Origin: an uncultured Spirochaetota bacterium
GTDB taxonomy: Bacteria > Spirochaetota > Brevinematia > Brevinematales > JAOACQ01
Assembly (NCBI GenBank): GCA_963783575.1
Contig: CAWAOD010000005.1
Coordinates: 96,001 to 160,000, forward strand
DNA length: 64,000 nucleotides
Direction: 5' to 3'
Shown here: positions 1 to 64,000 of the stretch, one piece after another
Layout: every line of letters begins with the position of its first letter
How positions within the stretch are numbered: position 1 is the first letter of the stretch
Translations under genes and position numbers: made by a program
The notes under the pieces: model-generated
What the model saw: only the letters and a program-made list of their open reading frames with translations
Told to the model about the DNA's origin: nothing
Databases searched by the model: none

Positions 1-1
1 G

Positions 2-583
2 GGATCATCTGTAACACAAGGGTTTGCGGCTAAGAACGAATCATTTGTTGATTATATACAAAAAAGGAACAATTGTACTTGCATAAAGGAAGCAGTCAGT
101 GGGACCACATTGCTGGATAACGGCAGCAACTCATATATTCGGCGAATGTATAAGTTAAACAAAAAAGCAAAAATCAATGTGTTTATTTGCCAATTATCCA
201 CAAATGACGCTCGTTTTAATAAATTGGGGAAATTAAGCAAGTCAAAAAATCGCAACGATTTTGATACAACTACTACAACCGGCGCAATAGAATTCATTAT
301 TTCTTATGCATGTGAAACATGGAACTGCCCGGTGGTTTTTTATACAAGTACATATTACAAAGATAAAAATTACAAGGCGATAGTTGACAGGCTTCTTGAA
401 ATTAAAAACAAATGGGAAATATGTGTTATTGATCTATATAATGATAAAGAAATGTATAATATTTCCAAAAAAGAACGCAATTTGTATATGAATGACTATG
501 TTCATCCTGTCCGCGCTGGTTATAAGTTGTGGTGGACTCCCGTTTTTGAAAAGTATTTGTACAATTTGTTAGGGCATGGATAG
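2..583 (+). CDS. SGNH/GDSL hydrolase family protein (5'-partial)
   Basis: Frame open from window start, reading GSSVTQG...KEAVSGTT...QLSTND...DYVHP (SGNH blocks I, II, III, V). Confidence 0.8.
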   Translation, partial: GSSVTQGFAAKNESFVDYIQKRNNCTCIKEAVSGTTLLDNGSNSYIRRMYKLNKKAKINVFICQLSTNDARFNKLGKLSKSKNRNDFDTTTTTGAIEFIISYACETWNCPVVFYTSTYYKDKNYKAIVDRLLEIKNKWEICVIDLYNDKEMYNISKKERNLYMNDYVHPVRAGYKLWWTPVFEKYLYNLLGHG

Positions 584-627
584 ATTCTCCCTATTGTGGA
601 AATATATGCATTGAAAAGGAACTCATT

Positions 628-1194
628 ATGAGAATAACAACCATTTTAGGCAGCCCAAAAAGAAACGGCAATACCGCAGCTATACTCAAGGCTTTTGAAA
701 AACTGGCCCAGGCAAATAATAGCATTGATAGAATAAACATTACGGAAATGACGATAAAGGGCTGCCGTGGATGCGATGCATGCCAACTAAAGGCTGATGT
801 GCCCGGGTGCTTACAGAAAGATGATTTCCAGGAAGTTATTAATAGAATCATGAATGCCGATTTTATTGTCTATGCTTCACCGGTATACGTGTGGGATTTT
901 CCGGCTCAAATGAAAACTTTGATAGACCGCCATTACTGCCTGGTCAAATGGAAAAATTATGATAAAGAGATATATCTACTTGAAAATAAACACACCGCAT
1001 TGCTTGCAACATGCGGCGGGGAGGCAGAAAATAACGCTGACCTGATACAGGAAATATACAAGAGAGAAATGAATTATTTACATTGCAATATAGTTGGCAA
1101 CTATATTGTGTCTCTCTGTACGGTCCCTTCGGAGCTAGGGAGTAAAACTGAACAGACAGCACAGCAAATGGCAAAAGATTTTATCAAAACATAA
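628..1194 (+). CDS. Flavodoxin-family iron-sulfur flavoprotein / NADPH-dependent FMN reductase
   Basis: GSPKRNGNT, CRGCDAC..C, ASPVYVW motifs. Confidence 0.85.
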   Translation: MRITTILGSPKRNGNTAAILKAFEKLAQANNSIDRINITEMTIKGCRGCDACQLKADVPGCLQKDDFQEVINRIMNADFIVYASPVYVWDFPAQMKTLIDRHYCLVKWKNYDKEIYLLENKHTALLATCGGEAENNADLIQEIYKREMNYLHCNIVGNYIVSLCTVPSELGSKTEQTAQQMAKDFIKT

Positions 1195-1259
1195 TTTCCA
1201 AGCCGGTCCGATAATTGGGATTACCTTGGAATTCGGAAAAAATAGTACGCTAAGGTTAT

Positions 1260-2243
1260 TTAGTCCAAATCATCGTAGCGAAGAAGTTGCGAACTTTTCC
1301 ATTTCTTTATCGAAACTATCCATAACAGGCATATCAATCCCCAATACTTTTTTCCTGAAACTCTTAGGTTATCATAAGATTCTTTTATTTCACGTGGATC
1401 ACCAAGCGCATGGAGAGAACTCCGTATGACACTTTTATTATGTTTGAATAAAAATTTCGACATAAAAAGGGCAATATTTCTGCCGATAATTGAATTATTT
1501 AAATACATAGATGTTTCAGGGTAGAGTTTTAAATTGACACCCATTTTTTTTGTTACCTCGAGGCATTCTTTAACGGTTAAGAGAGTCAATAATCCATTTT
1601 TCTTATCCTTTAACAGAGCTTCGATTCCTCCTGAACGGACAACAGGAGGCCAGAGGCCGGCGCTTACTGCATATTGCACCTGGATATATTCAAGTATGTT
1701 TTTCTGGATTACAGGTTTTAAGTCAGCCGATTTGAACAATGCTGTTATTGATTTAAGACAATCATTATCAAGACCCTGGACCTGTCCTATATCAATGCTA
1801 TTATATATTACTGCAATCAGCTTATCTCCTTTAAAAGCTCCGCCAGCTTTTGCATCACCAAAGATATATTTATTCCGGTCAATAATCCGGTCAATTTCAG
1901 AAGTTCCTTCCCAGTTCTGAGTTAGAAGAAGATAGTCCGCGTTTCCTGTAGCAGGAACAAGATTTTTTAAAGTGTTTATTAACTGATATGGTTTAGTTGG
2001 AATAATTACTATGCCATAAGGATCCCCATCGGTTTTTGTTGATTCTGTCATCTCAGGCCTGTATATACCTTTAAACCATTTTTTATGGCCGCGGCGGTTA
2101 TCCAGCATATCTATTTCTATGCCATTTTTGAAATTTCCTGACCTTCCGGATCTTACATAATGCACAACTTTGTGGCCGGTATTTGAAAGGGCCCATCCGT
2201 AAATTGTACCTATAACTCCCGTTCCCACAATTAGAACTTTCAT
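1260..2243 (-). CDS. Ketopantoate reductase (PanE/ApbA) family protein; probable frameshift near the C-terminus
   Basis: N-terminal VLIVGTGVIG Rossmann motif; alternative frame after the A-run near 1350 gives LGIDMPVMDSF. Confidence 0.7.
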   Translation of the reverse strand: MKVLIVGTGVIGTIYGWALSNTGHKVVHYVRSGRSGNFKNGIEIDMLDNRRGHKKWFKGIYRPEMTESTKTDGDPYGIVIIPTKPYQLINTLKNLVPATGNADYLLLTQNWEGTSEIDRIIDRNKYIFGDAKAGGAFKGDKLIAVIYNSIDIGQVQGLDNDCLKSITALFKSADLKPVIQKNILEYIQVQYAVSAGLWPPVVRSGGIEALLKDKKNGLLTLLTVKECLEVTKKMGVNLKLYPETSMYLNNSIIGRNIALFMSKFLFKHNKSVIRSSLHALGDPREIKESYDNLRVSGKKYWGLICLLWIVSIKKWKSSQLLRYDDLD

Positions 2244-2893
2244 TTTATATCCTCCGTTTTTATTATTCTGAAAGAAGTTGTCAGCATTTTCAAAGAATAA
2301 CGCATATATTCCTCAAGACCTATACCGAACATTTCACTGAATCCATCGCGGTTTTTAGCCATTTCTGAAAATATACTGACTGTACTGGATACAAGGAAAA
2401 GAGTTCCAAGCCTTTGGTCTATCTCAGAATTTATGGTCTTATCAGTCTTACCGATGGTAATAATAGCTCCGAAGATTTCGAACATTCTCTGCTGAAGCTT
2501 TAATATGTCCTGATGATAAGAACTTTCCTTCTCACGTGTATGGATGAGCCTTGCCCTGCTCATTATCAGGAATTGGTCAGGCTCATCAATGAATAATCTT
2601 AAATAAGCCTCACCTACATTATAAAGTTTTTCATCACCTGAAACATTACTTTTAAGTATTTCTTCAAACACATTAACAAGTCTACCGAAAGTATTAAGTG
2701 CAAGCGCAAAATAAATATCTTCTTTAGCCTGAAAATATCTGTAAATTGTTCTCTTAGTAAAACCTGAAGCTTCAGCTATCTCATCCATTGAAGAAAAATC
2801 ATATCCTTTTTTTATAAATATTCTTTCAGCCGACTTGAGTATGATATTTTTTCTGGAATATTTTTTTACATCCCTGACTGAAATCTTTGCCAT
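2240..2893 (-). CDS. TetR/AcrR family transcriptional regulator
   Basis: FIKKGYDFSSMDEIAEASGFTKRTIYRYF HTH. Confidence 0.9.
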   Translation of the reverse strand: MAKISVRDVKKYSRKNIILKSAERIFIKKGYDFSSMDEIAEASGFTKRTIYRYFQAKEDIYFALALNTFGRLVNVFEEILKSNVSGDEKLYNVGEAYLRLFIDEPDQFLIMSRARLIHTREKESSYHQDILKLQQRMFEIFGAIITIGKTDKTINSEIDQRLGTLFLVSSTVSIFSEMAKNRDGFSEMFGIGLEEYMRYSLKMLTTSFRIIKTEDIK

Positions 2894-3139
2894 AAGCCCT
2901 CTTTATAAGGATACTAATAGTATACTTATTTTTTATAAAAATGTCAATTAAGAGATTTCTCTTGAAGATGCCCGTATATTGGGCAAAAAAATTGTCAGGG
3001 ATATAAAATCAGGTAAAAATATCAAAACCAATAATATTTTGATTTTTTGAGAGATAATGGCGATAATAAACAAATTGAAATATTTTTATGCCGAATGACT
3101 TGCACAATATAAAATTTGGCAGGATTTAGGAGAATTTTT

Positions 3140-3715
3140 ATGCCGCCTAAAACCACCTATGAAAAAAAAGAGATATTGAATATAGCCTTAAAGTTATTGC
3201 AAAATAAAGGGTTCAACGAGCTGACGGCAAGAAAAATAGCCGAAGAATTAAATACTTCCACTGCACCGATCTATACTTATTTTTCCTCAATAGATTCTTT
3301 AAAAAGGGAAGTGCTTAAGAATGTAAGTGAAATGATACTTGATTATTCCCGGAAATCTTATACTAAAAACACGGCATTGAATTGCGGTATTGGCTTCGTT
3401 TTGTTTGCACGGGACTATCCAATTCTATTCAGGGTTTTATTTCTTGAAAATACTGGGTTTAAAGATATAATAGAGAATTTAATCAAGGCTTTAAGAGAGA
3501 TTATGTTTTCAATGCCTAAATTGAACAGCTTGAAAAATAATGAAAAAGAAAACATTTACATTAATTTATGGATTTCTACATACGGCCTGGCGACACTGGC
3601 CTGTGTCGGTCTCCTTGAGGACAACAGCGAGGAATATATTATCGGTAAACTTAGAGAAATTTCATTATCTACTTTGAAGGCGGCTGTTGATTTAAATGCT
3701 TTTAAAGACAAATAA
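3140..3715 (+). CDS. TetR/AcrR family transcriptional regulator
   Basis: MPPK start after AGGAG RBS; GFNELTARKIAEELNTSTAPIYTYF HTH. Confidence 0.88.
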   Translation: MPPKTTYEKKEILNIALKLLQNKGFNELTARKIAEELNTSTAPIYTYFSSIDSLKREVLKNVSEMILDYSRKSYTKNTALNCGIGFVLFARDYPILFRVLFLENTGFKDIIENLIKALREIMFSMPKLNSLKNNEKENIYINLWISTYGLATLACVGLLEDNSEEYIIGKLREISLSTLKAAVDLNAFKDK

Positions 3716-3725
3716 GAAATAAATT

Positions 3726-4952
3726 TTAAGATTCCCACTTGCTCCGGATTGCCTTGATTATGTCATATATCTCGAAAAATATCACTACCAGTTCAGGATC
3801 GAATTGTATTCCCGATTGCTGTTTTAAATAAAAAAGAACCCTATCCTCTTCCCAGGCATCCTTGTAAACCCTTCTGTTTATTAAGGCATCGTAGACATCT
3901 GAAATCGCAACAATTCTTGCCGATAAAGGTATTTCGGCGCTTTTTTTCCCTTCCGAGAATTTGATCTGATCTGAATTTATTGTTTCAATTCTTCCCGGGT
4001 ATCCTGTTCCATCCCACTTTTCATGGTGGTTCAGGCAGATTTCAGCCGCCATTCTTTCCCAGTCTGATTCCGAATTCTCAAAAAGCCTGGCTCCATAGAT
4101 CGTATGATATTTAATGGTATTAAATTCATCATCGGTAAGCTGGTCTTTCTTTTTTAAAATCGCGTCCGCTATACCTACCTTTCCGATGTCGTGAATCATT
4201 GACGCTATCTTAAGAATATCTTTATAACTATTTATTTCATTCAAAGGCACATTGTGATTTTCAGCCCATTTCTGGTAAATTTCAACCGAATAAGAACTGA
4301 CTCTATTGACATGTTTTTGGGTCTCTTCAGGATCTCTCATTTCCGACAGCTTTATCATCCTGTGCACTATATCCCTTACCATAAGCGCCCGTTCGATGGA
4401 GACAGCCGCCCAATAAGCAAATTGAGTGATCAGCATCCTGTCTTTTGATGTAAATGTGACAATTTTATTATCACCGCTCTTTGCATTTATCAATTCGATA
4501 ACTCCGATAACCTCACCCCTTGTATTCTTTATGGGTATGACTAGAATGGATTTTGTCCTGTAGGATGATATCTCATCAAAATATGCATTAAAAGAATAAG
4601 GAGCTTTTTTATTAATAATGTAAGCATCCGGTATGGACAGTGATTTACCGGTCAGCGCGGAATAGCCCACAATCGATTTTTCGCTGATATCCACCTCTCG
4701 ATTTGTGTAAATATATTTATTGGATAAAATATCCTTTTTAAAAACGACATCATTTTGAACATAGCTGAATTTTAAGATATTTTTCTCAACAAGAAAAATT
4801 GAACCTGCTTCTGCATTTGTAAAAATACGGCATTCTAAAAGGATATTGTTCAGCAGCATATTAATATCTTTAATGTGATAGATTTGTTCTATTTTCTCGA
4901 GCATAATTCCAAGTGTTTTTTTATCGCTTCCCCGGCCGAAAAACGGATCCAT
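3726..4952 (-). CDS. GAF + HD-GYP domain c-di-GMP phosphodiesterase
   Basis: GAF (YRTKSILVIP), HDIGK, HHEKWDGTGYP, DVYDAL motifs. Confidence 0.9.
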   Translation of the reverse strand: MDPFFGRGSDKKTLGIMLEKIEQIYHIKDINMLLNNILLECRIFTNAEAGSIFLVEKNILKFSYVQNDVVFKKDILSNKYIYTNREVDISEKSIVGYSALTGKSLSIPDAYIINKKAPYSFNAYFDEISSYRTKSILVIPIKNTRGEVIGVIELINAKSGDNKIVTFTSKDRMLITQFAYWAAVSIERALMVRDIVHRMIKLSEMRDPEETQKHVNRVSSYSVEIYQKWAENHNVPLNEINSYKDILKIASMIHDIGKVGIADAILKKKDQLTDDEFNTIKYHTIYGARLFENSESDWERMAAEICLNHHEKWDGTGYPGRIETINSDQIKFSEGKKSAEIPLSARIVAISDVYDALINRRVYKDAWEEDRVLFYLKQQSGIQFDPELVVIFFEIYDIIKAIRSKWES

Positions 4953-4965
4953 AATTTCTCCTTTT

Positions 4966-6243
4966 TTACTTTATCTCTTTGTCAAGAATCCTGGAATAAT
5001 CACTGGCTGATATATTTTTTTCTATTTCTATATCTCTTCTGATAAAATTAATTCTGTGGACTATTTTCGATGTATCATAACATGTTAATTTACCTTCTTC
5101 ATTTATATATAGATTAGGATTTCCTTTAATTAATTCTTTCAGTAAAGCTTCTCCTTCGTTTTTTGATAAACCTGTGAAATTCAAAATATCTTCAACCGTA
5201 AAATCAAAGGTGCAGGGCGTGTTTTTTTCAATCGGTACACGGTACTTCATCAATTGTGTATGCAGAGCATCATAAATTTTAAGCTCGGGATCAGTTATAA
5301 ATAGATTGGCGATCTGTAAATAAACCAGCCATAGCCTGTCGGCCAGTATCTCAAATATTCTTGTAACTATCGATGGATTGTTTTGGACTAAAGTTTCAAA
5401 ATTAAATCGCGTAACAGGCATTAATTTTACATCGCCGGCAGCTATGGCATTTGAGTTTCTGGTTTTATTCTCTATGATTGACATTTCACCGAATACATCT
5501 CCAAGAGGAAGAACATTCAACAGTACTTCTCTATCTTTATAAACTTTTGTGATTCTAACGTTTCCTGACTGAACGACATAGAGTTCTTCGCCGATTTCGC
5601 CTTCCATAAAAACGGGCTGATTTTTTTTATAATAATAAAAATGATCGTCCATTTCAGGTTCGAAGGGTATCATTAAACGTTCAGTCATATTGATGAGGTT
5701 AAGCATCTTTCTTGCATTACTGGCTTTTTCATTTGCTGTTGAGTATTGCAAATAACGTGAAAACGCATAACCTGCAAGACTGTAATTTTTATTTTTGAAA
5801 TAGTACTCACCGGCATCATATAAATGATTTATATTCTGGGGAAGAAGTATTTCAGGGGGCGATTTTGTGTTCAAAGTAGCTATTATTGAATCGTAATGCC
5901 GGAGCTGTTTGCTGAAATATTTAATTATTTTCATCGCTATATCGGTATTATTTTTAATCAGTTCTTCAAATTCATCCCTTTTAACAATTATAACTGAAGT
6001 ATCTTCCAGGGCAAGAACCGATTCCATCCTTTGCCGTTTTGCCATACAGGAAATGACCCCGAACAGGTCGCCCGCTTCCAGAATCCTGCATTTTCTCACT
6101 TCATTGTTGGTTATAAGGAATTTCGACATACAGCGCTCAACAGAACCTGTTTTGATTATATAAAATCTGTCAAGCTCATCAAGGCCATCAACTGTAATAT
6201 AAGAACCTTTTTTAAAATGATGTAATTCATAACCGGCGGTCAT
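4966..6243 (-). CDS. Tandem cyclic-nucleotide-binding domain protein (Crp/Fnr-like) with central TPR-like helix pair
   Basis: Two cNMP folds (GDLFGVISC...R; GDVFGEMSII...RNSNAIA). Confidence 0.8.
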   Translation of the reverse strand: MTAGYELHHFKKGSYITVDGLDELDRFYIIKTGSVERCMSKFLITNNEVRKCRILEAGDLFGVISCMAKRQRMESVLALEDTSVIIVKRDEFEELIKNNTDIAMKIIKYFSKQLRHYDSIIATLNTKSPPEILLPQNINHLYDAGEYYFKNKNYSLAGYAFSRYLQYSTANEKASNARKMLNLINMTERLMIPFEPEMDDHFYYYKKNQPVFMEGEIGEELYVVQSGNVRITKVYKDREVLLNVLPLGDVFGEMSIIENKTRNSNAIAAGDVKLMPVTRFNFETLVQNNPSIVTRIFEILADRLWLVYLQIANLFITDPELKIYDALHTQLMKYRVPIEKNTPCTFDFTVEDILNFTGLSKNEGEALLKELIKGNPNLYINEEGKLTCYDTSKIVHRINFIRRDIEIEKNISASDYSRILDKEIK

Positions 6244-6372
6244 AAAAAACCTGATCTAATAAAATATCGGCGACTTATAACAAAATCTGCTGATAAATAA
6301 ATTTGCTTGATCAAGATATTTTATTAATTGAATAAATTTTATGCAAATAAAGTTCAAGTTATTACATTAATT

Positions 6373-7029
6373 TTAGTTATTGGGGGTTAGTAATTTCCAT
6401 GCGCTTCTAAAACCAAAACCGAGCGGCTGCTGGATCATTATAGAGAAAAGTGCGAATTGTTCAAGCTGCCTTGAAAATTTTAAAGGACCTACATCCAGGG
6501 TGCGCATACCTCCGTCTTTGATTAATTTTTCAACAGTCGATTTGGCTTTAGTGTCATCTCCGGCAATAAAAATATCCAGCGGCAAATTATTTATGCTTCC
6601 TTCAAGAAGCGAAGATGAGAAAACAGTATTGAAGGCTTTTACAACAGGTATTTTATTGCCAGTTAATTTTTCGATTTCTTCGGCTGCGGAAGAATTTCCC
6701 GGTATGGAAAGCCCATCATAAGCATTGTTCAAAGGATTTGTGATATCAATGAGAATTTTGCCGTTAAGAGCCGGAAGGATAATTTTCATTACTTCCTCAA
6801 CTGCCGAATAGCCAAGTGCTAAAACAACCGCTTCGCCTTTTACCGCAGATACCTGAAGAAAAGCTCCTTCAGCAGGAATCTTCGGTCTAATGATTTTGTT
6901 CAATTCAGCGGCCAAACTTTCCGCTTTTAAAACATCCCTTCCAAGGACAGTAAGATGATGACCGCCCGCAAGCACCCTTGAACCGATTCCCTTCGCCATG
7001 TTTCCGTTACCAATAATTGTTATATGCAT
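6373..7029 (-). CDS. NADPH-dependent F420 reductase family oxidoreductase
   Basis: IIGNGNMAKGI, IDITNPL, VVKAFNTVF, AGDD motifs. Confidence 0.85.
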   Translation of the reverse strand: MHITIIGNGNMAKGIGSRVLAGGHHLTVLGRDVLKAESLAAELNKIIRPKIPAEGAFLQVSAVKGEAVVLALGYSAVEEVMKIILPALNGKILIDITNPLNNAYDGLSIPGNSSAAEEIEKLTGNKIPVVKAFNTVFSSSLLEGSINNLPLDIFIAGDDTKAKSTVEKLIKDGGMRTLDVGPLKFSRQLEQFALFSIMIQQPLGFGFRSAWKLLTPNN

Positions 7030-7181
7030 AAAAACCTCCTATAAGATTATTTAGAATTTACTAATAATTTAATTATGTGTCAAATTTTACAATAAATTGC
7101 AATGAATCGAATTTTCTTGAATTTTATCGATTTATTTATTATTATTCAGAAGAAAGCAGTATTGAAAAGGAGGAAAAGTTT

Positions 7182-7481
7182 ATGCCGATTATGGAAATCA
7201 GTTTTGTTCCTATCGGAACATCAGCGACTTCAATCAGCGGTTACATTGTCTCGGCGGAAAAGGCTCTTGAGAATACCGGGGTAAAAAAGCAGATTACCTC
7301 AATGGGGACGATCATTGAAGCCGGTTCTGTCGAAATTCTGTTTAATCTGGCAAAAAAGATGTATGAAAATGTTATGAAGGCGGGTTCCATGCGGACATTA
7401 ATTAATATAAAAATTGATGACCGCTTGGATAAAGAGGCGAGCATGGAAGGCAAAGTTAAATCTGTTGAGAATAAATTATAA
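7182..7481 (+). CDS. MTH1187/YkoF-like thiamine-binding family protein
   Basis: MEISFVPIGT...SISGYI...TSMGTIIE...KIDDRLDK; AGGAGG RBS. Confidence 0.85.
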   Translation: MPIMEISFVPIGTSATSISGYIVSAEKALENTGVKKQITSMGTIIEAGSVEILFNLAKKMYENVMKAGSMRTLINIKIDDRLDKEASMEGKVKSVENKL

Positions 7482-7822
7482 TAAAAAGCCGCCCCATCAA
7501 TAGATGGGACGACTCTATTCTATAGGAAGGAAGGATTATTAATCCGTAATGAATATTCTAAAATATTAAGTCTTTATTATTAATAAAAGATGCAGATATT
7601 TAATAAATTAATTTTCTAAAATAATAAGTTTACTTTCTTTATCGGAAAACCTGAACTATATGGAAATTGTAAGGCTTTTTAAATATTTGCATTAATCTTT
7701 AATCTATGCTATTTTATAGTATCAATGTCTAATAGAAAAATACGGTTGAGACTACTTTAAAATCAATGCTTCTATAAAAAATAAATATATTCAAATTATG
7801 AATAGTATTTCGGGGGAAAGAA

Positions 7823-9352
7823 ATGAAAATAATATTTTTTATAGGTGCGATATTCTTTTTAATAATATCATCCTGCGGGAGGCTTGTTGTTAATGAAGAA
7901 AAACCGGTTGCGGAAGAATACATAAATATTGAGACAAACAGCGTTTTTACAACCGAAGAAACTGTTGAAGTCTCCAATAAATTAAAAGTATTAATTTTGC
8001 CTTTTGATAACAAATCTGACCAGAAAGCATATCCTAATTCTAAAATCGTTAATACAATCCTGCAGAATGAAATATATCCATTTCTTTATATTATTCCTTC
8101 ATTTGATGTCCCAGACAAGACAAATCTGGCAGCTTTGAATTCAGATTTATTGAACAGGCAGGATTTGAATACTCAGGAAATTTACAGTAATTACCAGGCT
8201 GATATTATAATATTTGGTGATTACGATCTTCATGGCATAAGTACAAATACAACTGCTCAAATCCACCTCAAAATATGGAAAAAATCTTCAGGAAAAACAC
8301 TTGCCCAGGAATATAAAACTCCGATCGATCCTGATATTTTTGATGCTACAGATGCTATGCTTTCACAGATTATAAAGTTTACACTTAACGGAGAATTAAA
8401 AATTGCGTATCTCAATATCGGGAATCTCAAAATTGGAAACGGATCATATTCTCTGGCGATCAATAATAAACCGGTGGCAAAAATAACCAATGATAATTTT
8501 TCACTGAATTTGAAAATATTACCGAACGCTGTTTATTCGGTTAGATTACGAAACCTTGCCGATAAAAGGAATGTGATCAACACAACGCTAATGTTAAAAC
8601 CTAGTGACACTACAAATATCAGCTATGCAGCCCTTGGAAATATCCGATGCTCAATAACTAATAGGGCACCTGGGGAAGATTTTCAGCTTTTTCTAAACGG
8701 CAATGAAATTCCTTTGGATTCGGTTATATCAAACCTCCCTGCAGAAAGGGATTATCAGGTTAAAGTGGTTGATAAAAATAAAAATGAATATTCAAATACT
8801 TTCTATTTGTCAGACGGCGAATTCAAAAAATATATCCTGCCTAAAAATAGAATGGTTTTGTATGATTATATTGGAATTTACGCAATTCCTTTTAATTCTT
8901 ACAATAACTATAACAGCAGCGTAAAAATTGACTCATATAAAGATTATAAGGATGGTAAAAAATGCTGTACCTGGGCTTTCAATGTAGCTTTTCTTACAGG
9001 TTCCGACAGCGGCTGGGCAGGGATCAGGTTTAATTTTGGAAGAAAAGAAATGGACTGGGCAGAATTTAATACCTTAAAAATATGGGTTTATGGAATGAAA
9101 ACTTATACATCTTATTTTATTCAATTAGTAAATAATCGTAATAATCGCTATAAACACTGGATTATAGATGACTGGAAAGGCTGGAAACAACTGTCGATCC
9201 CAATTAATCTGCTTAAATTCAAAAAAATTGACTACCCTTTAAAAAGCCTGGAATTTGGGATGAATTCTTCCGCATATGGGCTGGAAGGAAGACTTTCCAG
9301 CTATGGTAATTTCAAGTTCTCAATAGGCGGAATGGAAGTCACAAGAGAGTGA
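7823..9352 (+). CDS. Lipoprotein with C-terminal carbohydrate-binding (CBM11-like) domain
   Basis: Signal peptide ending LIISSC; C-terminal GWAGIRF...DWAEFNTLKIWVYG...GWKQLSIP. Confidence 0.55.
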   Translation: MKIIFFIGAIFFLIISSCGRLVVNEEKPVAEEYINIETNSVFTTEETVEVSNKLKVLILPFDNKSDQKAYPNSKIVNTILQNEIYPFLYIIPSFDVPDKTNLAALNSDLLNRQDLNTQEIYSNYQADIIIFGDYDLHGISTNTTAQIHLKIWKKSSGKTLAQEYKTPIDPDIFDATDAMLSQIIKFTLNGELKIAYLNIGNLKIGNGSYSLAINNKPVAKITNDNFSLNLKILPNAVYSVRLRNLADKRNVINTTLMLKPSDTTNISYAALGNIRCSITNRAPGEDFQLFLNGNEIPLDSVISNLPAERDYQVKVVDKNKNEYSNTFYLSDGEFKKYILPKNRMVLYDYIGIYAIPFNSYNNYNSSVKIDSYKDYKDGKKCCTWAFNVAFLTGSDSGWAGIRFNFGRKEMDWAEFNTLKIWVYGMKTYTSYFIQLVNNRNNRYKHWIIDDWKGWKQLSIPINLLKFKKIDYPLKSLEFGMNSSAYGLEGRLSSYGNFKFSIGGMEVTRE

Positions 9353-9367
9353 ATTAAAGTTTATATC

Positions 9368-10708
9368 TTATATTATTGTTCCATCCGGAATCGCCGCATT
9401 TTTATTTACAACAACTATACCGTCAACAATCGCATAATTGGCTTCAACCTTGTTAACAATATTTGCCTCATTAATTATCTTAACATTTTTACCTATCCTG
9501 CAATTTTTATCAATAATAGCGTTTTTAATGATAGAATTGTCGCCAATCCCGATATGAGGCTGCTTCTTATCGCGGTTTTTTTTCTTATCTTCATCAGTCT
9601 CATAAAAATCAGCCCCGATTATGAAACTGTTTTCAATTTTCACCCCTTTTTTTATAACACTTCTGACCCCGATAATGGAGTTTTTGATTGCCGCATCCTT
9701 AATAATAACTCCATCGCTAATAATACAATGCTCAAGTTTACCTGACGCTATTTCAGATGGAGGCAGAAAACGCGGATGGCTGAAGAATGGCGCGGATGAT
9801 TCATAAAAATTAAAAGCGCCGTTTTCCTTGGTAAGTTCGATATTTGCTGCATGAAAAGATTTGATCGTTCCGATATCTTCCCAGTAATTGTCATGAATGA
9901 ATCCATATACATTATATTTATTCTGAATGGAATAGGGTATAACTTCCTTTCCAAAATCAAGCATTTCCGGGTGAGTTAATAGAATATCAAACAGAATATT
10001 GATATTAAAGATATACATGCCCATAGAGCCGAAATGGGTTTTACCCTCCAGATTACAAATCGATAAAAACTTTTCGGAAATTTCCCACCCATTAATCAAA
10101 TCCATGGATTTAGGTTTTTCGATAAAATTTGTGATCCGCAGATCGTCGTCTATCCTAAGAATGCCGCACCTTGGTATGTCATCCTGGGGGACAGGAATTA
10201 TGCCGAGTGTAATATCGGCGTTATTGTCTATATGGCATGCCAAAAGTTTATGGAAATCCATTCTGTAAAGCTGATCTCCGGATAATATCAAAACATATTG
10301 AGCGTCTTTAGAATCCCTGTAGCTTCTGAAGTGCTTCAGCGCCCTCCTAACCGCATCCGCCGTTCCTTGTGTAAATCCGCTGTCGGAAATATCTTCGGTC
10401 TGTTCGGTTGCCAGAATATCCACAAATCCGTTGTGAAAGATGTCAAATTTATATGTCTGTACAATATGCCGGTTTAATGAAGCCGAGTTGTATTGTGTCA
10501 TAACAAAAACTTTATTTACACCTGAATTTATGCAGTTGCTTATCGGTATATCGATAAGCCTGTAATTTCCTCCGAAAGGCACAGCCGGTTTTGACCTGTC
10601 TTTTGTTAAAGGGTAAAGCCTGGTTCCCTTTCCGCCTCCTAGAATAACTCCAAGAACCTGGTTAACCGGGTTATTATATCGTTGATTCTTATTACTGCAA
10701 TCATTCAT
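9368..10708 (-). CDS. glgC: Glucose-1-phosphate adenylyltransferase
   Basis: LGGGKGTRLYPLTKDRSKPAVPFGGNYRLIDIP, GTADAVR, SGDQLYRMD, FIEKP motifs. Confidence 0.95.
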   Translation of the reverse strand: MNDCSNKNQRYNNPVNQVLGVILGGGKGTRLYPLTKDRSKPAVPFGGNYRLIDIPISNCINSGVNKVFVMTQYNSASLNRHIVQTYKFDIFHNGFVDILATEQTEDISDSGFTQGTADAVRRALKHFRSYRDSKDAQYVLILSGDQLYRMDFHKLLACHIDNNADITLGIIPVPQDDIPRCGILRIDDDLRITNFIEKPKSMDLINGWEISEKFLSICNLEGKTHFGSMGMYIFNINILFDILLTHPEMLDFGKEVIPYSIQNKYNVYGFIHDNYWEDIGTIKSFHAANIELTKENGAFNFYESSAPFFSHPRFLPPSEIASGKLEHCIISDGVIIKDAAIKNSIIGVRSVIKKGVKIENSFIIGADFYETDEDKKKNRDKKQPHIGIGDNSIIKNAIIDKNCRIGKNVKIINEANIVNKVEANYAIVDGIVVVNKNAAIPDGTII

Positions 10709-11025
10709 GAAAACCTCCTTCAAGATTTAATAATCCTTTATAAAATCATAATATCAATTATTATAATTCTTAAATATAGTATAGTTTAAAACCGGAAAAA
10801 GTCAACAAGAGAATATTATTTGTAAGGATCTCAACAATTACTTCTGTATAATTGAAATAAAGTCATGCCCGGCTCCATGCTTTTTTAAAATAAATCCGGA
10901 TATAATTGGGTTAGGGGAAATATGGCAAATTTTTTGCGTTTTTTTTGTCTTTTCTCTACATTATCATTGGGCAGAAATTATAATATTTTCTGTAAGCTGT
11001 ATTACCGGGTAAAACGGGAGCGTAT

Positions 11026-11553
11026 ATGAAGTCTATTGTACTGTATAGATCAATATCCGGCTACACGAAGAAATACGCGCAATGGATTGCTGAGGAACTC
11101 GGAGCCGATCTTTTCGGCTGCCGAAAGGTTGAACCCCATGCCCTCTCAGGCTATGACCTTATTATTTTCGGCGGCAGCCTTCATATGGGCAGAATAAACG
11201 GCATCGGAATAATCAAGCGTAACTTCGCAGCCCTCGCGGGCAAGCGCATCATTATCTTTGCCACCGGGGGTTCGCTGGTTAGAGAGAGTCTTGCCGGGGA
11301 GATTCTGGCGGCCAACTTTTCAGGGGAGCATCAGAAGCATTTGCGGCTCTTCTATTTTCGAGGCGGCTTCGACTTCAGCAAACTGGGTACTATTGATAAG
11401 ATCCTGATGATATGCAGGAAATGGAAGATACGGATGAAGAGGAGCGAAGACCTGACACCTGACGAGAAGGAGTTTTTCGCAGCCTACGCTAATCCCGCGG
11501 ACGGAACAAACAAGGAATCCATCCGAACGCTTGTTGACTATGCTCGTTCATAG
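11026..11553 (+). CDS. Flavodoxin domain protein (HemG-like)
   Basis: VLYRSISGYTKKYAQWIAE, FYFRGGFD motifs. Confidence 0.8.
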   Translation: MKSIVLYRSISGYTKKYAQWIAEELGADLFGCRKVEPHALSGYDLIIFGGSLHMGRINGIGIIKRNFAALAGKRIIIFATGGSLVRESLAGEILAANFSGEHQKHLRLFYFRGGFDFSKLGTIDKILMICRKWKIRMKRSEDLTPDEKEFFAAYANPADGTNKESIRTLVDYARS

Positions 11554-11590
11554 GGCTTGAGTGATTATTCCCCGTATTTTATCTAAACGA

Positions 11591-12460
11591 TTATTTCGAA
11601 TAAATAATCTTTGTAGCCTTCTTATTTATTAACCTTTCGCTGAAATACACTCCTAATATTACAAAAATTGTATCAACAACAGCCCGTCCGACAATAAATT
11701 GTACAAATCTCAACACTGAGCTCTGATATACGAAAGGCCAGAATAAATTAAAAATTAACCAGTTAGTCCCAACATTTGTCAATCCAAAAAACACAGATTT
11801 TTTAATAAGGTTCTTCTCGCTTATATTCCGGCCAGTCAGTATATATAATGTCCCAAATGAAATTCCCGCAGCCAGCGTCCATATAAATGTTGAGACAGAC
11901 CTTTCAATAAACCCGGACTCAATTTTTAATATTGAATAAGAAAAATATCTGCCAATAATATAAAATAAGGTAACAGCTGACAAAATTAGACTATTATTTA
12001 GCAAAGTTGAAACATTATCCTTAATTTGACTTTTACTGCTTTGACTATCAGATGCCAAGAATTTTCCTGATAATATGCCGAAAACAATTACCGATATTAA
12101 ATCAACTAAACATAATCTAATATCCGCGATAATAGATGACTTCCCAAATACAGGATTTGTTTCAATTCCACCTAAAAAAAAGATTACTCCCCATGAAATA
12201 CCAAATTTCAAACCTTTGATTATTTTACTTCCATTTAGCCATTTTTCTATGATTAAAAATGTGACAGACATGCTGGAGAAAAATACAATAAAAAATATTA
12301 TAACAACTGTATCCATACCTATAGTTTTAGAAAAGATTGATAAAGGATCAATATTAGTCCACAATTCTGTTCCATCAATTATATGCCCCACGGCATTAAT
12401 AAAAGTCGCGATTAATGCTATAAGTAATATTTTCCACCAATTATTCTTTAAATTTAACAT
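11591..12460 (-). CDS. Hypothetical multi-pass membrane protein
   Basis: 289-aa ORF with about eight hydrophobic segments and an AGGAGG RBS. Confidence 0.7.
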   Translation of the reverse strand: MLNLKNNWWKILLIALIATFINAVGHIIDGTELWTNIDPLSIFSKTIGMDTVVIIFFIVFFSSMSVTFLIIEKWLNGSKIIKGLKFGISWGVIFFLGGIETNPVFGKSSIIADIRLCLVDLISVIVFGILSGKFLASDSQSSKSQIKDNVSTLLNNSLILSAVTLFYIIGRYFSYSILKIESGFIERSVSTFIWTLAAGISFGTLYILTGRNISEKNLIKKSVFFGLTNVGTNWLIFNLFWPFVYQSSVLRFVQFIVGRAVVDTIFVILGVYFSERLINKKATKIIYSK

Positions 12461-12699
12461 AAATAATCCTCCTATCTATAAATTTAAAAAAATATATAAT
12501 ACTGTAGCTGTTGTGTGAATTATGATTATTTGTTCATGTTTTGTGGGCAATGTATATTTAAACACTTTCTACAAAAATATGAAAAATATGCCTAATAATG
12601 CATTAATACTAAAATTAAACAGAAGAAATTTACCTTTGCAGATAAAACTTTCCTTCTATCACAGTGTTGTGCCATCGGTAAATTCATAAGAAACAATTT

Positions 12700-13209
12700 T
12701 TATTTACTCAGAACTTTTATAGTTTTCTCAATAATTTTATTTTTTACCTCATCAAACGCCTTATCATCATCGGTTAAGGAAGCTGAAGTAATTGCGTCGA
12801 TTTTCTTGCTATTTAAAACCATGCCGTAAGGGCTATTGAATATAGGTAAACTTTGAGTAGAAACATAAATAATATTGCCGGCGTAATTATTTGTTAAGAT
12901 ATATTCCACAGCCTTAGGAAGCGGATGAAATTGCCTGACTCCCGAAAGAAGGATCACCGAGCCGTAATCCGCCGGATTGTATTGACCGCCGTTGGAGATG
13001 CTATCAACGGTGACGCTAATCTCTTTTGCGTTAAAATTCTGCGCCAGGGCCGCCGTCAGGTTTTTCTTAAACTCGGTATCATACGCCAGTATACAGACAT
13101 TGGCTTTCGAATTTGTAGCCGGATAAGTTTCCGCAAAAAGCGATGAAACGGATACAACAAATAAAAAAATTACCAAAATAACCTGAAATGAATCTTTTAA
13201 TCCTATCAT
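12700..13209 (-). CDS. Secreted flavodoxin-like hypothetical protein with DAITSAS motif
   Basis: Signal peptide; GGAGG RBS; C-terminal IDAITSAS. Confidence 0.6.
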   Translation of the reverse strand: MIGLKDSFQVILVIFLFVVSVSSLFAETYPATNSKANVCILAYDTEFKKNLTAALAQNFNAKEISVTVDSISNGGQYNPADYGSVILLSGVRQFHPLPKAVEYILTNNYAGNIIYVSTQSLPIFNSPYGMVLNSKKIDAITSASLTDDDKAFDEVKNKIIEKTIKVLSK

Positions 13210-13243
13210 ATGAACCTCCGTAATTACACAAGTCACAATCTTT

Positions 13244-13810
13244 TTATAGTTTCATTTTTAAATTATTGCCAAAATCAAGGGTTCCTAATTCCCCGGCTTT
13301 ATTATAACCAGATAATGTACCAGTATCCCTAATCTCTTGATAAGGGAAATAATAACCTAATAATCCAAGTCCTAATATCAGGGTAGGGTTGCCGTTTTTC
13401 CGGTTAAAAAAGTGAAAATTGTACATGATTGGAAGATTTATACTATGCATGCTAAATGATCTTGTTCCATCAATATTTTTATTGGTATCTTTATAATTTA
13501 TATCTTCGAAGTAACTAATATAATCCAGACCCGTTTCTATAAAATGCCCATAAATATTTATCTCATTATGAATACTGCCATGTCCTCCAACCTTGCTTGC
13601 ACTTGTTATTGCGTCAATATTTCCTGATTTTACAATACTTCCGTAATTAATTCCGCCGGATATAATCAATGAAAACATGTTTGTATTTTCACAATAGGCG
13701 CTGACTAATGATAGTATCAAAAACAGCAATACTACAGAAAATATTTTCAGAACAAGAGAAATCCAAGAATAATCAGGGTCAATTAAAAAATGTTTTACCA
13801 TTTCATTCAT
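13244..13810 (-). CDS. Outer-membrane beta-barrel-like hypothetical protein with DAITSAS motif (possibly C-terminally truncated)
   Basis: Hydrophobic N-terminus, alternating beta-strand pattern (SINLPIMYNFHF), IDAITSAS. Confidence 0.5.
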   Translation of the reverse strand: MNEMVKHFLIDPDYSWISLVLKIFSVVLLFLILSLVSAYCENTNMFSLIISGGINYGSIVKSGNIDAITSASKVGGHGSIHNEINIYGHFIETGLDYISYFEDINYKDTNKNIDGTRSFSMHSINLPIMYNFHFFNRKNGNPTLILGLGLLGYYFPYQEIRDTGTLSGYNKAGELGTLDFGNNLKMKL

Positions 13811-13856
13811 AATTGCCTCCTTATATAATTCGATATCGAACTATATATAAAAAAAA

Positions 13857-14131
13857 TTATAAGAAATTCTTGTGCAATTTTTCAAGAACTTTCCTGAAAA
13901 AACTCCATTCCTCTTCGGAGATTCCATCAATCGCTTTCTCAAATAGAACCTTTGTGATAGACTGGAATTCGGTAATAATCCCTTTCCCCTTTTCTGTCAG
14001 GGACAGAAAGCTTGAGCGGTAATCTGACTCGTTCTTTCTCTGCTGAACATAATCAAATTTCTCCAGCTTGGAAACCAGTGTTGTAACCGTCGAGCGTTCC
14101 CTGTTGATTTTATCGGTCACCTCCGACAGGG
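13857..14131 (-). pseudogene. MarR family regulator, 5' part removed at the IS21 left end
   Basis: TLSEVTDKINRERSTVTTLVSKLEK...LSLTEKG wHTH; homology stops at the IS terminus at 14132. Confidence 0.8.
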
Positions 14132-14246
14132 TGGAAATGATAAACTAATTTACCAGGGTAGCAATAAATGAAATTCCCATACCTGTCACAAACAGATTTC
14201 CCATAGAGAAGCTTGAAGATTACCTTTAATGAAAATTCATTAAAGG

Positions 14247-15809
14247 ATGGCAGGAATGGTGAAAAATATTATGTATCAGGACATAAAAAAACTGAAACTT
14301 TTGGGGAAAAGTAAAAATGGTGTATCCCGGGAACTGTCAATAGATATTAAGACAGTCCGGAAATATTGGACTATGAACGATGCTGAATACCAGAAAAGCC
14401 TGATGGAATTCTCTTTCCGTGAAAAAGAATTCGAAGGAATAAAAACAGATATATTGAAAGTATATGCAAAGAATGATTACATCCGGCTGAATATGTCTGC
14501 TTTGTATGACTATTTATTGGAGGTAAAAGGCAAACTACCGGCGAATGAAAATACGATGAGGAATTTCGTACATTACCTGATTGAAAGCGGGCAGCTTACC
14601 TTGAATGAAAAGCGACGGTATTACACAAAAGTGCCGGACATGCCATATGGAAAGCAGCTCCAGCTTGATTTCGGTCAATATACCGACAGATATGGCAGAA
14701 GGTATTACATATTTGCCGCGGTGTTATCCGCCAGTCGTTTTAAGTATGCGGCCCTCCAGGAGAGGCCATTCCGGACAGAAGACCTGATCAATCATCTGTT
14801 GGACTGTTTCGCATATATGGGCGGGATACCGCATGAACTTGTCATCGATCAGGACTGCACGATGGTTGCGAGTGAGAACTCAAGCGATATCATCTACACG
14901 AAAGACTTTCAGTATTTCATCGGGGAAATGGGTCTTAAAATGTATGTGTGCCGACCTGCTGACCCGGAAAGTAAGGGAAAGATTGAAAACGTAGTCAAAT
15001 TCATCAAGCACGGTTTCTTCTCAGTCCGGGAGTTCAACAGTTTAATGGAAGCGGAAGAAAGCCTGATGAAATGGCTGGAAAGAAAAGCCAACGGGAGAAT
15101 ATCCCAGGCTACAATGAAAATACCACTGATAGAGATTGAAACGGAAAGACCATATCTCCAATCTGTCAGGAATTCGATATTCCGTAAAGACAGGATAGGA
15201 GCAAGGGAAGAGCGCAGTGTAAGCGATAAATGCCGGATCGCAGTTGATGCAAGCCAGTATGATATTCCCGAAAAATACAGGAACGGTTCGGTGGACATCT
15301 ACAAGACGGGCAGTCGGCTTTTTGTCTTTGACAGGATAACGGGAGAGCAAATCGCCGAATACCGGCTTTCAGTGATTCCGGGGCAGATTGTAACCAACAG
15401 GGCAATGATCCGGGAAATGGGAAAGACTGTGCAGTTATTGAAAGAAGAAGTAAGCGGGTACTTTGATATTCCCGGCTGGAAGGATTTTCTTGAATGTAAT
15501 TTCAGGAAGTTCAATCGTTATGTAAGGGACCAATGTCTTTCCGGAAGAAAATACTTCAGGGACAAGATAATTGATACCGGGAAGCTTACACAAGCGATCT
15601 CAAACTGCCTGGAGAGTGATAGTTATTCCATGAAGGATTTGTGGGATAATTACCTGAACTGTTTTATAACAGAAAAGGCAGAAATACCCTTGAATGTAGA
15701 AAAGATTGTCAGGCCTTCAGTGAATCCTGAACACTATCTTGAAGTAGCTAAATCAGACATCGGGAAATACCAGAGTTTCTGTGACTCCATCGGGGGCCGG
15801 CAATGTTGA
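14247..15809 (+). CDS. istA: IS21 transposase IstA
   Basis: QLDFG, GGIPHELVIDQD, ESKGKIENVVKFIK DDE motifs. Confidence 0.93.
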   Translation: MAGMVKNIMYQDIKKLKLLGKSKNGVSRELSIDIKTVRKYWTMNDAEYQKSLMEFSFREKEFEGIKTDILKVYAKNDYIRLNMSALYDYLLEVKGKLPANENTMRNFVHYLIESGQLTLNEKRRYYTKVPDMPYGKQLQLDFGQYTDRYGRRYYIFAAVLSASRFKYAALQERPFRTEDLINHLLDCFAYMGGIPHELVIDQDCTMVASENSSDIIYTKDFQYFIGEMGLKMYVCRPADPESKGKIENVVKFIKHGFFSVREFNSLMEAEESLMKWLERKANGRISQATMKIPLIEIETERPYLQSVRNSIFRKDRIGAREERSVSDKCRIAVDASQYDIPEKYRNGSVDIYKTGSRLFVFDRITGEQIAEYRLSVIPGQIVTNRAMIREMGKTVQLLKEEVSGYFDIPGWKDFLECNFRKFNRYVRDQCLSGRKYFRDKIIDTGKLTQAISNCLESDSYSMKDLWDNYLNCFITEKAEIPLNVEKIVRPSVNPEHYLEVAKSDIGKYQSFCDSIGGRQC

Positions 15810-16552
15810 AGATAAGAGAACAAATCATAACTGCGCTTACAACTCTCGGGTTGAAGGGTATGATAAAACGGATTGATGAGGAAATTGGTGAGGCTGAAAA
15901 GGCAAAAGAGTCTTATCTGAGTTTTCTGCAGAGGCTGCTTTCTCTGGAATTGAATTATAGAGTGGAAAAACGTTTTCAGCGGAATATGGCAGGAGCACAC
16001 TTCCCGGTCCGCAAAGATGTGGAAGGTTTTAATTTTGAAAAAGTGAATGGAATATCTAAAATGGATGTTTCACAGCTATTGGATTTCTGCTGGATTGATA
16101 ATCATCATAACCTGTTGTTCTTTGGGTCTCCGGGGCTGGGGAAAACGCATCTGGCAATTAGTATCGGAATCCGGGCAGTTGAAAAGGGATATATTGTCTG
16201 CTTTGAAAGGATGACTACTCTCATTAAGTTTCTGAAAACGGCGGACATCCAGAGAAGCTCTGCTTTCAGGCTGAACCGGATGATGAAGTCACACTTATTA
16301 ATCATTGATGAGATAGGTTACACACCTATCGAAAAGAAGGAGGCAAATCTATTCTTTAGTCTTGTAAGTGAATTGTATGAAAAGACATCAATTGTGATAA
16401 CATCGAATAAGGGATTTCAGGATTGGGCTGAAATGATGGGAGACCCGATTATGACAACCGCTCTTCTGGATAGGCTTTTACATCATTCAAATATTTATAA
16501 CTTGAGCGGAGAATCTTACAGAATACAAAATTTGAATAAGGAGGTTGAGTAA
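15803..16552 (+). CDS. istB: IS21 helper ATPase IstB
   Basis: GSPGLGKTHLA Walker A, LLIIDEIGY, TALLDRLLHH, GESYR. Confidence 0.95.
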   Translation: MLKIREQIITALTTLGLKGMIKRIDEEIGEAEKAKESYLSFLQRLLSLELNYRVEKRFQRNMAGAHFPVRKDVEGFNFEKVNGISKMDVSQLLDFCWIDNHHNLLFFGSPGLGKTHLAISIGIRAVEKGYIVCFERMTTLIKFLKTADIQRSSAFRLNRMMKSHLLIIDEIGYTPIEKKEANLFFSLVSELYEKTSIVITSNKGFQDWAEMMGDPIMTTALLDRLLHHSNIYNLSGESYRIQNLNKEVE

Positions 16553-16570
16553 CCATTCTTTGCCTCCTCA

Positions 16571-16687
16571 CTATGGGAAATACTCACGTGGAAGGTATGG
16601 GGAAAACTCTTGTGAAGCATATGGGAAATACTCTTGTGGAAGGGGTGGGAAATTACCCGAGCGCAGATATGGGAAAAACTCTTGACA
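16571..16687 (+). repeat. Five subterminal transposase-binding repeats of the IS21 right end
   Basis: Imperfect (A)TGGGAAA(T/A)ACTC units about 24 bp apart; inverted TTCCCATA copies near 14171-14205. Confidence 0.75.
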
Positions 16688-16693
16688 TTTCCA

Positions 16694-16743
16694 AGGCGTA
16701 GCAAAGCGTAGCCGAGCACCACAGCGCATGTACGCTGTTAGCT
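16694..16743 (-). other. Truncated attC-like recombination site cut by IS21
   Basis: Minus strand AGCTAAC-AGCGTACATGCGCTGTGGTGC..., homologous to the start of the complete site at 18464-18312. Confidence 0.7.
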
Positions 16744-16797
16744 GAAGGGCTTGGCAACGTCGGTATAAAAACGGCAGGACGCCGTTTGAAGCGTAAA

Positions 16798-17250
16798 TTA
16801 ATACTTCCATTTTTTAAAATCAGTAATTATTTGTTGATATAATCTATTAGCAACTTTAGGAAGTTCTTTTTTAATTGCTTCTTGAGGTGGAGTTATAAAT
16901 TGTAAATCTCTTTTTGTCATATTATATAATGATTTTATTTCTTCCATTAAATATATAACTTTTTTAGAAAAATACGGATAATATTCTATAAATGAATATA
17001 ATTCTTTTCTACAATTATATATAAAATCAGAATAAACACTAGCATTATCAGGCCATGTAATACCTTCCAAACCTTCTACAAATATTAATAATTTTTTATA
17101 TGCATTAATTTTATCTTTATCATGTAATTTTATTATTTCTAAATTTTTTTGAGTAAATGAAGTAATAACTCCTCCAATGAATACACCCAATAGTGTAAAA
17201 AAACCAAAAATAATATTTTTATCAATTAATATATCCATATACATCTCCAT
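16798..17250 (-). CDS. Hypothetical cassette protein with N-terminal transmembrane helix
   Basis: 150-aa ORF, FGFFTLLGVFIGGVITSF, very AT-rich, lies between attC-like sites. Confidence 0.7.
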   Translation of the reverse strand: MEMYMDILIDKNIIFGFFTLLGVFIGGVITSFTQKNLEIIKLHDKDKINAYKKLLIFVEGLEGITWPDNASVYSDFIYNCRKELYSFIEYYPYFSKKVIYLMEEIKSLYNMTKRDLQFITPPQEAIKKELPKVANRLYQQIITDFKKWKY

Positions 17251-17279
17251 TCCTGAATAATTTTATTATAAAATGATAT

Positions 17280-18194
17280 TTATCTATTAATTTTTAGATC
17301 ATTAAAAGTATGTACATTATTTAAATCATAAAAATATATGGTTTTTAATGTTTTTTTAGAAGAATAGTAATCAGTGTATATCAATTTGTATTGAAATTTT
17401 AGTGACTTATCAAAATAGATATATTCAGTCTCTGTTGCACCAGGTAAAATGTTTATTTCATATAATCTATTATATGATATTGTAGAAGATTTTGTCAGAC
17501 CCTCAATCAGAAAAAACTGATTTTTAGGATTAATTTTAGTAATATATATGCTGTTCGTGTTTACAATTTTAAGTTTCATTTCCATATTATCTGAATAATC
17601 ATCAATTATATTACTCACAATGCTTATTGAGCTTAAAGTATTATAATTATTATTAATAGAATATAGATTAAATCTGTTATATAGGTCATAGCAAAAAATT
17701 GATAAACTGGAAATATATTTTGAATCTGGATATTGATTTTGCAATTCAATCACAGTATTTTCCAAATTAAAATAATCAATATATTTTATAATGTTTGTAG
17801 ATTTATCCAATATATCAAAAATAAAAAATAATTTAGATAGTAGAATATTGTTGGTTATTAGATTTAATCTATTTGTGTAAAGTGAATTTGAGGTAAAGTC
17901 TTTGTTAATATCTTTAAGAAATCCGCTGTAAAATGCAGTAATATACATAATATCATCAAGAATATTTGTATTATCAATATTATTATTTATAAATCCATTT
18001 ATTTCATAAAGGTTTAAGATATAATTACTGATATTACTAATTGTATCTATATCATTTATGGAAGTATTTGTAATTATAGAAAATAATTTCATTAAATTTG
18101 ATTCTAAAAAGTTTTTATTAATATCTCCAAAAATATCTGAACAAAATAGGGTTAATAAGATAATAATAATAGTTTTCATTATTCTTTTATACAT
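17280..18194 (-). CDS. Hypothetical secreted Asn/Ile-rich cassette protein
   Basis: AGGAGG RBS before MYKRIMKTIIIILLTLFC; long ORF in extremely AT-rich DNA. Confidence 0.7.
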   Translation of the reverse strand: MYKRIMKTIIIILLTLFCSDIFGDINKNFLESNLMKLFSIITNTSINDIDTISNISNYILNLYEINGFINNNIDNTNILDDIMYITAFYSGFLKDINKDFTSNSLYTNRLNLITNNILLSKLFFIFDILDKSTNIIKYIDYFNLENTVIELQNQYPDSKYISSLSIFCYDLYNRFNLYSINNNYNTLSSISIVSNIIDDYSDNMEMKLKIVNTNSIYITKINPKNQFFLIEGLTKSSTISYNRLYEINILPGATETEYIYFDKSLKFQYKLIYTDYYSSKKTLKTIYFYDLNNVHTFNDLKINR

Positions 18195-18311
18195 GTTATC
18201 CCTCCTGTATTTCAAATCACTAAATAAAAATAACGTTTTGTGTTTAATATCATTTCCAGTCCGCCACGATGGCGGACATTATTGTAATATTATAGCATTG
18301 CCAAGCTTTTC

Positions 18312-18464
18312 AGCTAACGTACATGTGTATGCGACGTTGCCAGGTCCGTAAGGACTGGCGTGAGCTTTGCCGCCGCAAAGCGAATGCCAGAGGGCAATGT
18401 GGCGAAGCCCGAGGAGCGCCCGCAGTTTACGAGGACGCACCGCAGCGCATACACAACGTTATGT
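18312..18464 (-). other. attC-like integron cassette recombination site (153 bp)
   Basis: Minus strand ACATAAC...GTTAGCT core sites; inner IR TGTGTATGCG/CGCATACACA; GC-rich multi-stem interior in an AT-rich context. Confidence 0.8.
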
Positions 18465-18545
18465 GCAGTGCTGGCGGTCGATTTTCATATAACCTTTTCT
18501 TTATCATATTTCATTTCTACATGAAAATTAATTATTGAAAATCGA

Positions 18546-18958
18546 GGCTTTAACCTGCCGCAATGTAATTTTAAATAAAATTTATAATAAAATAATGAAA
18601 ATTTTGACTATGACTTTGGTCACATTTTTATATCATTATATACAGTATAGAATAAAAACACAAAATATTTGAAAAAAAATGAAAAATAACCAGGCAAAAA
18701 TTTGCGTTGACTCTCCAATTTTGCTATCATACTAATCAGGAATTTGTCTCTGAAAACAGGCTTTCTCATCAAATTCCTGATTAGTATGACAATCATCTCA
18801 ATGATTGCTGGTTATTATTCATTTTTTCTCTTTTCCATTTGTGTTTTCTTATAAAAATGTAATTAATCTATCAAAATTTTCATTTTACCATAATTACATT
18901 GCGGGAGATCGTTTCATATATCTCCGATATATGATGCGTATCGTTACAGGTTAAAGCC
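18546..18958. repeat. Long imperfect inverted repeat (~410 nt) filling an ORF-less cassette; candidate structured RNA/ssDNA
   Basis: Colinear paired arms 18546-57/18947-58, 18558-70/18892-904, 18594-607/18871-84, 18622-32/18850-60 and a perfect 20-bp core 18727-46/18770-89. Confidence 0.85.
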
Positions 18959-18970
18959 AGCCAGCATTGC

Positions 18971-19042
18971 ATATAACTCGATATATACGCATTGCGTATA
19001 TTACTCTAATTTCGGAGTGATATGCGCACTATGTATATTACT
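18971..19042 (-). other. attI-like primary recombination site
   Basis: Minus-strand G|TTATAT core at 18977 with no attC hairpin; two 23-bp direct repeats (18983-19005, 19020-19042; 19/23 identical). Confidence 0.6.
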
Positions 19043-19125
19043 TCAAAATACTTGTAAAATACAAACTTATTAAAAAACTTAGTAATATTATAACAAATAT
19101 TCTGCCGATCAACGGATATATTTCT

Positions 19126-19155
19126 ATTATAGCATTTTAATTTATAGTTTGTCAA
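19126..19155 (-). promoter_or_regulatory. Sigma70 promoter directed into the cassette array (Pc-like)
   Basis: Minus strand TTGACA-18 bp-TATAAT with extended -10 TG. Confidence 0.7.
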
Positions 19156-19381
19156 TCACAATAAAATGCACAACTTATCATCCCAATGGTTTCCGGATAT
19201 TTGAAAATTTATTGTTGAAAATGTTGAAATTGAATACAGAATTAAATGAAATAAAGGCTATTATGCCATAGTACCCTTTATTTTTTGCTTAATCTGATAA
19301 TATATTATACAATATTAGTATTAATTAATGCCGAATAAGACGGATTATTTATTTACCATATTGTAATATAAAGAATTATCC

Positions 19382-19455
<74 letters not shown>

Positions 19456-19458
19456 ATG

Positions 19459-21009
19459 TTATTTTTTGAAAAGTTTTTCTTCCTCATCCTGAACAATTGA
19501 AGAGGCGCTGTTTAACAGGTTACCGATCTGGTTCATAATATTATAGTATTTTGAATGAAGCGTATTTAATGAAAAAAGTCTCCTGACATTGGTACGGAAT
19601 TGCTGAAATGTTCCGTATTTGTTGATTTTATCGGGTTCATTCGAATCCGATGAAATAAGTTTTTTAATTTCTTCGATAAATCTCCTTCCAAGGTCTATCC
19701 TGATACCCTCCACCCTGAATGGATAATCACGGATAATTTTATTAATACGGTCATAAAGCCAATATGTGGAATCAACTATCATCTGATCCTGTACCCGTGG
19801 GTCTGAAGCGTCATTTACGATGATCTTACCGTTAAAAACGAAATTTGAAGTATTTGTTCTTCTTTTTGAGGATTCCTTATTGAATCCTTCAAATCCATTC
19901 TTAAAATTGGTGACCATGCCTTCTTTGCTGTATTCAGGAGACAGGTCGCTTTCCATGCTGATAAGAAATTTATCCAGAAGGTTCAGGATATCCAGCGCGG
20001 GCCTGCATTCTATTTTCGGCCAAAATTTTTCCTCTGAAATTTCTTTCTGTTTTGGTTCCTCTTTTATTTCCTCTTTATTTGGTTCCTCTTCTTTTATTTC
20101 TCTTTTGAATAGATTAAGTATCCAATCAAAAATCTTAGATAATAAAAAGGTTTCCGGCTGTTCCTGATCCAGAAGCCTGAATTCACCAGCTTCAATCGAT
20201 ATGATTTTACCTATTGATAACGCGGCCGGCTTTAATAAATCTATTGTAAAGCAAAATACCGCATCTCTTAAGATTTCCAGTAATTTATTGATAAGAGATA
20301 AAATCGGAGGATATTTTTCCAGTTGAATGGCAGCCAGGCCCATTTCGGAAGCAGTTTCCCGGAAACCGGATAAAAAATAGTAAAGTCCGCTGATAAACGA
20401 AATTAAATGGCCTGATTTCAATTGAGGAAGTTTTATGCTTAAAGCGTAATCATATAATTCACACACCAATATACATATTGAATGAAGTTTTTCAAGGTCC
20501 CGGAAATAGCTGACCAGCTGCTCAAGTTTATGTGCCGATTCCTTGGAATTATCGCTTCCCAGAGAATTGAAATAAATTTGAGTCTCGACTTTAACCGTTT
20601 CCAATAAAATTGTGACCGGTTCAATGGGTTTACCGATAATATTTAGAAAATAGGTTTGTTCCGGTGTCTTTATATCTTTAAAATACCCGATCAACAGCGA
20701 GCGGTCTATAAAATCGCCGGGAGTCAGCTTCGTAAACTGGGAGAATTGAAAACTGCCTTGGTCGATAAGAGGGGGGTATTTTTTTTTATGCTTACGATAA
20801 TCCAGTTTAAAAAAGAAATTCTTGAATATTAAAAACCGGTTCTCCTGGAAGAATAATTTTTTATAATATTCGAAAGAAAGATGATTGATAATTTTATGAG
20901 CCTCTTTAGTCAGCTTCAGTTCGTTATCAAAACTGAAAAATTGAAACTTGGCCTCATCCAGATTTATTTTTAAAATTTCATAGGGAGTTTCTTTCGGGCT
21001 TTCCGTCAT
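19459..21009 (-). CDS. Hypothetical protein
   Basis: Long ORF; probable start MTESPK after AAGGAAGG; no recognisable domain. Confidence 0.7.
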   Translation of the reverse strand: MTESPKETPYEILKINLDEAKFQFFSFDNELKLTKEAHKIINHLSFEYYKKLFFQENRFLIFKNFFFKLDYRKHKKKYPPLIDQGSFQFSQFTKLTPGDFIDRSLLIGYFKDIKTPEQTYFLNIIGKPIEPVTILLETVKVETQIYFNSLGSDNSKESAHKLEQLVSYFRDLEKLHSICILVCELYDYALSIKLPQLKSGHLISFISGLYYFLSGFRETASEMGLAAIQLEKYPPILSLINKLLEILRDAVFCFTIDLLKPAALSIGKIISIEAGEFRLLDQEQPETFLLSKIFDWILNLFKREIKEEEPNKEEIKEEPKQKEISEEKFWPKIECRPALDILNLLDKFLISMESDLSPEYSKEGMVTNFKNGFEGFNKESSKRRTNTSNFVFNGKIIVNDASDPRVQDQMIVDSTYWLYDRINKIIRDYPFRVEGIRIDLGRRFIEEIKKLISSDSNEPDKINKYGTFQQFRTNVRRLFSLNTLHSKYYNIMNQIGNLLNSASSIVQDEEEKLFKK

Positions 21010-21209
21010 ATAAAAACATCCTTCCTTGAAAAGGAAAATAAATAAGAGGAACTTTCCTGGTTTTTGAACTGCCCAAATATTATTTTCATTCATTATACAC
21101 TATTCGGAAATAAAAACAAATAAATTTTTTTATATTTTTTTGTCATTTTTTATTAGTTTAATTATTATTGTTTTATAGTCAATAAAAGTATTGGCTAAAA
21201 GGAAGAATA

Positions 21210-21896
21210 ATGAAAAGAATTATAATGACTTTACTTATTGCCGTATTTGCTTTATCTATTATTCAGGCTAAGAATGTCAATATTATTATGAAGGACGGCA
21301 CGGTTTTAAAAGGCGATCTCATAGGCAAGACTTCGGAAGAAGTTTATATTCAGGACACTAACAGCAAGTCGGTTGAAGTAAAGGTAAGCGATATCAAATC
21401 GCTTTTTGACTCGGACACGGGCGATCAGATAAATCTGGCCGGCGACACGGCAGCTCCAAATTCAAATCAGCCCAATACGGCAGATACCAATGTTGTTATT
21501 TCCCAACCGGATGTAGCGGTAATTCCAAATACATACGTTTATTATTATTCGTATGATAATTACGACTGTTTCTATTATGCGGGTTACTGGTGGAGGCCAT
21601 GGCACAGGGTTTGGTACAGGTCTGCGGCTTACAACGGCGGATGGGTATTAATAAGCCCGGAATATGTACCGTACAATGTCATGCATCTGCCCCCAAGGTG
21701 GAGGGATGGAATTGCAATTGCCCCGAGGATAGGCTGGGGAGATGTGCGATACCACTGGCAGGAATGGGAAAGGACAAGGTATTGGAGTAAAGTCGGCTGG
21801 AGAAGGGAAGAAGTAATAAGGCAGAATAATAGGGCGGTTGTTAGGGATAAACGTACCGGTGAAAACAAAAAGAAAAAAGAATCAGATAGAAAATAA
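21210..21896 (+). CDS. Secreted hypothetical protein with Trp/Tyr/Arg-rich C-terminal region
   Basis: Signal peptide; MKDGTVLKGDLI domain; YWWRPWHRVWY segment. Confidence 0.7.
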   Translation: MKRIIMTLLIAVFALSIIQAKNVNIIMKDGTVLKGDLIGKTSEEVYIQDTNSKSVEVKVSDIKSLFDSDTGDQINLAGDTAAPNSNQPNTADTNVVISQPDVAVIPNTYVYYYSYDNYDCFYYAGYWWRPWHRVWYRSAAYNGGWVLISPEYVPYNVMHLPPRWRDGIAIAPRIGWGDVRYHWQEWERTRYWSKVGWRREEVIRQNNRAVVRDKRTGENKKKKESDRK

Positions 21897-21923
21897 TTTT
21901 GACTGGTTTAACAGCCATTCTGT

Positions 21924-22262
21924 TTATTTATTGCTAATGAGAATTACGTTTGATAGATGGGCTTCGTAGTGTTTATACTTGTGATTGGGCGTTTCCAGTT
22001 TGATTATGTATAAATCACCGTGTACCCTTATAATATTACCGATAAACTTAGTTTCAGTTTTTTTCTTATCTTTAGGAAGATAAAAATCAATTCCGTTTGT
22101 ATCGGATACCACGAGCCGGGTAAACGGTTCACTGCCGACCAGCCTTAATATACCCTGAACATCTATTTTTTGACCGTTTTTATATTTGCTAAGCTTGTTT
22201 GGGTTACTGCTCATTCCTAGTGATAATAGTAAAATGATTAATAATAAAAATATTTTATACAT
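21924..22262 (-). CDS. Hypothetical exported protein
   Basis: Signal-like N-terminus; GILRLVGSEPF motif. Confidence 0.65.
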   Translation of the reverse strand: MYKIFLLLIILLLSLGMSSNPNKLSKYKNGQKIDVQGILRLVGSEPFTRLVVSDTNGIDFYLPKDKKKTETKFIGNIIRVHGDLYIIKLETPNHKYKHYEAHLSNVILISNK

Positions 22263-22299
22263 AGCTATCTCCGAAGTTAAACAAGAGTTCCAGAATATA

Positions 22300-23772
22300 C
22301 TATTGATGGCTGTTAGAATTTGGAACGATTAAGGTTCCGGCAGGCTTTATTTTAATGAGCTTGCCGCTTGTTTGCGGTTTTTTCCCGTTTCTGCCTACTA
22401 TAAAATCAATAGGGAAATGCCTCCCGGTACCGTCAGAAATAATTGAATAAGTTTTATCCATAAGAATGCCTGAAGCCGAAACGATACTTGCATTCGGCAA
22501 ACCGCTGACGGGTATACCGGAATCGCTTAAATTCGCATCGACATTGTAAGCCAGTAAAATGTTTCCGCTGTAACTTGTCCCGTTTGTATCGGCAGCGTTA
22601 TTTGATTGATTTATTCCGGCATAATAAATATTTACAATGGCCGTAGGGTTAACAGAACCTGTCCCGGAACTGCTTATCAAAGAATATATGCCGCTGCCCG
22701 GGGCTATATTGGCCGAAGTATGGGAATATATCGGCGGTATAACCGAAATGGCATTTGAATAACCCCACAAGCCGCCGCTTTCGCATAAAGCGTTCGCTAT
22801 ATACCAGTTCCCAAGGATTGTCTGCCAGTTCGCAGAGGATAATGAAGAAATATTGCTATTAACAGCGGAGACTACAGCCGTATAATCGGGGGCAGGATTG
22901 TCCCGGATGGTACGCAGGATTGGCGTATTATTCGCCAGAGAACCGCCCGATTGGATGCGGAGCCATTGAAAGAAAAGAAAATCGGTTACATAGTTCTCGT
23001 ATATCTCAGACCATGAGTAAAAACTTGTGCCGGCTGCAATAAGTCTGTTATAAGAGGTATTGTTATAATATGAAACCCTGTCGTCGTTTCCCGGTAAAAG
23101 ATTCTTCGATAATTCGTAAAGCCCTTCGGTGGAAACTGAAAGTCCTTCATTAATCCAGGTATCCTCTTCGGACCATGCATGAACCATAACTCTTTGATAA
23201 TAATTGATCATATGCTGAAGTTCATGCGCTGTAGTTTGATCGAACAATTCGTTTCCGGGGGTAGTCGCCGGAATGCCCGGAACATTATTCATATAAATCA
23301 TATTTTTCCCGTTTTGCCCCTCCTGTCCGGAGTATAATTGATTGAAATCAAAAAAACCGGCAAAATAACTTCCGTTGCCCAGGCTGCCCCCGGGAATATC
23401 ATATATAAGAATGGTCACCTTTCCCGTATTATCAACATCCGGGATGCTTCCATAAATGCCGGTATCCAGATTATAAACGTTAGTGTCGAATTCCTGTCCC
23501 GTATTGCTTATCTCTTGTAATGTTACATAATTGAGTGAATTATCATCTACATAAACCAGGCAATGTGCCCCGGAATAAAGCAGCTGCGCCGTGAGCTGAT
23601 AATAAAAAAGGTTATTAGGGTCAGTCATATCTAGCGCCCAGAATGTTCCTGGCCCCATAGACCCGCTGTTGGAACTGCTGCTGTTTTGATAAGGTGAACA
23701 TGAGAATATACCTAAAATTTCGAAAACAAACAACACTAAAATAGAAAATGACTTTAAACCTGGAATTTTCAT
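22300..23772 (-). CDS. Lipoprotein zinc metallopeptidase (M30/hyicolysin-like)
   Basis: Lipobox IFSC; TTAHELQHMINY and WINEGLS motifs. Confidence 0.75.
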   Translation of the reverse strand: MKIPGLKSFSILVLFVFEILGIFSCSPYQNSSSSNSGSMGPGTFWALDMTDPNNLFYYQLTAQLLYSGAHCLVYVDDNSLNYVTLQEISNTGQEFDTNVYNLDTGIYGSIPDVDNTGKVTILIYDIPGGSLGNGSYFAGFFDFNQLYSGQEGQNGKNMIYMNNVPGIPATTPGNELFDQTTAHELQHMINYYQRVMVHAWSEEDTWINEGLSVSTEGLYELSKNLLPGNDDRVSYYNNTSYNRLIAAGTSFYSWSEIYENYVTDFLFFQWLRIQSGGSLANNTPILRTIRDNPAPDYTAVVSAVNSNISSLSSANWQTILGNWYIANALCESGGLWGYSNAISVIPPIYSHTSANIAPGSGIYSLISSSGTGSVNPTAIVNIYYAGINQSNNAADTNGTSYSGNILLAYNVDANLSDSGIPVSGLPNASIVSASGILMDKTYSIISDGTGRHFPIDFIVGRNGKKPQTSGKLIKIKPAGTLIVPNSNSHQ

Positions 23773-24028
23773 ATTTCCGCCTAATAATTATTATAATAAG
23801 CTTAATGTTTTCCCGAAAAAAAATCAAAAAAGAAGTTGTAAGTACAAAAAAGTTAATAACAATAATAAGAAAAAGGAGTGAAAATGTTTTTAAATAAAAT
23901 ATAAGAGGGATTAAAATGATATCGGTAGTTCTTTATCCTTTTAATAATAAAGCAATTTAAAATTCAGTTAATTGACAATTCCAGAAAGTGTTATTACAAT
24001 TTTTCTTATTAACAATAAGGAGAACAAA

Positions 24029-24826
24029 ATGAAAGCATTGAAATTTATTGCTGCTATTATGTTTTTAGTTTTCGCTATTTCAGCGTCTTATGCGCAAACT
24101 TATTACATGGCAAATCTTATGAACTCTTCCCAGAGTGCAACGGTGACGGTTAACGGCTATCCTCTTGTTACTTCATCGCAGTTGCAGGATGTGTCATCTT
24201 CTGCGCCAATGAATCTCTGGATATGGAAAGGAGCCAATACCGTAAAAATCCACCTTGAAGCCAGGGATTCAAAGCATAGTCCTTCTCTGAGCGTTGCAAT
24301 TATAAAACAAACATCAGATCAAAAAGAAACGAGCCTGGTTAAATTCGTTTACCCGGCTAAAAATGAAAAGCCGGTTTACCCTTATGATAAAACCATCACA
24401 TTTGATCTTGCAGATGATACCCCTTCTGGTTTCTGGGGAGAGGCCGAACCGATAGTTCTTGACAACGCTTCTAAAAGCAATGCGGGAGATATTGTAGTAC
24501 AGATTTTTAACGCTTTTCAAAAAAAGGACCTGAAAAAACTGCATGAGTTGAGAGATTACCAATTGAAAGATATGGCTAAGACCTTCGGTCAGAATGTTGA
24601 AAATTTATCGAAAAGTTTTGATGAGGATATTACCGAAGCTTTTGGCAGTAAAGATTTCAAGCCGGTCCCTTTCAAAAAGGATGATTTAAACTTTAACCTG
24701 CTGGAAAACGGGAAGGTTATCATGATTACGCTTAAAGACGGAACTACTCCATTGTCATTCGGTTCTTTCAGCATCAAAGATGTTTTTATAGGGAAAGTTA
24801 AAGGAAAATATCTCCTGGTAAGATGA
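24029..24826 (+). CDS. Secreted hypothetical protein
   Basis: AAGGAG RBS; signal peptide MKALKFIAAIMFLVFAISASYA. Confidence 0.7.
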   Translation: MKALKFIAAIMFLVFAISASYAQTYYMANLMNSSQSATVTVNGYPLVTSSQLQDVSSSAPMNLWIWKGANTVKIHLEARDSKHSPSLSVAIIKQTSDQKETSLVKFVYPAKNEKPVYPYDKTITFDLADDTPSGFWGEAEPIVLDNASKSNAGDIVVQIFNAFQKKDLKKLHELRDYQLKDMAKTFGQNVENLSKSFDEDITEAFGSKDFKPVPFKKDDLNFNLLENGKVIMITLKDGTTPLSFGSFSIKDVFIGKVKGKYLLVR

Positions 24827-24856
24827 GAGCATTCTATTCGAGAATTTACATAAAAT

Positions 24857-24894
24857 ATGGGCAATTCCAAAAAGTCATTTTTGGAATTGCCCAT
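24857..24894 (+). terminator. Strong hairpin, probable terminator
   Basis: Perfect 17-bp stem ATGGGCAATTCCAAAAA / TTTTTGGAATTGCCCAT after the stop codon. Confidence 0.6.
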
Positions 24895-24964
24895 CCCATA
24901 ACTTGTTATCCTGCCTTAATAACTCCTGAGATGTTTTTCAACAAGCGTGCCGCTTGACCCGGGT

Positions 24965-25059
24965 ATGATTCCCCGCAGTTTACTGCGTTAACTATCAAGT
25001 TGGCTTTACGCTATTCTGTATTAATAATACCCCGCAGCTTGCTGCGGGGATAGTTTATT
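24965..25059. mobile_element. Small palindrome-associated non-autonomous element (IS200/IS605- or REP-like)
   Basis: Two related palindromes CCCCGCAGTTTACTGCG and ATACCCCGCAGCTTGCTGCGGGGAT ~60 bp apart, no ORF. Confidence 0.5.
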
Positions 25060-25221
25060 CAAAATTTTGGATATTATATTCTTATGTTTGACATAGAGTA
25101 ATCATTTTACTATAATAATAAAACCTTTATGCAATATCCGGTAAAATTATTTTTCTAAATAAAATGATCGGCCTGCTTCAAATAAAAGGATTAATTCAGA
25201 TTTTATCCGTGGGGGGTATAT

Positions 25222-26886
25222 TTGAATATAGATATACGTACGCTCACCTTAATATTAAGTATTACAGATGCGCTTCTGGTTGGCGTATTTTTTTTCCAGT
25301 TTATATTAAATAATAACTTTCGGGGTCAAGGCTGGTGGGTTTTGGGGCTGGCCTCTCTGTCCATCGGCGTTTTTTTATTACTGATGCGTGATTTTATTAC
25401 CATCAGGTTTATTTATATTATACTCGCAAATTCAATGATTATTATGGGCGGGATATTTCTCTATATCGGTATTATGCGGTTTCTCGAAAAAAAAGAAAAC
25501 CTCCGGCTAATTTTATCAGTAATGATCTTGTTTCTATCATCATATTTTTATTTTACTTATGTGAACGATAATATATCTGTCAGGACTGGATTTCTGTCCG
25601 CCGCTATTGCTATTCTGGCATTATTCGGAGCGCAGAGTCTTTTAACATATAAAACACGATATATTAAAGCTTCCGCCTTCTTCAACGCGGTTGTTTTTCT
25701 ATCGTACGGATGTTTAATCGTGATCCGGGCTGTAGTAGTGCTGACCTATATTCCTGTAACCAACATTTTTACGCCGGGCCTGATGCAGACGGCTTTTTTT
25801 TTGGGAACGTTTATCTACCATATCATTTTAACATTTGGGCTTATTATTATGGTCAACCAGCGGTTAAATGGGGAAATGCGGGAAGCAAGGAATGAACAGC
25901 GGCTCATTTTCAACAGCAGCCCGGGTGCAGCTCTTATAACCCGCCTGAGTGATGGTATTTATGTAGACAGCAATGATAAATTCACCGAATTGACAGGTTA
26001 TAAAAGGGAAGAATTGGTTGGAACATCGAGTCTGGAAATCAATTTCTGGGAAAAACCGGCCGAAAGAGATATATTTACCAATGAATTGCGTAAAAATGGA
26101 TTTTGCAAAAATATGGAAGCCAGTCTTCATCGGAAAGACGGCATGGTCACTACTGCAATTATGTCTGCGAATATTATTACTCTTCAGGGCATTCCGCATA
26201 TCTTGAGCATTACGAGCGACATTTCGGAAAGGAAGCGGGAAGAAGAACAGATACAATCCCTCCTTAAGGACAAAGAATTACTGCTGAAAGAAGTTCATCA
26301 TCGCGTTAAAAACAATATGAATACTATAAACAGTCTCCTTTATCTGCAGTCGAATAATTTAAAAGAGCCTTCAGCCGTCGCCGCATTGCATGACGCAGCA
26401 AGCCGTGTTCAAAGTATGGCAATACTCTATGATAAACTTTACCAGTCCTCAAACTTTAAATCTATGTCTATCAGCAATTATCTTACACCTTTGATCGAAG
26501 ATATTGTTAGTTATTTTCCTAAAAACATCCCTGTTAAAATAGAAAAAAATATTGGTGATTTTCAGCTTCCGGCTGAAACCTTATTTCCGCTTGGAATCAT
26601 CACAAATGAACTTATTACAAATATTATGAAGTATGCGTTCGCTGGCAGAGATGACCGCTTGATTACGGTCTCCGCTGAACAAAACAAGGATCAAACCAAA
26701 ATCATAATCAAAGATAATGGAATAGGAATTTCCAAGGATTTCAACCCTAAAAATTTTAATCCGGAAAACTCAACCGGTTTCGGGTTAAAACTTGTCGGAT
26801 TATTAACCAAACAATTGGAAGGTACTTTACGGATAGAATCAGACAATGGGACAAAATTTATTCTGGAATTTGATACTCCAAAATAA
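25222..26886 (+). CDS. Membrane-bound PAS sensor histidine kinase (HisKA_2 type)
   Basis: Multiple TMs, PAS, LLKEVHHRVKNN H-box, NELITN, DNGIG, GFGL. Confidence 0.9.
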   Translation: MNIDIRTLTLILSITDALLVGVFFFQFILNNNFRGQGWWVLGLASLSIGVFLLLMRDFITIRFIYIILANSMIIMGGIFLYIGIMRFLEKKENLRLILSVMILFLSSYFYFTYVNDNISVRTGFLSAAIAILALFGAQSLLTYKTRYIKASAFFNAVVFLSYGCLIVIRAVVVLTYIPVTNIFTPGLMQTAFFLGTFIYHIILTFGLIIMVNQRLNGEMREARNEQRLIFNSSPGAALITRLSDGIYVDSNDKFTELTGYKREELVGTSSLEINFWEKPAERDIFTNELRKNGFCKNMEASLHRKDGMVTTAIMSANIITLQGIPHILSITSDISERKREEEQIQSLLKDKELLLKEVHHRVKNNMNTINSLLYLQSNNLKEPSAVAALHDAASRVQSMAILYDKLYQSSNFKSMSISNYLTPLIEDIVSYFPKNIPVKIEKNIGDFQLPAETLFPLGIITNELITNIMKYAFAGRDDRLITVSAEQNKDQTKIIIKDNGIGISKDFNPKNFNPENSTGFGLKLVGLLTKQLEGTLRIESDNGTKFILEFDTPK

Positions 26887-26952
26887 TGGCACGGCTCATA
26901 AAAACCGGTGGTTTTGTTTACTGGTTTTAATATTGAGTAATTACACAATTAC

Positions 26953-28440
26953 TTATTCAAGTGCGGCTTCATGCTGTTTACTGTAGATTCTCTTAATAGT
27001 CCTGATAAATTCATCGCCTTCAATAAGATTTGTAATTTTCAATAAGAAATGGGTCACCGCATCTTCCCTTACGCCGGAAATGCTGTATATTTCAACATTC
27101 TGAGGTTTGACTTCATAGCTGTTCATTATCACTTCCATATCGGTCAATTTACTGAAAGGCACAGGCTCAATATGACGGTAAAAAACCACAAAAAAAACAC
27201 CCTTTGAATATACATAAAAGTCCTGGTGTTTATACATCAGGTTGAAATGATGCCGCGACAGAATTTTATTGCAGACGGAATCGAAGTTTTTATCCTCGTT
27301 TTCCTCGTTGCTTGTAAAATAATTTGCCAGGTAGCTGTGTGGAATAATTTTTTTAAATCTTTCATACATTATTCCGGAATCTTTGTAATCGGGTTTCATC
27401 ATATAAACCCTTTCAAAATTCTTAAGGGCTGAGAATTCCTCGCCTGTATTCCACAAAAGATTTGCGTATAAATACATTAGCTCGGTTTTTGTCTCCTCGC
27501 TTGACGGTTTGGACAGGTAATCCGAGACATAACGTATTCCAGTGTTATAGTCCTTAATTTTAATGAATAAGTTTATAATGGCGATCTGGCAGTTTTCCTT
27601 GATTTTTACCGGGTTATTATTTTCTTCCTGGTTGTTGATATCTGTTGTGCCGGTTTTAATTTCTTCCTGCCAATCCCTTGCAAGAATATTCTGATATGTT
27701 TCCTTGGCTTCGCGGTATTTTTTAAGGCTTTCAAGAGTTTTTGCCTTATAGTAAAATACCTCAATATTATTGGAATCGTATTTTTCAAGCAATTCGAATT
27801 GTTTTAACGCGCTACCGTGGCTCCCGTTCTCGAAAAGTATTTTTCCATACAGAAACCTGGCATCAATCAGCCCGCCTCTTTTACTTAAAAGTTTTTCAAG
27901 ATATTCCCTGGCTTTTTTAAGATTTTTGTTTTTGTATTGGATCCGGGCAAGGTCATATAATGTTTCGCAATGGTTTTCATCATGTTCCAGAAGCATCAGG
28001 TAATATGACAGCGCTTCTTTCGGCTTGTCCAGGAGACTGTAAATCCTGGCGATGTGAAGCAGGATTGATATATATAATTTCTTGTTGTTTACGGCAAGGA
28101 CGCTTGCCTCAATATAATATTTCAGCGCTAACGAAAGGGATTCCGTGGATTCGTAAGCCTGGGCCAGATAATATAAAACAAAGAGCAGGTCGGCTTTCTG
28201 GCGGGCCGGTTTGTTACCAATATAATCTTTAGCCGTTTTTATTACCTCGGAATACTGCTTGTTTCTTAATTTCCGTCCAAGCTGCCTTTCAATGGATTGC
28301 ATAAAGAACATTGATCTTATTACAATAAATATAATTCCTGCAAGCAGTAATGCGATTATGGAAAAAATTATTATCAGAAGATCGTCTTCAATCTTTAATT
28401 GACTGAGCGCGGCCGGCAAACCGGATATATTTTCATTCAT
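26953..28440 (-). CDS. Membrane-anchored tetratricopeptide repeat protein
   Basis: N-terminal TM and multiple TPR-like helical repeats. Confidence 0.8.
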   Translation of the reverse strand: MNENISGLPAALSQLKIEDDLLIIIFSIIALLLAGIIFIVIRSMFFMQSIERQLGRKLRNKQYSEVIKTAKDYIGNKPARQKADLLFVLYYLAQAYESTESLSLALKYYIEASVLAVNNKKLYISILLHIARIYSLLDKPKEALSYYLMLLEHDENHCETLYDLARIQYKNKNLKKAREYLEKLLSKRGGLIDARFLYGKILFENGSHGSALKQFELLEKYDSNNIEVFYYKAKTLESLKKYREAKETYQNILARDWQEEIKTGTTDINNQEENNNPVKIKENCQIAIINLFIKIKDYNTGIRYVSDYLSKPSSEETKTELMYLYANLLWNTGEEFSALKNFERVYMMKPDYKDSGIMYERFKKIIPHSYLANYFTSNEENEDKNFDSVCNKILSRHHFNLMYKHQDFYVYSKGVFFVVFYRHIEPVPFSKLTDMEVIMNSYEVKPQNVEIYSISGVREDAVTHFLLKITNLIEGDEFIRTIKRIYSKQHEAALE

Positions 28441-29168
28441 AATAATCCTTCCCAAATGCGGGTAAGGTTTGTTTTATTGATCCAGCCTTCATGTCCGTCT
28501 ATTGTATTTATAAGATAGTAATCGCTGCTGGCTTTTTTTATAACGCATTCAAGACCGGCTGCCGCATCATTGATTTTAATGGAATTTTCTTCCGGCCTTT
28601 CCTGAAGTATTGAATCATTTATTAAAACTGCGTTCTTATTATCAAATGTAACATTATACCTTACAATTGCAGAAAGAATAAAAATAATGCCTAAAATGAA
28701 GAATATCAAAGAAAAGATCATTACCTGTTTTTGATGATTTTCTAAGAGTATGATTGTAAACCGGCCCAGAATAACTGATAATCCGCAACTTCCGGTCAAT
28801 AAAAAAAGCAGCCCGATGAATCCCGTCCAATTTATATTCAATATGAGAAATGGAAACAAAACAGCCTGTTCCAGCGGCGACAAATCCATAAGGTATGGCG
28901 GTATGCCAATTGAATCCCTGTAAGCGTTTAGCTGGTTTTTAATATCTTTGCTATAAGGATTTAAAAGGTTTGCGCGACGGAGATTGAGTATTGCCAACCC
29001 TTTATTACCGGCATCGCCGTATAGAATTCCGAGATTGTAATAAATTCTGTCGTCTTTAAATAATTTTGCCAGTTTTTCAAGCTGTGGTATTTCATAAGTT
29101 TTTTGTTCCTGGCCGAATACAATGTTTCCTATAAATAAAATCAATGATAAAATTATAATTTTCTTCAT
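28437..29168 (-). CDS. BatE-like TPR/SH3 membrane protein
   Basis: IYYNLGILY...AILNLRRANLLNP; C-terminal DGHEGWI. Confidence 0.7.
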   Translation of the reverse strand: MKKIIILSLILFIGNIVFGQEQKTYEIPQLEKLAKLFKDDRIYYNLGILYGDAGNKGLAILNLRRANLLNPYSKDIKNQLNAYRDSIGIPPYLMDLSPLEQAVLFPFLILNINWTGFIGLLFLLTGSCGLSVILGRFTIILLENHQKQVMIFSLIFFILGIIFILSAIVRYNVTFDNKNAVLINDSILQERPEENSIKINDAAAGLECVIKKASSDYYLINTIDGHEGWINKTNLTRIWEGLL

Positions 29169-29893
29169 TCCTGGCTTCCCCTTTCGTTTTGATTTAAAAG
29201 ACTTTCAGTATAGTTTTTTAATTTAATTTTGGCGTTTTTAATTGATTCAATCAGTGACGCCTCGGGATTTTCACAAATTTCACCGTGGCCCGGGAACATT
29301 CTTCTGGTTTTATAAGTATTGAGCCTTTCAAGGGAATTTATATAATCGCCGTAGCTGCCTGAATCTGATATCTTTGAAATAACGCCGTTTGCGAAAACAG
29401 TGTCGCCTGTGAACATAAATCTCTTAAACGGCTCATACAAACAAATACAGCCCGAGGTATGCCCGGGAGTATGAAGTACCTTGAGCTTATAATTGCCGAA
29501 GTCAAATAAAACCCTTGTTTCAAGCCAGATGTTGATTCTGGTTTTTATTGTTTCTTCTCCATGGATTGCGGCGTGTATAACGTATTCATCCTGAAGTTCG
29601 ATTTTGGTAGCGGCAAAGCGGTCGGCCGCGAGCATTGCCGTTTCGTAGAAAAAGCCGATCCCGCCGATATGATCGTAATGCTCATGGGTGCAAATTACCA
29701 GGTGAATATCGCTTATCTTTAAACCTACTTTTGAAATTGATTGTACAATATTGTTGAAATTACTTCGCGTACCTGTATCTACGAGCAGATTTTTGTAAAG
29801 GCCTTTAATTAAATAGGCGTGGGAACTGGGTTTATTGCCATATATTATAAAAATATTTTCTTCAATCTCGTCTAATAATTTATCCCCTGGCAT
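29165..29893 (-). CDS. MBL-fold metallo-hydrolase
   Basis: THEHYDHIGG, HTPGHT, FTGD, PGHG. Confidence 0.9.
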   Translation of the reverse strand: MPGDKLLDEIEENIFIIYGNKPSSHAYLIKGLYKNLLVDTGTRSNFNNIVQSISKVGLKISDIHLVICTHEHYDHIGGIGFFYETAMLAADRFAATKIELQDEYVIHAAIHGEETIKTRINIWLETRVLFDFGNYKLKVLHTPGHTSGCICLYEPFKRFMFTGDTVFANGVISKISDSGSYGDYINSLERLNTYKTRRMFPGHGEICENPEASLIESIKNAKIKLKNYTESLLNQNERGSQE

Positions 29894-31622
29894 TTTTCAA
29901 CCCCTCAATATTCTTAATAAGCCGGCCAATCTTTTTTTCAATCCTTGCTTTATCAAACTTTTCATATCTCTCATAAATCACTTTTTCTTTCATAAAATAA
30001 CGGTTTAAAAAAATCCACTCCGATGATTCTATCGCTGGAAATAACGAAGGATCAATTTTTAATTTACGAATAAAACCGCCAAGCCGGAAAACTCCCATGA
30101 TAATTTTATCGATTTTATTGAAATCTATCAAATGGTTGTCAAATAGTTTTTTTTTGTCTATCAATGGATAATTTTTGCACATTTCATTTACATAGTAATC
30201 AAGGTCTTCATGACGGAAATTTGTTATTACAGCGCCTGTTTTTGTAGCATTAACCAGATCGAGATGAGGATTAACACTGTGAATATTTTTTGCTGACTCT
30301 TCGAACCACCCTTTGAAATTGTTTAAAACAAAATCAGTATAAATTCCGCCTTCCACAGGGATGTTATTATCTGTTCCATCCGTTAAAGAATATTTTCTTG
30401 AGCGTAGAATTTTTAAAAAAACACTTTCCAGTGGAGTCAAACGGTTGTTCTTCTGTAAAATGCGGTAAAAATGCGATGTCGACGGCGAATGAGAAGTTTT
30501 GTATGAATAGGCCAGGTCCTGCCCGACCAGGATTATTTCTTTTCCACCGATTGTATAGGCAAAATGAAAACTTGACGTGGAAACCGACCCTCCCGATTCG
30601 ACATCTCCAAGCCGGATCCCCCCGTACGATTCGATCCAATTGACAAGTTCGCTCTTTATGAGAAAGGAATTTCCGCTGTAATCAAAATCCAGATGGGCCG
30701 TTGTCGCTATATATTTATTAATTTTTTTCCGGTTTTCATGCTTGTTGCATTCATCAAAATATGAGGGAAGTGATGTATTTACAACAATATCATATATCAG
30801 GTTTGTTTTTGAAATATATTTACTGTCGATAAGTGAAAAGTCACCCAGGTTATATACCTGCGAATCCAGCGAATAGATGAAATCTGGGATTATCCCGGCC
30901 TCAAAAAGAGGCAGAACAGCCGTGTCTACAGAGATTGTTATGCAATAAGGGCAGGCTCTTTTTATATTATCCAGTGAAAATTTTAATGATGGCCCTGCTG
31001 ATATAACCATTACAGGGGCATTTATTTTTTTAAAATCCATCTGGCTGACAGGGTAGGATGTTTTCAAATTGGGAATATTTTTTAAGATATTTATAAACCA
31101 AATCTCCTCAAAATTCAGTCTTGTGGTGAAATCCCCCAGTTTGACTTTAAGAAGCCTTTCTATCCTGTCTTCAAATGGTGTGTATGTTTCTTTATCATAT
31201 GCTCCTCTCAGGATAAGAGTTTTGATATTCTTAAAATTCTGTATTTCGATTAAAGAAAAAATTGTATCGAGCTTATCGGGCCGGTCGGTTGGTGAAATAT
31301 AAAAATAATTCGGCGGGATTTGATAGATTTTTTGAAAAAAAATATGAATATTCGGATTCAGTTCGATAATTATGATATTCTGAAATCCCTCTTTTTCAAG
31401 GATTTCAAGGTGGTAGCCGAAACCGGCACCAAGAATTATGATAAGCGTTTTATCTTTATCTAGAGAAAATAAAGAATTCACAAGTCTTAAGGCTTCCTTT
31501 CCCGGAGAATAGGAACTATGGACAGGCTTTCCTTGAACCCTGGGATAATAAAGTCCGTCTTCAGCCATAAATATTTCCGGGCTTATCTCCGAAAGATCCT
31601 TTAAAGCCCTGTAATTTATCAT
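29880..31622 (-). CDS. Motility-associated factor (MAF/DUF115) glycosyltransferase-like protein
   Basis: VHSSYSP, GAGFGYHL, ISAGPSL, GGSVS, LVGQDLAY motifs. Confidence 0.8.
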   Translation of the reverse strand: MINYRALKDLSEISPEIFMAEDGLYYPRVQGKPVHSSYSPGKEALRLVNSLFSLDKDKTLIIILGAGFGYHLEILEKEGFQNIIIIELNPNIHIFFQKIYQIPPNYFYISPTDRPDKLDTIFSLIEIQNFKNIKTLILRGAYDKETYTPFEDRIERLLKVKLGDFTTRLNFEEIWFINILKNIPNLKTSYPVSQMDFKKINAPVMVISAGPSLKFSLDNIKRACPYCITISVDTAVLPLFEAGIIPDFIYSLDSQVYNLGDFSLIDSKYISKTNLIYDIVVNTSLPSYFDECNKHENRKKINKYIATTAHLDFDYSGNSFLIKSELVNWIESYGGIRLGDVESGGSVSTSSFHFAYTIGGKEIILVGQDLAYSYKTSHSPSTSHFYRILQKNNRLTPLESVFLKILRSRKYSLTDGTDNNIPVEGGIYTDFVLNNFKGWFEESAKNIHSVNPHLDLVNATKTGAVITNFRHEDLDYYVNEMCKNYPLIDKKKLFDNHLIDFNKIDKIIMGVFRLGGFIRKLKIDPSLFPAIESSEWIFLNRYFMKEKVIYERYEKFDKARIEKKIGRLIKNIEGLKNARG

Positions 31623-31654
31623 AAATTCTTATCCTAACATTTAGCAAATGCCGA

Positions 31655-32212
31655 TTATATCGGCAGAATTAACGTTACGTTTATTCCAATCAAAGCGCTG
31701 ATAAAACCCAGTACCACGCCGGCCAGAACATCTGAAGGATAATGAAGGCCGAGATAAATTCTTGAAAATGCTATAAATGAAGCTATGATTAGCATCGGAA
31801 TAAAAAGTACCGGGTAAAAATAATAAAATACGAATACTATACCGAATGCGCCGGCCGTATGCCCTGAAGGGAATGAAAATTTATCAGGCGGGGCTATAAC
31901 ATTGGAAATATCTTCAAACTTAACAAACGGCCTTTGCCTGCTGAAAATATGCTTAATTATAGTTTGAAGAAGAACTTGGGTAATGGAAGTAATAGTCAGC
32001 GCCAGGCCGCTGTAGATATCGATTGCCAGGAATATGACACAAAGGATGAACCAAACCAAACCATCACCCATCCTGGACATAAACTTCATAAATGTTGTAA
32101 AGGATTTAATCCTTCTGTTGGAAAAAAATTGAACAAAATTTTTATCTAAAAAACGCCATCGGATTTTTCTTCTAATTTTTCCTTTTATGGCAATTTTTTC
32201 CCTTCTGCTCAA
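31655..32212 (-). CDS. PAP2 family phosphatase
   Basis: KHIFSRQRP, SFPSGH, SRIYLGLHYPSDV. Confidence 0.9.
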   Translation of the reverse strand: MSRREKIAIKGKIRRKIRWRFLDKNFVQFFSNRRIKSFTTFMKFMSRMGDGLVWFILCVIFLAIDIYSGLALTITSITQVLLQTIIKHIFSRQRPFVKFEDISNVIAPPDKFSFPSGHTAGAFGIVFVFYYFYPVLFIPMLIIASFIAFSRIYLGLHYPSDVLAGVVLGFISALIGINVTLILPI

Positions 32213-32222
32213 ATGCTGCTCC

Positions 32223-32654
32223 TTAATTATTTTTTGTTATATAATCTTCAGCGTTTTCCGGTATTTTTATATTTTTAACCAGAAAGTCCGGGGCTTTGAC
32301 TATTTTTCTAGTTTCACGGGAAATAAACACATGTTCAGTAAAACCAAGGCAAATTAATTGATTTTCATTTCTGAAAAGCCGGTAATCGATTTTGATTCTT
32401 GGACCGCTTAATTTTGTTACGGCGGATTGTATAAGAATATCATCATCGTAAAAAGAAGGCGCTATATATTTTGCGAATGCTTTTGTAACTGGCAGGATAA
32501 CGCCGGTCTCCTCAAGGTTTTTATATGTGATTCCGGATTCTCTTAAAAGCTCAGTTCTGCCGATTTCCATCCATATAAAATAATTGGCATAGTATACAAC
32601 GCCCATTTGATCTGTTTCGGCGTATCTAACCCTTATATTTGTCTTATTTGTCAT
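32223..32654 (-). CDS. YbgC/FadM family acyl-CoA thioesterase
   Basis: RVRYAETDQMGVVYYANYFIWMEIGR. Confidence 0.9.
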   Translation of the reverse strand: MTNKTNIRVRYAETDQMGVVYYANYFIWMEIGRTELLRESGITYKNLEETGVILPVTKAFAKYIAPSFYDDDILIQSAVTKLSGPRIKIDYRLFRNENQLICLGFTEHVFISRETRKIVKAPDFLVKNIKIPENAEDYITKNN

Positions 32655-32833
32655 TTCTGCCTCAAATAAAATTTATATGTAAAAGGCATTTATTTTATCA
32701 TAAATTCCGGAAATTTTCAACAAGCTTTTTAGCATACGTGCTCCAATTTTGGATTTGATGTTCCTGCGCGGTTGATGAGCAGAGCCATTACTGGCTTACC
32801 TGCTTTAACTCAATTAATAAGAATAATAAATAA

Positions 32834-32861
32834 AAAAGCTCCCTTAAAAAAGGGAGCTTTT
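32834..32861. terminator. Rho-independent terminator (bidirectional form)
   Basis: AAAAGCTCCCTT / AAGGGAGCTTTT hairpin just after the 32876 stop. Confidence 0.75.
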
Positions 32862-32875
32862 ATGATTAATTGATC

Positions 32876-33376
32876 TTATTTATGTTTTCCATTTATCTTA
32901 TCTAGAAACCTGTTAAAAGCCGCAACAAGATCCTGTAGTTCATCATTCTTTCTCAGCCTGAATTCGAGAGTCTTTATATCTAATTTCCCTCCCGTTGCTT
33001 CTTCCAGCGTACGCTTTATTCTGTAAATCGGACCAGCCATTTTATGGGAAATGAAAAGACCGAAAATTGCTATTAGTACTATATAAAGGATACTGATATA
33101 AATCAGCGGAGGAGTGTAAATCTGGAATATATTCATCGGATGGCTCAAATCGATTGTATCCTCAATTTTTAATGTTTTACCGGCTTCCATTTTTGTGGTA
33201 TCGATTTGTTTGGCCTTAAAGTAAAGAGGGGCTTTGAAACGGTTTAAATTATATATTCCTACTACACAAAGAGATAATGCCAGACCTAAAATTATCAAAA
33301 CGGAAAACTTTCCAATAAACCTTAGTTGGAAAGGCTTATCAATAAAATAGTGCCATCGGAATTTTTTCTTATTCAC
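32876..33376 (-). CDS. Two-TM HAMP-like membrane protein
   Basis: YFIDKPFQLRF, SHKMAGPIYR, LRKNDELQDL. Confidence 0.75.
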   Translation of the reverse strand: MNKKKFRWHYFIDKPFQLRFIGKFSVLIILGLALSLCVVGIYNLNRFKAPLYFKAKQIDTTKMEAGKTLKIEDTIDLSHPMNIFQIYTPPLIYISILYIVLIAIFGLFISHKMAGPIYRIKRTLEEATGGKLDIKTLEFRLRKNDELQDLVAAFNRFLDKINGKHK

Positions 33377-33590
33377 AATGTCCTCCTTATTACAAATCTA
33401 TTATTTTTTTACACTTATAATTTAAAGTAAAATAAAATTTTGTCAAGATATAAATGTGTTTTCATAAAAATATTCACAATAATAAAGTTAGGTTTATATC
33501 TACAATTTATTTTAGATTTATATTAATCATTACATATGAATTATAATGATTTAAATTCAGTTACCGATAATTATTAAAAAAGAAAAAAAT

Positions 33591-34586
33591 ATGATTAATA
33601 TAATTCATAAAATAATTATTTCTTCAATAGCTATAATGGTTCTTTCATGCTGTGCAAAGCAAAATCTACAGATTGTCAAAATCGAAGATATTCCGGCTAA
33701 AAAAATTGAACCTGAAATTAAAGTTAATGATGTATGTGAATCAGTTGAATTAGGACCATTTATCTGGCCGGAAAGTCATAACTTAAACTCTATTTCAATA
33801 AATTACTTTACAACAAATGAAGAAAAAACTACAATATTCTTCAGTATGGCCGGTGAAATAGACTGGGTGAGGATTGATGAGACACTTACAAAATATCACA
33901 GTATGGTCTTTGATAATCTTGAGGAAGGAGCTGTTTACCGCTTTGCTATTCAGAACAGCGGAAAATCTAATTACAGGAACGCGTCGATAAGAACTGTTCC
34001 ATATGGCGATGATTATCATTTCTTTTTCATAATTTCAACCATTGATGAAAATAGTTCGATTGATAAACAAATAATTTCAACAAATGAACCTTTAAAAGGG
34101 ATTTATTCAGGACCGGCAACAAATTTCAATGAAACTCCTCCCAATTTTTTAGTATTAATGTCAGGAAAGACAAATGTTAATGAAAAATCATTCTATGAAT
34201 ATTATAAATTGAATAAACATCTTCTTTCATCTACAATAATAGTTCCTATGTTTGAATTTTCCATTCAGAATAAAAAATTCTCATTATCAAAGAACGGATT
34301 GATCAATATAAGATATAAAAATGTTAATATTATAATGATTTATAACGATCAAATCGACAGCCAGCTGGCAGGTAAATATGTTTCTTCAAATATTGATGAT
34401 TATAATTATCTGCTGATAGGTAATATCGGGAAAATTGGCAGGGAAGAGATTATTAAAAAATATTCTATGGTTGTAAATGGCATATTTCAATACAAACAAT
34501 TGGATGATGAGGATGGTAGTATTACGAAATCGAATCAATTCCAGGTTGTAAACATCTCTAGAAAAGCTAAATTTGCGGTCAAATAG
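33591..34586 (+). CDS. Hypothetical lipoprotein (Fn3-like N-terminal region)
   Basis: Lipobox-like VLSC; HSMVFDNLEEGAVYRF. Confidence 0.55.
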   Translation: MINIIHKIIISSIAIMVLSCCAKQNLQIVKIEDIPAKKIEPEIKVNDVCESVELGPFIWPESHNLNSISINYFTTNEEKTTIFFSMAGEIDWVRIDETLTKYHSMVFDNLEEGAVYRFAIQNSGKSNYRNASIRTVPYGDDYHFFFIISTIDENSSIDKQIISTNEPLKGIYSGPATNFNETPPNFLVLMSGKTNVNEKSFYEYYKLNKHLLSSTIIVPMFEFSIQNKKFSLSKNGLINIRYKNVNIIMIYNDQIDSQLAGKYVSSNIDDYNYLLIGNIGKIGREEIIKKYSMVVNGIFQYKQLDDEDGSITKSNQFQVVNISRKAKFAVK

Positions 34587-34596
34587 GAGTGAATTT

Positions 34597-35046
34597 ATGG
34601 GATCGGGAATAATACTTTTAGTTAACGGGCCAAATTTAAATATGCTGGGAATCAGAGAACCCGAAAAATACGGGAATAAAAAACTTCAGGATATCGTAGA
34701 TGCTGTTGAAAAGTATGCTGTAAATCTGGGTTATAAGATCAAAAGCTTTCAGTCCAATCATGAAGGGGAACTTATTGATTTTATTCAGAAAGAGGGGATT
34801 ACTGCTTCAGGCATGGTTATAAATGCCGGAGCTTTTACACATACTTCAATTGCATTACGTGATGCTATTCTTTCAATCAAACTGCCTTTCACAGAAATAC
34901 ATATTTCAAATATATTCTGCAGGGAAGATTACCGCCGGCATTCATATTTATCCGATATAGCCGCAGGTTTAATTACCGGTTTCGGTGAAAATTCATATTA
35001 TCTTGGAATAAGGGCAATGATTGATTTTATTCAAAATAACAGATAA
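34597..35046 (+). CDS. aroQ: Type II 3-dehydroquinate dehydratase
   Basis: NGPNLNMLGIREPEKYG, QSNHEG, THTSIALRDA, EIHISN. Confidence 0.95.
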   Translation: MGSGIILLVNGPNLNMLGIREPEKYGNKKLQDIVDAVEKYAVNLGYKIKSFQSNHEGELIDFIQKEGITASGMVINAGAFTHTSIALRDAILSIKLPFTEIHISNIFCREDYRRHSYLSDIAAGLITGFGENSYYLGIRAMIDFIQNNR

Positions 35047-35142
35047 AATATAGTGATATTCAAATTGCGATATCAATAATTGATAGATTGATTCGATATA
35101 AGAACATGATGAATTTTGGCGAAGAATTAATTACAGGATTTT

Positions 35143-35964
35143 ATGGTGAAAATGATTTTTCATATTCTCATTTGTTTATTTTCAACATTTCTCTTTATGA
35201 TTATGAATATATCATATTCCCAGGAATATATTTCATATTCTAAGGAATATGAATCCTTGAAAAGATTGTATTTGACTGGTATGATGGCTTTTACAAGTAA
35301 TAATCTTGCTGAAGCGGAAAAGAATTTTAATGAAATTATTTCAATTACAAATCAAACGGTTAAGGATATTGAACCTTTGAAAGCAAGGGCATATTATTTT
35401 CTTGCCGATATTAATTTTATCGAACAGAAATTTGAAAAATCAATTGATAATTATAAAATAGTTGTACAAAAATATTATAGCGAAGATATTTATACCAAGT
35501 CTCTTTATAAACTTGGAAGAACATTGATTGTTTACGGCCGTTACGATGAAGGTATGGCTGTTCTGAAAGATTATCTGGCAAATTATGAAACCAATGATTC
35601 TCTGGCTGACTATGCTTTATACTGGGTGGGGCGTGCATATGCCGGGAAAGGCGATCAGCAGGGCGCATTGGACTCTTTTCAACTGGTATTGTCAAAATAT
35701 CCTTCTACGACTTTATCATATGAACTTCGGAATACGATAGATGCAATATCAAAAATTGTTGAAACTAAAAACAGACAGAAAGAAATCCTAACCGGAACAA
35801 CTAATAGCATTCAGGATCTAAAAATTAAAAATGAAAGGATGAAACAGGAAAAGGTGATGCTTCAAAAAATGACCGAATTATTACTAATAAAACAGCGGTT
35901 GCTTGAGATAAAATCGGAAAAAGTCGAACTTCTCAGTAGAATAAAAGATCAAGGACTTAGATAA
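35143..35964 (+). CDS. Exported TPR protein (BamD/YbgF-like)
   Basis: Signal peptide; TPR repeats (ADYALYWVGRAY). Confidence 0.75.
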   Translation: MVKMIFHILICLFSTFLFMIMNISYSQEYISYSKEYESLKRLYLTGMMAFTSNNLAEAEKNFNEIISITNQTVKDIEPLKARAYYFLADINFIEQKFEKSIDNYKIVVQKYYSEDIYTKSLYKLGRTLIVYGRYDEGMAVLKDYLANYETNDSLADYALYWVGRAYAGKGDQQGALDSFQLVLSKYPSTTLSYELRNTIDAISKIVETKNRQKEILTGTTNSIQDLKIKNERMKQEKVMLQKMTELLLIKQRLLEIKSEKVELLSRIKDQGLR

Positions 35965-35966
35965 TT

Positions 35967-37487
35967 ATGATCAATCGCTTTTTCATCATATTATTTTTAA
36001 TGTTAATTTACAGTTTAATATGGATTGTTCCTGCTTACGGAAAGTTTATTGAATTATCTAACGATTATGTCAAAGTTTCAGTTGATTATGATTCCGCGCG
36101 TTTTTATCTGGAAATTTCCAGTAATGATTTCAACAATAAATTTGAAAATAATAAAGCCCTGCTGTTTAAAAAAACACCTCCGACATCTTTTACAACAATA
36201 GCAATCGATAATCAATATTATATTTACGGTAGCGATGCCGGAAACTTTAAGAAAAAACCGCTGCTTGACTCAAAAAAGATCCAGAGCGAATGGATTATTA
36301 AAGATGTCAGTATTATTCAGGAAGTCAGCCTTATAAACGGGCAAAGCACTGGAAATGAAGATACTATGTTAATTGTTTACAAAATTACAAATAAAAAAAA
36401 TAAAAAATCAATGATCGGGCTGAGGATGCTTTTGGATACTGTCGCCGGTGATTTATCGGCAAGGGCGTTCGGAATACCCGGCCAGGGAAAAATCGATAAG
36501 GAGACAAGAATTGTACGGGATGATATTCCGCCTTACTGGTATTACCTTGATAACTATGATAACCCTGTTTTTGGCGCCATGGATACTACAATGGGAGATG
36601 GAATTACAAAGCCGGATAGGATAATATTTGCAGGCTGGGTTAGGTTAACCGATAATCCCTGGGAATTAGTAGTGGACTCCACAAGGGATTTTCGAAGGCC
36701 CGGCACAAGCCAATATAACAGCGCAGCAGCTATGTATTATGATCCAGTTGAGATCGATAAGGATAAAAACATAGGCATTACTAATATATTCGGAAAATAC
36801 AGTCCCAGCTATTTTACTGATAAAGATATGCTTATGTCGCTAAATGTGCCAAAAGAACCTCCTTCACCGCCTATTCCGGTAGCGGTTGAACTTGTTAACC
36901 AGGCTAAAACAGTAATGGATAAGCTGGAATTTGAAATAATCATTCCAAATGGATTCAAGCTATCTGATAATGAAACAAATATAATTGATTTTTTTAAGGT
37001 TGAAACAAATGCTTCTAAGAAGGTTTTGTGGAATTTGATCAACGGCAATATCGGAGGAAAATTTCAGGTAACCGTGAAAGCATCTGGCTGGATTAACAAT
37101 AATGTGCAAACTATTGAAGCGGTAAAAGATTTTACAATCAATTATTTCACTGGAGCGCCTTTACAAACAACAAACCTGGTATCAGGGCCTTTGAGCAATA
37201 CGAATTTTGTTTTGACCAATACAAACGTTATTGCAACAAACATCATATTTACCTTGCCAGCAGTTGTATCGGAACAGGAAAAAAGGCTTATTAAGGAAAT
37301 CGGGCAGCTTGATGATTTGATTAACGATGTTAATAAAAAATATCAGATTTTAATGGGTATATACAAAAACTTGTATATGACAAATGAAATATTTTTAAAT
37401 GAAATAGATACAAATATTCAAAATTTTAATGATAAGTTGCATGATTTTGAATTTAATATGTCGAATGAAAATATGTTAATAAAATAG
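35967..37487 (+). CDS. Exported hypothetical protein
   Basis: 506-aa ORF with signal peptide, IGLRMLLDT motif and coiled C-terminus. Confidence 0.7.
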   Translation: MINRFFIILFLMLIYSLIWIVPAYGKFIELSNDYVKVSVDYDSARFYLEISSNDFNNKFENNKALLFKKTPPTSFTTIAIDNQYYIYGSDAGNFKKKPLLDSKKIQSEWIIKDVSIIQEVSLINGQSTGNEDTMLIVYKITNKKNKKSMIGLRMLLDTVAGDLSARAFGIPGQGKIDKETRIVRDDIPPYWYYLDNYDNPVFGAMDTTMGDGITKPDRIIFAGWVRLTDNPWELVVDSTRDFRRPGTSQYNSAAAMYYDPVEIDKDKNIGITNIFGKYSPSYFTDKDMLMSLNVPKEPPSPPIPVAVELVNQAKTVMDKLEFEIIIPNGFKLSDNETNIIDFFKVETNASKKVLWNLINGNIGGKFQVTVKASGWINNNVQTIEAVKDFTINYFTGAPLQTTNLVSGPLSNTNFVLTNTNVIATNIIFTLPAVVSEQEKRLIKEIGQLDDLINDVNKKYQILMGIYKNLYMTNEIFLNEIDTNIQNFNDKLHDFEFNMSNENMLIK

Positions 37488-37497
37488 CGGTAATTAC

Positions 37498-38593
37498 ATG
37501 AATTATTTTGATAAAAGATTGAAACAGGTTCAAAACCTCATCTCAGATGATCAGGCTATTTTTATAAACAAACAGGAAGAAGTTTTTTATTTTACCGGCT
37601 TCACTGGTGAAGACGCATATCTCTTTATAACCAGAAACCAGGTATATTTTATTACAGACTCGCGTTTTACCGAGCAGGCGGAACAGGAAACAAGGATTAA
37701 ATTTAACATTGAAGAGATTAAGCCTGATTATAAATTGATTCATATTCTAAAAAGTATTATAAAAGATCATAAAATAAAATATATTTTATGTTATAAGAAA
37801 GAAATTGATGCTGATTTTTATGAAAATTTAATAGAATCTCTGAACTCAAACAATAAAGAGTCCAATGAAAGGATTACAATACAAAATTCGGATGTCGTAA
37901 AGGATCTCCGTATTTGTAAAGATGAATTTGAAATAGAGATTATGAGGCAGAATATTATTATGACCGAACTGGGTTACCATTATATAATCCGGTTGATAGA
38001 GGAAGGAAAAAAGGAAATTGATATCGCAGCCGAACTGGAATATTATATAAGGAAAAACGGGGCATTGAGGCCTTCTTTTGATACAATTATAGCTTCGGGC
38101 CAGAAGAAGCACTCTACCGCATGGAAAAGCAAGCGAAAAGATTATAGTACAAAACGAAGTCATCATCCTGGATTTTGGCATACTAAAAAACGGATACTGC
38201 TCAGACTTTACAAGATCGTATTATTTTGGTAAAATAATCGGCCCGAAAATCAAGGAGATCCATTCGGTTGTTCTGGAAGCTTTAAAAGCCGCCGAAAGTA
38301 TCGTAAAACCTGGGATTAAAGCCAGCATTGTTCATAATGCGGCTTATGATGTAATTAAAAATGCCGGATATGAAAAATATTTTCTACATTCGACAGGTCA
38401 TGGGGTAGGGCTTGAAATTCATGAACTGCCCAGGATTTCAGCATCCGATGATACTTTACTGAAAGAAGGTATGGTTTTTACGGTGGAGCCGGGTATTTAT
38501 CTTCCCGAAACCGGCGGAATCCGCCTTGAAGATATGGTCGCGGTTACTAAAACCGGATACGATTTACTGACCCAGTGCAGCTATGATCTATAG
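37498..38593 (+). CDS. Xaa-Pro aminopeptidase (M24), frameshifted near 38100
   Basis: FDTIIASG, then in shifted frame RSTLPHG...LDFG...YCSDFTR...HSTGHGVGLEIHE...TVEPGIY...IRLEDMV to TAG 38593. Confidence 0.85.
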
Positions 38594-38739
38594 CATGCCG
38601 CTTGACAGTTTTACAAACCGCGCAGAACCATTAAAGCCAGAAAAGGAGCACGGATGCTCCATGATATCTTAACTTTTACTTAATAGCCAGTGGCGAACAT
38701 CAGTTCGCCAAGCGATACGATATCGCAAGGAGAAATAAA

Positions 38740-39303
38740 ATGACATCATCCAATGACTTGAAGAAGGGAACAGTACTTAAACTTGACGGGGAGCTATACG
38801 CAGTGCTCTGGTATCAGCATCATAAACCGGGTAAGGGCGGGGCTATTGTCAGGACTAAACTTAGAAATGTTTTAAAAGATACGGTTGTCGAAAAGACATT
38901 CCGGGCCGGTGAACCGCTTGAGGATGTTTTTGTGGAAACAAAGGAAATGCAGCTTCTTTATAAAGAGGACAACAAATATGTCTTTATGGATAATGAAAAT
39001 TTTGAACAGTATCATGTAGAAGAAAGTTTGATAGGGGATGCGGTAAAATATCTTAAGAATGAAATGGTCTGTAATCTTTCTCTTTTTAAGGGCGATATCA
39101 TTGCTGTTGAGCCGCCGATGTTTGTTGAGCTTGAGGTTGTAGAAACAGACCCCGGCTTAAGAGGTGATACCGCGAGCGGAGGTTCAAAACCGGCAAAGGT
39201 TGAAACAGGCGCAGTTGTTCAGGTGCCATTATTTGTAAGTATTGGAGAAAAAATTAAAATTGATACCAGAGACGACAGATATATTGAAAGGGTTAAATCA
39301 TAA
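38740..39303 (+). CDS. efp: Elongation factor P
   Basis: KPGKGGA, PGLRGDTASGGSKPA, ETGAVVQVPLF. Confidence 0.97.
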   Translation: MTSSNDLKKGTVLKLDGELYAVLWYQHHKPGKGGAIVRTKLRNVLKDTVVEKTFRAGEPLEDVFVETKEMQLLYKEDNKYVFMDNENFEQYHVEESLIGDAVKYLKNEMVCNLSLFKGDIIAVEPPMFVELEVVETDPGLRGDTASGGSKPAKVETGAVVQVPLFVSIGEKIKIDTRDDRYIERVKS

Positions 39304-39321
39304 TGATAAAGGGAGGGTAAT

Positions 39322-39837
39322 GTGATTGATGTTAAAGATATCAGGAAATTATATGACATCTTTAAAGGCGATGAGATCGAATCCGTGGAAATACAGAACG
39401 GCGATGACAGATTAAGTTTTTCAATGGGAAATTTACAGCCTGTTGGAGAGATAAATCAGGAAAATAATACTGGAACTAAAAAAAGCGCTGCGAAAAAATC
39501 AGGAAAATCTGCTAAAGAATCGGATACTTTAGAGCCGGCTGCTTCAATGCCGGTTCAGGAAATAAATGCTGTTTCCGAAGAATCAAAACAGCTTGAAATT
39601 TTTGAACTCAAATCAGGCTGGGTAGGATTCTTTACACGGATGAATCCGAAAACCGGTGAAAGTTATATTAAATTACGGGATGTAATAAAAAAAGATGATC
39701 TTGTCGGTCATGTTAGAGTTCTTGGGGTTCTTCAGGATTTAAAATCGGAAGTTGAAGGCAAAGTTAAAGAAATCCTGGTGGAAGAAGGACAGCCTATTGA
39801 ATACGGCCAGCCGGTTATGCGGTTTGAGCTACAATAA
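39322..39837 (+). CDS. Biotin carboxyl carrier protein-like (AccB homologue lacking the EAMK lysine)
   Basis: Position before accC; C-terminal EILVEEGQPIEYGQP fold, but RVLGV where EAMKM is expected. Confidence 0.75.
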   Translation: MIDVKDIRKLYDIFKGDEIESVEIQNGDDRLSFSMGNLQPVGEINQENNTGTKKSAAKKSGKSAKESDTLEPAASMPVQEINAVSEESKQLEIFELKSGWVGFFTRMNPKTGESYIKLRDVIKKDDLVGHVRVLGVLQDLKSEVEGKVKEILVEEGQPIEYGQPVMRFELQ

Positions 39838-39856
39838 TTAATTTGGGAGTATTGAT

Positions 39857-41194
39857 ATGTTTAGAAAGATACTTATAGCAAATAGAGGCGAAATTGCCGT
39901 AAGGGTGATCCGGGCAGCAAAGGAAATGGGTATTTCAACGGTAACTGTGCATTCGGAGGCCGATGAATATTGTCTTCATACTAAATTATCCGACCAGGAT
40001 GTTTGTATTGGGCCGGCACCATCAAAAGACAGCTATTTAAATATTCTATCAATTTTGAGTGCCGCGGAGATTACAGGGGTTGACGCCATTCATCCCGGAT
40101 ATGGTTTTCTCGCGGAAAATTCCAAATTTTCCAATATCTGTCATGACCATAAAATCACATTTATCGGGCCTTCCGCGGAAGTTATCGATCTTTTAGGCAA
40201 CAAAGCGGCGGCAAGAAAAACTATGCTGGATGTCGGGGTTCCGATAACGCCAGGAACCGGTATCATTCATAACCCGGAGGAAGCCATCGCTTTTTCAAAG
40301 GAAGCAGGTTATCCGGTTATTGTCAAAGCGACGGCAGGCGGCGGCGGGAAGGGAATGAGAGTCGCGTGGTCAGATGAGGAACTTGTGAATATAATACCGA
40401 TAGCCCAGGGCGAAGCAAAATCAGCTTTCGGGAATCCTGATGTTTATGTTGAAAAATACCTGCAAAATCCAAGGCATATCGAAATACAATTTATTGCCGA
40501 CCGTTATGGAAATGCCGTTCACCTCGGCGAAAGGGACTGCTCAATACAGAGAAGGCATCAGAAACTGCTTGAAGAATCCCCGAGTCCCAGGCTTACATCG
40601 GCAATCCGTGAAGAAATGGGGGAGGCGGTAAAAAAGGGCGTTACAAAAGTAGGGTATGTCGGTGTCGGTACTATGGAATTTCTTTTTGATGAAAATGGTA
40701 AATTCTATTTTATGGAAGTAAATACAAGGATACAGGTTGAACATCCCGTGACTGAGCTTGTTACCGGTATTGATATAGTGAAAGAGCAGATAAATGTAGC
40801 TATGGGAGAAAAATTATCATTCACGCAAAAAGACATAAAATTTACGGGGCATGCTATTGAATGCAGAATAAACGCCGAAGACCCGTATATGAATTTTATG
40901 CCGACCCCGGGTAGAATTGAGGATTTTCATCTTCCCGGAGGGCCTGGGATTCGTATTGACACCCATGGCTACAGTGGTTATGAGATCCCAAAATTTTACG
41001 ATTCACTTGTGGCAAAAATGCTTGCTTGGGGGCGTACCAGGGATGAAGCAATAGCGAGGATGAAAAGGGCTTTGGGAGAATTTAAAGCGACAGGAATCAA
41101 AACAACTGTTCCGTTTCATGAAAAGGTTCTCGAAAGTGAGGCTTTTAAAAAAGGGAATTATTCCACAAAGTTTCTGGAAGATTTTAAATTTTAG
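39857..41194 (+). CDS. accC: Acetyl-CoA carboxylase biotin carboxylase
   Basis: ILIANRGEIA, HPGYGFLAEN, GGGGKGM, ERDCSIQRRHQK, EVNTRIQVEH. Confidence 0.96.
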   Translation: MFRKILIANRGEIAVRVIRAAKEMGISTVTVHSEADEYCLHTKLSDQDVCIGPAPSKDSYLNILSILSAAEITGVDAIHPGYGFLAENSKFSNICHDHKITFIGPSAEVIDLLGNKAAARKTMLDVGVPITPGTGIIHNPEEAIAFSKEAGYPVIVKATAGGGGKGMRVAWSDEELVNIIPIAQGEAKSAFGNPDVYVEKYLQNPRHIEIQFIADRYGNAVHLGERDCSIQRRHQKLLEESPSPRLTSAIREEMGEAVKKGVTKVGYVGVGTMEFLFDENGKFYFMEVNTRIQVEHPVTELVTGIDIVKEQINVAMGEKLSFTQKDIKFTGHAIECRINAEDPYMNFMPTPGRIEDFHLPGGPGIRIDTHGYSGYEIPKFYDSLVAKMLAWGRTRDEAIARMKRALGEFKATGIKTTVPFHEKVLESEAFKKGNYSTKFLEDFKF

Positions 41195-41202
41195 GTAACC
41201 GG

Positions 41203-41538
41203 ATGAATAAATTCATAATTAGGAAAAAAAGCATTATTGAACTTGTTGAGCATATTATAGAAAGAAATAAGGATATCCGTTTGTTCAGAATGTATTATTT
41301 TCGAAATATAAGAAATTTTCCAATACGGTTTTCTTATTTGACTACGAATTCGATTTCACTGAAAATCGATATCGATGCGCGGTTTGGAGTCGATATTTTG
41401 AAATCAATGGATAAGGTCTCAGGTGAAATTAAAAGTAATCTTATAAAATATGCTTCGATCACCGCACAATCTATAGAATTAACTGTCAAGGGTATTTTTG
41501 ATGAGGAAAAGAACAAAGAAACTGCTCAGGGTAATTAA
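41203..41538 (+). CDS. Asp23/Gls24-like envelope stress protein
   Basis: Position after accC; IDIDARFGVDI...IELTVKGI pattern. Confidence 0.55.
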   Translation: MNKFIIRKKSIIELVEHIIERNKDIRLFRMYYFRNIRNFPIRFSYLTTNSISLKIDIDARFGVDILKSMDKVSGEIKSNLIKYASITAQSIELTVKGIFDEEKNKETAQGN

Positions 41539-42088
41539 ACAGGCATTAAATTATACATTTCTTTGCGCTTCAGTAATAATCGGTATATTTTTGTACAGGG
41601 TATTTCTGGGATATGTGCCGGGAGTAAATATCGCCGATCTTTTTATATTAAAAACCGGAATTCAGGCATTTCCATTCTTCGGAATTTGCGCAGGAATCTG
41701 TATAAGCTTTCCCTTTATCATCATTGCTTTTGAAATCTATTACCGGTTTTCAACATCTTACATATCTTTCATTACTGAAAACGGTTTTGTTCATTTAAGC
41801 GATACAGCGATTGCCGGATTTATCAAAGATGTGGTTGCGGGTTTAGCCGGTGTTGAAACTGTCGAAGCAACTATAGAAATCTTTAAGGAAAACCGTCTTG
41901 GCATACATATATGGCTAGATACCGATGAAAAGAGCGATTTTGTGAGATTCTCCGAAAGGGTTCAGCAGAGGGTATTACAGGATCTTGATTTTAATTTCGG
42001 TATAAAAAAAATTAAGTATTTTCATGTTTATATTGAATCAACCAATATCAATACAGGCACAGCCGGCTATAAAGTGGATTATCATTAA
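41501..42088 (+). CDS. AmaP-like membrane anchor protein
   Basis: Two TMs, then TENGFVHLSDTAI; adjacent to Asp23-like gene. Confidence 0.55.
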   Translation: MRKRTKKLLRVIKQALNYTFLCASVIIGIFLYRVFLGYVPGVNIADLFILKTGIQAFPFFGICAGICISFPFIIIAFEIYYRFSTSYISFITENGFVHLSDTAIAGFIKDVVAGLAGVETVEATIEIFKENRLGIHIWLDTDEKSDFVRFSERVQQRVLQDLDFNFGIKKIKYFHVYIESTNINTGTAGYKVDYH

Positions 42089-43276
42089 ATGAATGAAGCA
42101 ATTATCAGGGAAGGCAGAGAAAAATCCATTCTCCTTCATCATCCATGGGTTTTTAAAAATTCCATCCAAAAAATTACAGGCCGTCCGGAAAAGGGCGAGA
42201 TTATCAATTTAACCGATTCAAAGGGCAGTTTTCTTGCCAGGGGTTATTATAATGAGGATTCACAAATTTCAATAAGGCTTCTGGAATGGGATGAAAAAGT
42301 AACGGTGGATGACGGCTGGTGGAAGACTAAACTTGGTCAATCTATTGAAAGGCGTAATCAGTATTTATCCGGGAATAAAAACGATGCCTGCCGTCTTGTT
42401 TATGCCGAATCCGACCTTATCCCCGGCCTGATTGTAGATAAGTACGGGGATTTTATTGTTCTGCAGGTTCTGACTGCCGGGATTGATAAAGTTAAGGATA
42501 TAATTGTCGATAACCTGCGGGAGCTGCTTCATCCGAAAGGGATTTATGAAAGAAGCGACGCTGATGTGAGAAAATTGGAAGGGCTTGATGAAAATTCCGG
42601 CTTACTGGATGGAAAAGAACCGCCGAATGATTTGATAATTTCCGAAAATAACACTTTGTTTTCAGTAAATTTAAAAAAAGGTCAGAAAACCGGATTTTTT
42701 CTTGATCAAAAAAATAATAGACAGACTGTGTCACAATTTTTAAGAAACAAAACTGTACTTGACTGCTTCTGTTATACAGGCGGATTTACAATTCCCGCAC
42801 TTAAACAGGGGGCATTTCATGTCACATCGGTAGATTCATCGGAAGCCGCCCTGAAAATACTTGAGAGAAATCTATCCATAAATCAAATTTCCGATAAATC
42901 CAGTGAAATAATTGAAGGTGATGCTTACCGCGTGTTAAGGAATTTTCGTGACACTTTAAAAAAATTTGACGCCGTCATTCTTGATCCGCCCAAGCTTGCC
43001 CCTACTCGCCAATCTCTTGACCGGGCAATGCGTGCTTATAAGGATATCAATCTGCTTGCTATGAAAATCCTTAAGCCCGAAGGCTTGCTGGCCACTTTTT
43101 CCTGTTCGGGCGGAGTAAAAATTGAAGACTTCAAAAAAATAATAGGTTGGGCTTCTGCTGATGCCGGTAGGGAAGTACATATAATAAAGATTTTGTCACA
43201 GAATGAAGACCATCCGATAAGGGTAAGCTATCCCGAATCCGAATATTTGAAAGGTTTGATCTGCAGGATTCTATAA
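42089..43276 (+). CDS. rlmI: 23S rRNA m5C1962-type SAM-dependent methyltransferase (RlmI family)
   Basis: HPWVF PUA domain, GQKTGFFLDQ, ILDPPK, FSCSG, YLKG. Confidence 0.85.
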   Translation: MNEAIIREGREKSILLHHPWVFKNSIQKITGRPEKGEIINLTDSKGSFLARGYYNEDSQISIRLLEWDEKVTVDDGWWKTKLGQSIERRNQYLSGNKNDACRLVYAESDLIPGLIVDKYGDFIVLQVLTAGIDKVKDIIVDNLRELLHPKGIYERSDADVRKLEGLDENSGLLDGKEPPNDLIISENNTLFSVNLKKGQKTGFFLDQKNNRQTVSQFLRNKTVLDCFCYTGGFTIPALKQGAFHVTSVDSSEAALKILERNLSINQISDKSSEIIEGDAYRVLRNFRDTLKKFDAVILDPPKLAPTRQSLDRAMRAYKDINLLAMKILKPEGLLATFSCSGGVKIEDFKKIIGWASADAGREVHIIKILSQNEDHPIRVSYPESEYLKGLICRIL

Positions 43277-43473
43277 ATCCCGAAAAGAATAATTTTTTAA
43301 CTAACTGACATATCGATCAATTTAATTTGAATAAAATAGTTGTTTTTATTATAATAATAATATTATTATAAATTATTTGTCTAATTCTTATATTAGTTTT
43401 TTACAGTTAACAGATTGCTGTACATTACTAAATCCCTTTTTTTTATTGCATCGGGAAAACAAGGGGGGTATGA

Positions 43474-44403
43474 ATGGAATTACGGAATATTACTGAAAGT
43501 ATTCTGGTGGATCTGGTTGATTCGCTGGAAGATGTTAAGAATAAAATCATTAATAAAAATCAGAAACTTGAATTGATCGCTTATGTATTGAACAGGTTAA
43601 AACCGGTATATGTAACAAGCAGCAAGGGTTTTATGAATGTTCTGGTCAAATTTCAAAATGATCCCCAGTTTTATGCCGATATGATGGTACAGCTTAATGA
43701 TGGATTAATTGCTGTTAAAAACATGATATCCGATCAATTGATTCCTGATGATGATTTTCAATTGCTTAGAAATATTACCGAATATATTGTTGTCGATATG
43801 GTTAATGAATTGGGTGATATTCCGGAAAATCAAAAATTTGAATTATTCTCATATATCTTAAACAGGCTTAAACCTCTTTATATAACCAACGATAAAAAAT
43901 TTCCGGAAATTATAAAGAACTGGAAAAATAATGCTGATTTTGTGAATAATATTAAAAATAAAATCAATGAGGGATTTGTCGCAGTAAAAAAGATAGGGAT
44001 TACGGAGGAAAGGGAAGAAAGGCTTGACTTGAATGCCGCGTACTATGGTTTTCCTAAAATCTATGGAAAGATAATATCATCGATTTCTTTCATGTATCTT
44101 GAGACTGCGAAGGTTACTCTTCTAATCGATTCTCAAATTGCCCAGTCATTATATTCCGATATGGATAACCCGGTCGAGCTTATTCCTGATGACAGAGGTA
44201 TATATTCATTCGCTCCAAAACCGGCCAGGGCGGAAAAAGAAAGCGAAAAAAAACTTTTCATTCTTACAATTTTAATTCAAAAAGAAGGACGAGAATACAA
44301 AAAAATCCTGACCTATGAAACTGAATCCGTTTTGGGAGATGCTGTTTTATTTAATTATCAGGAGAACATCCTTTCGATTGAGGATATTTATGTCCCGTTC
44401 TAA
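43474..44403 (+). CDS. ComFB-family protein with two tandem ComFB-like domains
   Basis: Internal repeat LRNITE...AYVLNRLKPVYVT / LRNITE...SYILNRLKPLYIT. Confidence 0.7.
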   Translation: MELRNITESILVDLVDSLEDVKNKIINKNQKLELIAYVLNRLKPVYVTSSKGFMNVLVKFQNDPQFYADMMVQLNDGLIAVKNMISDQLIPDDDFQLLRNITEYIVVDMVNELGDIPENQKFELFSYILNRLKPLYITNDKKFPEIIKNWKNNADFVNNIKNKINEGFVAVKKIGITEEREERLDLNAAYYGFPKIYGKIISSISFMYLETAKVTLLIDSQIAQSLYSDMDNPVELIPDDRGIYSFAPKPARAEKESEKKLFILTILIQKEGREYKKILTYETESVLGDAVLFNYQENILSIEDIYVPF

Positions 44404-44405
44404 AC

Positions 44406-44978
44406 TCAGCTAAACATCTCCTTTTCCACAATTTCGCAGATAATATGGCCTATCATAATATGGGATTCTTGTATTCTGGGGGTATCTTTTGAGGGAACTT
44501 TGATTAGAAGGTCGCACAATCCGGCCATCTTTCCGCCGGTTTCGCCTGTAAGACCTATGGTTTTGACCCCGATTTTTCCCGACATCTCCAGAGCCGACAA
44601 TATATTTTCCGCGTTGCCGCTCGTTGATAAACCGACAAAAACATCTCCTTTTTTTGCGTTCGCTTCAAGCTGCCTCGCGAAAACCCTGTTAAAAGCGTAA
44701 TCATTACCGATAGATGTCAAAACCGATGTGTTAACAGTCAGAGCTTCCGCTGCAAGAGCTTCCCGCTCCAGATAAAACTTGCCGACAAGTTCTGCCGCAA
44801 GATGCTGAGCATCAGCAGCGCTGCCTCCGTTCCCTGCAAAAAATATCTTACCCTTATTTTCCCTGTATGACTCGATTATCATTTGAGCGGCTTTATTAAT
44901 ATTTTCAATAATTGAAGAACTTTCCAGAATTTTCTGCTTAATTGAAATGCTTTCCTCAATTTTTTGCTTGATATTCAT
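44406..44978 (-). CDS. gmhA: D-sedoheptulose-7-phosphate isomerase
   Basis: GNGGSAADAQH, GNDY, STSGN, PRIQESHIMIGH. Confidence 0.95.
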   Translation of the reverse strand: MNIKQKIEESISIKQKILESSSIIENINKAAQMIIESYRENKGKIFFAGNGGSAADAQHLAAELVGKFYLEREALAAEALTVNTSVLTSIGNDYAFNRVFARQLEANAKKGDVFVGLSTSGNAENILSALEMSGKIGVKTIGLTGETGGKMAGLCDLLIKVPSKDTPRIQESHIMIGHIICEIVEKEMFS

Positions 44979-46227
44979 ATTCACTCCTTTGTTTGATTTC
45001 CTGGATAATTGTATTGAATCCGTCATATGTTTTTAAATTATCATTTATAGGATATTTTCCCGCTATGATAAAGCATTTTAAATACGGCAGGCTTTCTATA
45101 TTGTCGCTTTCTTTATCGCCGATCATTAAGCTTCTGTATAAATCAATATTATGCTTATCCGCCGCTTCAAGTATCATACCTGGACCCGGTTTTCTGAGAA
45201 GGCTTTCTTTCTTAAATTTCTCAATAACCGCTTCCTTATGGTATGGACAATAAAAAGAATCCAGAATTCCGATATCATAGTCAAGAAGCTTTTTCTGCAT
45301 CTCTTCCTGAAAATTAATAAATTCCTTTTCTGTAAACCTGCCTTTACCTATGCCAGCCTGGTTGGTTACTATTATAAGCCTGTAATTCATTTTCTGCAGT
45401 TCTTTTAAAAAGGTTATTGCACCAGGGATAAAATTCAATTCTTCCGGCCTGTAGGTATAACCGGTGTCCTCGGTTATTGTTCCGTCCCTGTCCAGAAATG
45501 CGGCTTTAATTTTATCCTCATTTATCCAGCTTTCCAGAACTTTGTCAGCCCTGTAATAATCTTCCGGGACACCGATATCTATGAACCGTCCCCCAAATGG
45601 GATGCCGGAAATTATTTCCTCACTGTTTTTCATTATTCCGGGAAGAACTTCGTTTTCCAGCGAAAGAATACCTTGTTTATTAAAATAACTTATAGCTCGA
45701 TGAGATAGTACATAAATACCGCCGTTGATAAAACCGTCATCCAGATCGCTCCTTTTTTCAACAAATTCAATAACCCTGTTTCCGCTCAGTTTAACCGAAC
45801 CGTATCGCTTAACATCGCTTTTGTATTTCAAAGCCATCGAGATCAAACTGTTTGATAGATGATGATAATCCATAAGATATTTTATGCCGGCGTCAAAATA
45901 GGTATCGCCGTTGATAACGATGAAATCTTCATTCGGGCAGAATCTTTCAGCAGCCTTTTTGACTGCGCCTCCTGTACCAAGCGGATCGGTTTCCCTTGAA
46001 TATTTTATTTGAACCCCGAAGGATCTTCCATCCAAAAAGTAATTTTCGATTATATCACCTTTGTATCCGGTCAGCAAAATAATATCATTGAATCCCTGCT
46101 TCCCCAAATAATCTATCAAATATTTCAGAAAAGGCCTGCCCTGAATAGGAGCCATGGGTTTGGGAGCATCTTTTACAATATGGGAAAGGCGCGTGCCGAA
46201 GCCGCCGGCCAGAATAAATACTTTCAT
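44956..46227 (-). CDS. Fused heptose-1-phosphate guanylyltransferase (HddC-like) / heptose bisphosphate phosphatase (GmhB-like)
   Basis: LAGGFGTRL..PKPM, NGDT, FIDIGVPEDY; then FLDRDGT, VTNQAG, CPYH, RKPGPGM, IGDKESD. Confidence 0.9.
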   Translation of the reverse strand: MKVFILAGGFGTRLSHIVKDAPKPMAPIQGRPFLKYLIDYLGKQGFNDIILLTGYKGDIIENYFLDGRSFGVQIKYSRETDPLGTGGAVKKAAERFCPNEDFIVINGDTYFDAGIKYLMDYHHLSNSLISMALKYKSDVKRYGSVKLSGNRVIEFVEKRSDLDDGFINGGIYVLSHRAISYFNKQGILSLENEVLPGIMKNSEEIISGIPFGGRFIDIGVPEDYYRADKVLESWINEDKIKAAFLDRDGTITEDTGYTYRPEELNFIPGAITFLKELQKMNYRLIIVTNQAGIGKGRFTEKEFINFQEEMQKKLLDYDIGILDSFYCPYHKEAVIEKFKKESLLRKPGPGMILEAADKHNIDLYRSLMIGDKESDNIESLPYLKCFIIAGKYPINDNLKTYDGFNTIIQEIKQRSEYEYQAKN

Positions 46228-46309
46228 CTTAACTCCAGAACAAAAGATAATTCATTAATTTTTCTTTATATAATCCATAATCTGCCGGCAATATGAATCG
46301 AAATCTAAA

Positions 46310-46423
46310 ATCCCTCGACTCCGCTCGGGATGACGGCAACTTCAAATCGAAATTATTAATGATTCCACTAAAAATGCCTTAAAATTGGAAATAAATGTTA
46401 TTCTGATCGTAGTCGAGGAATCT
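46310..46423. repeat. Pair of inverted REP-like sequences
   Basis: ATCCCTCGACTCCGCTCGGGATGAC and the degenerate inverted copy GTTATTCTGATCGTAGTCGAGGAAT. Confidence 0.55.
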
Positions 46424-46552
46424 TTGAAGGTTCAATACAATTGAATCCTGTTTGGTAAAATTATGAAGATTTTCTTCAAGATTATTATATTCTTCCCTGA
46501 TTCTTCGAATACATCTCTTTATGGATTCAATTTTATTTAAAATAACGTCCAT
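46421..46552 (-). pseudogene. Truncated HEPN/DUF86 (HepT-like) toxin
   Basis: MDVILNKIESIKRCIRRIREEY...KQDSIVLNLQR, then homology ends at the REP-like sequence; start overlaps the MNT gene end. Confidence 0.75.
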
Positions 46553-46934
46553 ATCCGTCTCCTAATTTTTCCTTTAAAACCGGTGATCTTTCTTCATTTA
46601 ATTTTTCATATTCGCTTAAGGTATTCATTTCAATAAATAGCCTCTCTGAGTCATCACTGCAATAAATCAATTTATTTTTCTTTAAAACCTGAATCTTCAG
46701 GATAGTTGTTACCGTTTTAAAATCTATCAAATGAACATCACGATTAATTAATGCTGATAATTCATTCGCCAATTCGAACAATAAAAGCGAATCCGGCTTG
46801 TCTTTAGTAATAAAAGCTATATCAATATCGCTATCCCGGTTAAAATTACCGTTAACAAAGGAACCAAAAAGATAAACAGCTATCAAGCCCATTTTTTTTG
46901 ATAAAATTTGTATTATTATATTATCAATATTCAT
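46533..46934 (-). CDS. Minimal nucleotidyltransferase (MntA-like antitoxin)
   Basis: YLFGSFVNGNFNRDSDIDIA, DVHLID. Confidence 0.88.
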   Translation of the reverse strand: MNIDNIIIQILSKKMGLIAVYLFGSFVNGNFNRDSDIDIAFITKDKPDSLLLFELANELSALINRDVHLIDFKTVTTILKIQVLKKNKLIYCSDDSERLFIEMNTLSEYEKLNEERSPVLKEKLGDGYGRYFK

Positions 46935-47020
46935 TATTTATTTCCATGCATAAAATTAAAGACATATTTTAAAATAATTACTATAAAACCGCTATTATTT
47001 GGCAGATACTTTTCAATAAT

Positions 47021-47049
47021 TTGACACCCAAATTAACATTTGTTATAAT
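47021..47049 (+). promoter_or_regulatory. Sigma70 promoter of the tRNA-Lys/tRNA-Asn operon
   Basis: TTGACA-17 bp-TATAAT with extended -10 TG. Confidence 0.75.
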
Positions 47050-47078
47050 ACTAACCCTGATGAATAGAAGAATTTACC

Positions 47079-47151
47079 GGGCCGCTAGCTCAGTCGGTAG
47101 AGCATCACACTTTTAATGTGAGGGCCCTGGGTTCGATCCCCAGGCGGCTCA
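47079..47151 (+). tRNA. tRNA-Lys(TTT)
   Basis: Cloverleaf; anticodon arm TCACA-CTTTTAA-TGTGA. Confidence 0.95.
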
Positions 47152-47171
47152 ATTACCGTTTTTATGAATAT

Positions 47172-47244
47172 TCCCCTGTAGCTCAGTTGGCAGAGCAGGT
47201 GACTGTTAATCACCGGGCCGTAGGTTCGAGCCCTACCGGGGGAG
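47172..47244 (+). tRNA. tRNA-Asn(GTT)
   Basis: Cloverleaf; anticodon arm GGTGA-CTGTTAA-TCACC. Confidence 0.95.
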
Positions 47245-47251
47245 AATTTGT

Positions 47252-47284
47252 AAAAGGGACTGTATAAAAAACAGTCCCTTTTTG
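47252..47284 (+). terminator. Rho-independent terminator
   Basis: AAAAGGGACTGT...ACAGTCCCTTTTT. Confidence 0.8.
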
Positions 47285-47342
47285 TTCTTTGAAAGAAAGA
47301 ATTTACTGATTAACCGTTAGGTAAATAGCATTATTCAGTCAT

Positions 47343-47699
47343 TTACAAATCTCTGATTCTGATTTTAGATGGGGTAATAACAACAAACTTGTTATAGAGG
47401 GATTGATTGTATTGAGATATAACCTTAATTAAATTTTTTAAAATCTGTTGCAAGTCTTCATTTACATAACGGATGAAAATGACCCCAACGTTTTTATACT
47501 GGTGAGAAAACACCAGTTCTCCAAAATCGCTGTCTTCTGTTAGCAGTATAGCGTTATTCTTTCGTGCTAATTCGATTACCTTCTCATCAGAGATTCCCGG
47601 TTGTGATTCCATAACGGATAAAACGCTTACTTGGAATTCTCTTAATTGTCTGATAATACGGAAATCAACATTTTCGTCTGCTAGAAAATTAAGAGGCAA
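47343..47699 (-). CDS. DUF5615 family PIN-like toxin
   Basis: FLADENV, DEKVI, LLTEDSDFGEL. Confidence 0.85.
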   Translation of the reverse strand: MPLNFLADENVDFRIIRQLREFQVSVLSVMESQPGISDEKVIELARKNNAILLTEDSDFGELVFSHQYKNVGVIFIRYVNEDLQQILKNLIKVISQYNQSLYNKFVVITPSKIRIRDL

Positions 47700-47913
47700 G
47701 CATTTCCTCCTTACCGATCACATCAGCGGAATAGGAAAGAACAGCATAGATATCTTCAGCCTTGATATTCGGATAAGCTTCCAGCAATTCTTCAATTGAC
47801 ATTCCTTCCGATAGTTTTCTGAGTAACAGCTCAACCGTGATACGTGTTCCTTTTACAATCGGTTTTCCCATCATAATTTCCGGGTTTATTTCCAGCCGTT
47901 CTCTGTAATTCAT
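47689..47913 (-). CDS. DUF433 family antitoxin
   Basis: INPEIMMGKPIVKGTRITVE...LLEAYP. Confidence 0.9.
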   Translation of the reverse strand: MNYRERLEINPEIMMGKPIVKGTRITVELLLRKLSEGMSIEELLEAYPNIKAEDIYAVLSYSADVIGKEEMLAS

Positions 47914-48065
47914 ATTATTACCTCTTTTATACTCATTAAAATATGTTCTTGCCTCATTATTATATTATTTTTTATGGGAAAAAAGCAAAAATTGGGGTTC
48001 TAAAGAATAATTCTATATGCTTTTTGGAAGTAGAAGAAAAATCCACAATTTGAACGCTTTAATGG

Positions 48066-48206
48066 GATGACGAATACAGCGGCGCATCATTTAGCGGCAT
48101 CGATTGAGGGAGGAGGTTGATTTTAGTATGTCCTTTAGCTATCCGTTTCATTTCAAGTCTTACTCCATCCCACAAAAGCACGCTTTGAGACACCAACCGG
48201 GGGAGA
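48066..48206 (+). repeat. att-like repeat, copy 1, ending in the tRNA-Asn 3' core
   Basis: ~140-bp homologue of 51505-51645; ends ACCGGGGGAGA, identical to 47235-47245. Confidence 0.8.
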
Positions 48207-48574
48207 TTTTGTAATGGCGCATGGCTGGAAAAGCTGTGCGCTTTTTTTTATTGTGAGCTCTCGTAGAGCTGTTTTAACGGCTTATAGGCGGTTTGAAAGT
48301 CCAGAATTTTTCATCCTTTACGCTAACAAAATGAATCGTAAGTCACTATAATCGCCAAAAGGTATTGCCTATCCGAAGGATATTCAAAGTGTTAATCATT
48401 GAAAACCTTTTTTCTTTTTCCCATAGCTAAATTATAATTTTTCCAATCGATAAATTGACCACAGTAAAAACAGGTAATATAATATCTAAAACTTATTATA
48501 AAGAAAATATATATTGCTTTGTTATATGCAAAAATTTAACGGGTTATATATTTCTGAATAAATGGAGTATTAGT

Positions 48575-50212
48575 ATGCATAGAATCTTTATTTTTTCAGG
48601 TGTTATTTTGATTAATTTTATAATTTGCGCCGGATTATTATTTCCTATGGATTCTGGTAACTCATCAATAAAAATGTATAATGATGCCAATAACGCCTAC
48701 TCTTTTTTCTATCCATCCGTTTGGGACTTTAAAGAAGATAAAGATGGACAAAGTTTGGCTTTTAAAAACGAAACTGGGGATAATGCAAGTATCCAGATTT
48801 CTATATTTAATGGAGAAAGTTATTCGTCTTCCTCCGGTAAATGGGGTGTCTTTACCTATCAATATAACAGTAAAAATAAAATATGGAAAATAACTTCCCC
48901 CTCAGATAGTGGGAAAGGTTCTAATGTTCAGGAAATCCAAACTATGCTGACAAAAGGCGGCCTGCCTTACACGGTGGAGGACCGGCAGAATATACATACT
49001 TTTATTTTTGCTCTTCGCCCGGGAATTTACGTGATCGCAGTAACGTTGAACTTTTATCCTGAAACCCAAAGAATAATTTTTATCGATGGTATAATACTTT
49101 CTTCCCTGGCTTCCGACAGGCTGAAAGAAATCATGAGGGAGCTTTCAGACGGTCTTGGCGGTATTTATCAACAAAACATTAATTCAAGAACCAAAGAAGA
49201 AGTGGAAGCATCAAAGAAGAAAAACGTTGTGGATTATTTCCTGCTTTGCACGGATATTATTCCATATTCCAATTTCAATACACCGGTTGAACTACCGTAT
49301 GCGGTACGATCCACATATCCCTATTGGACAAACTTGAATTATAATGAGTTGAAGGAGTCGATTGACAAAGGTTTTAATTTTAGGAAGAGCTTGCTTTCCA
49401 TGTATTTAGATACGGCATCCCCTTCAGGACTTATAATGGATAAAAGAGAAATAGATATTCAGAATGGATATATTTCTATGAAGGGACATAATAAAAACAG
49501 CGATTTTTTAATTAAATTCGTTTATTTTATTAAATCAGACGGAACATGCATTCCCGCATTTTATTATACACACAATGCGCTTGAGGAGCATATCTCGTGT
49601 TATACTTTTTATGAGGGAAAAAGGATCATGAAAAACGAGGAAATTATTTCCGGTTCTCCCTTTGATTTTTATAAAAAGAAGTTCAAGGAACTGGAGAAAT
49701 ACAGTGAAACCAACGTATATTGGTCAATTGAGCTGCCGAGATATGGAACGACAGCCAGCTTATTCATGGGACTTGAGACCGCTGAAATGGCCATAGAAAT
49801 AGCAGAAATTAATAATAATTTGGACATTAAACTTGGGAAATTGCCGCTTGACTTGGTTTGGGATCAGTCAAAGGGAAGGTTTGACCCAAGATATAGTAAA
49901 AACTGGAATGATCCCTCAAATTTTGTATTACTGCCAGGTGATTTCTGGGCTGCAGTGTTTGAAGACGACATGAATTATATTGATTCATATGTGAAAAAAG
50001 GCGGTAATATCAATATCAAGCATTCTATATATGGTTTTACGCCATTGACATGGGCAGCTTCATATGGCCATGAAGAATTGGTGAAATTTCTGATAAAATC
50101 GGGAGCCGGCCCTCAAATCAAGGACGGTGATGGCAAGACTGCTCTTGATAAAGCAAAAACGAATCATCATGATGATATTGTCAAAATACTGGAAGATGCC
50201 GAGGCAAGGTAA
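48575..50212 (+). CDS. Exported protein with C-terminal ankyrin repeats
   Basis: Signal-like N-terminus; GFTPLTWAASYGHEELVKFLIKSGA...GKTALDKA. Confidence 0.8.
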   Translation: MHRIFIFSGVILINFIICAGLLFPMDSGNSSIKMYNDANNAYSFFYPSVWDFKEDKDGQSLAFKNETGDNASIQISIFNGESYSSSSGKWGVFTYQYNSKNKIWKITSPSDSGKGSNVQEIQTMLTKGGLPYTVEDRQNIHTFIFALRPGIYVIAVTLNFYPETQRIIFIDGIILSSLASDRLKEIMRELSDGLGGIYQQNINSRTKEEVEASKKKNVVDYFLLCTDIIPYSNFNTPVELPYAVRSTYPYWTNLNYNELKESIDKGFNFRKSLLSMYLDTASPSGLIMDKREIDIQNGYISMKGHNKNSDFLIKFVYFIKSDGTCIPAFYYTHNALEEHISCYTFYEGKRIMKNEEIISGSPFDFYKKKFKELEKYSETNVYWSIELPRYGTTASLFMGLETAEMAIEIAEINNNLDIKLGKLPLDLVWDQSKGRFDPRYSKNWNDPSNFVLLPGDFWAAVFEDDMNYIDSYVKKGGNINIKHSIYGFTPLTWAASYGHEELVKFLIKSGAGPQIKDGDGKTALDKAKTNHHDDIVKILEDAEAR

Positions 50213-50455
50213 GTTTTTAGAAAAAGCTGTAATAAAATAATAGTTAATTAACATTTTATATATGGCTATTGGAATTATGGTGAAATCATTTTGATAATTA
50301 TCAGGTATAGCCTTTAATATAACTAAAACTAAAATAAAAATTGTTATAGAAGGTTACCAGATTTATTGTGTCAATAAACTTTCCTTCAAACCATTTTTTT
50401 ATATAATGTTTTAACAGAAGTACTATTTTTCCTATTAACAAATCAGAGGTAAAAA

Positions 50456-51283
50456 ATGCGAATCATATTATCAATAGTACTTATTATTTTCGGTTTTTTT
50501 CTTGGTGCAGTTTGTTATTATTATGCCCTGCAAATAAAAACAGGTCTTGTTCATCGGGAAAAATACTCCAGATTTATTGTAGAATCAGGGCGTATACTTC
50601 CGGACATCATCTATACGAATGCTGAAGGAACAGAAAAAAAGGCGCACCTTGATTCTGGAAGTTATAGCCAGTTTAAGCCGGGAGACCAGATTTTTTTCTA
50701 TTTGTACCCTAAGAATCCGGAATTTGCCACTCCTGATAACTTTCTGAATCTTTATTTTCTGCAACTGCTGGGAGGAATTTTTTCAGTACTGGTAATCATT
50801 ATCGGCATTTTTGTTCTTTCAGGAAAGTTATCTCTGATGGGAGCCACCTTTTCAGCATTAGCAGCTCTTATAATCGCCCTGTGGGGTTTTGGAATCCTGA
50901 AAGGAGAATTTATTTTACAAACAAAAGGAACTCTTATAACCGGGAAAGTTGTTGATATTAATAGTAAGAAGGAGTATACCTATACACATACAACTGGTAA
51001 TAATTTAGTAGATAGAAAGAAAGGATGGACTCGATATCTTAAGTTTCAATATTATGGACCGCAAAATCAACTTCTTCAGGTAACAATTGCAGATCAGGAC
51101 AAAGATTACAAAGTTGGTGATGAAATCCCTCTGGTAGCCGATTTTTCTTCGCGTCCAATAGTTGCGATTCATGACTGGAAGAGTTTTATTACGGGACTTT
51201 TCCTGGTTTCGCTTTTCTCTATTATGTTTACAGCTGCGGCAGTTATTTTTTGGTTTGTGTTTATTGGAAAAATCAGACCATAG
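50456..51283 (+). CDS. Membrane protein with DUF3592-like domains
   Basis: TM + GKVVD...YKVGDEIPL pattern, partly duplicated. Confidence 0.6.
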   Translation: MRIILSIVLIIFGFFLGAVCYYYALQIKTGLVHREKYSRFIVESGRILPDIIYTNAEGTEKKAHLDSGSYSQFKPGDQIFFYLYPKNPEFATPDNFLNLYFLQLLGGIFSVLVIIIGIFVLSGKLSLMGATFSALAALIIALWGFGILKGEFILQTKGTLITGKVVDINSKKEYTYTHTTGNNLVDRKKGWTRYLKFQYYGPQNQLLQVTIADQDKDYKVGDEIPLVADFSSRPIVAIHDWKSFITGLFLVSLFSIMFTAAAVIFWFVFIGKIRP

Positions 51284-51286
51284 AAA

Positions 51287-51447
51287 TGATGGGGCTATCA
51301 TACCTGATCTGCCCGATTGTTCAGTTTTTGGAAGTACCGAAGAAAGAGGCTCTTAAAGAAATAAAAACAGCCATGGAATTATGGATTCAAAACGCGTTAA
51401 AGGATGGAATAAAAATACCTGAACCTAAAGAAAAGGTTATTGCCTGA
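51287..51447 (+). pseudogene. HicB-like antitoxin remnant
   Basis: IPDLPDCSVFGSTEE / EALKEIKTAMELWI...IPEP split across two frames; no start codon. Confidence 0.7.
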
Positions 51448-51504
51448 ATCTACTTATATTTTAAAACGGCATTAAACTTTCGGCAAACTAAGTAACTGTC
51501 CTAT

Positions 51505-51645
51505 GTTGATGAATACAGCGGCACATCATTCATGGTTATCGATTCTGGAAGAAGGCTTATTTTGGTATGGCCTTTTGCTATGCATTTCATTTCGAGCTTT
51601 AGTCCGTTCCATAAAAGCACGCTTTGAGACACCAACCGGGGGAGA
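51505..51645 (+). repeat. att-like repeat, copy 2, ending in the tRNA-Asn 3' core
   Basis: Homologous to 48066-48206; ends ACCGGGGGAGAAT. Confidence 0.8.
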
Positions 51646-51859
51646 ATGGTTGGTGTTTGGGAGTATATACCGGATAACGACTTAAGAGATAGCCCTATAT
51701 CGGGTTGACGCCTGTATAAGACTATTTTTATGCTGTAAGAGCCAGTTATGACCTTGTAAAAGACAAGCCTTAAAGTTCATTCCGTAGATTTTTTTTAAGA
51801 AGCTGATGTAGTTTGTGTGACAAATTTAGGTTATAGACATTAAAGCAGTCTTTCCATAT

Positions 51860-53848
51860 TTATTCTTTCAAAATCATGTCTACGAAAAGAGAAGGATCTT
51901 TTCCTCCTGCAATACCTCCGCCGTATTCCATCCATACCCGCCTTTCACTTCCGTCATTATCGTTCAACAGGAATGAAAAACCAAGATCGAGACCCGGTAA
52001 TATTTTCTCTTTCCTGTTAAAAATAAAGTCCCAGGGTATCGTTACCAGATAAACCGTGTTATTTCCTGTTCTCCGGATTTTACATTCAACGTTTTTCAAA
52101 CTTCCGGGATATTGACCTTTCGGAGCTATCCATCTGAATTTTTCTATTTTTCCTTTGTCGGTGAGCGCGAATCCTATTTCATGGTATCCCTTTCCTCCGG
52201 AAGGATTGGATCTGTATGGATCAAGAGCAAATTGGATGCTGTCCCCATTCCAGATGTTATTTCCGCTTCTGTTCTGAAAATGCCTGTCATCCGTTACGAT
52301 AAATAACCCGTATAGGTAATTATCATCCCATTTCAAATAAGCTTTAGCGCTCAAGTCTTGAGGACCTCCCCAGCCATTCTTCATTACTTTATTATCCATG
52401 CCCAGGGTAAAATCCGGATCATTCGGCAAGCCGCTCAAAATAGAGTCGATATCAGGCTTTTGAGATGTTTTTTTTACTCTGAGAGTCAGAACATCAGTAT
52501 GGTAATCTGCAATCCAGCCGTTTTTAAGCATAACCCTGGCTTTCAAATTTCCCTTAGTGTTTTCAGGCAGCGGGAATTCCCGGGTTATGCCGGGTGACAC
52601 TGAAAAATCCAAAGTTTTTTTATAATCATTATTTTCTATTAGAATTTTTCCGTTGCTTATATCGCTCTTTGTCGGATTGAAAATCTGCAAAGCAATATCC
52701 GCATGATTTGAATCTTTCAAATAAACCAGGGGATTGATTTTCAATTCGATCGGGTCTATCATTTTAATTGAAAGAATATAAGGGCTTTTTTCATTCATTC
52801 CCGGAAATTCAGATTGATAAAAAAGATAAATATTTGTTTTTCTTTCATAAACAGGAATTTTTATCGGGATTTTGATGCTTTCCTGATTTGCGGAGAATTC
52901 GGTTCTTCCCATTAATTTCCAATTATCCGGCAGTTTGAAACTGATTAATCCGCTGTTTGTCATGTCTTTTTTATCCCGGTGAAGATTTAGAACCAGCGTT
53001 TCCTCAGGATAAATATTAATCTCATTTTCTTCCGGTTTAAAGACCGGATGTGTGTAATTGTTCATACATTTATATAAAAATAGTGAAATATGCGAAACCG
53101 CGTCGGCAAAATATTTATTGTCCGAACTGCCTTCCATTACTCCATGTGACGCGCCTTCCATAGTAAATAATTCATTAAAAATTCCGTTATCCGTTAATTT
53201 TTTAGCAAGTTCAACACTTCCTTTATAAGGAACAGTCGTGTCTTTTGTGCCATGAATAAAAATAGTCGGGGTACGGGATAGTTTTAAAAACGGGAATGAA
53301 ATTGATCCATAAATATTTATAATTGCGATCAGGCCGCTTTTATCCGTAAAATTGTTAGCGATTACTCCTCCGGATGAAGCTCCGCCCAAAGCGATTAAAT
53401 TTGTATTTATCCCATACTTTGCACTGTTTTGTTTTACCCAGGTTATAGCGTTTTCCGTATCCTCAATAGCGTCCTTCAAAGCAAATGGCAAAACAAATTC
53501 AGGGTGTTCTTTCAACCGGTAATCGATTGAAACTGCAACGTAACCCCGTTTGGCAAGAGCTTCGGCCAGACCGGCAAGCAGAGTTTTACTGCCCCCGGAA
53601 AAAGCCCCGCCGTGTGCCAGGATAATAACCGGCCGATTGGTTTCCATATCATTAGCCGGTTGATAAATATCCAGTGAAAGATTTTTATTTTGCCGGGTAT
53701 AAACAATATCCTTTTCTAAGTCAATTTTATCAAAAATGGGCATTAAATAACGAAGATTTTTTCCCTCCTTATTTTGCGCAAATCCTTCTGAGGGAAAAAG
53801 AATAATAATTGACGCAACCGTAATCAAATTCAGTAAGATATTTCTCAT
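51860..53848 (-). CDS. Secreted alpha/beta hydrolase (esterase) fused to a CBM9-like sugar-binding domain
   Basis: HGGAF, GASSGG nucleophile, HGTKDTTVP; C-terminal WDDNYLY...WNGDSIQF...NDND. Confidence 0.8.
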   Translation of the reverse strand: MRNILLNLITVASIIILFPSEGFAQNKEGKNLRYLMPIFDKIDLEKDIVYTRQNKNLSLDIYQPANDMETNRPVIILAHGGAFSGGSKTLLAGLAEALAKRGYVAVSIDYRLKEHPEFVLPFALKDAIEDTENAITWVKQNSAKYGINTNLIALGGASSGGVIANNFTDKSGLIAIINIYGSISFPFLKLSRTPTIFIHGTKDTTVPYKGSVELAKKLTDNGIFNELFTMEGASHGVMEGSSDNKYFADAVSHISLFLYKCMNNYTHPVFKPEENEINIYPEETLVLNLHRDKKDMTNSGLISFKLPDNWKLMGRTEFSANQESIKIPIKIPVYERKTNIYLFYQSEFPGMNEKSPYILSIKMIDPIELKINPLVYLKDSNHADIALQIFNPTKSDISNGKILIENNDYKKTLDFSVSPGITREFPLPENTKGNLKARVMLKNGWIADYHTDVLTLRVKKTSQKPDIDSILSGLPNDPDFTLGMDNKVMKNGWGGPQDLSAKAYLKWDDNYLYGLFIVTDDRHFQNRSGNNIWNGDSIQFALDPYRSNPSGGKGYHEIGFALTDKGKIEKFRWIAPKGQYPGSLKNVECKIRRTGNNTVYLVTIPWDFIFNRKEKILPGLDLGFSFLLNDNDGSERRVWMEYGGGIAGGKDPSLFVDMILKE

Positions 53849-54093
53849 AGGTAATTCCTCCTTAATATAAAAACTTTTCTACAGGCTCCTTTAATATCTT
53901 AATCCAAGTAATTATTAGTTTTATCGTAACAGTAAAATGATAACCCACTTTCATGTAAAAAAAAATCGGGGGAAAACCCTGATTTTTTAATACACTTTTC
54001 TCGGGGTATGCCCTGATATGCAATTATTAGAGATTAGTCAATTTAACTGAGACCACTGGATTTATGGTTTTTCAATGAACTGCTTAAACGGGC

Positions 54094-54124
54094 TGATGAA
54101 TAAAGCGGCGCATCAGTTAACGGT
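54094..54124 (+). repeat. Partial third copy of the att-associated repeat
   Basis: TGATGAATAAAGCGGCGCATCA matches the 5' part of copies 1 and 2. Confidence 0.6.
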
Positions 54125-54125
54125 T

Positions 54126-54452
54126 TCAATTTTCCGGCGAACGCAGGCCTGTGCTCTGCAGCTTTTTGAACGCGTCGTCGATCATTTTAAGCCTGTTGTT
54201 GACTTTTTTAACGGAAATTTCAAGGGTATATCCCTCATCCAGCAATTCCTTGATTAGCAGCATTTTTTTTATAGTCTGATAATCGTAACGCCTTGTCTTA
54301 GTCTGGGCATTTAGGGAAGTGATATATCCCTTTGATTCCCAGTACCTTATCTGCCTCTGGGGAATGCCTGTAATTTCAGATACTTCGCCAATTCCTATAA
54401 TCAGCCTGCTTAATAAATCGATATCCGCTTTTTCTATTTTATTCTCTTCCAT
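54126..54452 (-). CDS. MerR family transcriptional regulator
   Basis: IGIGEVSEITGIPQRQIRYWESKG...RRYD. Confidence 0.88.
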   Translation of the reverse strand: MEENKIEKADIDLLSRLIIGIGEVSEITGIPQRQIRYWESKGYITSLNAQTKTRRYDYQTIKKMLLIKELLDEGYTLEISVKKVNNRLKMIDDAFKKLQSTGLRSPEN

Positions 54453-54790
54453 GTGTAAATTATAATTTAATAAAATAAAATGTCAATATTTTAGATGCAA
54501 TGTTGACATTCTCATTAAATTGTATTATAATTACATCTATTGTATATATGTTACAATTATGGGAAGTATTAATCATGTTTAAATTTATTCTCTTTGAAGT
54601 AAAATTAGGCTGACTGCGTATAGAGGGCAGCCCTGCTATAAAATTAAATTAAACGGAGGATAAAGATATTACACCGGAGATGAAAGCTTTTATGGATAGG
54701 ACGGGAAGGGTCTCATTAAATGCAGACAGCGGCGGGTTTCTTATTCGTAAAGCCGGCGCCTCAGTTACTGCGGTAAGAAGGGGTGGCGCT

Positions 54791-56141
54791 CATAAGAGCT
54801 AACTTGATTCTTGATATTTTTACAAATCATAGCTATAATATTTATATGGAGGCGGCTATGATTAATGAAGATTGGAATATTTTAGTTTCAATGTTTCCAA
54901 TAGGTTGGCGTGAAAAGGCAAAGGAAACGGGTGCATTAAGGGGATTGCGTAAGTGCAAATCTGAGGAGGACTTGCTCAGAACCCTTTTGATTCATCTGGC
55001 TGGCGGGTTTTCTCTAAGAGAAACAGTAGTAAGGGCTCGTGAAGCCAATTTAGCAGATTTATCTGATGTTGCCTTGCTGAAGCGATTAAGAAAGAGTTCG
55101 GATTGGTTGGCGTCATTATGTGAAGGTTTATTTGAGGAGCGAGGTGTGAAACTGGAAAATAAAGATGGATTTGAAGTTCGCCTTCTTGATGCTACTGTAG
55201 TTAAAGAACCTGGAAGGACGGGAAGTTTATGGAAGGTTCATTACAGTCTTAGACTACCTACATTCAAGTGTGACTACTTTCGCGTAACTCAAATGAACGG
55301 TATAGGGACGGGTGAGTCGTTTAAACAATTTGATTTGAAACCGGGTGATTATATTATAGGTGATCGAGGTTATGGTCAGGCTCCGGGAATAAAGTTTGCC
55401 GTTGAGCAGAAAGCTTCTCTATTGGTCCGCATCAGCCCTCATCATGTTGTAGTTAGCGATTCATCCGGTAAGCCATTTAATTGGCTGGATAGATTATCAG
55501 AAGTTTCGAAATCGGGACAAGCATGTTCATGGAATGTTCATTTACAATGCCCTGATAAAACCACTGTTTCCGGTAGAGTTTGTGTTATAAGAAAATCTGA
55601 ACAAGCTATTCTTAAGGCTCACAAACGTATTAAAAAGCATGCTATAAAAAAGAGTCAGAAGTTAAAACCGGAGACACTAATATATGCGGAGTTTGTGATT
55701 GTATTCACAACTTTTGAAGAGTCAAGTTTTCCGCCGGCAGAAATACTGCGATGGTATAGATTACGATGGCAGGTTGAATTAGTATTTAAACGTTTTAAGC
55801 AACTTGCGGAACTTGGGCATTTGCCTAAATATACAGATGAAAGTTCCAAGGCTTGGCTGTATGGCAAATTGTTTGTGGCCCTGTTAAACGAAAAACTTAT
55901 CTGGCAAGCCCAGACTTTTTCCCCCTGGGGTTATGATATTATTAATCAGGGCAGGGATAGTAAGCCGTTGGCGTGAATTTGCATTTATGCTTCATGAAAT
56001 GCAGAGAGTAATTATTCCATGCCTTTCGCTTACCGGTATTTTTATAAATTGGATAAGAATTTCCAGAGGACTTATTAATAAAAAGAGAAGAAGAAAAATG
56101 CAAATTGTGGAATATTTTTCCTTAACAAGTTAGCGCTTATG
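54791..56141 (+). mobile_element. IS4-family insertion sequence (1351 bp)
   Basis: IRs CATAAGAGCTAACTTG / CAAGTTAGCGCTTATG; 11-bp TSD GGGGTGGCGCT at 54780-54790 and 56142-56152. Confidence 0.92.
54846..55976 (+). CDS. IS4 family transposase
   Basis: LLDAT, GDRGY, YRLRWQVELVFKRFK (YREK) motifs. Confidence 0.92.
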   Translation: MEAAMINEDWNILVSMFPIGWREKAKETGALRGLRKCKSEEDLLRTLLIHLAGGFSLRETVVRAREANLADLSDVALLKRLRKSSDWLASLCEGLFEERGVKLENKDGFEVRLLDATVVKEPGRTGSLWKVHYSLRLPTFKCDYFRVTQMNGIGTGESFKQFDLKPGDYIIGDRGYGQAPGIKFAVEQKASLLVRISPHHVVVSDSSGKPFNWLDRLSEVSKSGQACSWNVHLQCPDKTTVSGRVCVIRKSEQAILKAHKRIKKHAIKKSQKLKPETLIYAEFVIVFTTFEESSFPPAEILRWYRLRWQVELVFKRFKQLAELGHLPKYTDESSKAWLYGKLFVALLNEKLIWQAQTFSPWGYDIINQGRDSKPLA

Positions 56142-56469
56142 GGGGTGGCGCTTCCCATGCATTGGACTCGATGAACCACTGGCTCCACTATCAACAGACA
56201 TACATGGTCGGTTCGAGTTACTGGGACATGGTTTACTGCCGTGAAATTGGTGATGCTGAAAAAGACGAGGAGGGAATCAGGACAATGAAAAGACTGGGTG
56301 AAAATATGGTTTTCCTTCTTGAGAAATTGTATAAATAAAAAATAACTGCGGGGATCCAAAAACAGGAGCTTTGTTTTGATTAATGAGTATGATGAAGATA
56401 GTATAGTAACTGGTTGAAAACTTTATCAGAACGAAAGTTAATATATTGAAATTATAAAGACGGAGGGCA

Positions 56470-57198
56470 ATGACAATGGATAAAAGAAAGATAGCCCTGA
56501 TAACAGGAGCAAATAAAGGTATCGGCTACGAAACAGCAAGACAATTGGGGAAAATGGGAATTTTTGTCTTACTTGGAGCAAGAAATGAGGAAAGAGGCTC
56601 TAAGGCAGAGGCGGCTTTGGCAAATGAAGGGATAAATGCGCGCTTTATTTTACTGGACGTTACCAAACAGGATTCAATTGACGCCGCAGCAAGACTAATT
56701 GAAAAAGAGTACGGATTACTCGATGTCCTGATAAATAATGCTGGGATTTTGTTAGAAAAAGGCGCGGTTCCAAGTCAAATTGAATTATTCGTTTTGAAAG
56801 AAACATTTGAGACTAACTTTTTTGGTATGTTTGCAGTGACAAAAGCAATGTTGCCTTTGGTTAAGAAATCTTCTAATGGAAGAATTGTCAATCTTTCAAG
56901 CGGACTCGGTTCATTAACAATGCATAGCGCCCCCGGATCAGTCAGTCAAAACACACTTGCTTATAACTGCTCTAAGACAGCCGTTAATGCATTAACAGTC
57001 CTTTTTGCCAAAGAGCTTAAAGACACAAAAATTAAAATCAATGCTGCGGCTCCCGGCTATACGGATACCGATATAAATAATCATATGGGTACTCGCACAG
57101 TAAATCAAGCAGCTGTAATAATCATTCGCCTTGCCACGTTAGATGAGAATGGACCAACCGGCGGTTTTTTTGATGAAAACGGAGTTGTTCCCTGGTAG
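56470..57198 (+). CDS. SDR family oxidoreductase
   Basis: TGANKGIG, NNAG, YNCSK, PGYTDTD. Confidence 0.92.
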   Translation: MTMDKRKIALITGANKGIGYETARQLGKMGIFVLLGARNEERGSKAEAALANEGINARFILLDVTKQDSIDAAARLIEKEYGLLDVLINNAGILLEKGAVPSQIELFVLKETFETNFFGMFAVTKAMLPLVKKSSNGRIVNLSSGLGSLTMHSAPGSVSQNTLAYNCSKTAVNALTVLFAKELKDTKIKINAAAPGYTDTDINNHMGTRTVNQAAVIIIRLATLDENGPTGGFFDENGVVPW

Positions 57199-57691
57199 CC
57201 GAAAGTCGTGTACATTAATCAAAAGCGTTCGCTGAACTATACGCCATTCTGGAGTCGTTCCCGATGTTTTGTGTTAAAATATATACAAGCCCGGCAGGAT
57301 AGATGGAACGTCTGGTATTGTTAAAAATTAAGTATTAAGTTAAAGGCGAGGCCGGGGTAAGATTTTTGGACTTACTGAAAAACTTGTAATCTCTGTACAA
57401 TTCGGTTTGTACTAAATGTTGTTATCTATAGATAAGCGGATATTCTTCCTGATTTTTCAATGAATCCATTTATAGATCGTTATCCAGATCCGGTTAGTGG
57501 AGATTCCCAGTGGAGTCTCTTTCATTGTTTCATGGACTGCATCGTATTTTTCTTGATCCATGGTTAATTTTAGTTATCCAGATAATATTCTTTCCGTCAA
57601 TATCCGGCCATAAACTAAATGGCATAATCTGAATTATTAAGCTATATTCTCAGTCAACATAACAGATCTTGAAAAATATTTTTAAAAATCC

Positions 57692-57722
57692 TTGACTTAG
57701 AGTTAACTCCAGGGTTTATAAT
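57692..57722 (+). promoter_or_regulatory. MerR-type promoter/operator
   Basis: TTGACT-19 bp-TATAAT with dyad GAGTTAACTC in the spacer, upstream of the MerR-AKR operon. Confidence 0.75.
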
Positions 57723-57773
57723 TATATTATAATAACAAACTACACGAACCAATATCTAAGGAGGTTTAATCAC

Positions 57774-58157
57774 ATGACTATAGCGGAAGTTGGGAAGAAA
57801 TACGATCTTACACAAGATACGCTGCGTTATTATGAACGTGTCGGACTAATCCCTTTTGTTAACCGTAAAAGCGGAATCAGGAATTATATGGAAGAGGACT
57901 GCAGGTGGATCGAATTCGCAAAGTGCATGAGAAATGCCGGTATGCCGGTCGAAGCTTTAATAAAGTATGTAACACTTTTCCAGCAGGGCGAAGTCACTGC
58001 TCCGGCGAGGAAGCAGCTTTTGATTGAACAGCGTGATCTGATGATGCAAAAGAAGAAGGAATTGGAAAAAACGATCGAGCGCCTGAATATGAAAATCGAA
58101 AGATATGAGCAGACGGTGGTATTGGCGGAAAAAGATTTGAAAAGAACAGAATATTAG
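57774..58157 (+). CDS. MerR family regulator (AdhR-like)
   Basis: MTIAEV...DTLRYYERVGLIP...CMRNAGM. Confidence 0.9.
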   Translation: MTIAEVGKKYDLTQDTLRYYERVGLIPFVNRKSGIRNYMEEDCRWIEFAKCMRNAGMPVEALIKYVTLFQQGEVTAPARKQLLIEQRDLMMQKKKELEKTIERLNMKIERYEQTVVLAEKDLKRTEY

Positions 58158-58184
58158 ATTATTTTTTAATTTGGAAGGAGATAA

Positions 58185-59168
<984 letters not shown>

Positions 59169-59181
59169 AGCTCCGGTCTGA

Positions 59182-60218
<1,037 letters not shown>

Positions 60219-60271
60219 CAAAGTGAATGGAGAATCATTAATTTTAGAAGTCATTTGACCAGGAGGTCATT

Positions 60272-61098
60272 ATGGGTAGTTTAACGGCACTAATTGGATC
60301 TGGTTCAATAGGTGTCGCAATCGCGAGAAGAGTGAGCGCCGGAAAGCATATTCTGCTCTGTGATTTACGGCAGGAAAATGCGGAGGCAGCAGCCGCAGTT
60401 TTGAGTAATGCGGGATTTGAGGTCAGCACTGCGGCCGTCGATGTATCATCGCGCAAAGCAGTTGAGAATCTTGCTGAAAAAGCCTCCAGCCTTGGCGATG
60501 TGACTGGAGTTATTCACGCTGCCGGCGTTTCGCCTTCGCAAGCTCCGGTAGCTGCGATTTTGAAAGTGGATTTGTATGGTACAGCCCTCGTACTTGAAGT
60601 ATTCGGAAACGTCATTGCACGCGGAGGTTCCGGTGTAGTGATTGCTTCCCAATCGGGGCATCGTTTGGGCGCTCTCACGGATGAACAAAATAAGCTTCTT
60701 GCGACAACGCCGGCCGATCAGCTTTTATCGCTTCCAATGCTCCAGCCGGACCAGGTGAAGGATACTTTGCACGCTTATCAGCTCTCAAAACGCGGAAACG
60801 CTTTGCGAGTGATGGCAGAAGCCGTGAGATGGGGTAAGCGGGGCGCCCGTGTCAATACAATCAGTCCCGGCATTATTATCACTCCACTCGCGAAAGATGA
60901 ACTAAAAGGCCCTCGTGGAGAAGGTTACCGCCGCATGATTGAGGCTGCCCTGTCGGGAGAGCAGGTACTTCTGACGAGGTTGCCAATGTCGCGGCGCTTC
61001 TTATGGGGCCGGACGGCGCTTTTATCACCGGCAGCGATATTCTGATGGATGGCGGGGTTACTTCTTCGTTCTTCTTTGGGGAGCTTGCCCCGAAATGA
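60272..61098 (+). CDS. SDR family oxidoreductase, frameshifted near 60945
   Basis: AAGVSPSQA, YQLSK, ISPGIIITPL; C-terminus CPVGRAGTSDEVA...FITGSDILMDGG in another frame. Confidence 0.8.
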
Positions 61099-61173
61099 GT
61101 AGATAATTGAGTCTACAGGAACGGCTATGATTTGATTTTCACTGGCTATCTTAAATTGATAAGGAGGAAAATT

Positions 61174-61561
61174 ATAAGTACAAACGATCTGAGCAAAAGA
61201 GTAATTTTTCCTATGGGAGATAAACTTGTAAGCAATAATTTCAAAGGAACTGTATGGCTTAAAATGCTGACCCCTTCAGGTTAAGCCTGTCCCATCGGGA
61301 ATGTGACCTTTGAGCCGGGATGCCGCAACAATTGGCACAATCATGCAGGCGGTCAGGTTTTACTTGTGACCGGCGGCTGGGGGTTAAAGGCCTGCATGGT
61401 TTACCAATGCGGATAAAGTGGATTATGAAATTACGGAAAAAGACAAACCGGAAAAAGGCTCAGTGATTTCTCAAAAAAGCCTGGCGGCTTTCATCGTTAA
61501 AATTATTGAGTTTCCTGAAAAGTATATTCGTGAATATCCGGGAGTGAACAAGCCGGAGTGA
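61174..61561 (+). pseudogene. Fused remnants of a cupin-domain gene and an NAD(P)H-binding oxidoreductase C-terminus
   Basis: [27 protein letters not shown] (with upstream in-frame stop, ATA start) joined to [17 protein letters not shown]...GVNKP. Confidence 0.7.
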
Positions 61562-61595
61562 AACTGGATGCAGTAACGGCGTAGCGCAAATAGAG

Positions 61596-62398
61596 TCATT
61601 TGATAACATTTGAAACTTCAGTTAGTATTAATGTTAGACCTGTCGTACTTTCTTTAATAATCCTTCTTGCGGGGCCGTCCTCAATCCAGAATATGGAATT
61701 CCGGGTTATTTGGCCAATTAATTTATCAAGAAAAGGATCTGTTACAGATGAAGTAACTTTTATAGTCTTAAATGTTCCTGCCGGAGTTGATATTGTTTCA
61801 TGACCCTAAGACATGTATAGTAAATGGTATCGTTTCTTTTAAAAGCAATGGAATAAAAATATAACTCGTTCCATTATCATTGATATCTAAGAAACGGGGA
61901 AGGAAAATGCTGGAACTACTGTCCCCAAATGGGTACCCTTTCTTAATGGGGATACGGCTTTTTTTTGTACCATTGACCCCATTTACACGATCTACCTCAG
62001 TATAATGAATCATTGATGATTTATCATCATATAAATAATCCATCGATAATGGTCCTTTATAATTATTATTTGTTTCAAGATAATGGAAGTCTTTATGCAT
62101 AGCGACCGATGAACAAAGCGATAAAGATATCTGATACCAATCAGGAAAGTTTTTATAATCAGCAATTTGTTTTTCTCCATAGCTGAGATACTGAATGTAT
62201 TCATAGATATATACTATTTTTCCCCATTTGGGGTTATTCTCATAACGGGATATTAAAGTCCAATTATAAATGTTATCACCTCCATTAAAGCCTTTATAAA
62301 ATAAATATTCTCCATCGTCAATATTTGGGTTGGAACCTTTTTGCGGGACATTATTTCCCGTGGAACAGGAAACGAAGATGATTGTGAGAATTGTCATT
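61596..62398 (-). pseudogene. Lipoprotein (DUF3108-like C-terminus), frameshifted near 61800
   Basis: MTILTIIFVSC lipobox; ETISTPAGTFKTIKV continues in a different frame. Confidence 0.55.
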
Positions 62399-62419
62399 AT
62401 AATAAAAATTAAAAGATTT

Positions 62420-62535
62420 TTCGGGCCCGGTAGGGCGAAAATACTGCCTCTTTTTATATCAAGTTCCTCTCCATTTATAACAGTTGTATTTTTATAGGAT
62501 TTCATTAATCCATTCAAATTAAAAAATATATTCAT
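62420..62535 (-). pseudogene. N-terminal fragment of an ABC transporter ATPase
   Basis: LMKSYKNTTVING..LDIKRGSIFALPGP resembles the pre-Walker A segment. Confidence 0.45.
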
Positions 62536-62549
62536 ATTTAACCTCTCTA

Positions 62550-63090
62550 TTCTTTATCAGCCGATCACTGTAACTTTTGATAAATCAGCATCCATGCCTT
62601 TAAGAACTGCATAAGTGATTTAATCCATTGACGCACCGTCAAAGCATATAGTTTTAACAGCACGGAAGTATTTTTTTGAAAATACTATTGGTGAGCAGAA
62701 TGAAACATTTTTTATCAGGGAATTTCTAACAGATGCCCCCTCCAGAAATGACTTATCAAAACAACTCCAATAAATGTCTGATTGTCAAAACTAATTCCAA
62801 GTGCATTTTTCAAACCGGCTTTTTCGAAGGTCCATCATTATCAGTTGTGTTTTATCAAGTTTTGCTCCGCTGAAAATAACATCGCTTGTGCCGGATTTAT
62901 CAAAACGAGTGCCTTTCAGGATTGTATTCCTGAAACTGCGGTTGTTCAAATCAGACATAAGCAGGGATGCTCCCGAATGCTTCGCATTGTCAATTTGTAT
63001 TACTGACATTGCTGATGTTGAATGAGCTGCCGGTAAGGTCCGCCCCGGAAACATCCTTAAAGTCTGTATCCGGAAGGTTGCTTGCCGATC
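62550..63090 (-). pseudogene. Degraded pentapeptide-repeat protein
   Basis: Fragments with xxF/Lxx pentapeptide periodicity (FRNTILKGTRFDKS...FSGAKLDKT) broken by stops. Confidence 0.55.
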
Positions 63091-63096
63091 TTGCGG

Positions 63097-63492
63097 CTAC
63101 CCGCGGGCTGAAGACTTGTTCAGGGCCACGGCGGCCAGAATAAGGGACTTCAAAGCTTCCCAGTTCAGCTTGTCCCCCTCGTGAAAGTCGATGGCGCGCC
63201 TTACAGTTCCATCCTGGTTGAACAGGCCGTTAGGATCCTTTAAAGAAGCTCCCTTGGCAAAGGTCATCTTCACATGATCCTTGTACGTCTCGCCTGTGCA
63301 GATCATTCCGTTGTCATACCAGACCGGAGTCCCTCTCCACTTCCACTCCTCCATTACTTCGGGGTCTGCCTCCTTAATCAGTGCGCGGAGCCGGGAGAGC
63401 ATCTCGCCCCTCCAGCCGCCCAGTTCAGCAATTCTCTCGTCTATAAGTTGGGATGGCTGTTTTATGCCTTTCGTAGCCTGTTCCTTTTCCAT
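63097..63492 (-). CDS. DUF1801 (YdhG-like) domain protein
   Basis: WRGEMLSRLRALIKEADPEVMEEWKW, FAKGASLKDP. Confidence 0.88.
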   Translation of the reverse strand: MEKEQATKGIKQPSQLIDERIAELGGWRGEMLSRLRALIKEADPEVMEEWKWRGTPVWYDNGMICTGETYKDHVKMTFAKGASLKDPNGLFNQDGTVRRAIDFHEGDKLNWEALKSLILAAVALNKSSARG

Positions 63493-63559
63493 AGAAAAAC
63501 CTCCTTCAAAAGAAGAAAATCTTAAAGCCTGGCTTCAGGGTAATCGGGATTCTCCGGGG

Positions 63560-63931
63560 TTAACGAATTCCTGCGATGAAGAAAGCACAGACATCTGATA
63601 GAAACATCAGGATTGCCGAAGATAGGTGGATATTCGGAAAAGCCTTTCCTGTTTTCCCGGATGCCAGCATCAATATTCCTGTAACCAGTTGGGTCAGAAT
63701 CGCCAAACCCATTATAGCAACCGGAATCCAAATTCCCTCCGTTGCTTTCATCGTGAAAAGCCCATACACTATAAAGCCAAAACCCACTGTGAACCATACA
63801 AAGAAAAAAAGGTGAATGACCAGTTTCACTTTACCGTAAGGTTTTCCTGCCCTGTGAAGAAGAAGTCCGAAGATCATAGCCGTTATCATCAGAATTCCTT
63901 CAGCCAGGAAGGGTAACTGCGTATTATTCAT
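63560..63931 (-). CDS. Hypothetical four-TM membrane protein
   Basis: AGGAGG RBS; four hydrophobic helices with His residues. Confidence 0.7.
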   Translation of the reverse strand: MNNTQLPFLAEGILMITAMIFGLLLHRAGKPYGKVKLVIHLFFFVWFTVGFGFIVYGLFTMKATEGIWIPVAIMGLAILTQLVTGILMLASGKTGKAFPNIHLSSAILMFLSDVCAFFIAGIR

Positions 63932-64000
63932 AATAAAATTTCCTCCTAACTCAGGTGTTGCTAATTCATTAATTAATATTAATAATCCCGTTTTAAGATG

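Follow-up and report, generated by a model that had tools for sequence, protein, structure and literature searches.

How a set of gene cassettes can be gathered behind a promoter where no integrase is encoded is the question raised by a locus in the genome of an uncultured Spirochaetota bacterium (here G000; 4.9 Mb, 18 contigs, 90% complete). The locus lies in a window of 64,000 nucleotides, the whole stretch that was analysed (C5:96001-160000). An earlier reading, made from the sequence alone, had described on its minus strand a promoter, an attI site, cassette 1, a 153-nt attC, cassette 2 with two ORFs and a truncated attC, with about 230 bp between promoter and tRNA-Arg and no tyrosine recombinase in the window. 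All these coordinates were confirmed (Table 1), and the distance from the promoter to the 5' end of the divergent tRNA-Arg(CCT) gene was measured as 226 nt. In fact, a profile search with PF00589 found no recombinase in C5:96001-160000 (15 matches genome-wide). With one whole and one truncated attC and no recombinase in 64 kb, the locus can be classified as a CALIN, i.e., at least two attC sites with no intI nearby.

Table 1. Parts of the cassette platform and its neighbours, in positions of the 64,000-nt window.
Feature	Positions	Strand	Remarks
MarR-family gene, C-terminal half	13857..14131	-	N-terminal half on contig C10, next to another IS21 copy
IS21-family element	14132..16693	+	istA 14247-15809, istB 15803-16552; about a dozen close genome copies
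attC2 5' arm (R'' + L'')	16694..16743	-	R'' AGCTAAC at 16743-16737; cut by IS21
Cassette 2 ORF b, 150 aa	16798..17250	-	no family above cut-off
Cassette 2 ORF a, 304 aa	17280..18194	-	hydrophobic N-terminus (by eye); no family found
attC1, 153 nt	18312..18464	-	branched, atypical spacer geometry (from folding)
Cassette 1, gene-less	18318..18976	-	body 18977-18458 predicted to fold as one long branched hairpin
attI-type site	18975..19041	-	tandem imperfect palindromes 19038-19020 and 19001-18983, then crossover G|TT at 18977/18976
Short palindrome CCG-N5-CGG	19105..19115	-	just 3' of promoter; common to most family copies
Putative Pc, sigma70-type	19126..19155	-	TTGACA-18-TATAAT with extended -10 TG; 12/12 consensus; member of 13-copy genome family
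tRNA-Arg(CCT)	19382..19455	+	divergent neighbour outside the element; 5' end at 19382

In both cassettes, start and far end are complementary at 16 of 18 nt (0/100 shuffles), and for cassette 1 the match at 20 nt is 17/20 (0/200 shuffles); the complementarity of cassette start and R'' noticed earlier over 7 nt is therefore real and longer. The first attC folds with z values of -4.5 and -4.4 on its two strands, and none of 200 shuffles folded as well on either strand. The promoter by itself is unremarkable, since 116 perfect promoters of the window type are present in G000. The proteins of cassette 2 yielded nothing usable from NCBIfam, Pfam or Atlas (best Atlas score 0.81), and Rfam matched tRNAs only. 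Moreover, the tRNA-Arg gene lies where the earlier reading had placed it, but it is an incidental neighbour: the platform stands on its 5' side without the duplicated end or integrase of a tRNA-integrated island, none of four relatives has a platform at tRNA-Arg(CCT), and among the promoter copies of G000 only that of the window adjoins a tRNA. Beyond the gene, the homology of window positions 19459-21093 with a same-genus genome (L108) stops exactly at the tRNA-Arg 3' end, which is a synteny break.

We searched G000 for further copies by similarity to the promoter-attI segment and kept 13 of 16 matches, the three without the downstream motif being dropped. An attI-type G|TT lies 122–412 nt downstream of the promoter in 10 of the 13 copies and no attI is present in the other three. 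As a result, ten integrase-less platforms including that of the window were obtained (seven clear, three decayed), that is, nine further promoter and attI copies in favour of the satellite integron suggested by the sequence-only reading. Their neighbours are unrelated, with best matches to leuD, asd, transketolase (tkt), smc and spore photoproduct lyase, of which only asd is above cut-off. In leave-one-out scoring, seven of the ten attI sites reached 24.7–42 against a shuffled-genome maximum of 17.9, and the other three (-0.8 to 3.3) are no better than shuffled DNA, which counts against a distributed system. An eleventh attI is found right after the stop codon of a co-oriented tyrosine recombinase gene (C5:457129-458190) at the head of the main array; this cognate gene is 342 kb from the window, so that intI is not adjacent to attI at our locus as in a canonical integron. 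The last 45 nt of the window attI are identical to those at C9:382286 (45/45) and differ at one position from the integrase-linked attI (44/45), and another platform matches that of the window at 92% over 189 nt. At G|TT, where unrelated cassettes join as in canonical attI sites, the similarity of all 11 attI copies ends; identity to the window copy is 21–45/45 nt upstream of this point and 14–25/42 downstream. The same layout is present 3' of the integrases of relatives. The promoter of the module can be taken as a putative cassette-driving Pc, judging from its perfect consensus and its retention across copies that had been selected by similarity to it. A search with the attI pattern gave no viral match and four short metagenome contigs, none of them a close strain.

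This homology contradicts an origin of the locus as a CALIN formed by cassette insertion at a chance attG behind an ordinary promoter, because the window site so closely matches an integrase-linked attI and another platform. Insertion at attG is established for IntI, as presented in 10.1101/2022.09.11.507474, perfect promoters are common in G000, and a few minimal G|TT starts do occur near unrelated promoters or inside IS DNA; we nevertheless regard this origin as scarcely credible for the window. At two such minimal sites, C16:33463 and C16:32451 (minus), TCGA|GTT with a cassette-type start stands no more than about 30 nt behind a perfect promoter; an attC to match was not found, and the sites may be platforms reduced in size or attG insertions. 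Three further cassette-type starts, at GA|GTT, are those at C13:208478, C13:214027 and C12:18574 (plus); in both C13 cases the start falls a little way into IS1182-like end DNA, a possible trace of recombinase activity after IS invasion.

The recombinase next to the eleventh attI is the sole member of its family in G000, with 61% identity to the enzyme of a relative (G011), all others reaching 27–32%. The gene is split over three frames by two frameshifts in the assembly, and one DNA run covers 162 nt of it and neither frameshift. In the assembly check, 5 of 43 conserved genes (48.5 kb) were flagged and four IS21 copies were gap-free over 2,562 nt; as the assembly is apparently accurate, the break is probably real, and the gene is probably a pseudogene. 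G000 is 90% complete, so another integrase may be missing from the assembly. The intact integrases of relatives have 348–351 aa with PF13495 and PF00589, and their best match is NF040815, whose cut-off is exceeded in two of the three and narrowly missed by the third (216 vs 220), while the TIGR02249 scores of 212–219 bits are below the cut-off of 265. Across the additional (I2) domain they have 24 residues vs 66 in IntI4 (2a3v), i.e., they are about 42 shorter, and without this domain the enzyme is not a canonical IntI. The best PDB match is IntI4 (E 8.7e-41), level with the XerA-type 4a8e (E 4.5e-40), and with the XerA-type the alignment runs from end to end; compared with IntI and XerA references, the NF040815-type recombinase has an extra N-terminal segment of about 80 aa. 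The IntI-like recombinase expected elsewhere in the genome is thus present, with its own attI nearly identical to that of the window, but it lacks the additional domain, whose helix is described in PMC7790495 as docking the extrahelical bases of attC. Five tandem tyrosine recombinase pairs, putatively RIT-like, were seen at C5:3402-4858, 15009-16465 and 30933-32380 and at C15:6573-8020 and 26288-27747, with attC-like hairpins nearby (C5:24783, C15:22742, C15:3415).

From these data, the window locus is probably a satellite dock of a distributed integron-like system served in trans. In this family attI lies in the direction of transcription of the recombinase gene, and a promoter, in the linked copies that show one, is placed between stop codon and attI; promoter and attI therefore make up a non-coding module of about 120–410 nt which could exist apart from the gene, and its copies are found next to housekeeping genes of unrelated kinds. 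Cassette circles whose attC is folded on the bottom strand would be inserted at G|TT by the recombinase encoded elsewhere and expressed from the module promoter. Service in trans, as the earlier reading supposed, thus agrees with a cognate recombinase and its near-identical attI, but with two frameshifts it belongs probably to the past and not to the present; the missing I2 domain and the frameshifts together make the network probably inert today. As IS21 and IS1182 elements break up the arrays, it would be frozen in its current state. The likeliest ways in which the module was copied are duplication of whole integrons with subsequent gene loss, or ectopic exchange at intergenic repeats. At its left, the module showed no GTT-type boundary. 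In 10.1101/2022.09.11.507474, IntI1 is reported not to recombine attI1 with genomic sites to any significant extent, and spread of the module by integrase-driven attI insertion into the genome is therefore unlikely.

Footprints of recombination were found throughout G000. Many more attC sites are present in the genome, so the absence of other attC copies, which the sequence-only reading had named as grounds for abandoning it, does not apply; their lengths of 153–253 nt accord with the long branched sites it had described, and their spacers are asymmetric and partly paired. Generic attC scans were noisy, with most of 37 candidates and 39 of 62 lying outside arrays and being dropped. Among 23 array sites, hand-picked from the 62 candidates, 12 need a one-base bulge and 11 need none. 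The outer-stem mismatches comprise 33 bottom-strand G.T, 3 top-strand and 16 others, and a bottom-strand wobble bias is what is expected of attC sites; bottom-strand folding is indicated here as a signature in the sequence, by 33 vs 3 wobbles and the fold of attC1. Complementary cassette ends of 13–17/18 nt, the start core complementing its own R'' as in canonical cassettes, occur at 24 of 35 junctions (attI 6/11, attC 18/24), and several of the failing junctions are IS-interrupted or decayed stretches. Solo attI sites passed the cassette-end test in 5 of 10 cases at 18 nt and 6 of 10 at 20 nt, which counts against the distributed reading. In addition, a two-cassette block of 4,156 nt, 97.4% identical, is common to the C9:382286 satellite and the main array. 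Its left end lies 2 nt before G|TT behind different attC arms, and its right end lies not at a crossover but after an IS1182 copy, which is again a point against that reading.

These cassette ends are left unexplained if the platforms are copies of a promoter repeat that homologous recombination, acting on intergenic repeats and IS elements, has scattered over the genome with attI and cassettes as passengers, no site-specific recombination being needed. Several observations would suit such a repeat: the three promoter copies without attI head accessory genes, many platforms lie behind intergenic repeat members that also occur without a platform, with upstream and spacer blocks shared mosaically, and IS21-linked rearrangement is evident at the window locus. 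However, the point of divergence is one and the same G|TT in each of the 11 attI copies, homologous recombination does not account for first-cassette starts that match their own far ends, and the window copy has none of the upstream repeats, and we hold this explanation to be quite improbable. Hairpin repeats and a 150-nt element (about 20 copies, 91–97% alike) are found upstream of many platforms and elsewhere in G000, e.g., at C9:381773 and C4:27583.

Relatives bear on the distributed reading from another side. A recombinase homolog of at least 48% identity is present in 6 of 11 family genomes, and solo copies were found in all three relatives of other genera that were examined for their own attI and arrays (G004, G005 and G011), all with intact integrases; tblastn detected no integrase in these solo loci. 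In integrase-linked copies of G004 and G011:C2 the promoter lies between stop codon and attI, and a promoter that can lie after the gene would allow promoter and attI to stand alone. G004 has, moreover, a promoter and attI inside the array, at 5.7 kb along it; its solo platform, which diverges from ppdK, keeps an intact cassette chain. The solo attI of G005, after bioA, is 100% identical over 67 nt to the gene-linked attI and has a different first cassette. G011 contains three identical integrase and attI copies, i.e., whole integrons, and a diverged fourth integrase with promoter and attI, whose first cassette matches that of the solo site at 99.3% over 585 nt, the solo site having been found by a matrix scan of selected regions; in the same genome, L085:4354-4750 and L086 have a first cassette without an ORF of at least 90 aa, common to solo and integrase-linked attI. 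The promoter sequences differ among genera. The window promoter module was not convincingly found in five relatives, and attI queries gave nothing clear in G001 (57% complete), G002, G003 and G006–G010. Between G001 and G000, of the same genus, a 315-aa cassette protein is 97.5% identical (L088 and the satellite array C16:114964-115908), and several other orthologs are 72–79% identical.

The whole integrons of G011, and an integrase 3' stub ahead of attI at L073, indicate that duplication plus deletion does occur. They fit a further explanation, in which each platform descends from a complete integron: the cassettes were taken up in cis, the integrase gene then disappeared, and no insertion in trans took place. 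The G000 arrays are IS-riddled and the integrase broken, which is in keeping with such relics, and gene loss is the standard account of CALINs in 10.1101/030866 and 10.1101/2022.09.11.507474. Against it, protein and DNA searches found no integrase remnant near any of the 10 satellites, so ten clean deletions would be required; the solo copies share a promoter module which is absent from the G000 integrase-linked copy; and the solo attI of G005 has a cassette different from that of its gene-linked twin. We therefore think it unlikely that the platforms are such relics, and return to a system served in trans.

The short array of the window is due to IS21 insertion and not to design. The left end of this IS21 splits the MarR gene, the other half of which flanks the C10 copy with the same 5-nt duplication, and the other end of the C10 copy abuts an array of about seven attC sites without a platform. 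The window platform may once have headed a longer array, now separated from it by exchange between IS21 copies or by misassembly; a simple reciprocal exchange with C10 was rejected, as the attC arms do not pair. IS21 copies often lie within attC (window 14132-16693, C9:127559, C4:18071, C10:73162), the attC at C10:79041 includes a sequence almost the same as the IS21 right end, and in G005 (L080) an attC is interrupted by a very similar IS21 terminus. Elements of the IS1182 family (NF033551) stand directly after the attC R'' AAC, e.g., at C5:474567, C9:386225, C10:75675 and C16:117672; of 13 left ends of one type, 12 come after AAC, the right end supplies a new R''-like GCTCAAC, and similar insertions are present in G011 arrays. 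Contigs C7 and C17 have a GC content of 52% and 49% vs about 37% elsewhere in G000 and are possibly contamination or foreign DNA.

No ORF of cassette 1, read on its strand, exceeds 58 aa. The cassette folds as one branched hairpin of about 520 nt (z -14.8), and no strand preference appeared when both strands were folded. A homolog occupies the first position in the integrase-linked array of G005 (z -8.8), and 32 of 123 pairs change on both sides in the two-sequence consensus of the predicted structure, which is suggestive of covariation. It has no Rfam match and no strong promoter match; its motif has one exact-match genome record (L041) among the species genomes, and the cassette is present in 2 of 43 class genomes, its own included. 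A structured RNA or a transcription-damping element are our guesses for its role.

Taken further, the data may point to a second integron-like capture class, in which an I2-less Xer-type recombinase serves promoter and attI docks across the genome, many first-position cassettes are expressed at once, many CALINs of such lineages are live satellites, and cassette 1 is kept in first position by selection, as a structured RNA or ssDNA element with a function; we offer this tentatively, as a proposal somewhat nearer to doubt than to belief. In the integron model, one attI and one Pc serve each integrase, which limits expression to the first few cassettes, and attC recombination depends above all on I2. 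With multi-copy docks in four genera, the single-slot limit would fall away, and integrase-less arrays would have another origin. Clean cassette footprints beside an I2-less enzyme provide a natural test of how single-stranded attC recombination arose, and cassette 1 offers a specific conserved structure on which the open question of the function of gene-less cassettes can be studied. The intact integrases and matching solo sites of relatives make both trans service and I2-less recombination testable.

Among known systems, this one resembles a reverse integron or a CALIN, and lacks two canonical features, the adjacent intI and the I2 domain. In our searches of a mostly non-subscription literature, we found no published description of multi-copy chromosomal promoter and attI modules or of I2-less cassette integrases. 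The reverse integrons of Treponema, as described in PMC3607928 and PMC6557892, are alike in a recombinase directed towards attI, an array downstream, the G|TT and a gene-less first cassette. They have one attI per integron in the account of PMC3607928, whereas G000 has about ten further promoter and attI copies, and they differ from a recombinase without the IntI insertion and from branched attC sites of 153–253 nt. The PF13495 and PF00589 architecture is common to our family recombinase, VchIntIA (2a3v)/TIGR02249 and the NF040815 XerA-like enzymes. CALINs and SALINs, as presented in 10.1101/030866, 10.1101/2022.09.11.507474 and PMC9668308, share attC-bounded cassettes with no integrase nearby and the possible action of IntI in trans. 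In these accounts CALINs are defined by attC only and ascribed to gene loss, rearrangement or attG insertion, but the G000 arrays keep a homologous attI and a promoter of their own; IntegronFinder, according to 10.1101/030866, seeks attI of classes 1–3 only, so such attI sites would be missed. Gene-less promoter cassettes (10.1101/2023.11.21.568050, PMC6557892) are alike in being ORF-less cassettes within an array, but the entire length of cassette 1 is one conserved hairpin that shows compensatory changes and lacks a strong promoter match, and the platform itself, which ends in attI and not in attC, is not a cassette. Finally, in usual integrons Pc lies within intI (PMC6557892), whereas with the recombinase family described here the promoter can lie after the gene.

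Follow-up and report, generated by a model that had tools for sequence, protein, structure and literature searches.

Organization of the cassette array

In the window, that is, the whole stretch of 64,000 nucleotides analysed, a cassette array on the minus strand starts at an attI-like site with repeats (18977-19035), whose crossover G|TT falls between 18977 and 18976. A Pc-like promoter, TTGACA-18-TATAAT with a TG (19126-19155, minus strand; 12/12 consensus match), is located ~150 nt upstream of the crossover, and a tRNA gene divergent from the array (19382-19455) was found ~230 nt upstream of this promoter. No integrase gene adjoins the attI of the window, and the array is integrase-less. 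The attI-like site shows a 92% match to a site just downstream of a broken integrase gene of the same genome (G000:C5:458195-458257), and promoter blocks related to the window Pc recur at other attI-like platforms of G000.

The first cassette behind this promoter contains no gene. It is a unit of 659 bp (18318-18976, minus strand) consisting of the cargo and an attC site of ~150 nt (18312-18464; R'' ~18464-18458, R' ~18318-18312), and it is present as a single copy in its genome. Taken alone, this attC forms its R-box pairs with a probability of 0.93-0.97. The GTT crossover and the R''/L''/L'/R' pairing of attC mark the unit as an integron cassette, and a homologue in genome G005 (see below) adds an attI with an integrase neighbourhood and differing array contexts. 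The first-pass annotation had described an ORF-less first cassette at 18465-18976. The lack of a credible ORF was borne out (the longest is 58 aa), but the claimed region turned out to lie inside the cassette, which extends with its attC from the crossover at 18977/18976 down to 18318.

The cassette ends are complementary at 16/18 positions. Parsing of G000 and G011 yielded 22 cassette-like units, although this census is incomplete, as the parser missed some attC sites. In 17 of them, 15-17 of 18 terminal bases were complementary, and the other five were probably mis-bounded. The outer 18-bp stem is therefore generic and not a special feature of this cassette.

The second cassette (16798-18215, minus strand) carries two ORFs (~304-311 aa and 150 aa) with no Pfam match, and its attC is cut by an IS21 element at ~16690. 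IS21 is a high-copy element here (window 14130-16694 and more than 10 other sites); two attC sites, at window 16690 and C9:127558, have a copy inserted in them, and an IS-end-like remnant was found inside an attC at C10:79041.

The cargo folds into a nested rod

The cargo forms a nested rod of 413 nt (18546-18958), recognized by its folding z, its genome ranking and its covariation with the G005 homologue (L011:1478-1863). The seven helices named in the first-pass annotation all sit where it placed them: 18546-57/18947-58, 18558-70/18892-904, 18594-607/18871-84, 18622-32/18850-60, 18655-64/18838-47, 18685-93/18808-16 and the apical stem 18727-46/18770-89, with 20 bp and a 23-nt loop. The apical stem and loop (18727-18789; stem of 24 bp in G005) include the conserved loop motif AAAACARGCTTTCT at ~18753-18766. 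The 3' side hairpin also exists; however, its true place is 18914-18934 (core), extending to about 18907-18942, rather than 18903-18925, and two more side hairpins (18478-18545 and 18790-18807) had been overlooked. The former lies by the terminal stem and has a 10-bp stem; in G005, this position is taken by a stem of 8 bp whose sequence is unrelated. One arm of the G005 counterpart of the 3' hairpin is the 9-mer repeat of the G005 attI (identical at L011:1810-1818, 1898-1906 and 1935-1943), and a related dyad is located upstream of the integrase gene in L089.

As the first-pass annotation had supposed, the region 18465-18976 folds far better than its shuffles, with z values from -15 to -18: -170.8 kcal/mol (z -17.5) for the plus strand as RNA, -175.3 kcal/mol (z -15.6) for the minus strand as RNA and -116.5 kcal/mol (z -18.3) for the minus strand as DNA, with 0/100 shuffles as good in each case. 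A genome-wide helix-chain scan ranked this rod as the strongest in the 4.9-Mb genome, with 99 nested perfect bp compared with 55 at the runner-up. When the interiors of 12 units of <=800 nt were folded against 8 shuffles per unit, the window cassette gave z -10.5 and the other 11 gave +1.8 to -4.9. In its circular form, the cassette is predicted to be a closed branched rod with 74% of bases paired.

The last result brings in a selfish structural cassette, in which the closed rod would protect an excised ssDNA circle or speed IntI recombination, possibly helped by the attI-like half-sites in the 3' hairpin. The paired fraction of the circle (67-75%), the location of both copies at attI and the attI repeat in the G005 hairpin arm are consistent with it. 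Against it, R-box pairing was the same with the native as with a shuffled interior (0.42 against 0.42-0.50, and 0.003 against 0.003-0.005) in an equilibrium model that ignores kinetics and loop size. Thus, the earlier suggestion that the structure modulates recombination received no support from this calculation. Furthermore, the cassette is single-copy in its own genome, while a weakly folded gene-less cassette occurs eight times in G011 loci. We regard this explanation as unlikely. A related candidate, a "lock" in which the rod sequesters the attC R box, is likewise unsupported, since interior shuffling leaves the R-box pairing unchanged.

A homologue in another genus and conservation of the fold

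One full homologue was found, in a genome of the same family but another genus (G005:C20, L011:1478-1863), with 69% identity over 342 nt (blastn, E 2e-27). It is also ORF-less and first in its array, directly after an intact tyrosine recombinase gene and attI, and the cassettes downstream of it differ from those in the window array. Its folding z values are -13.8/-10.8. Comparing the 128 aligned pairs of the window fold with G005, 61 are identical, 28 are changed on both sides and one on a single side, and the remaining 38 are not confidently paired in G005; the two folds thus have 90 pairs in common, a covariation signal that rests on two sequences. The helix 18546/18958 and the 5' side hairpin are retained in spite of almost unrelated sequences. 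Conservation extends to the unpaired columns, 63/94 of which are identical; the apical loop motif and TTGCG-N4-CTCTCCA are among them. In the same two genomes, the identity of the cassettes (64-69%) is below that of RNase P RNA (75%) and tmRNA (79%), that is, the structure is kept despite greater divergence.

Contigs of three DNA runs from three studies (X1-X3) partially cover the cargo. They contain pairing-compatible substitutions on different contigs (18815 T>A in X1 and X2, 18686 A>T in X3), and 18915 C>T in a DNA-run contig gives a T.G on the bottom strand. Together with the 28 double changes in the homologue, these contigs exclude a fold-back assembly artefact and make a recent inverted duplication unlikely, which agrees with the first-pass view of a selected structure and with its expectation of compensatory changes in homologues. 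An old, neutral inverted duplication with arms kept paired by template switching would account for changes in runs of 3-5 adjacent pairs and for helices that are nearly pure Watson-Crick. Nevertheless, we consider it very improbable: the positions of the large asymmetric loops and side hairpins have not shifted, motifs in unpaired stretches are conserved, and covariation links arms separated by 390 nt. The cassette resembles MITEs and other palindromic repeats in its terminal inverted repeats and fold-back, but it is single-copy and attI/attC-bounded, its terminal repeats are not conserved in sequence, and the sequence around it shows no target-site duplication.

No reading frame is common to the two cassettes: stops differ in all six frames, and several indels are not multiples of 3. 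A type I toxin-antitoxin cassette, i.e., a fold-back mRNA for a tiny hydrophobic peptide with an antisense RNA, was also considered. In both copies, the top strand has GGAGAG followed 13 nt on by TTG, which opens hydrophobic frames of 25 and 14 codons. However, the frame lengths differ, the peptides agree at 5/14 residues, the spacing is unfavourable, and hydrophobic peptides are expected by default from T-rich DNA, making this the least credible of the explanations weighed.

Based on the above results, the fold itself is probably the cargo of the cassette and acts either as single-stranded DNA or as RNA. Since the structure is conserved across genera, a cassette can have a nucleic-acid fold as its cargo. 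The literature already describes gene-less cassettes that carry promoters or an sRNA; no description of a cassette-long covarying rod was found in open-access main texts.

To find further copies, blastn was run against relatives (22/41 matching at E<=0.01) and against phylum genomes (12/401 at E<=1e-5); apart from self and G005, all matches were short AT-rich pieces, with follow-up scoring covering two candidates per genome. A covariance model built from the two sequences matched in 2/43 and 2/151 genomes and gave no further full copy. A three-motif pattern matched in 4/401 genomes, the two extra matches not folding. None of the 57 loci from a metagenome motif scan was alike beyond the motif. 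A GTDB motif scan gave 26 loci with one real match, L121, which is not a third copy because it is identical to L011. The viral scans returned 0, 2 (not folding) and 0 matches, and the plasmid and phage collections one short weak match each. The family is therefore rare in what was searched. No RNA run was among the listed sequencing-run carriers of the cassette, which has no bearing on expression.

Promoter-like motif inside the rod

A sigma-70-like motif overlooked in the first-pass functional reading, TTGCGT-17-TATCAT with a TG, is located at 18702-18730 on the plus strand, i.e., on the bottom strand of attC and antisense to Pc. Its G005 counterpart is TTGCGC-17-TAATAT, also with a TG. The motif, with its -10 at 18725, has the best promoter score conserved at aligned positions on either strand; 10/300 column shuffles reach this score, which was computed with assumed weights. 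In the ssDNA fold, it lies at the 5' arm junction just below the apical stem and is directed at the conserved loop. The -35 falls mostly in a side-hairpin loop and not in a duplex in both copies, and the -10 is part-open in the window fold and fully paired in G005. On the bottom strand, the search for conserved promoters gave none upstream of the rod. The bottom strand of attC is the recombinogenic one, according to a review (PMC8946536). The conservation of this antisense promoter-like motif points to a function at the DNA level.

Gene-less cassettes are common, with 13/63 in one oral survey (PMC6557892), and a promoter function has been the main explanation for them to date. In the Treponema (PMC6557892) and Vibrionaceae (bioRxiv 10.1101/2023.11.21.568050) studies, such promoter cassettes are likewise attC-bounded and non-coding, carry a promoter-like motif, sometimes in antisense, and can be first, one being documented in that position; the Treponema cassettes likewise belong to a spirochaete reverse-type integron. 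The window cassette shares with them the absence of a conserved ORF, its promoter side consisting of the predicted motif. It may thus be an ordinary promoter or attenuator cassette, whose conserved sigma-70-like motif or folded leader would tune the array or the integrase, the rod being secondary. We find this rather unlikely: ~30 bp suffices for a promoter, and the 90 pairs common to both folds, 28 of them changed on both sides, would be left unexplained. A cassette-long rod with compensatory change is the feature of the window cassette, and the words "hairpin", "inverted" and "secondary (structure)" do not occur in the main texts of the two studies.

RNA or single-stranded DNA

Folding and covariation are seen for the top strand as well (53 pairs the same, 27 changed on both sides, 4 on one side). 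The ratio of both-side to one-side changes in the cassette is thus 28:1 for the bottom strand or 27:4 for the top strand. For RNase P RNA from four genomes of the family, the same pipeline counted 116 changes on both sides against 14 on one side, and for tmRNA 57 against 46. Because RNase P RNA reaches 116:14, the ratios of 28:1 and 27:4 cannot identify the cassette fold as RNA or as DNA. The candidate rule that few G.U pairs and many transversions mean DNA was rejected by the same control (116:14; transversion share 58:58). The folding z is slightly better for the bottom strand in both copies, although the bias between strands is small, with a similar MFE for the top strand. Wobble pairs slightly favour the bottom strand, where a tandem G.T is conserved between the copies, and on the top strand several G.T pairs, conserved or variant, are replaced by C.A mismatches; a top-strand-only helix is also present. 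The GC skew on C5 gave no information on strand exposure. Such motifs are not reliably distinguishable computationally, according to PMC5737381.

We suggest, as the best though tentative explanation, that the cargo works as folded ssDNA on the bottom strand of attC, serving for priming or as a promoter in the manner of sso or Frpo. This would bring together the observed ORF-less anatomy, conserved pairing, bottom-strand promoter-like motif and conserved apical loop. Once single-stranded (in an excised circle, a replication gap or during transfer), the bottom strand would fold, and RNA polymerase would engage the -10/extended -10 on the 5' arm and copy the 3' arm from ~18779 into the loop. The RNA made in this way would be complementary to the bottom strand and could either prime synthesis of the absent top strand or initiate transcription in the sense direction of the array. 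In ordinary dsDNA, the same motif would give an antisense RNA from ~18737 towards attI.

The long imperfect hairpin, internal promoter, conserved loop and ssDNA stage are joined, to our knowledge, in one known class, sso/Frpo. The single-strand origins of rolling-circle plasmids and ICEs (ssoA/T/U/W, ICEBs1 sso1) and Frpo/ssi resemble the cassette in an imperfect nested hairpin of a few hundred nt, an embedded sigma-70-like promoter, a conserved loop and an ssDNA stage of the element. Of the sso consensus sequences RSB and CS-6, the latter, in the form used here, has no match in the apical loop, and a 5/6 look-alike coincides with the -35. Descriptions of sso elements mention promoters inside an imperfect hairpin and a conserved loop at which the primer ends (PMC8860593), and a function that depends on structure (PMC4595007). 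The cassette has an extensive imperfect hairpin with a promoter-like motif inside it and a conserved loop, and its layout matches the former description. In the part of PMC11541004 that defines Frpo, the -35 and -10 are paired with complementary regions of the fold. The -35 of the cassette is not in a duplex, and it therefore falls outside Frpo. Unlike these elements, the cassette is non-replicating, has no Rep or relaxase nearby and, the short weak matches above aside, has no sequence match in plasmid or phage collections.

A folded-ssDNA element is favoured by a structure kept at an identity below those of RNase P RNA and tmRNA, by a promoter-like motif on the recombinogenic strand aimed at the conserved loop while no conserved promoter precedes the rod there, and by the slightly better bottom-strand z with the conserved tandem G.T. 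On the other hand, the -35 hexamer has no complementary arm pairing in either fold, the -10 is fully paired in G005, promoter conservation is modest (10/300 shuffles, assumed weights), the strand bias is small, and the covariation ratio and transversion share match those of RNase P RNA. Two full copies were found, and a need for an sso is not established for a non-replicating cassette.

Nearly as likely is a structured non-coding RNA of ~500 nt with a long dsRNA-like rod, transcribed from Pc on the top strand. It would be a substrate of RNase III, a decoy for proteins or a defence RNA, and would possibly be antisense-controlled from the internal promoter. The consensus promoter 150 nt upstream, the first position of both copies, the folding and covariation of the top strand, the resemblance of this covariation to RNase P RNA and the conserved loops argue for it. 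The first position is 2/2 for the window and G005 copies, a count that does not establish enrichment; the 428-nt gene-less cassette of G011 is first once and internal seven times. The sRNA-Xcc1 cassette of Xanthomonas is a precedent for a cassette RNA and likewise has a non-coding function oriented against Pc. Unlike the window cassette, in which the fold spans the whole cargo, it also encodes symE. Conversely, the window cassette has no terminator-like site and no Rfam match near the gathering score (weak generic hairpin matches lie far below the cut-off), which places it in no known Rfam family, and several G.T pairs turn into C.A mismatches on the top strand.

Carrying the folded-ssDNA explanation further, the sole cargo may tentatively be seen, by analogy with sso, as an ssDNA origin or promoter that primes the second strand on an excised bottom-strand circle or activates downstream cassettes only while the array is single-stranded. 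If true, there are cassettes with their own conversion signal, which gives a handle on the single- or double-stranded state of free cassettes. Their ss or ds nature is undetermined according to a review (PMC8946536, Fig. 6 legend). The cassette measures 659 bp, exists in two natural variants and lends itself to clear-cut mutants of helices, loop and promoter, which makes both the ss-versus-ds and the RNA-versus-DNA questions directly testable.

Integron platforms of the genome and its relatives

G000 has about ten attI-like platforms at dispersed loci (C5:114976, 359003, 458245; C9:129770, 382291, 531760; C4:7079; C13:208480, 218513; C16:120153). The majority of them carry a Pc-like promoter, and together they represent an unusual multi-platform integron system. 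The sole IntI-like gene of G000 is broken and co-oriented with its own array (C5:457-458 kb), and such co-orientation is the reverse arrangement described for Treponema in PMC6557892. Very long attC sites of 240-245 nt with AT-rich terminal loops are located at G000:C5:458730-479350 and C10:74774-79230.

In G011 (L130, L133, L134), the 428-nt gene-less cassette occurs in eight copies of two variants, some in tandem, where assembly overlap is possible. A 395-nt gene-less cassette is first at two platforms, and a 295-nt one has a folding z of -4.9. The inner stem of the G011 gene-less cassettes starts with CGCA, as in the window cassette; their sequences are unrelated to it, and their folding is weaker. 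The cassette at G000:C10:79231 begins with the same 19 nt as the window cassette and has its own promoter-like sequence and a small ORF, which we presume to be a BrnT-type toxin. Two 16S rRNA copies with different scores (1428 and 1525 bits) are located at G000:C13:1424-2956 and 175374-176905, hinting at contamination or divergence in the assembly.
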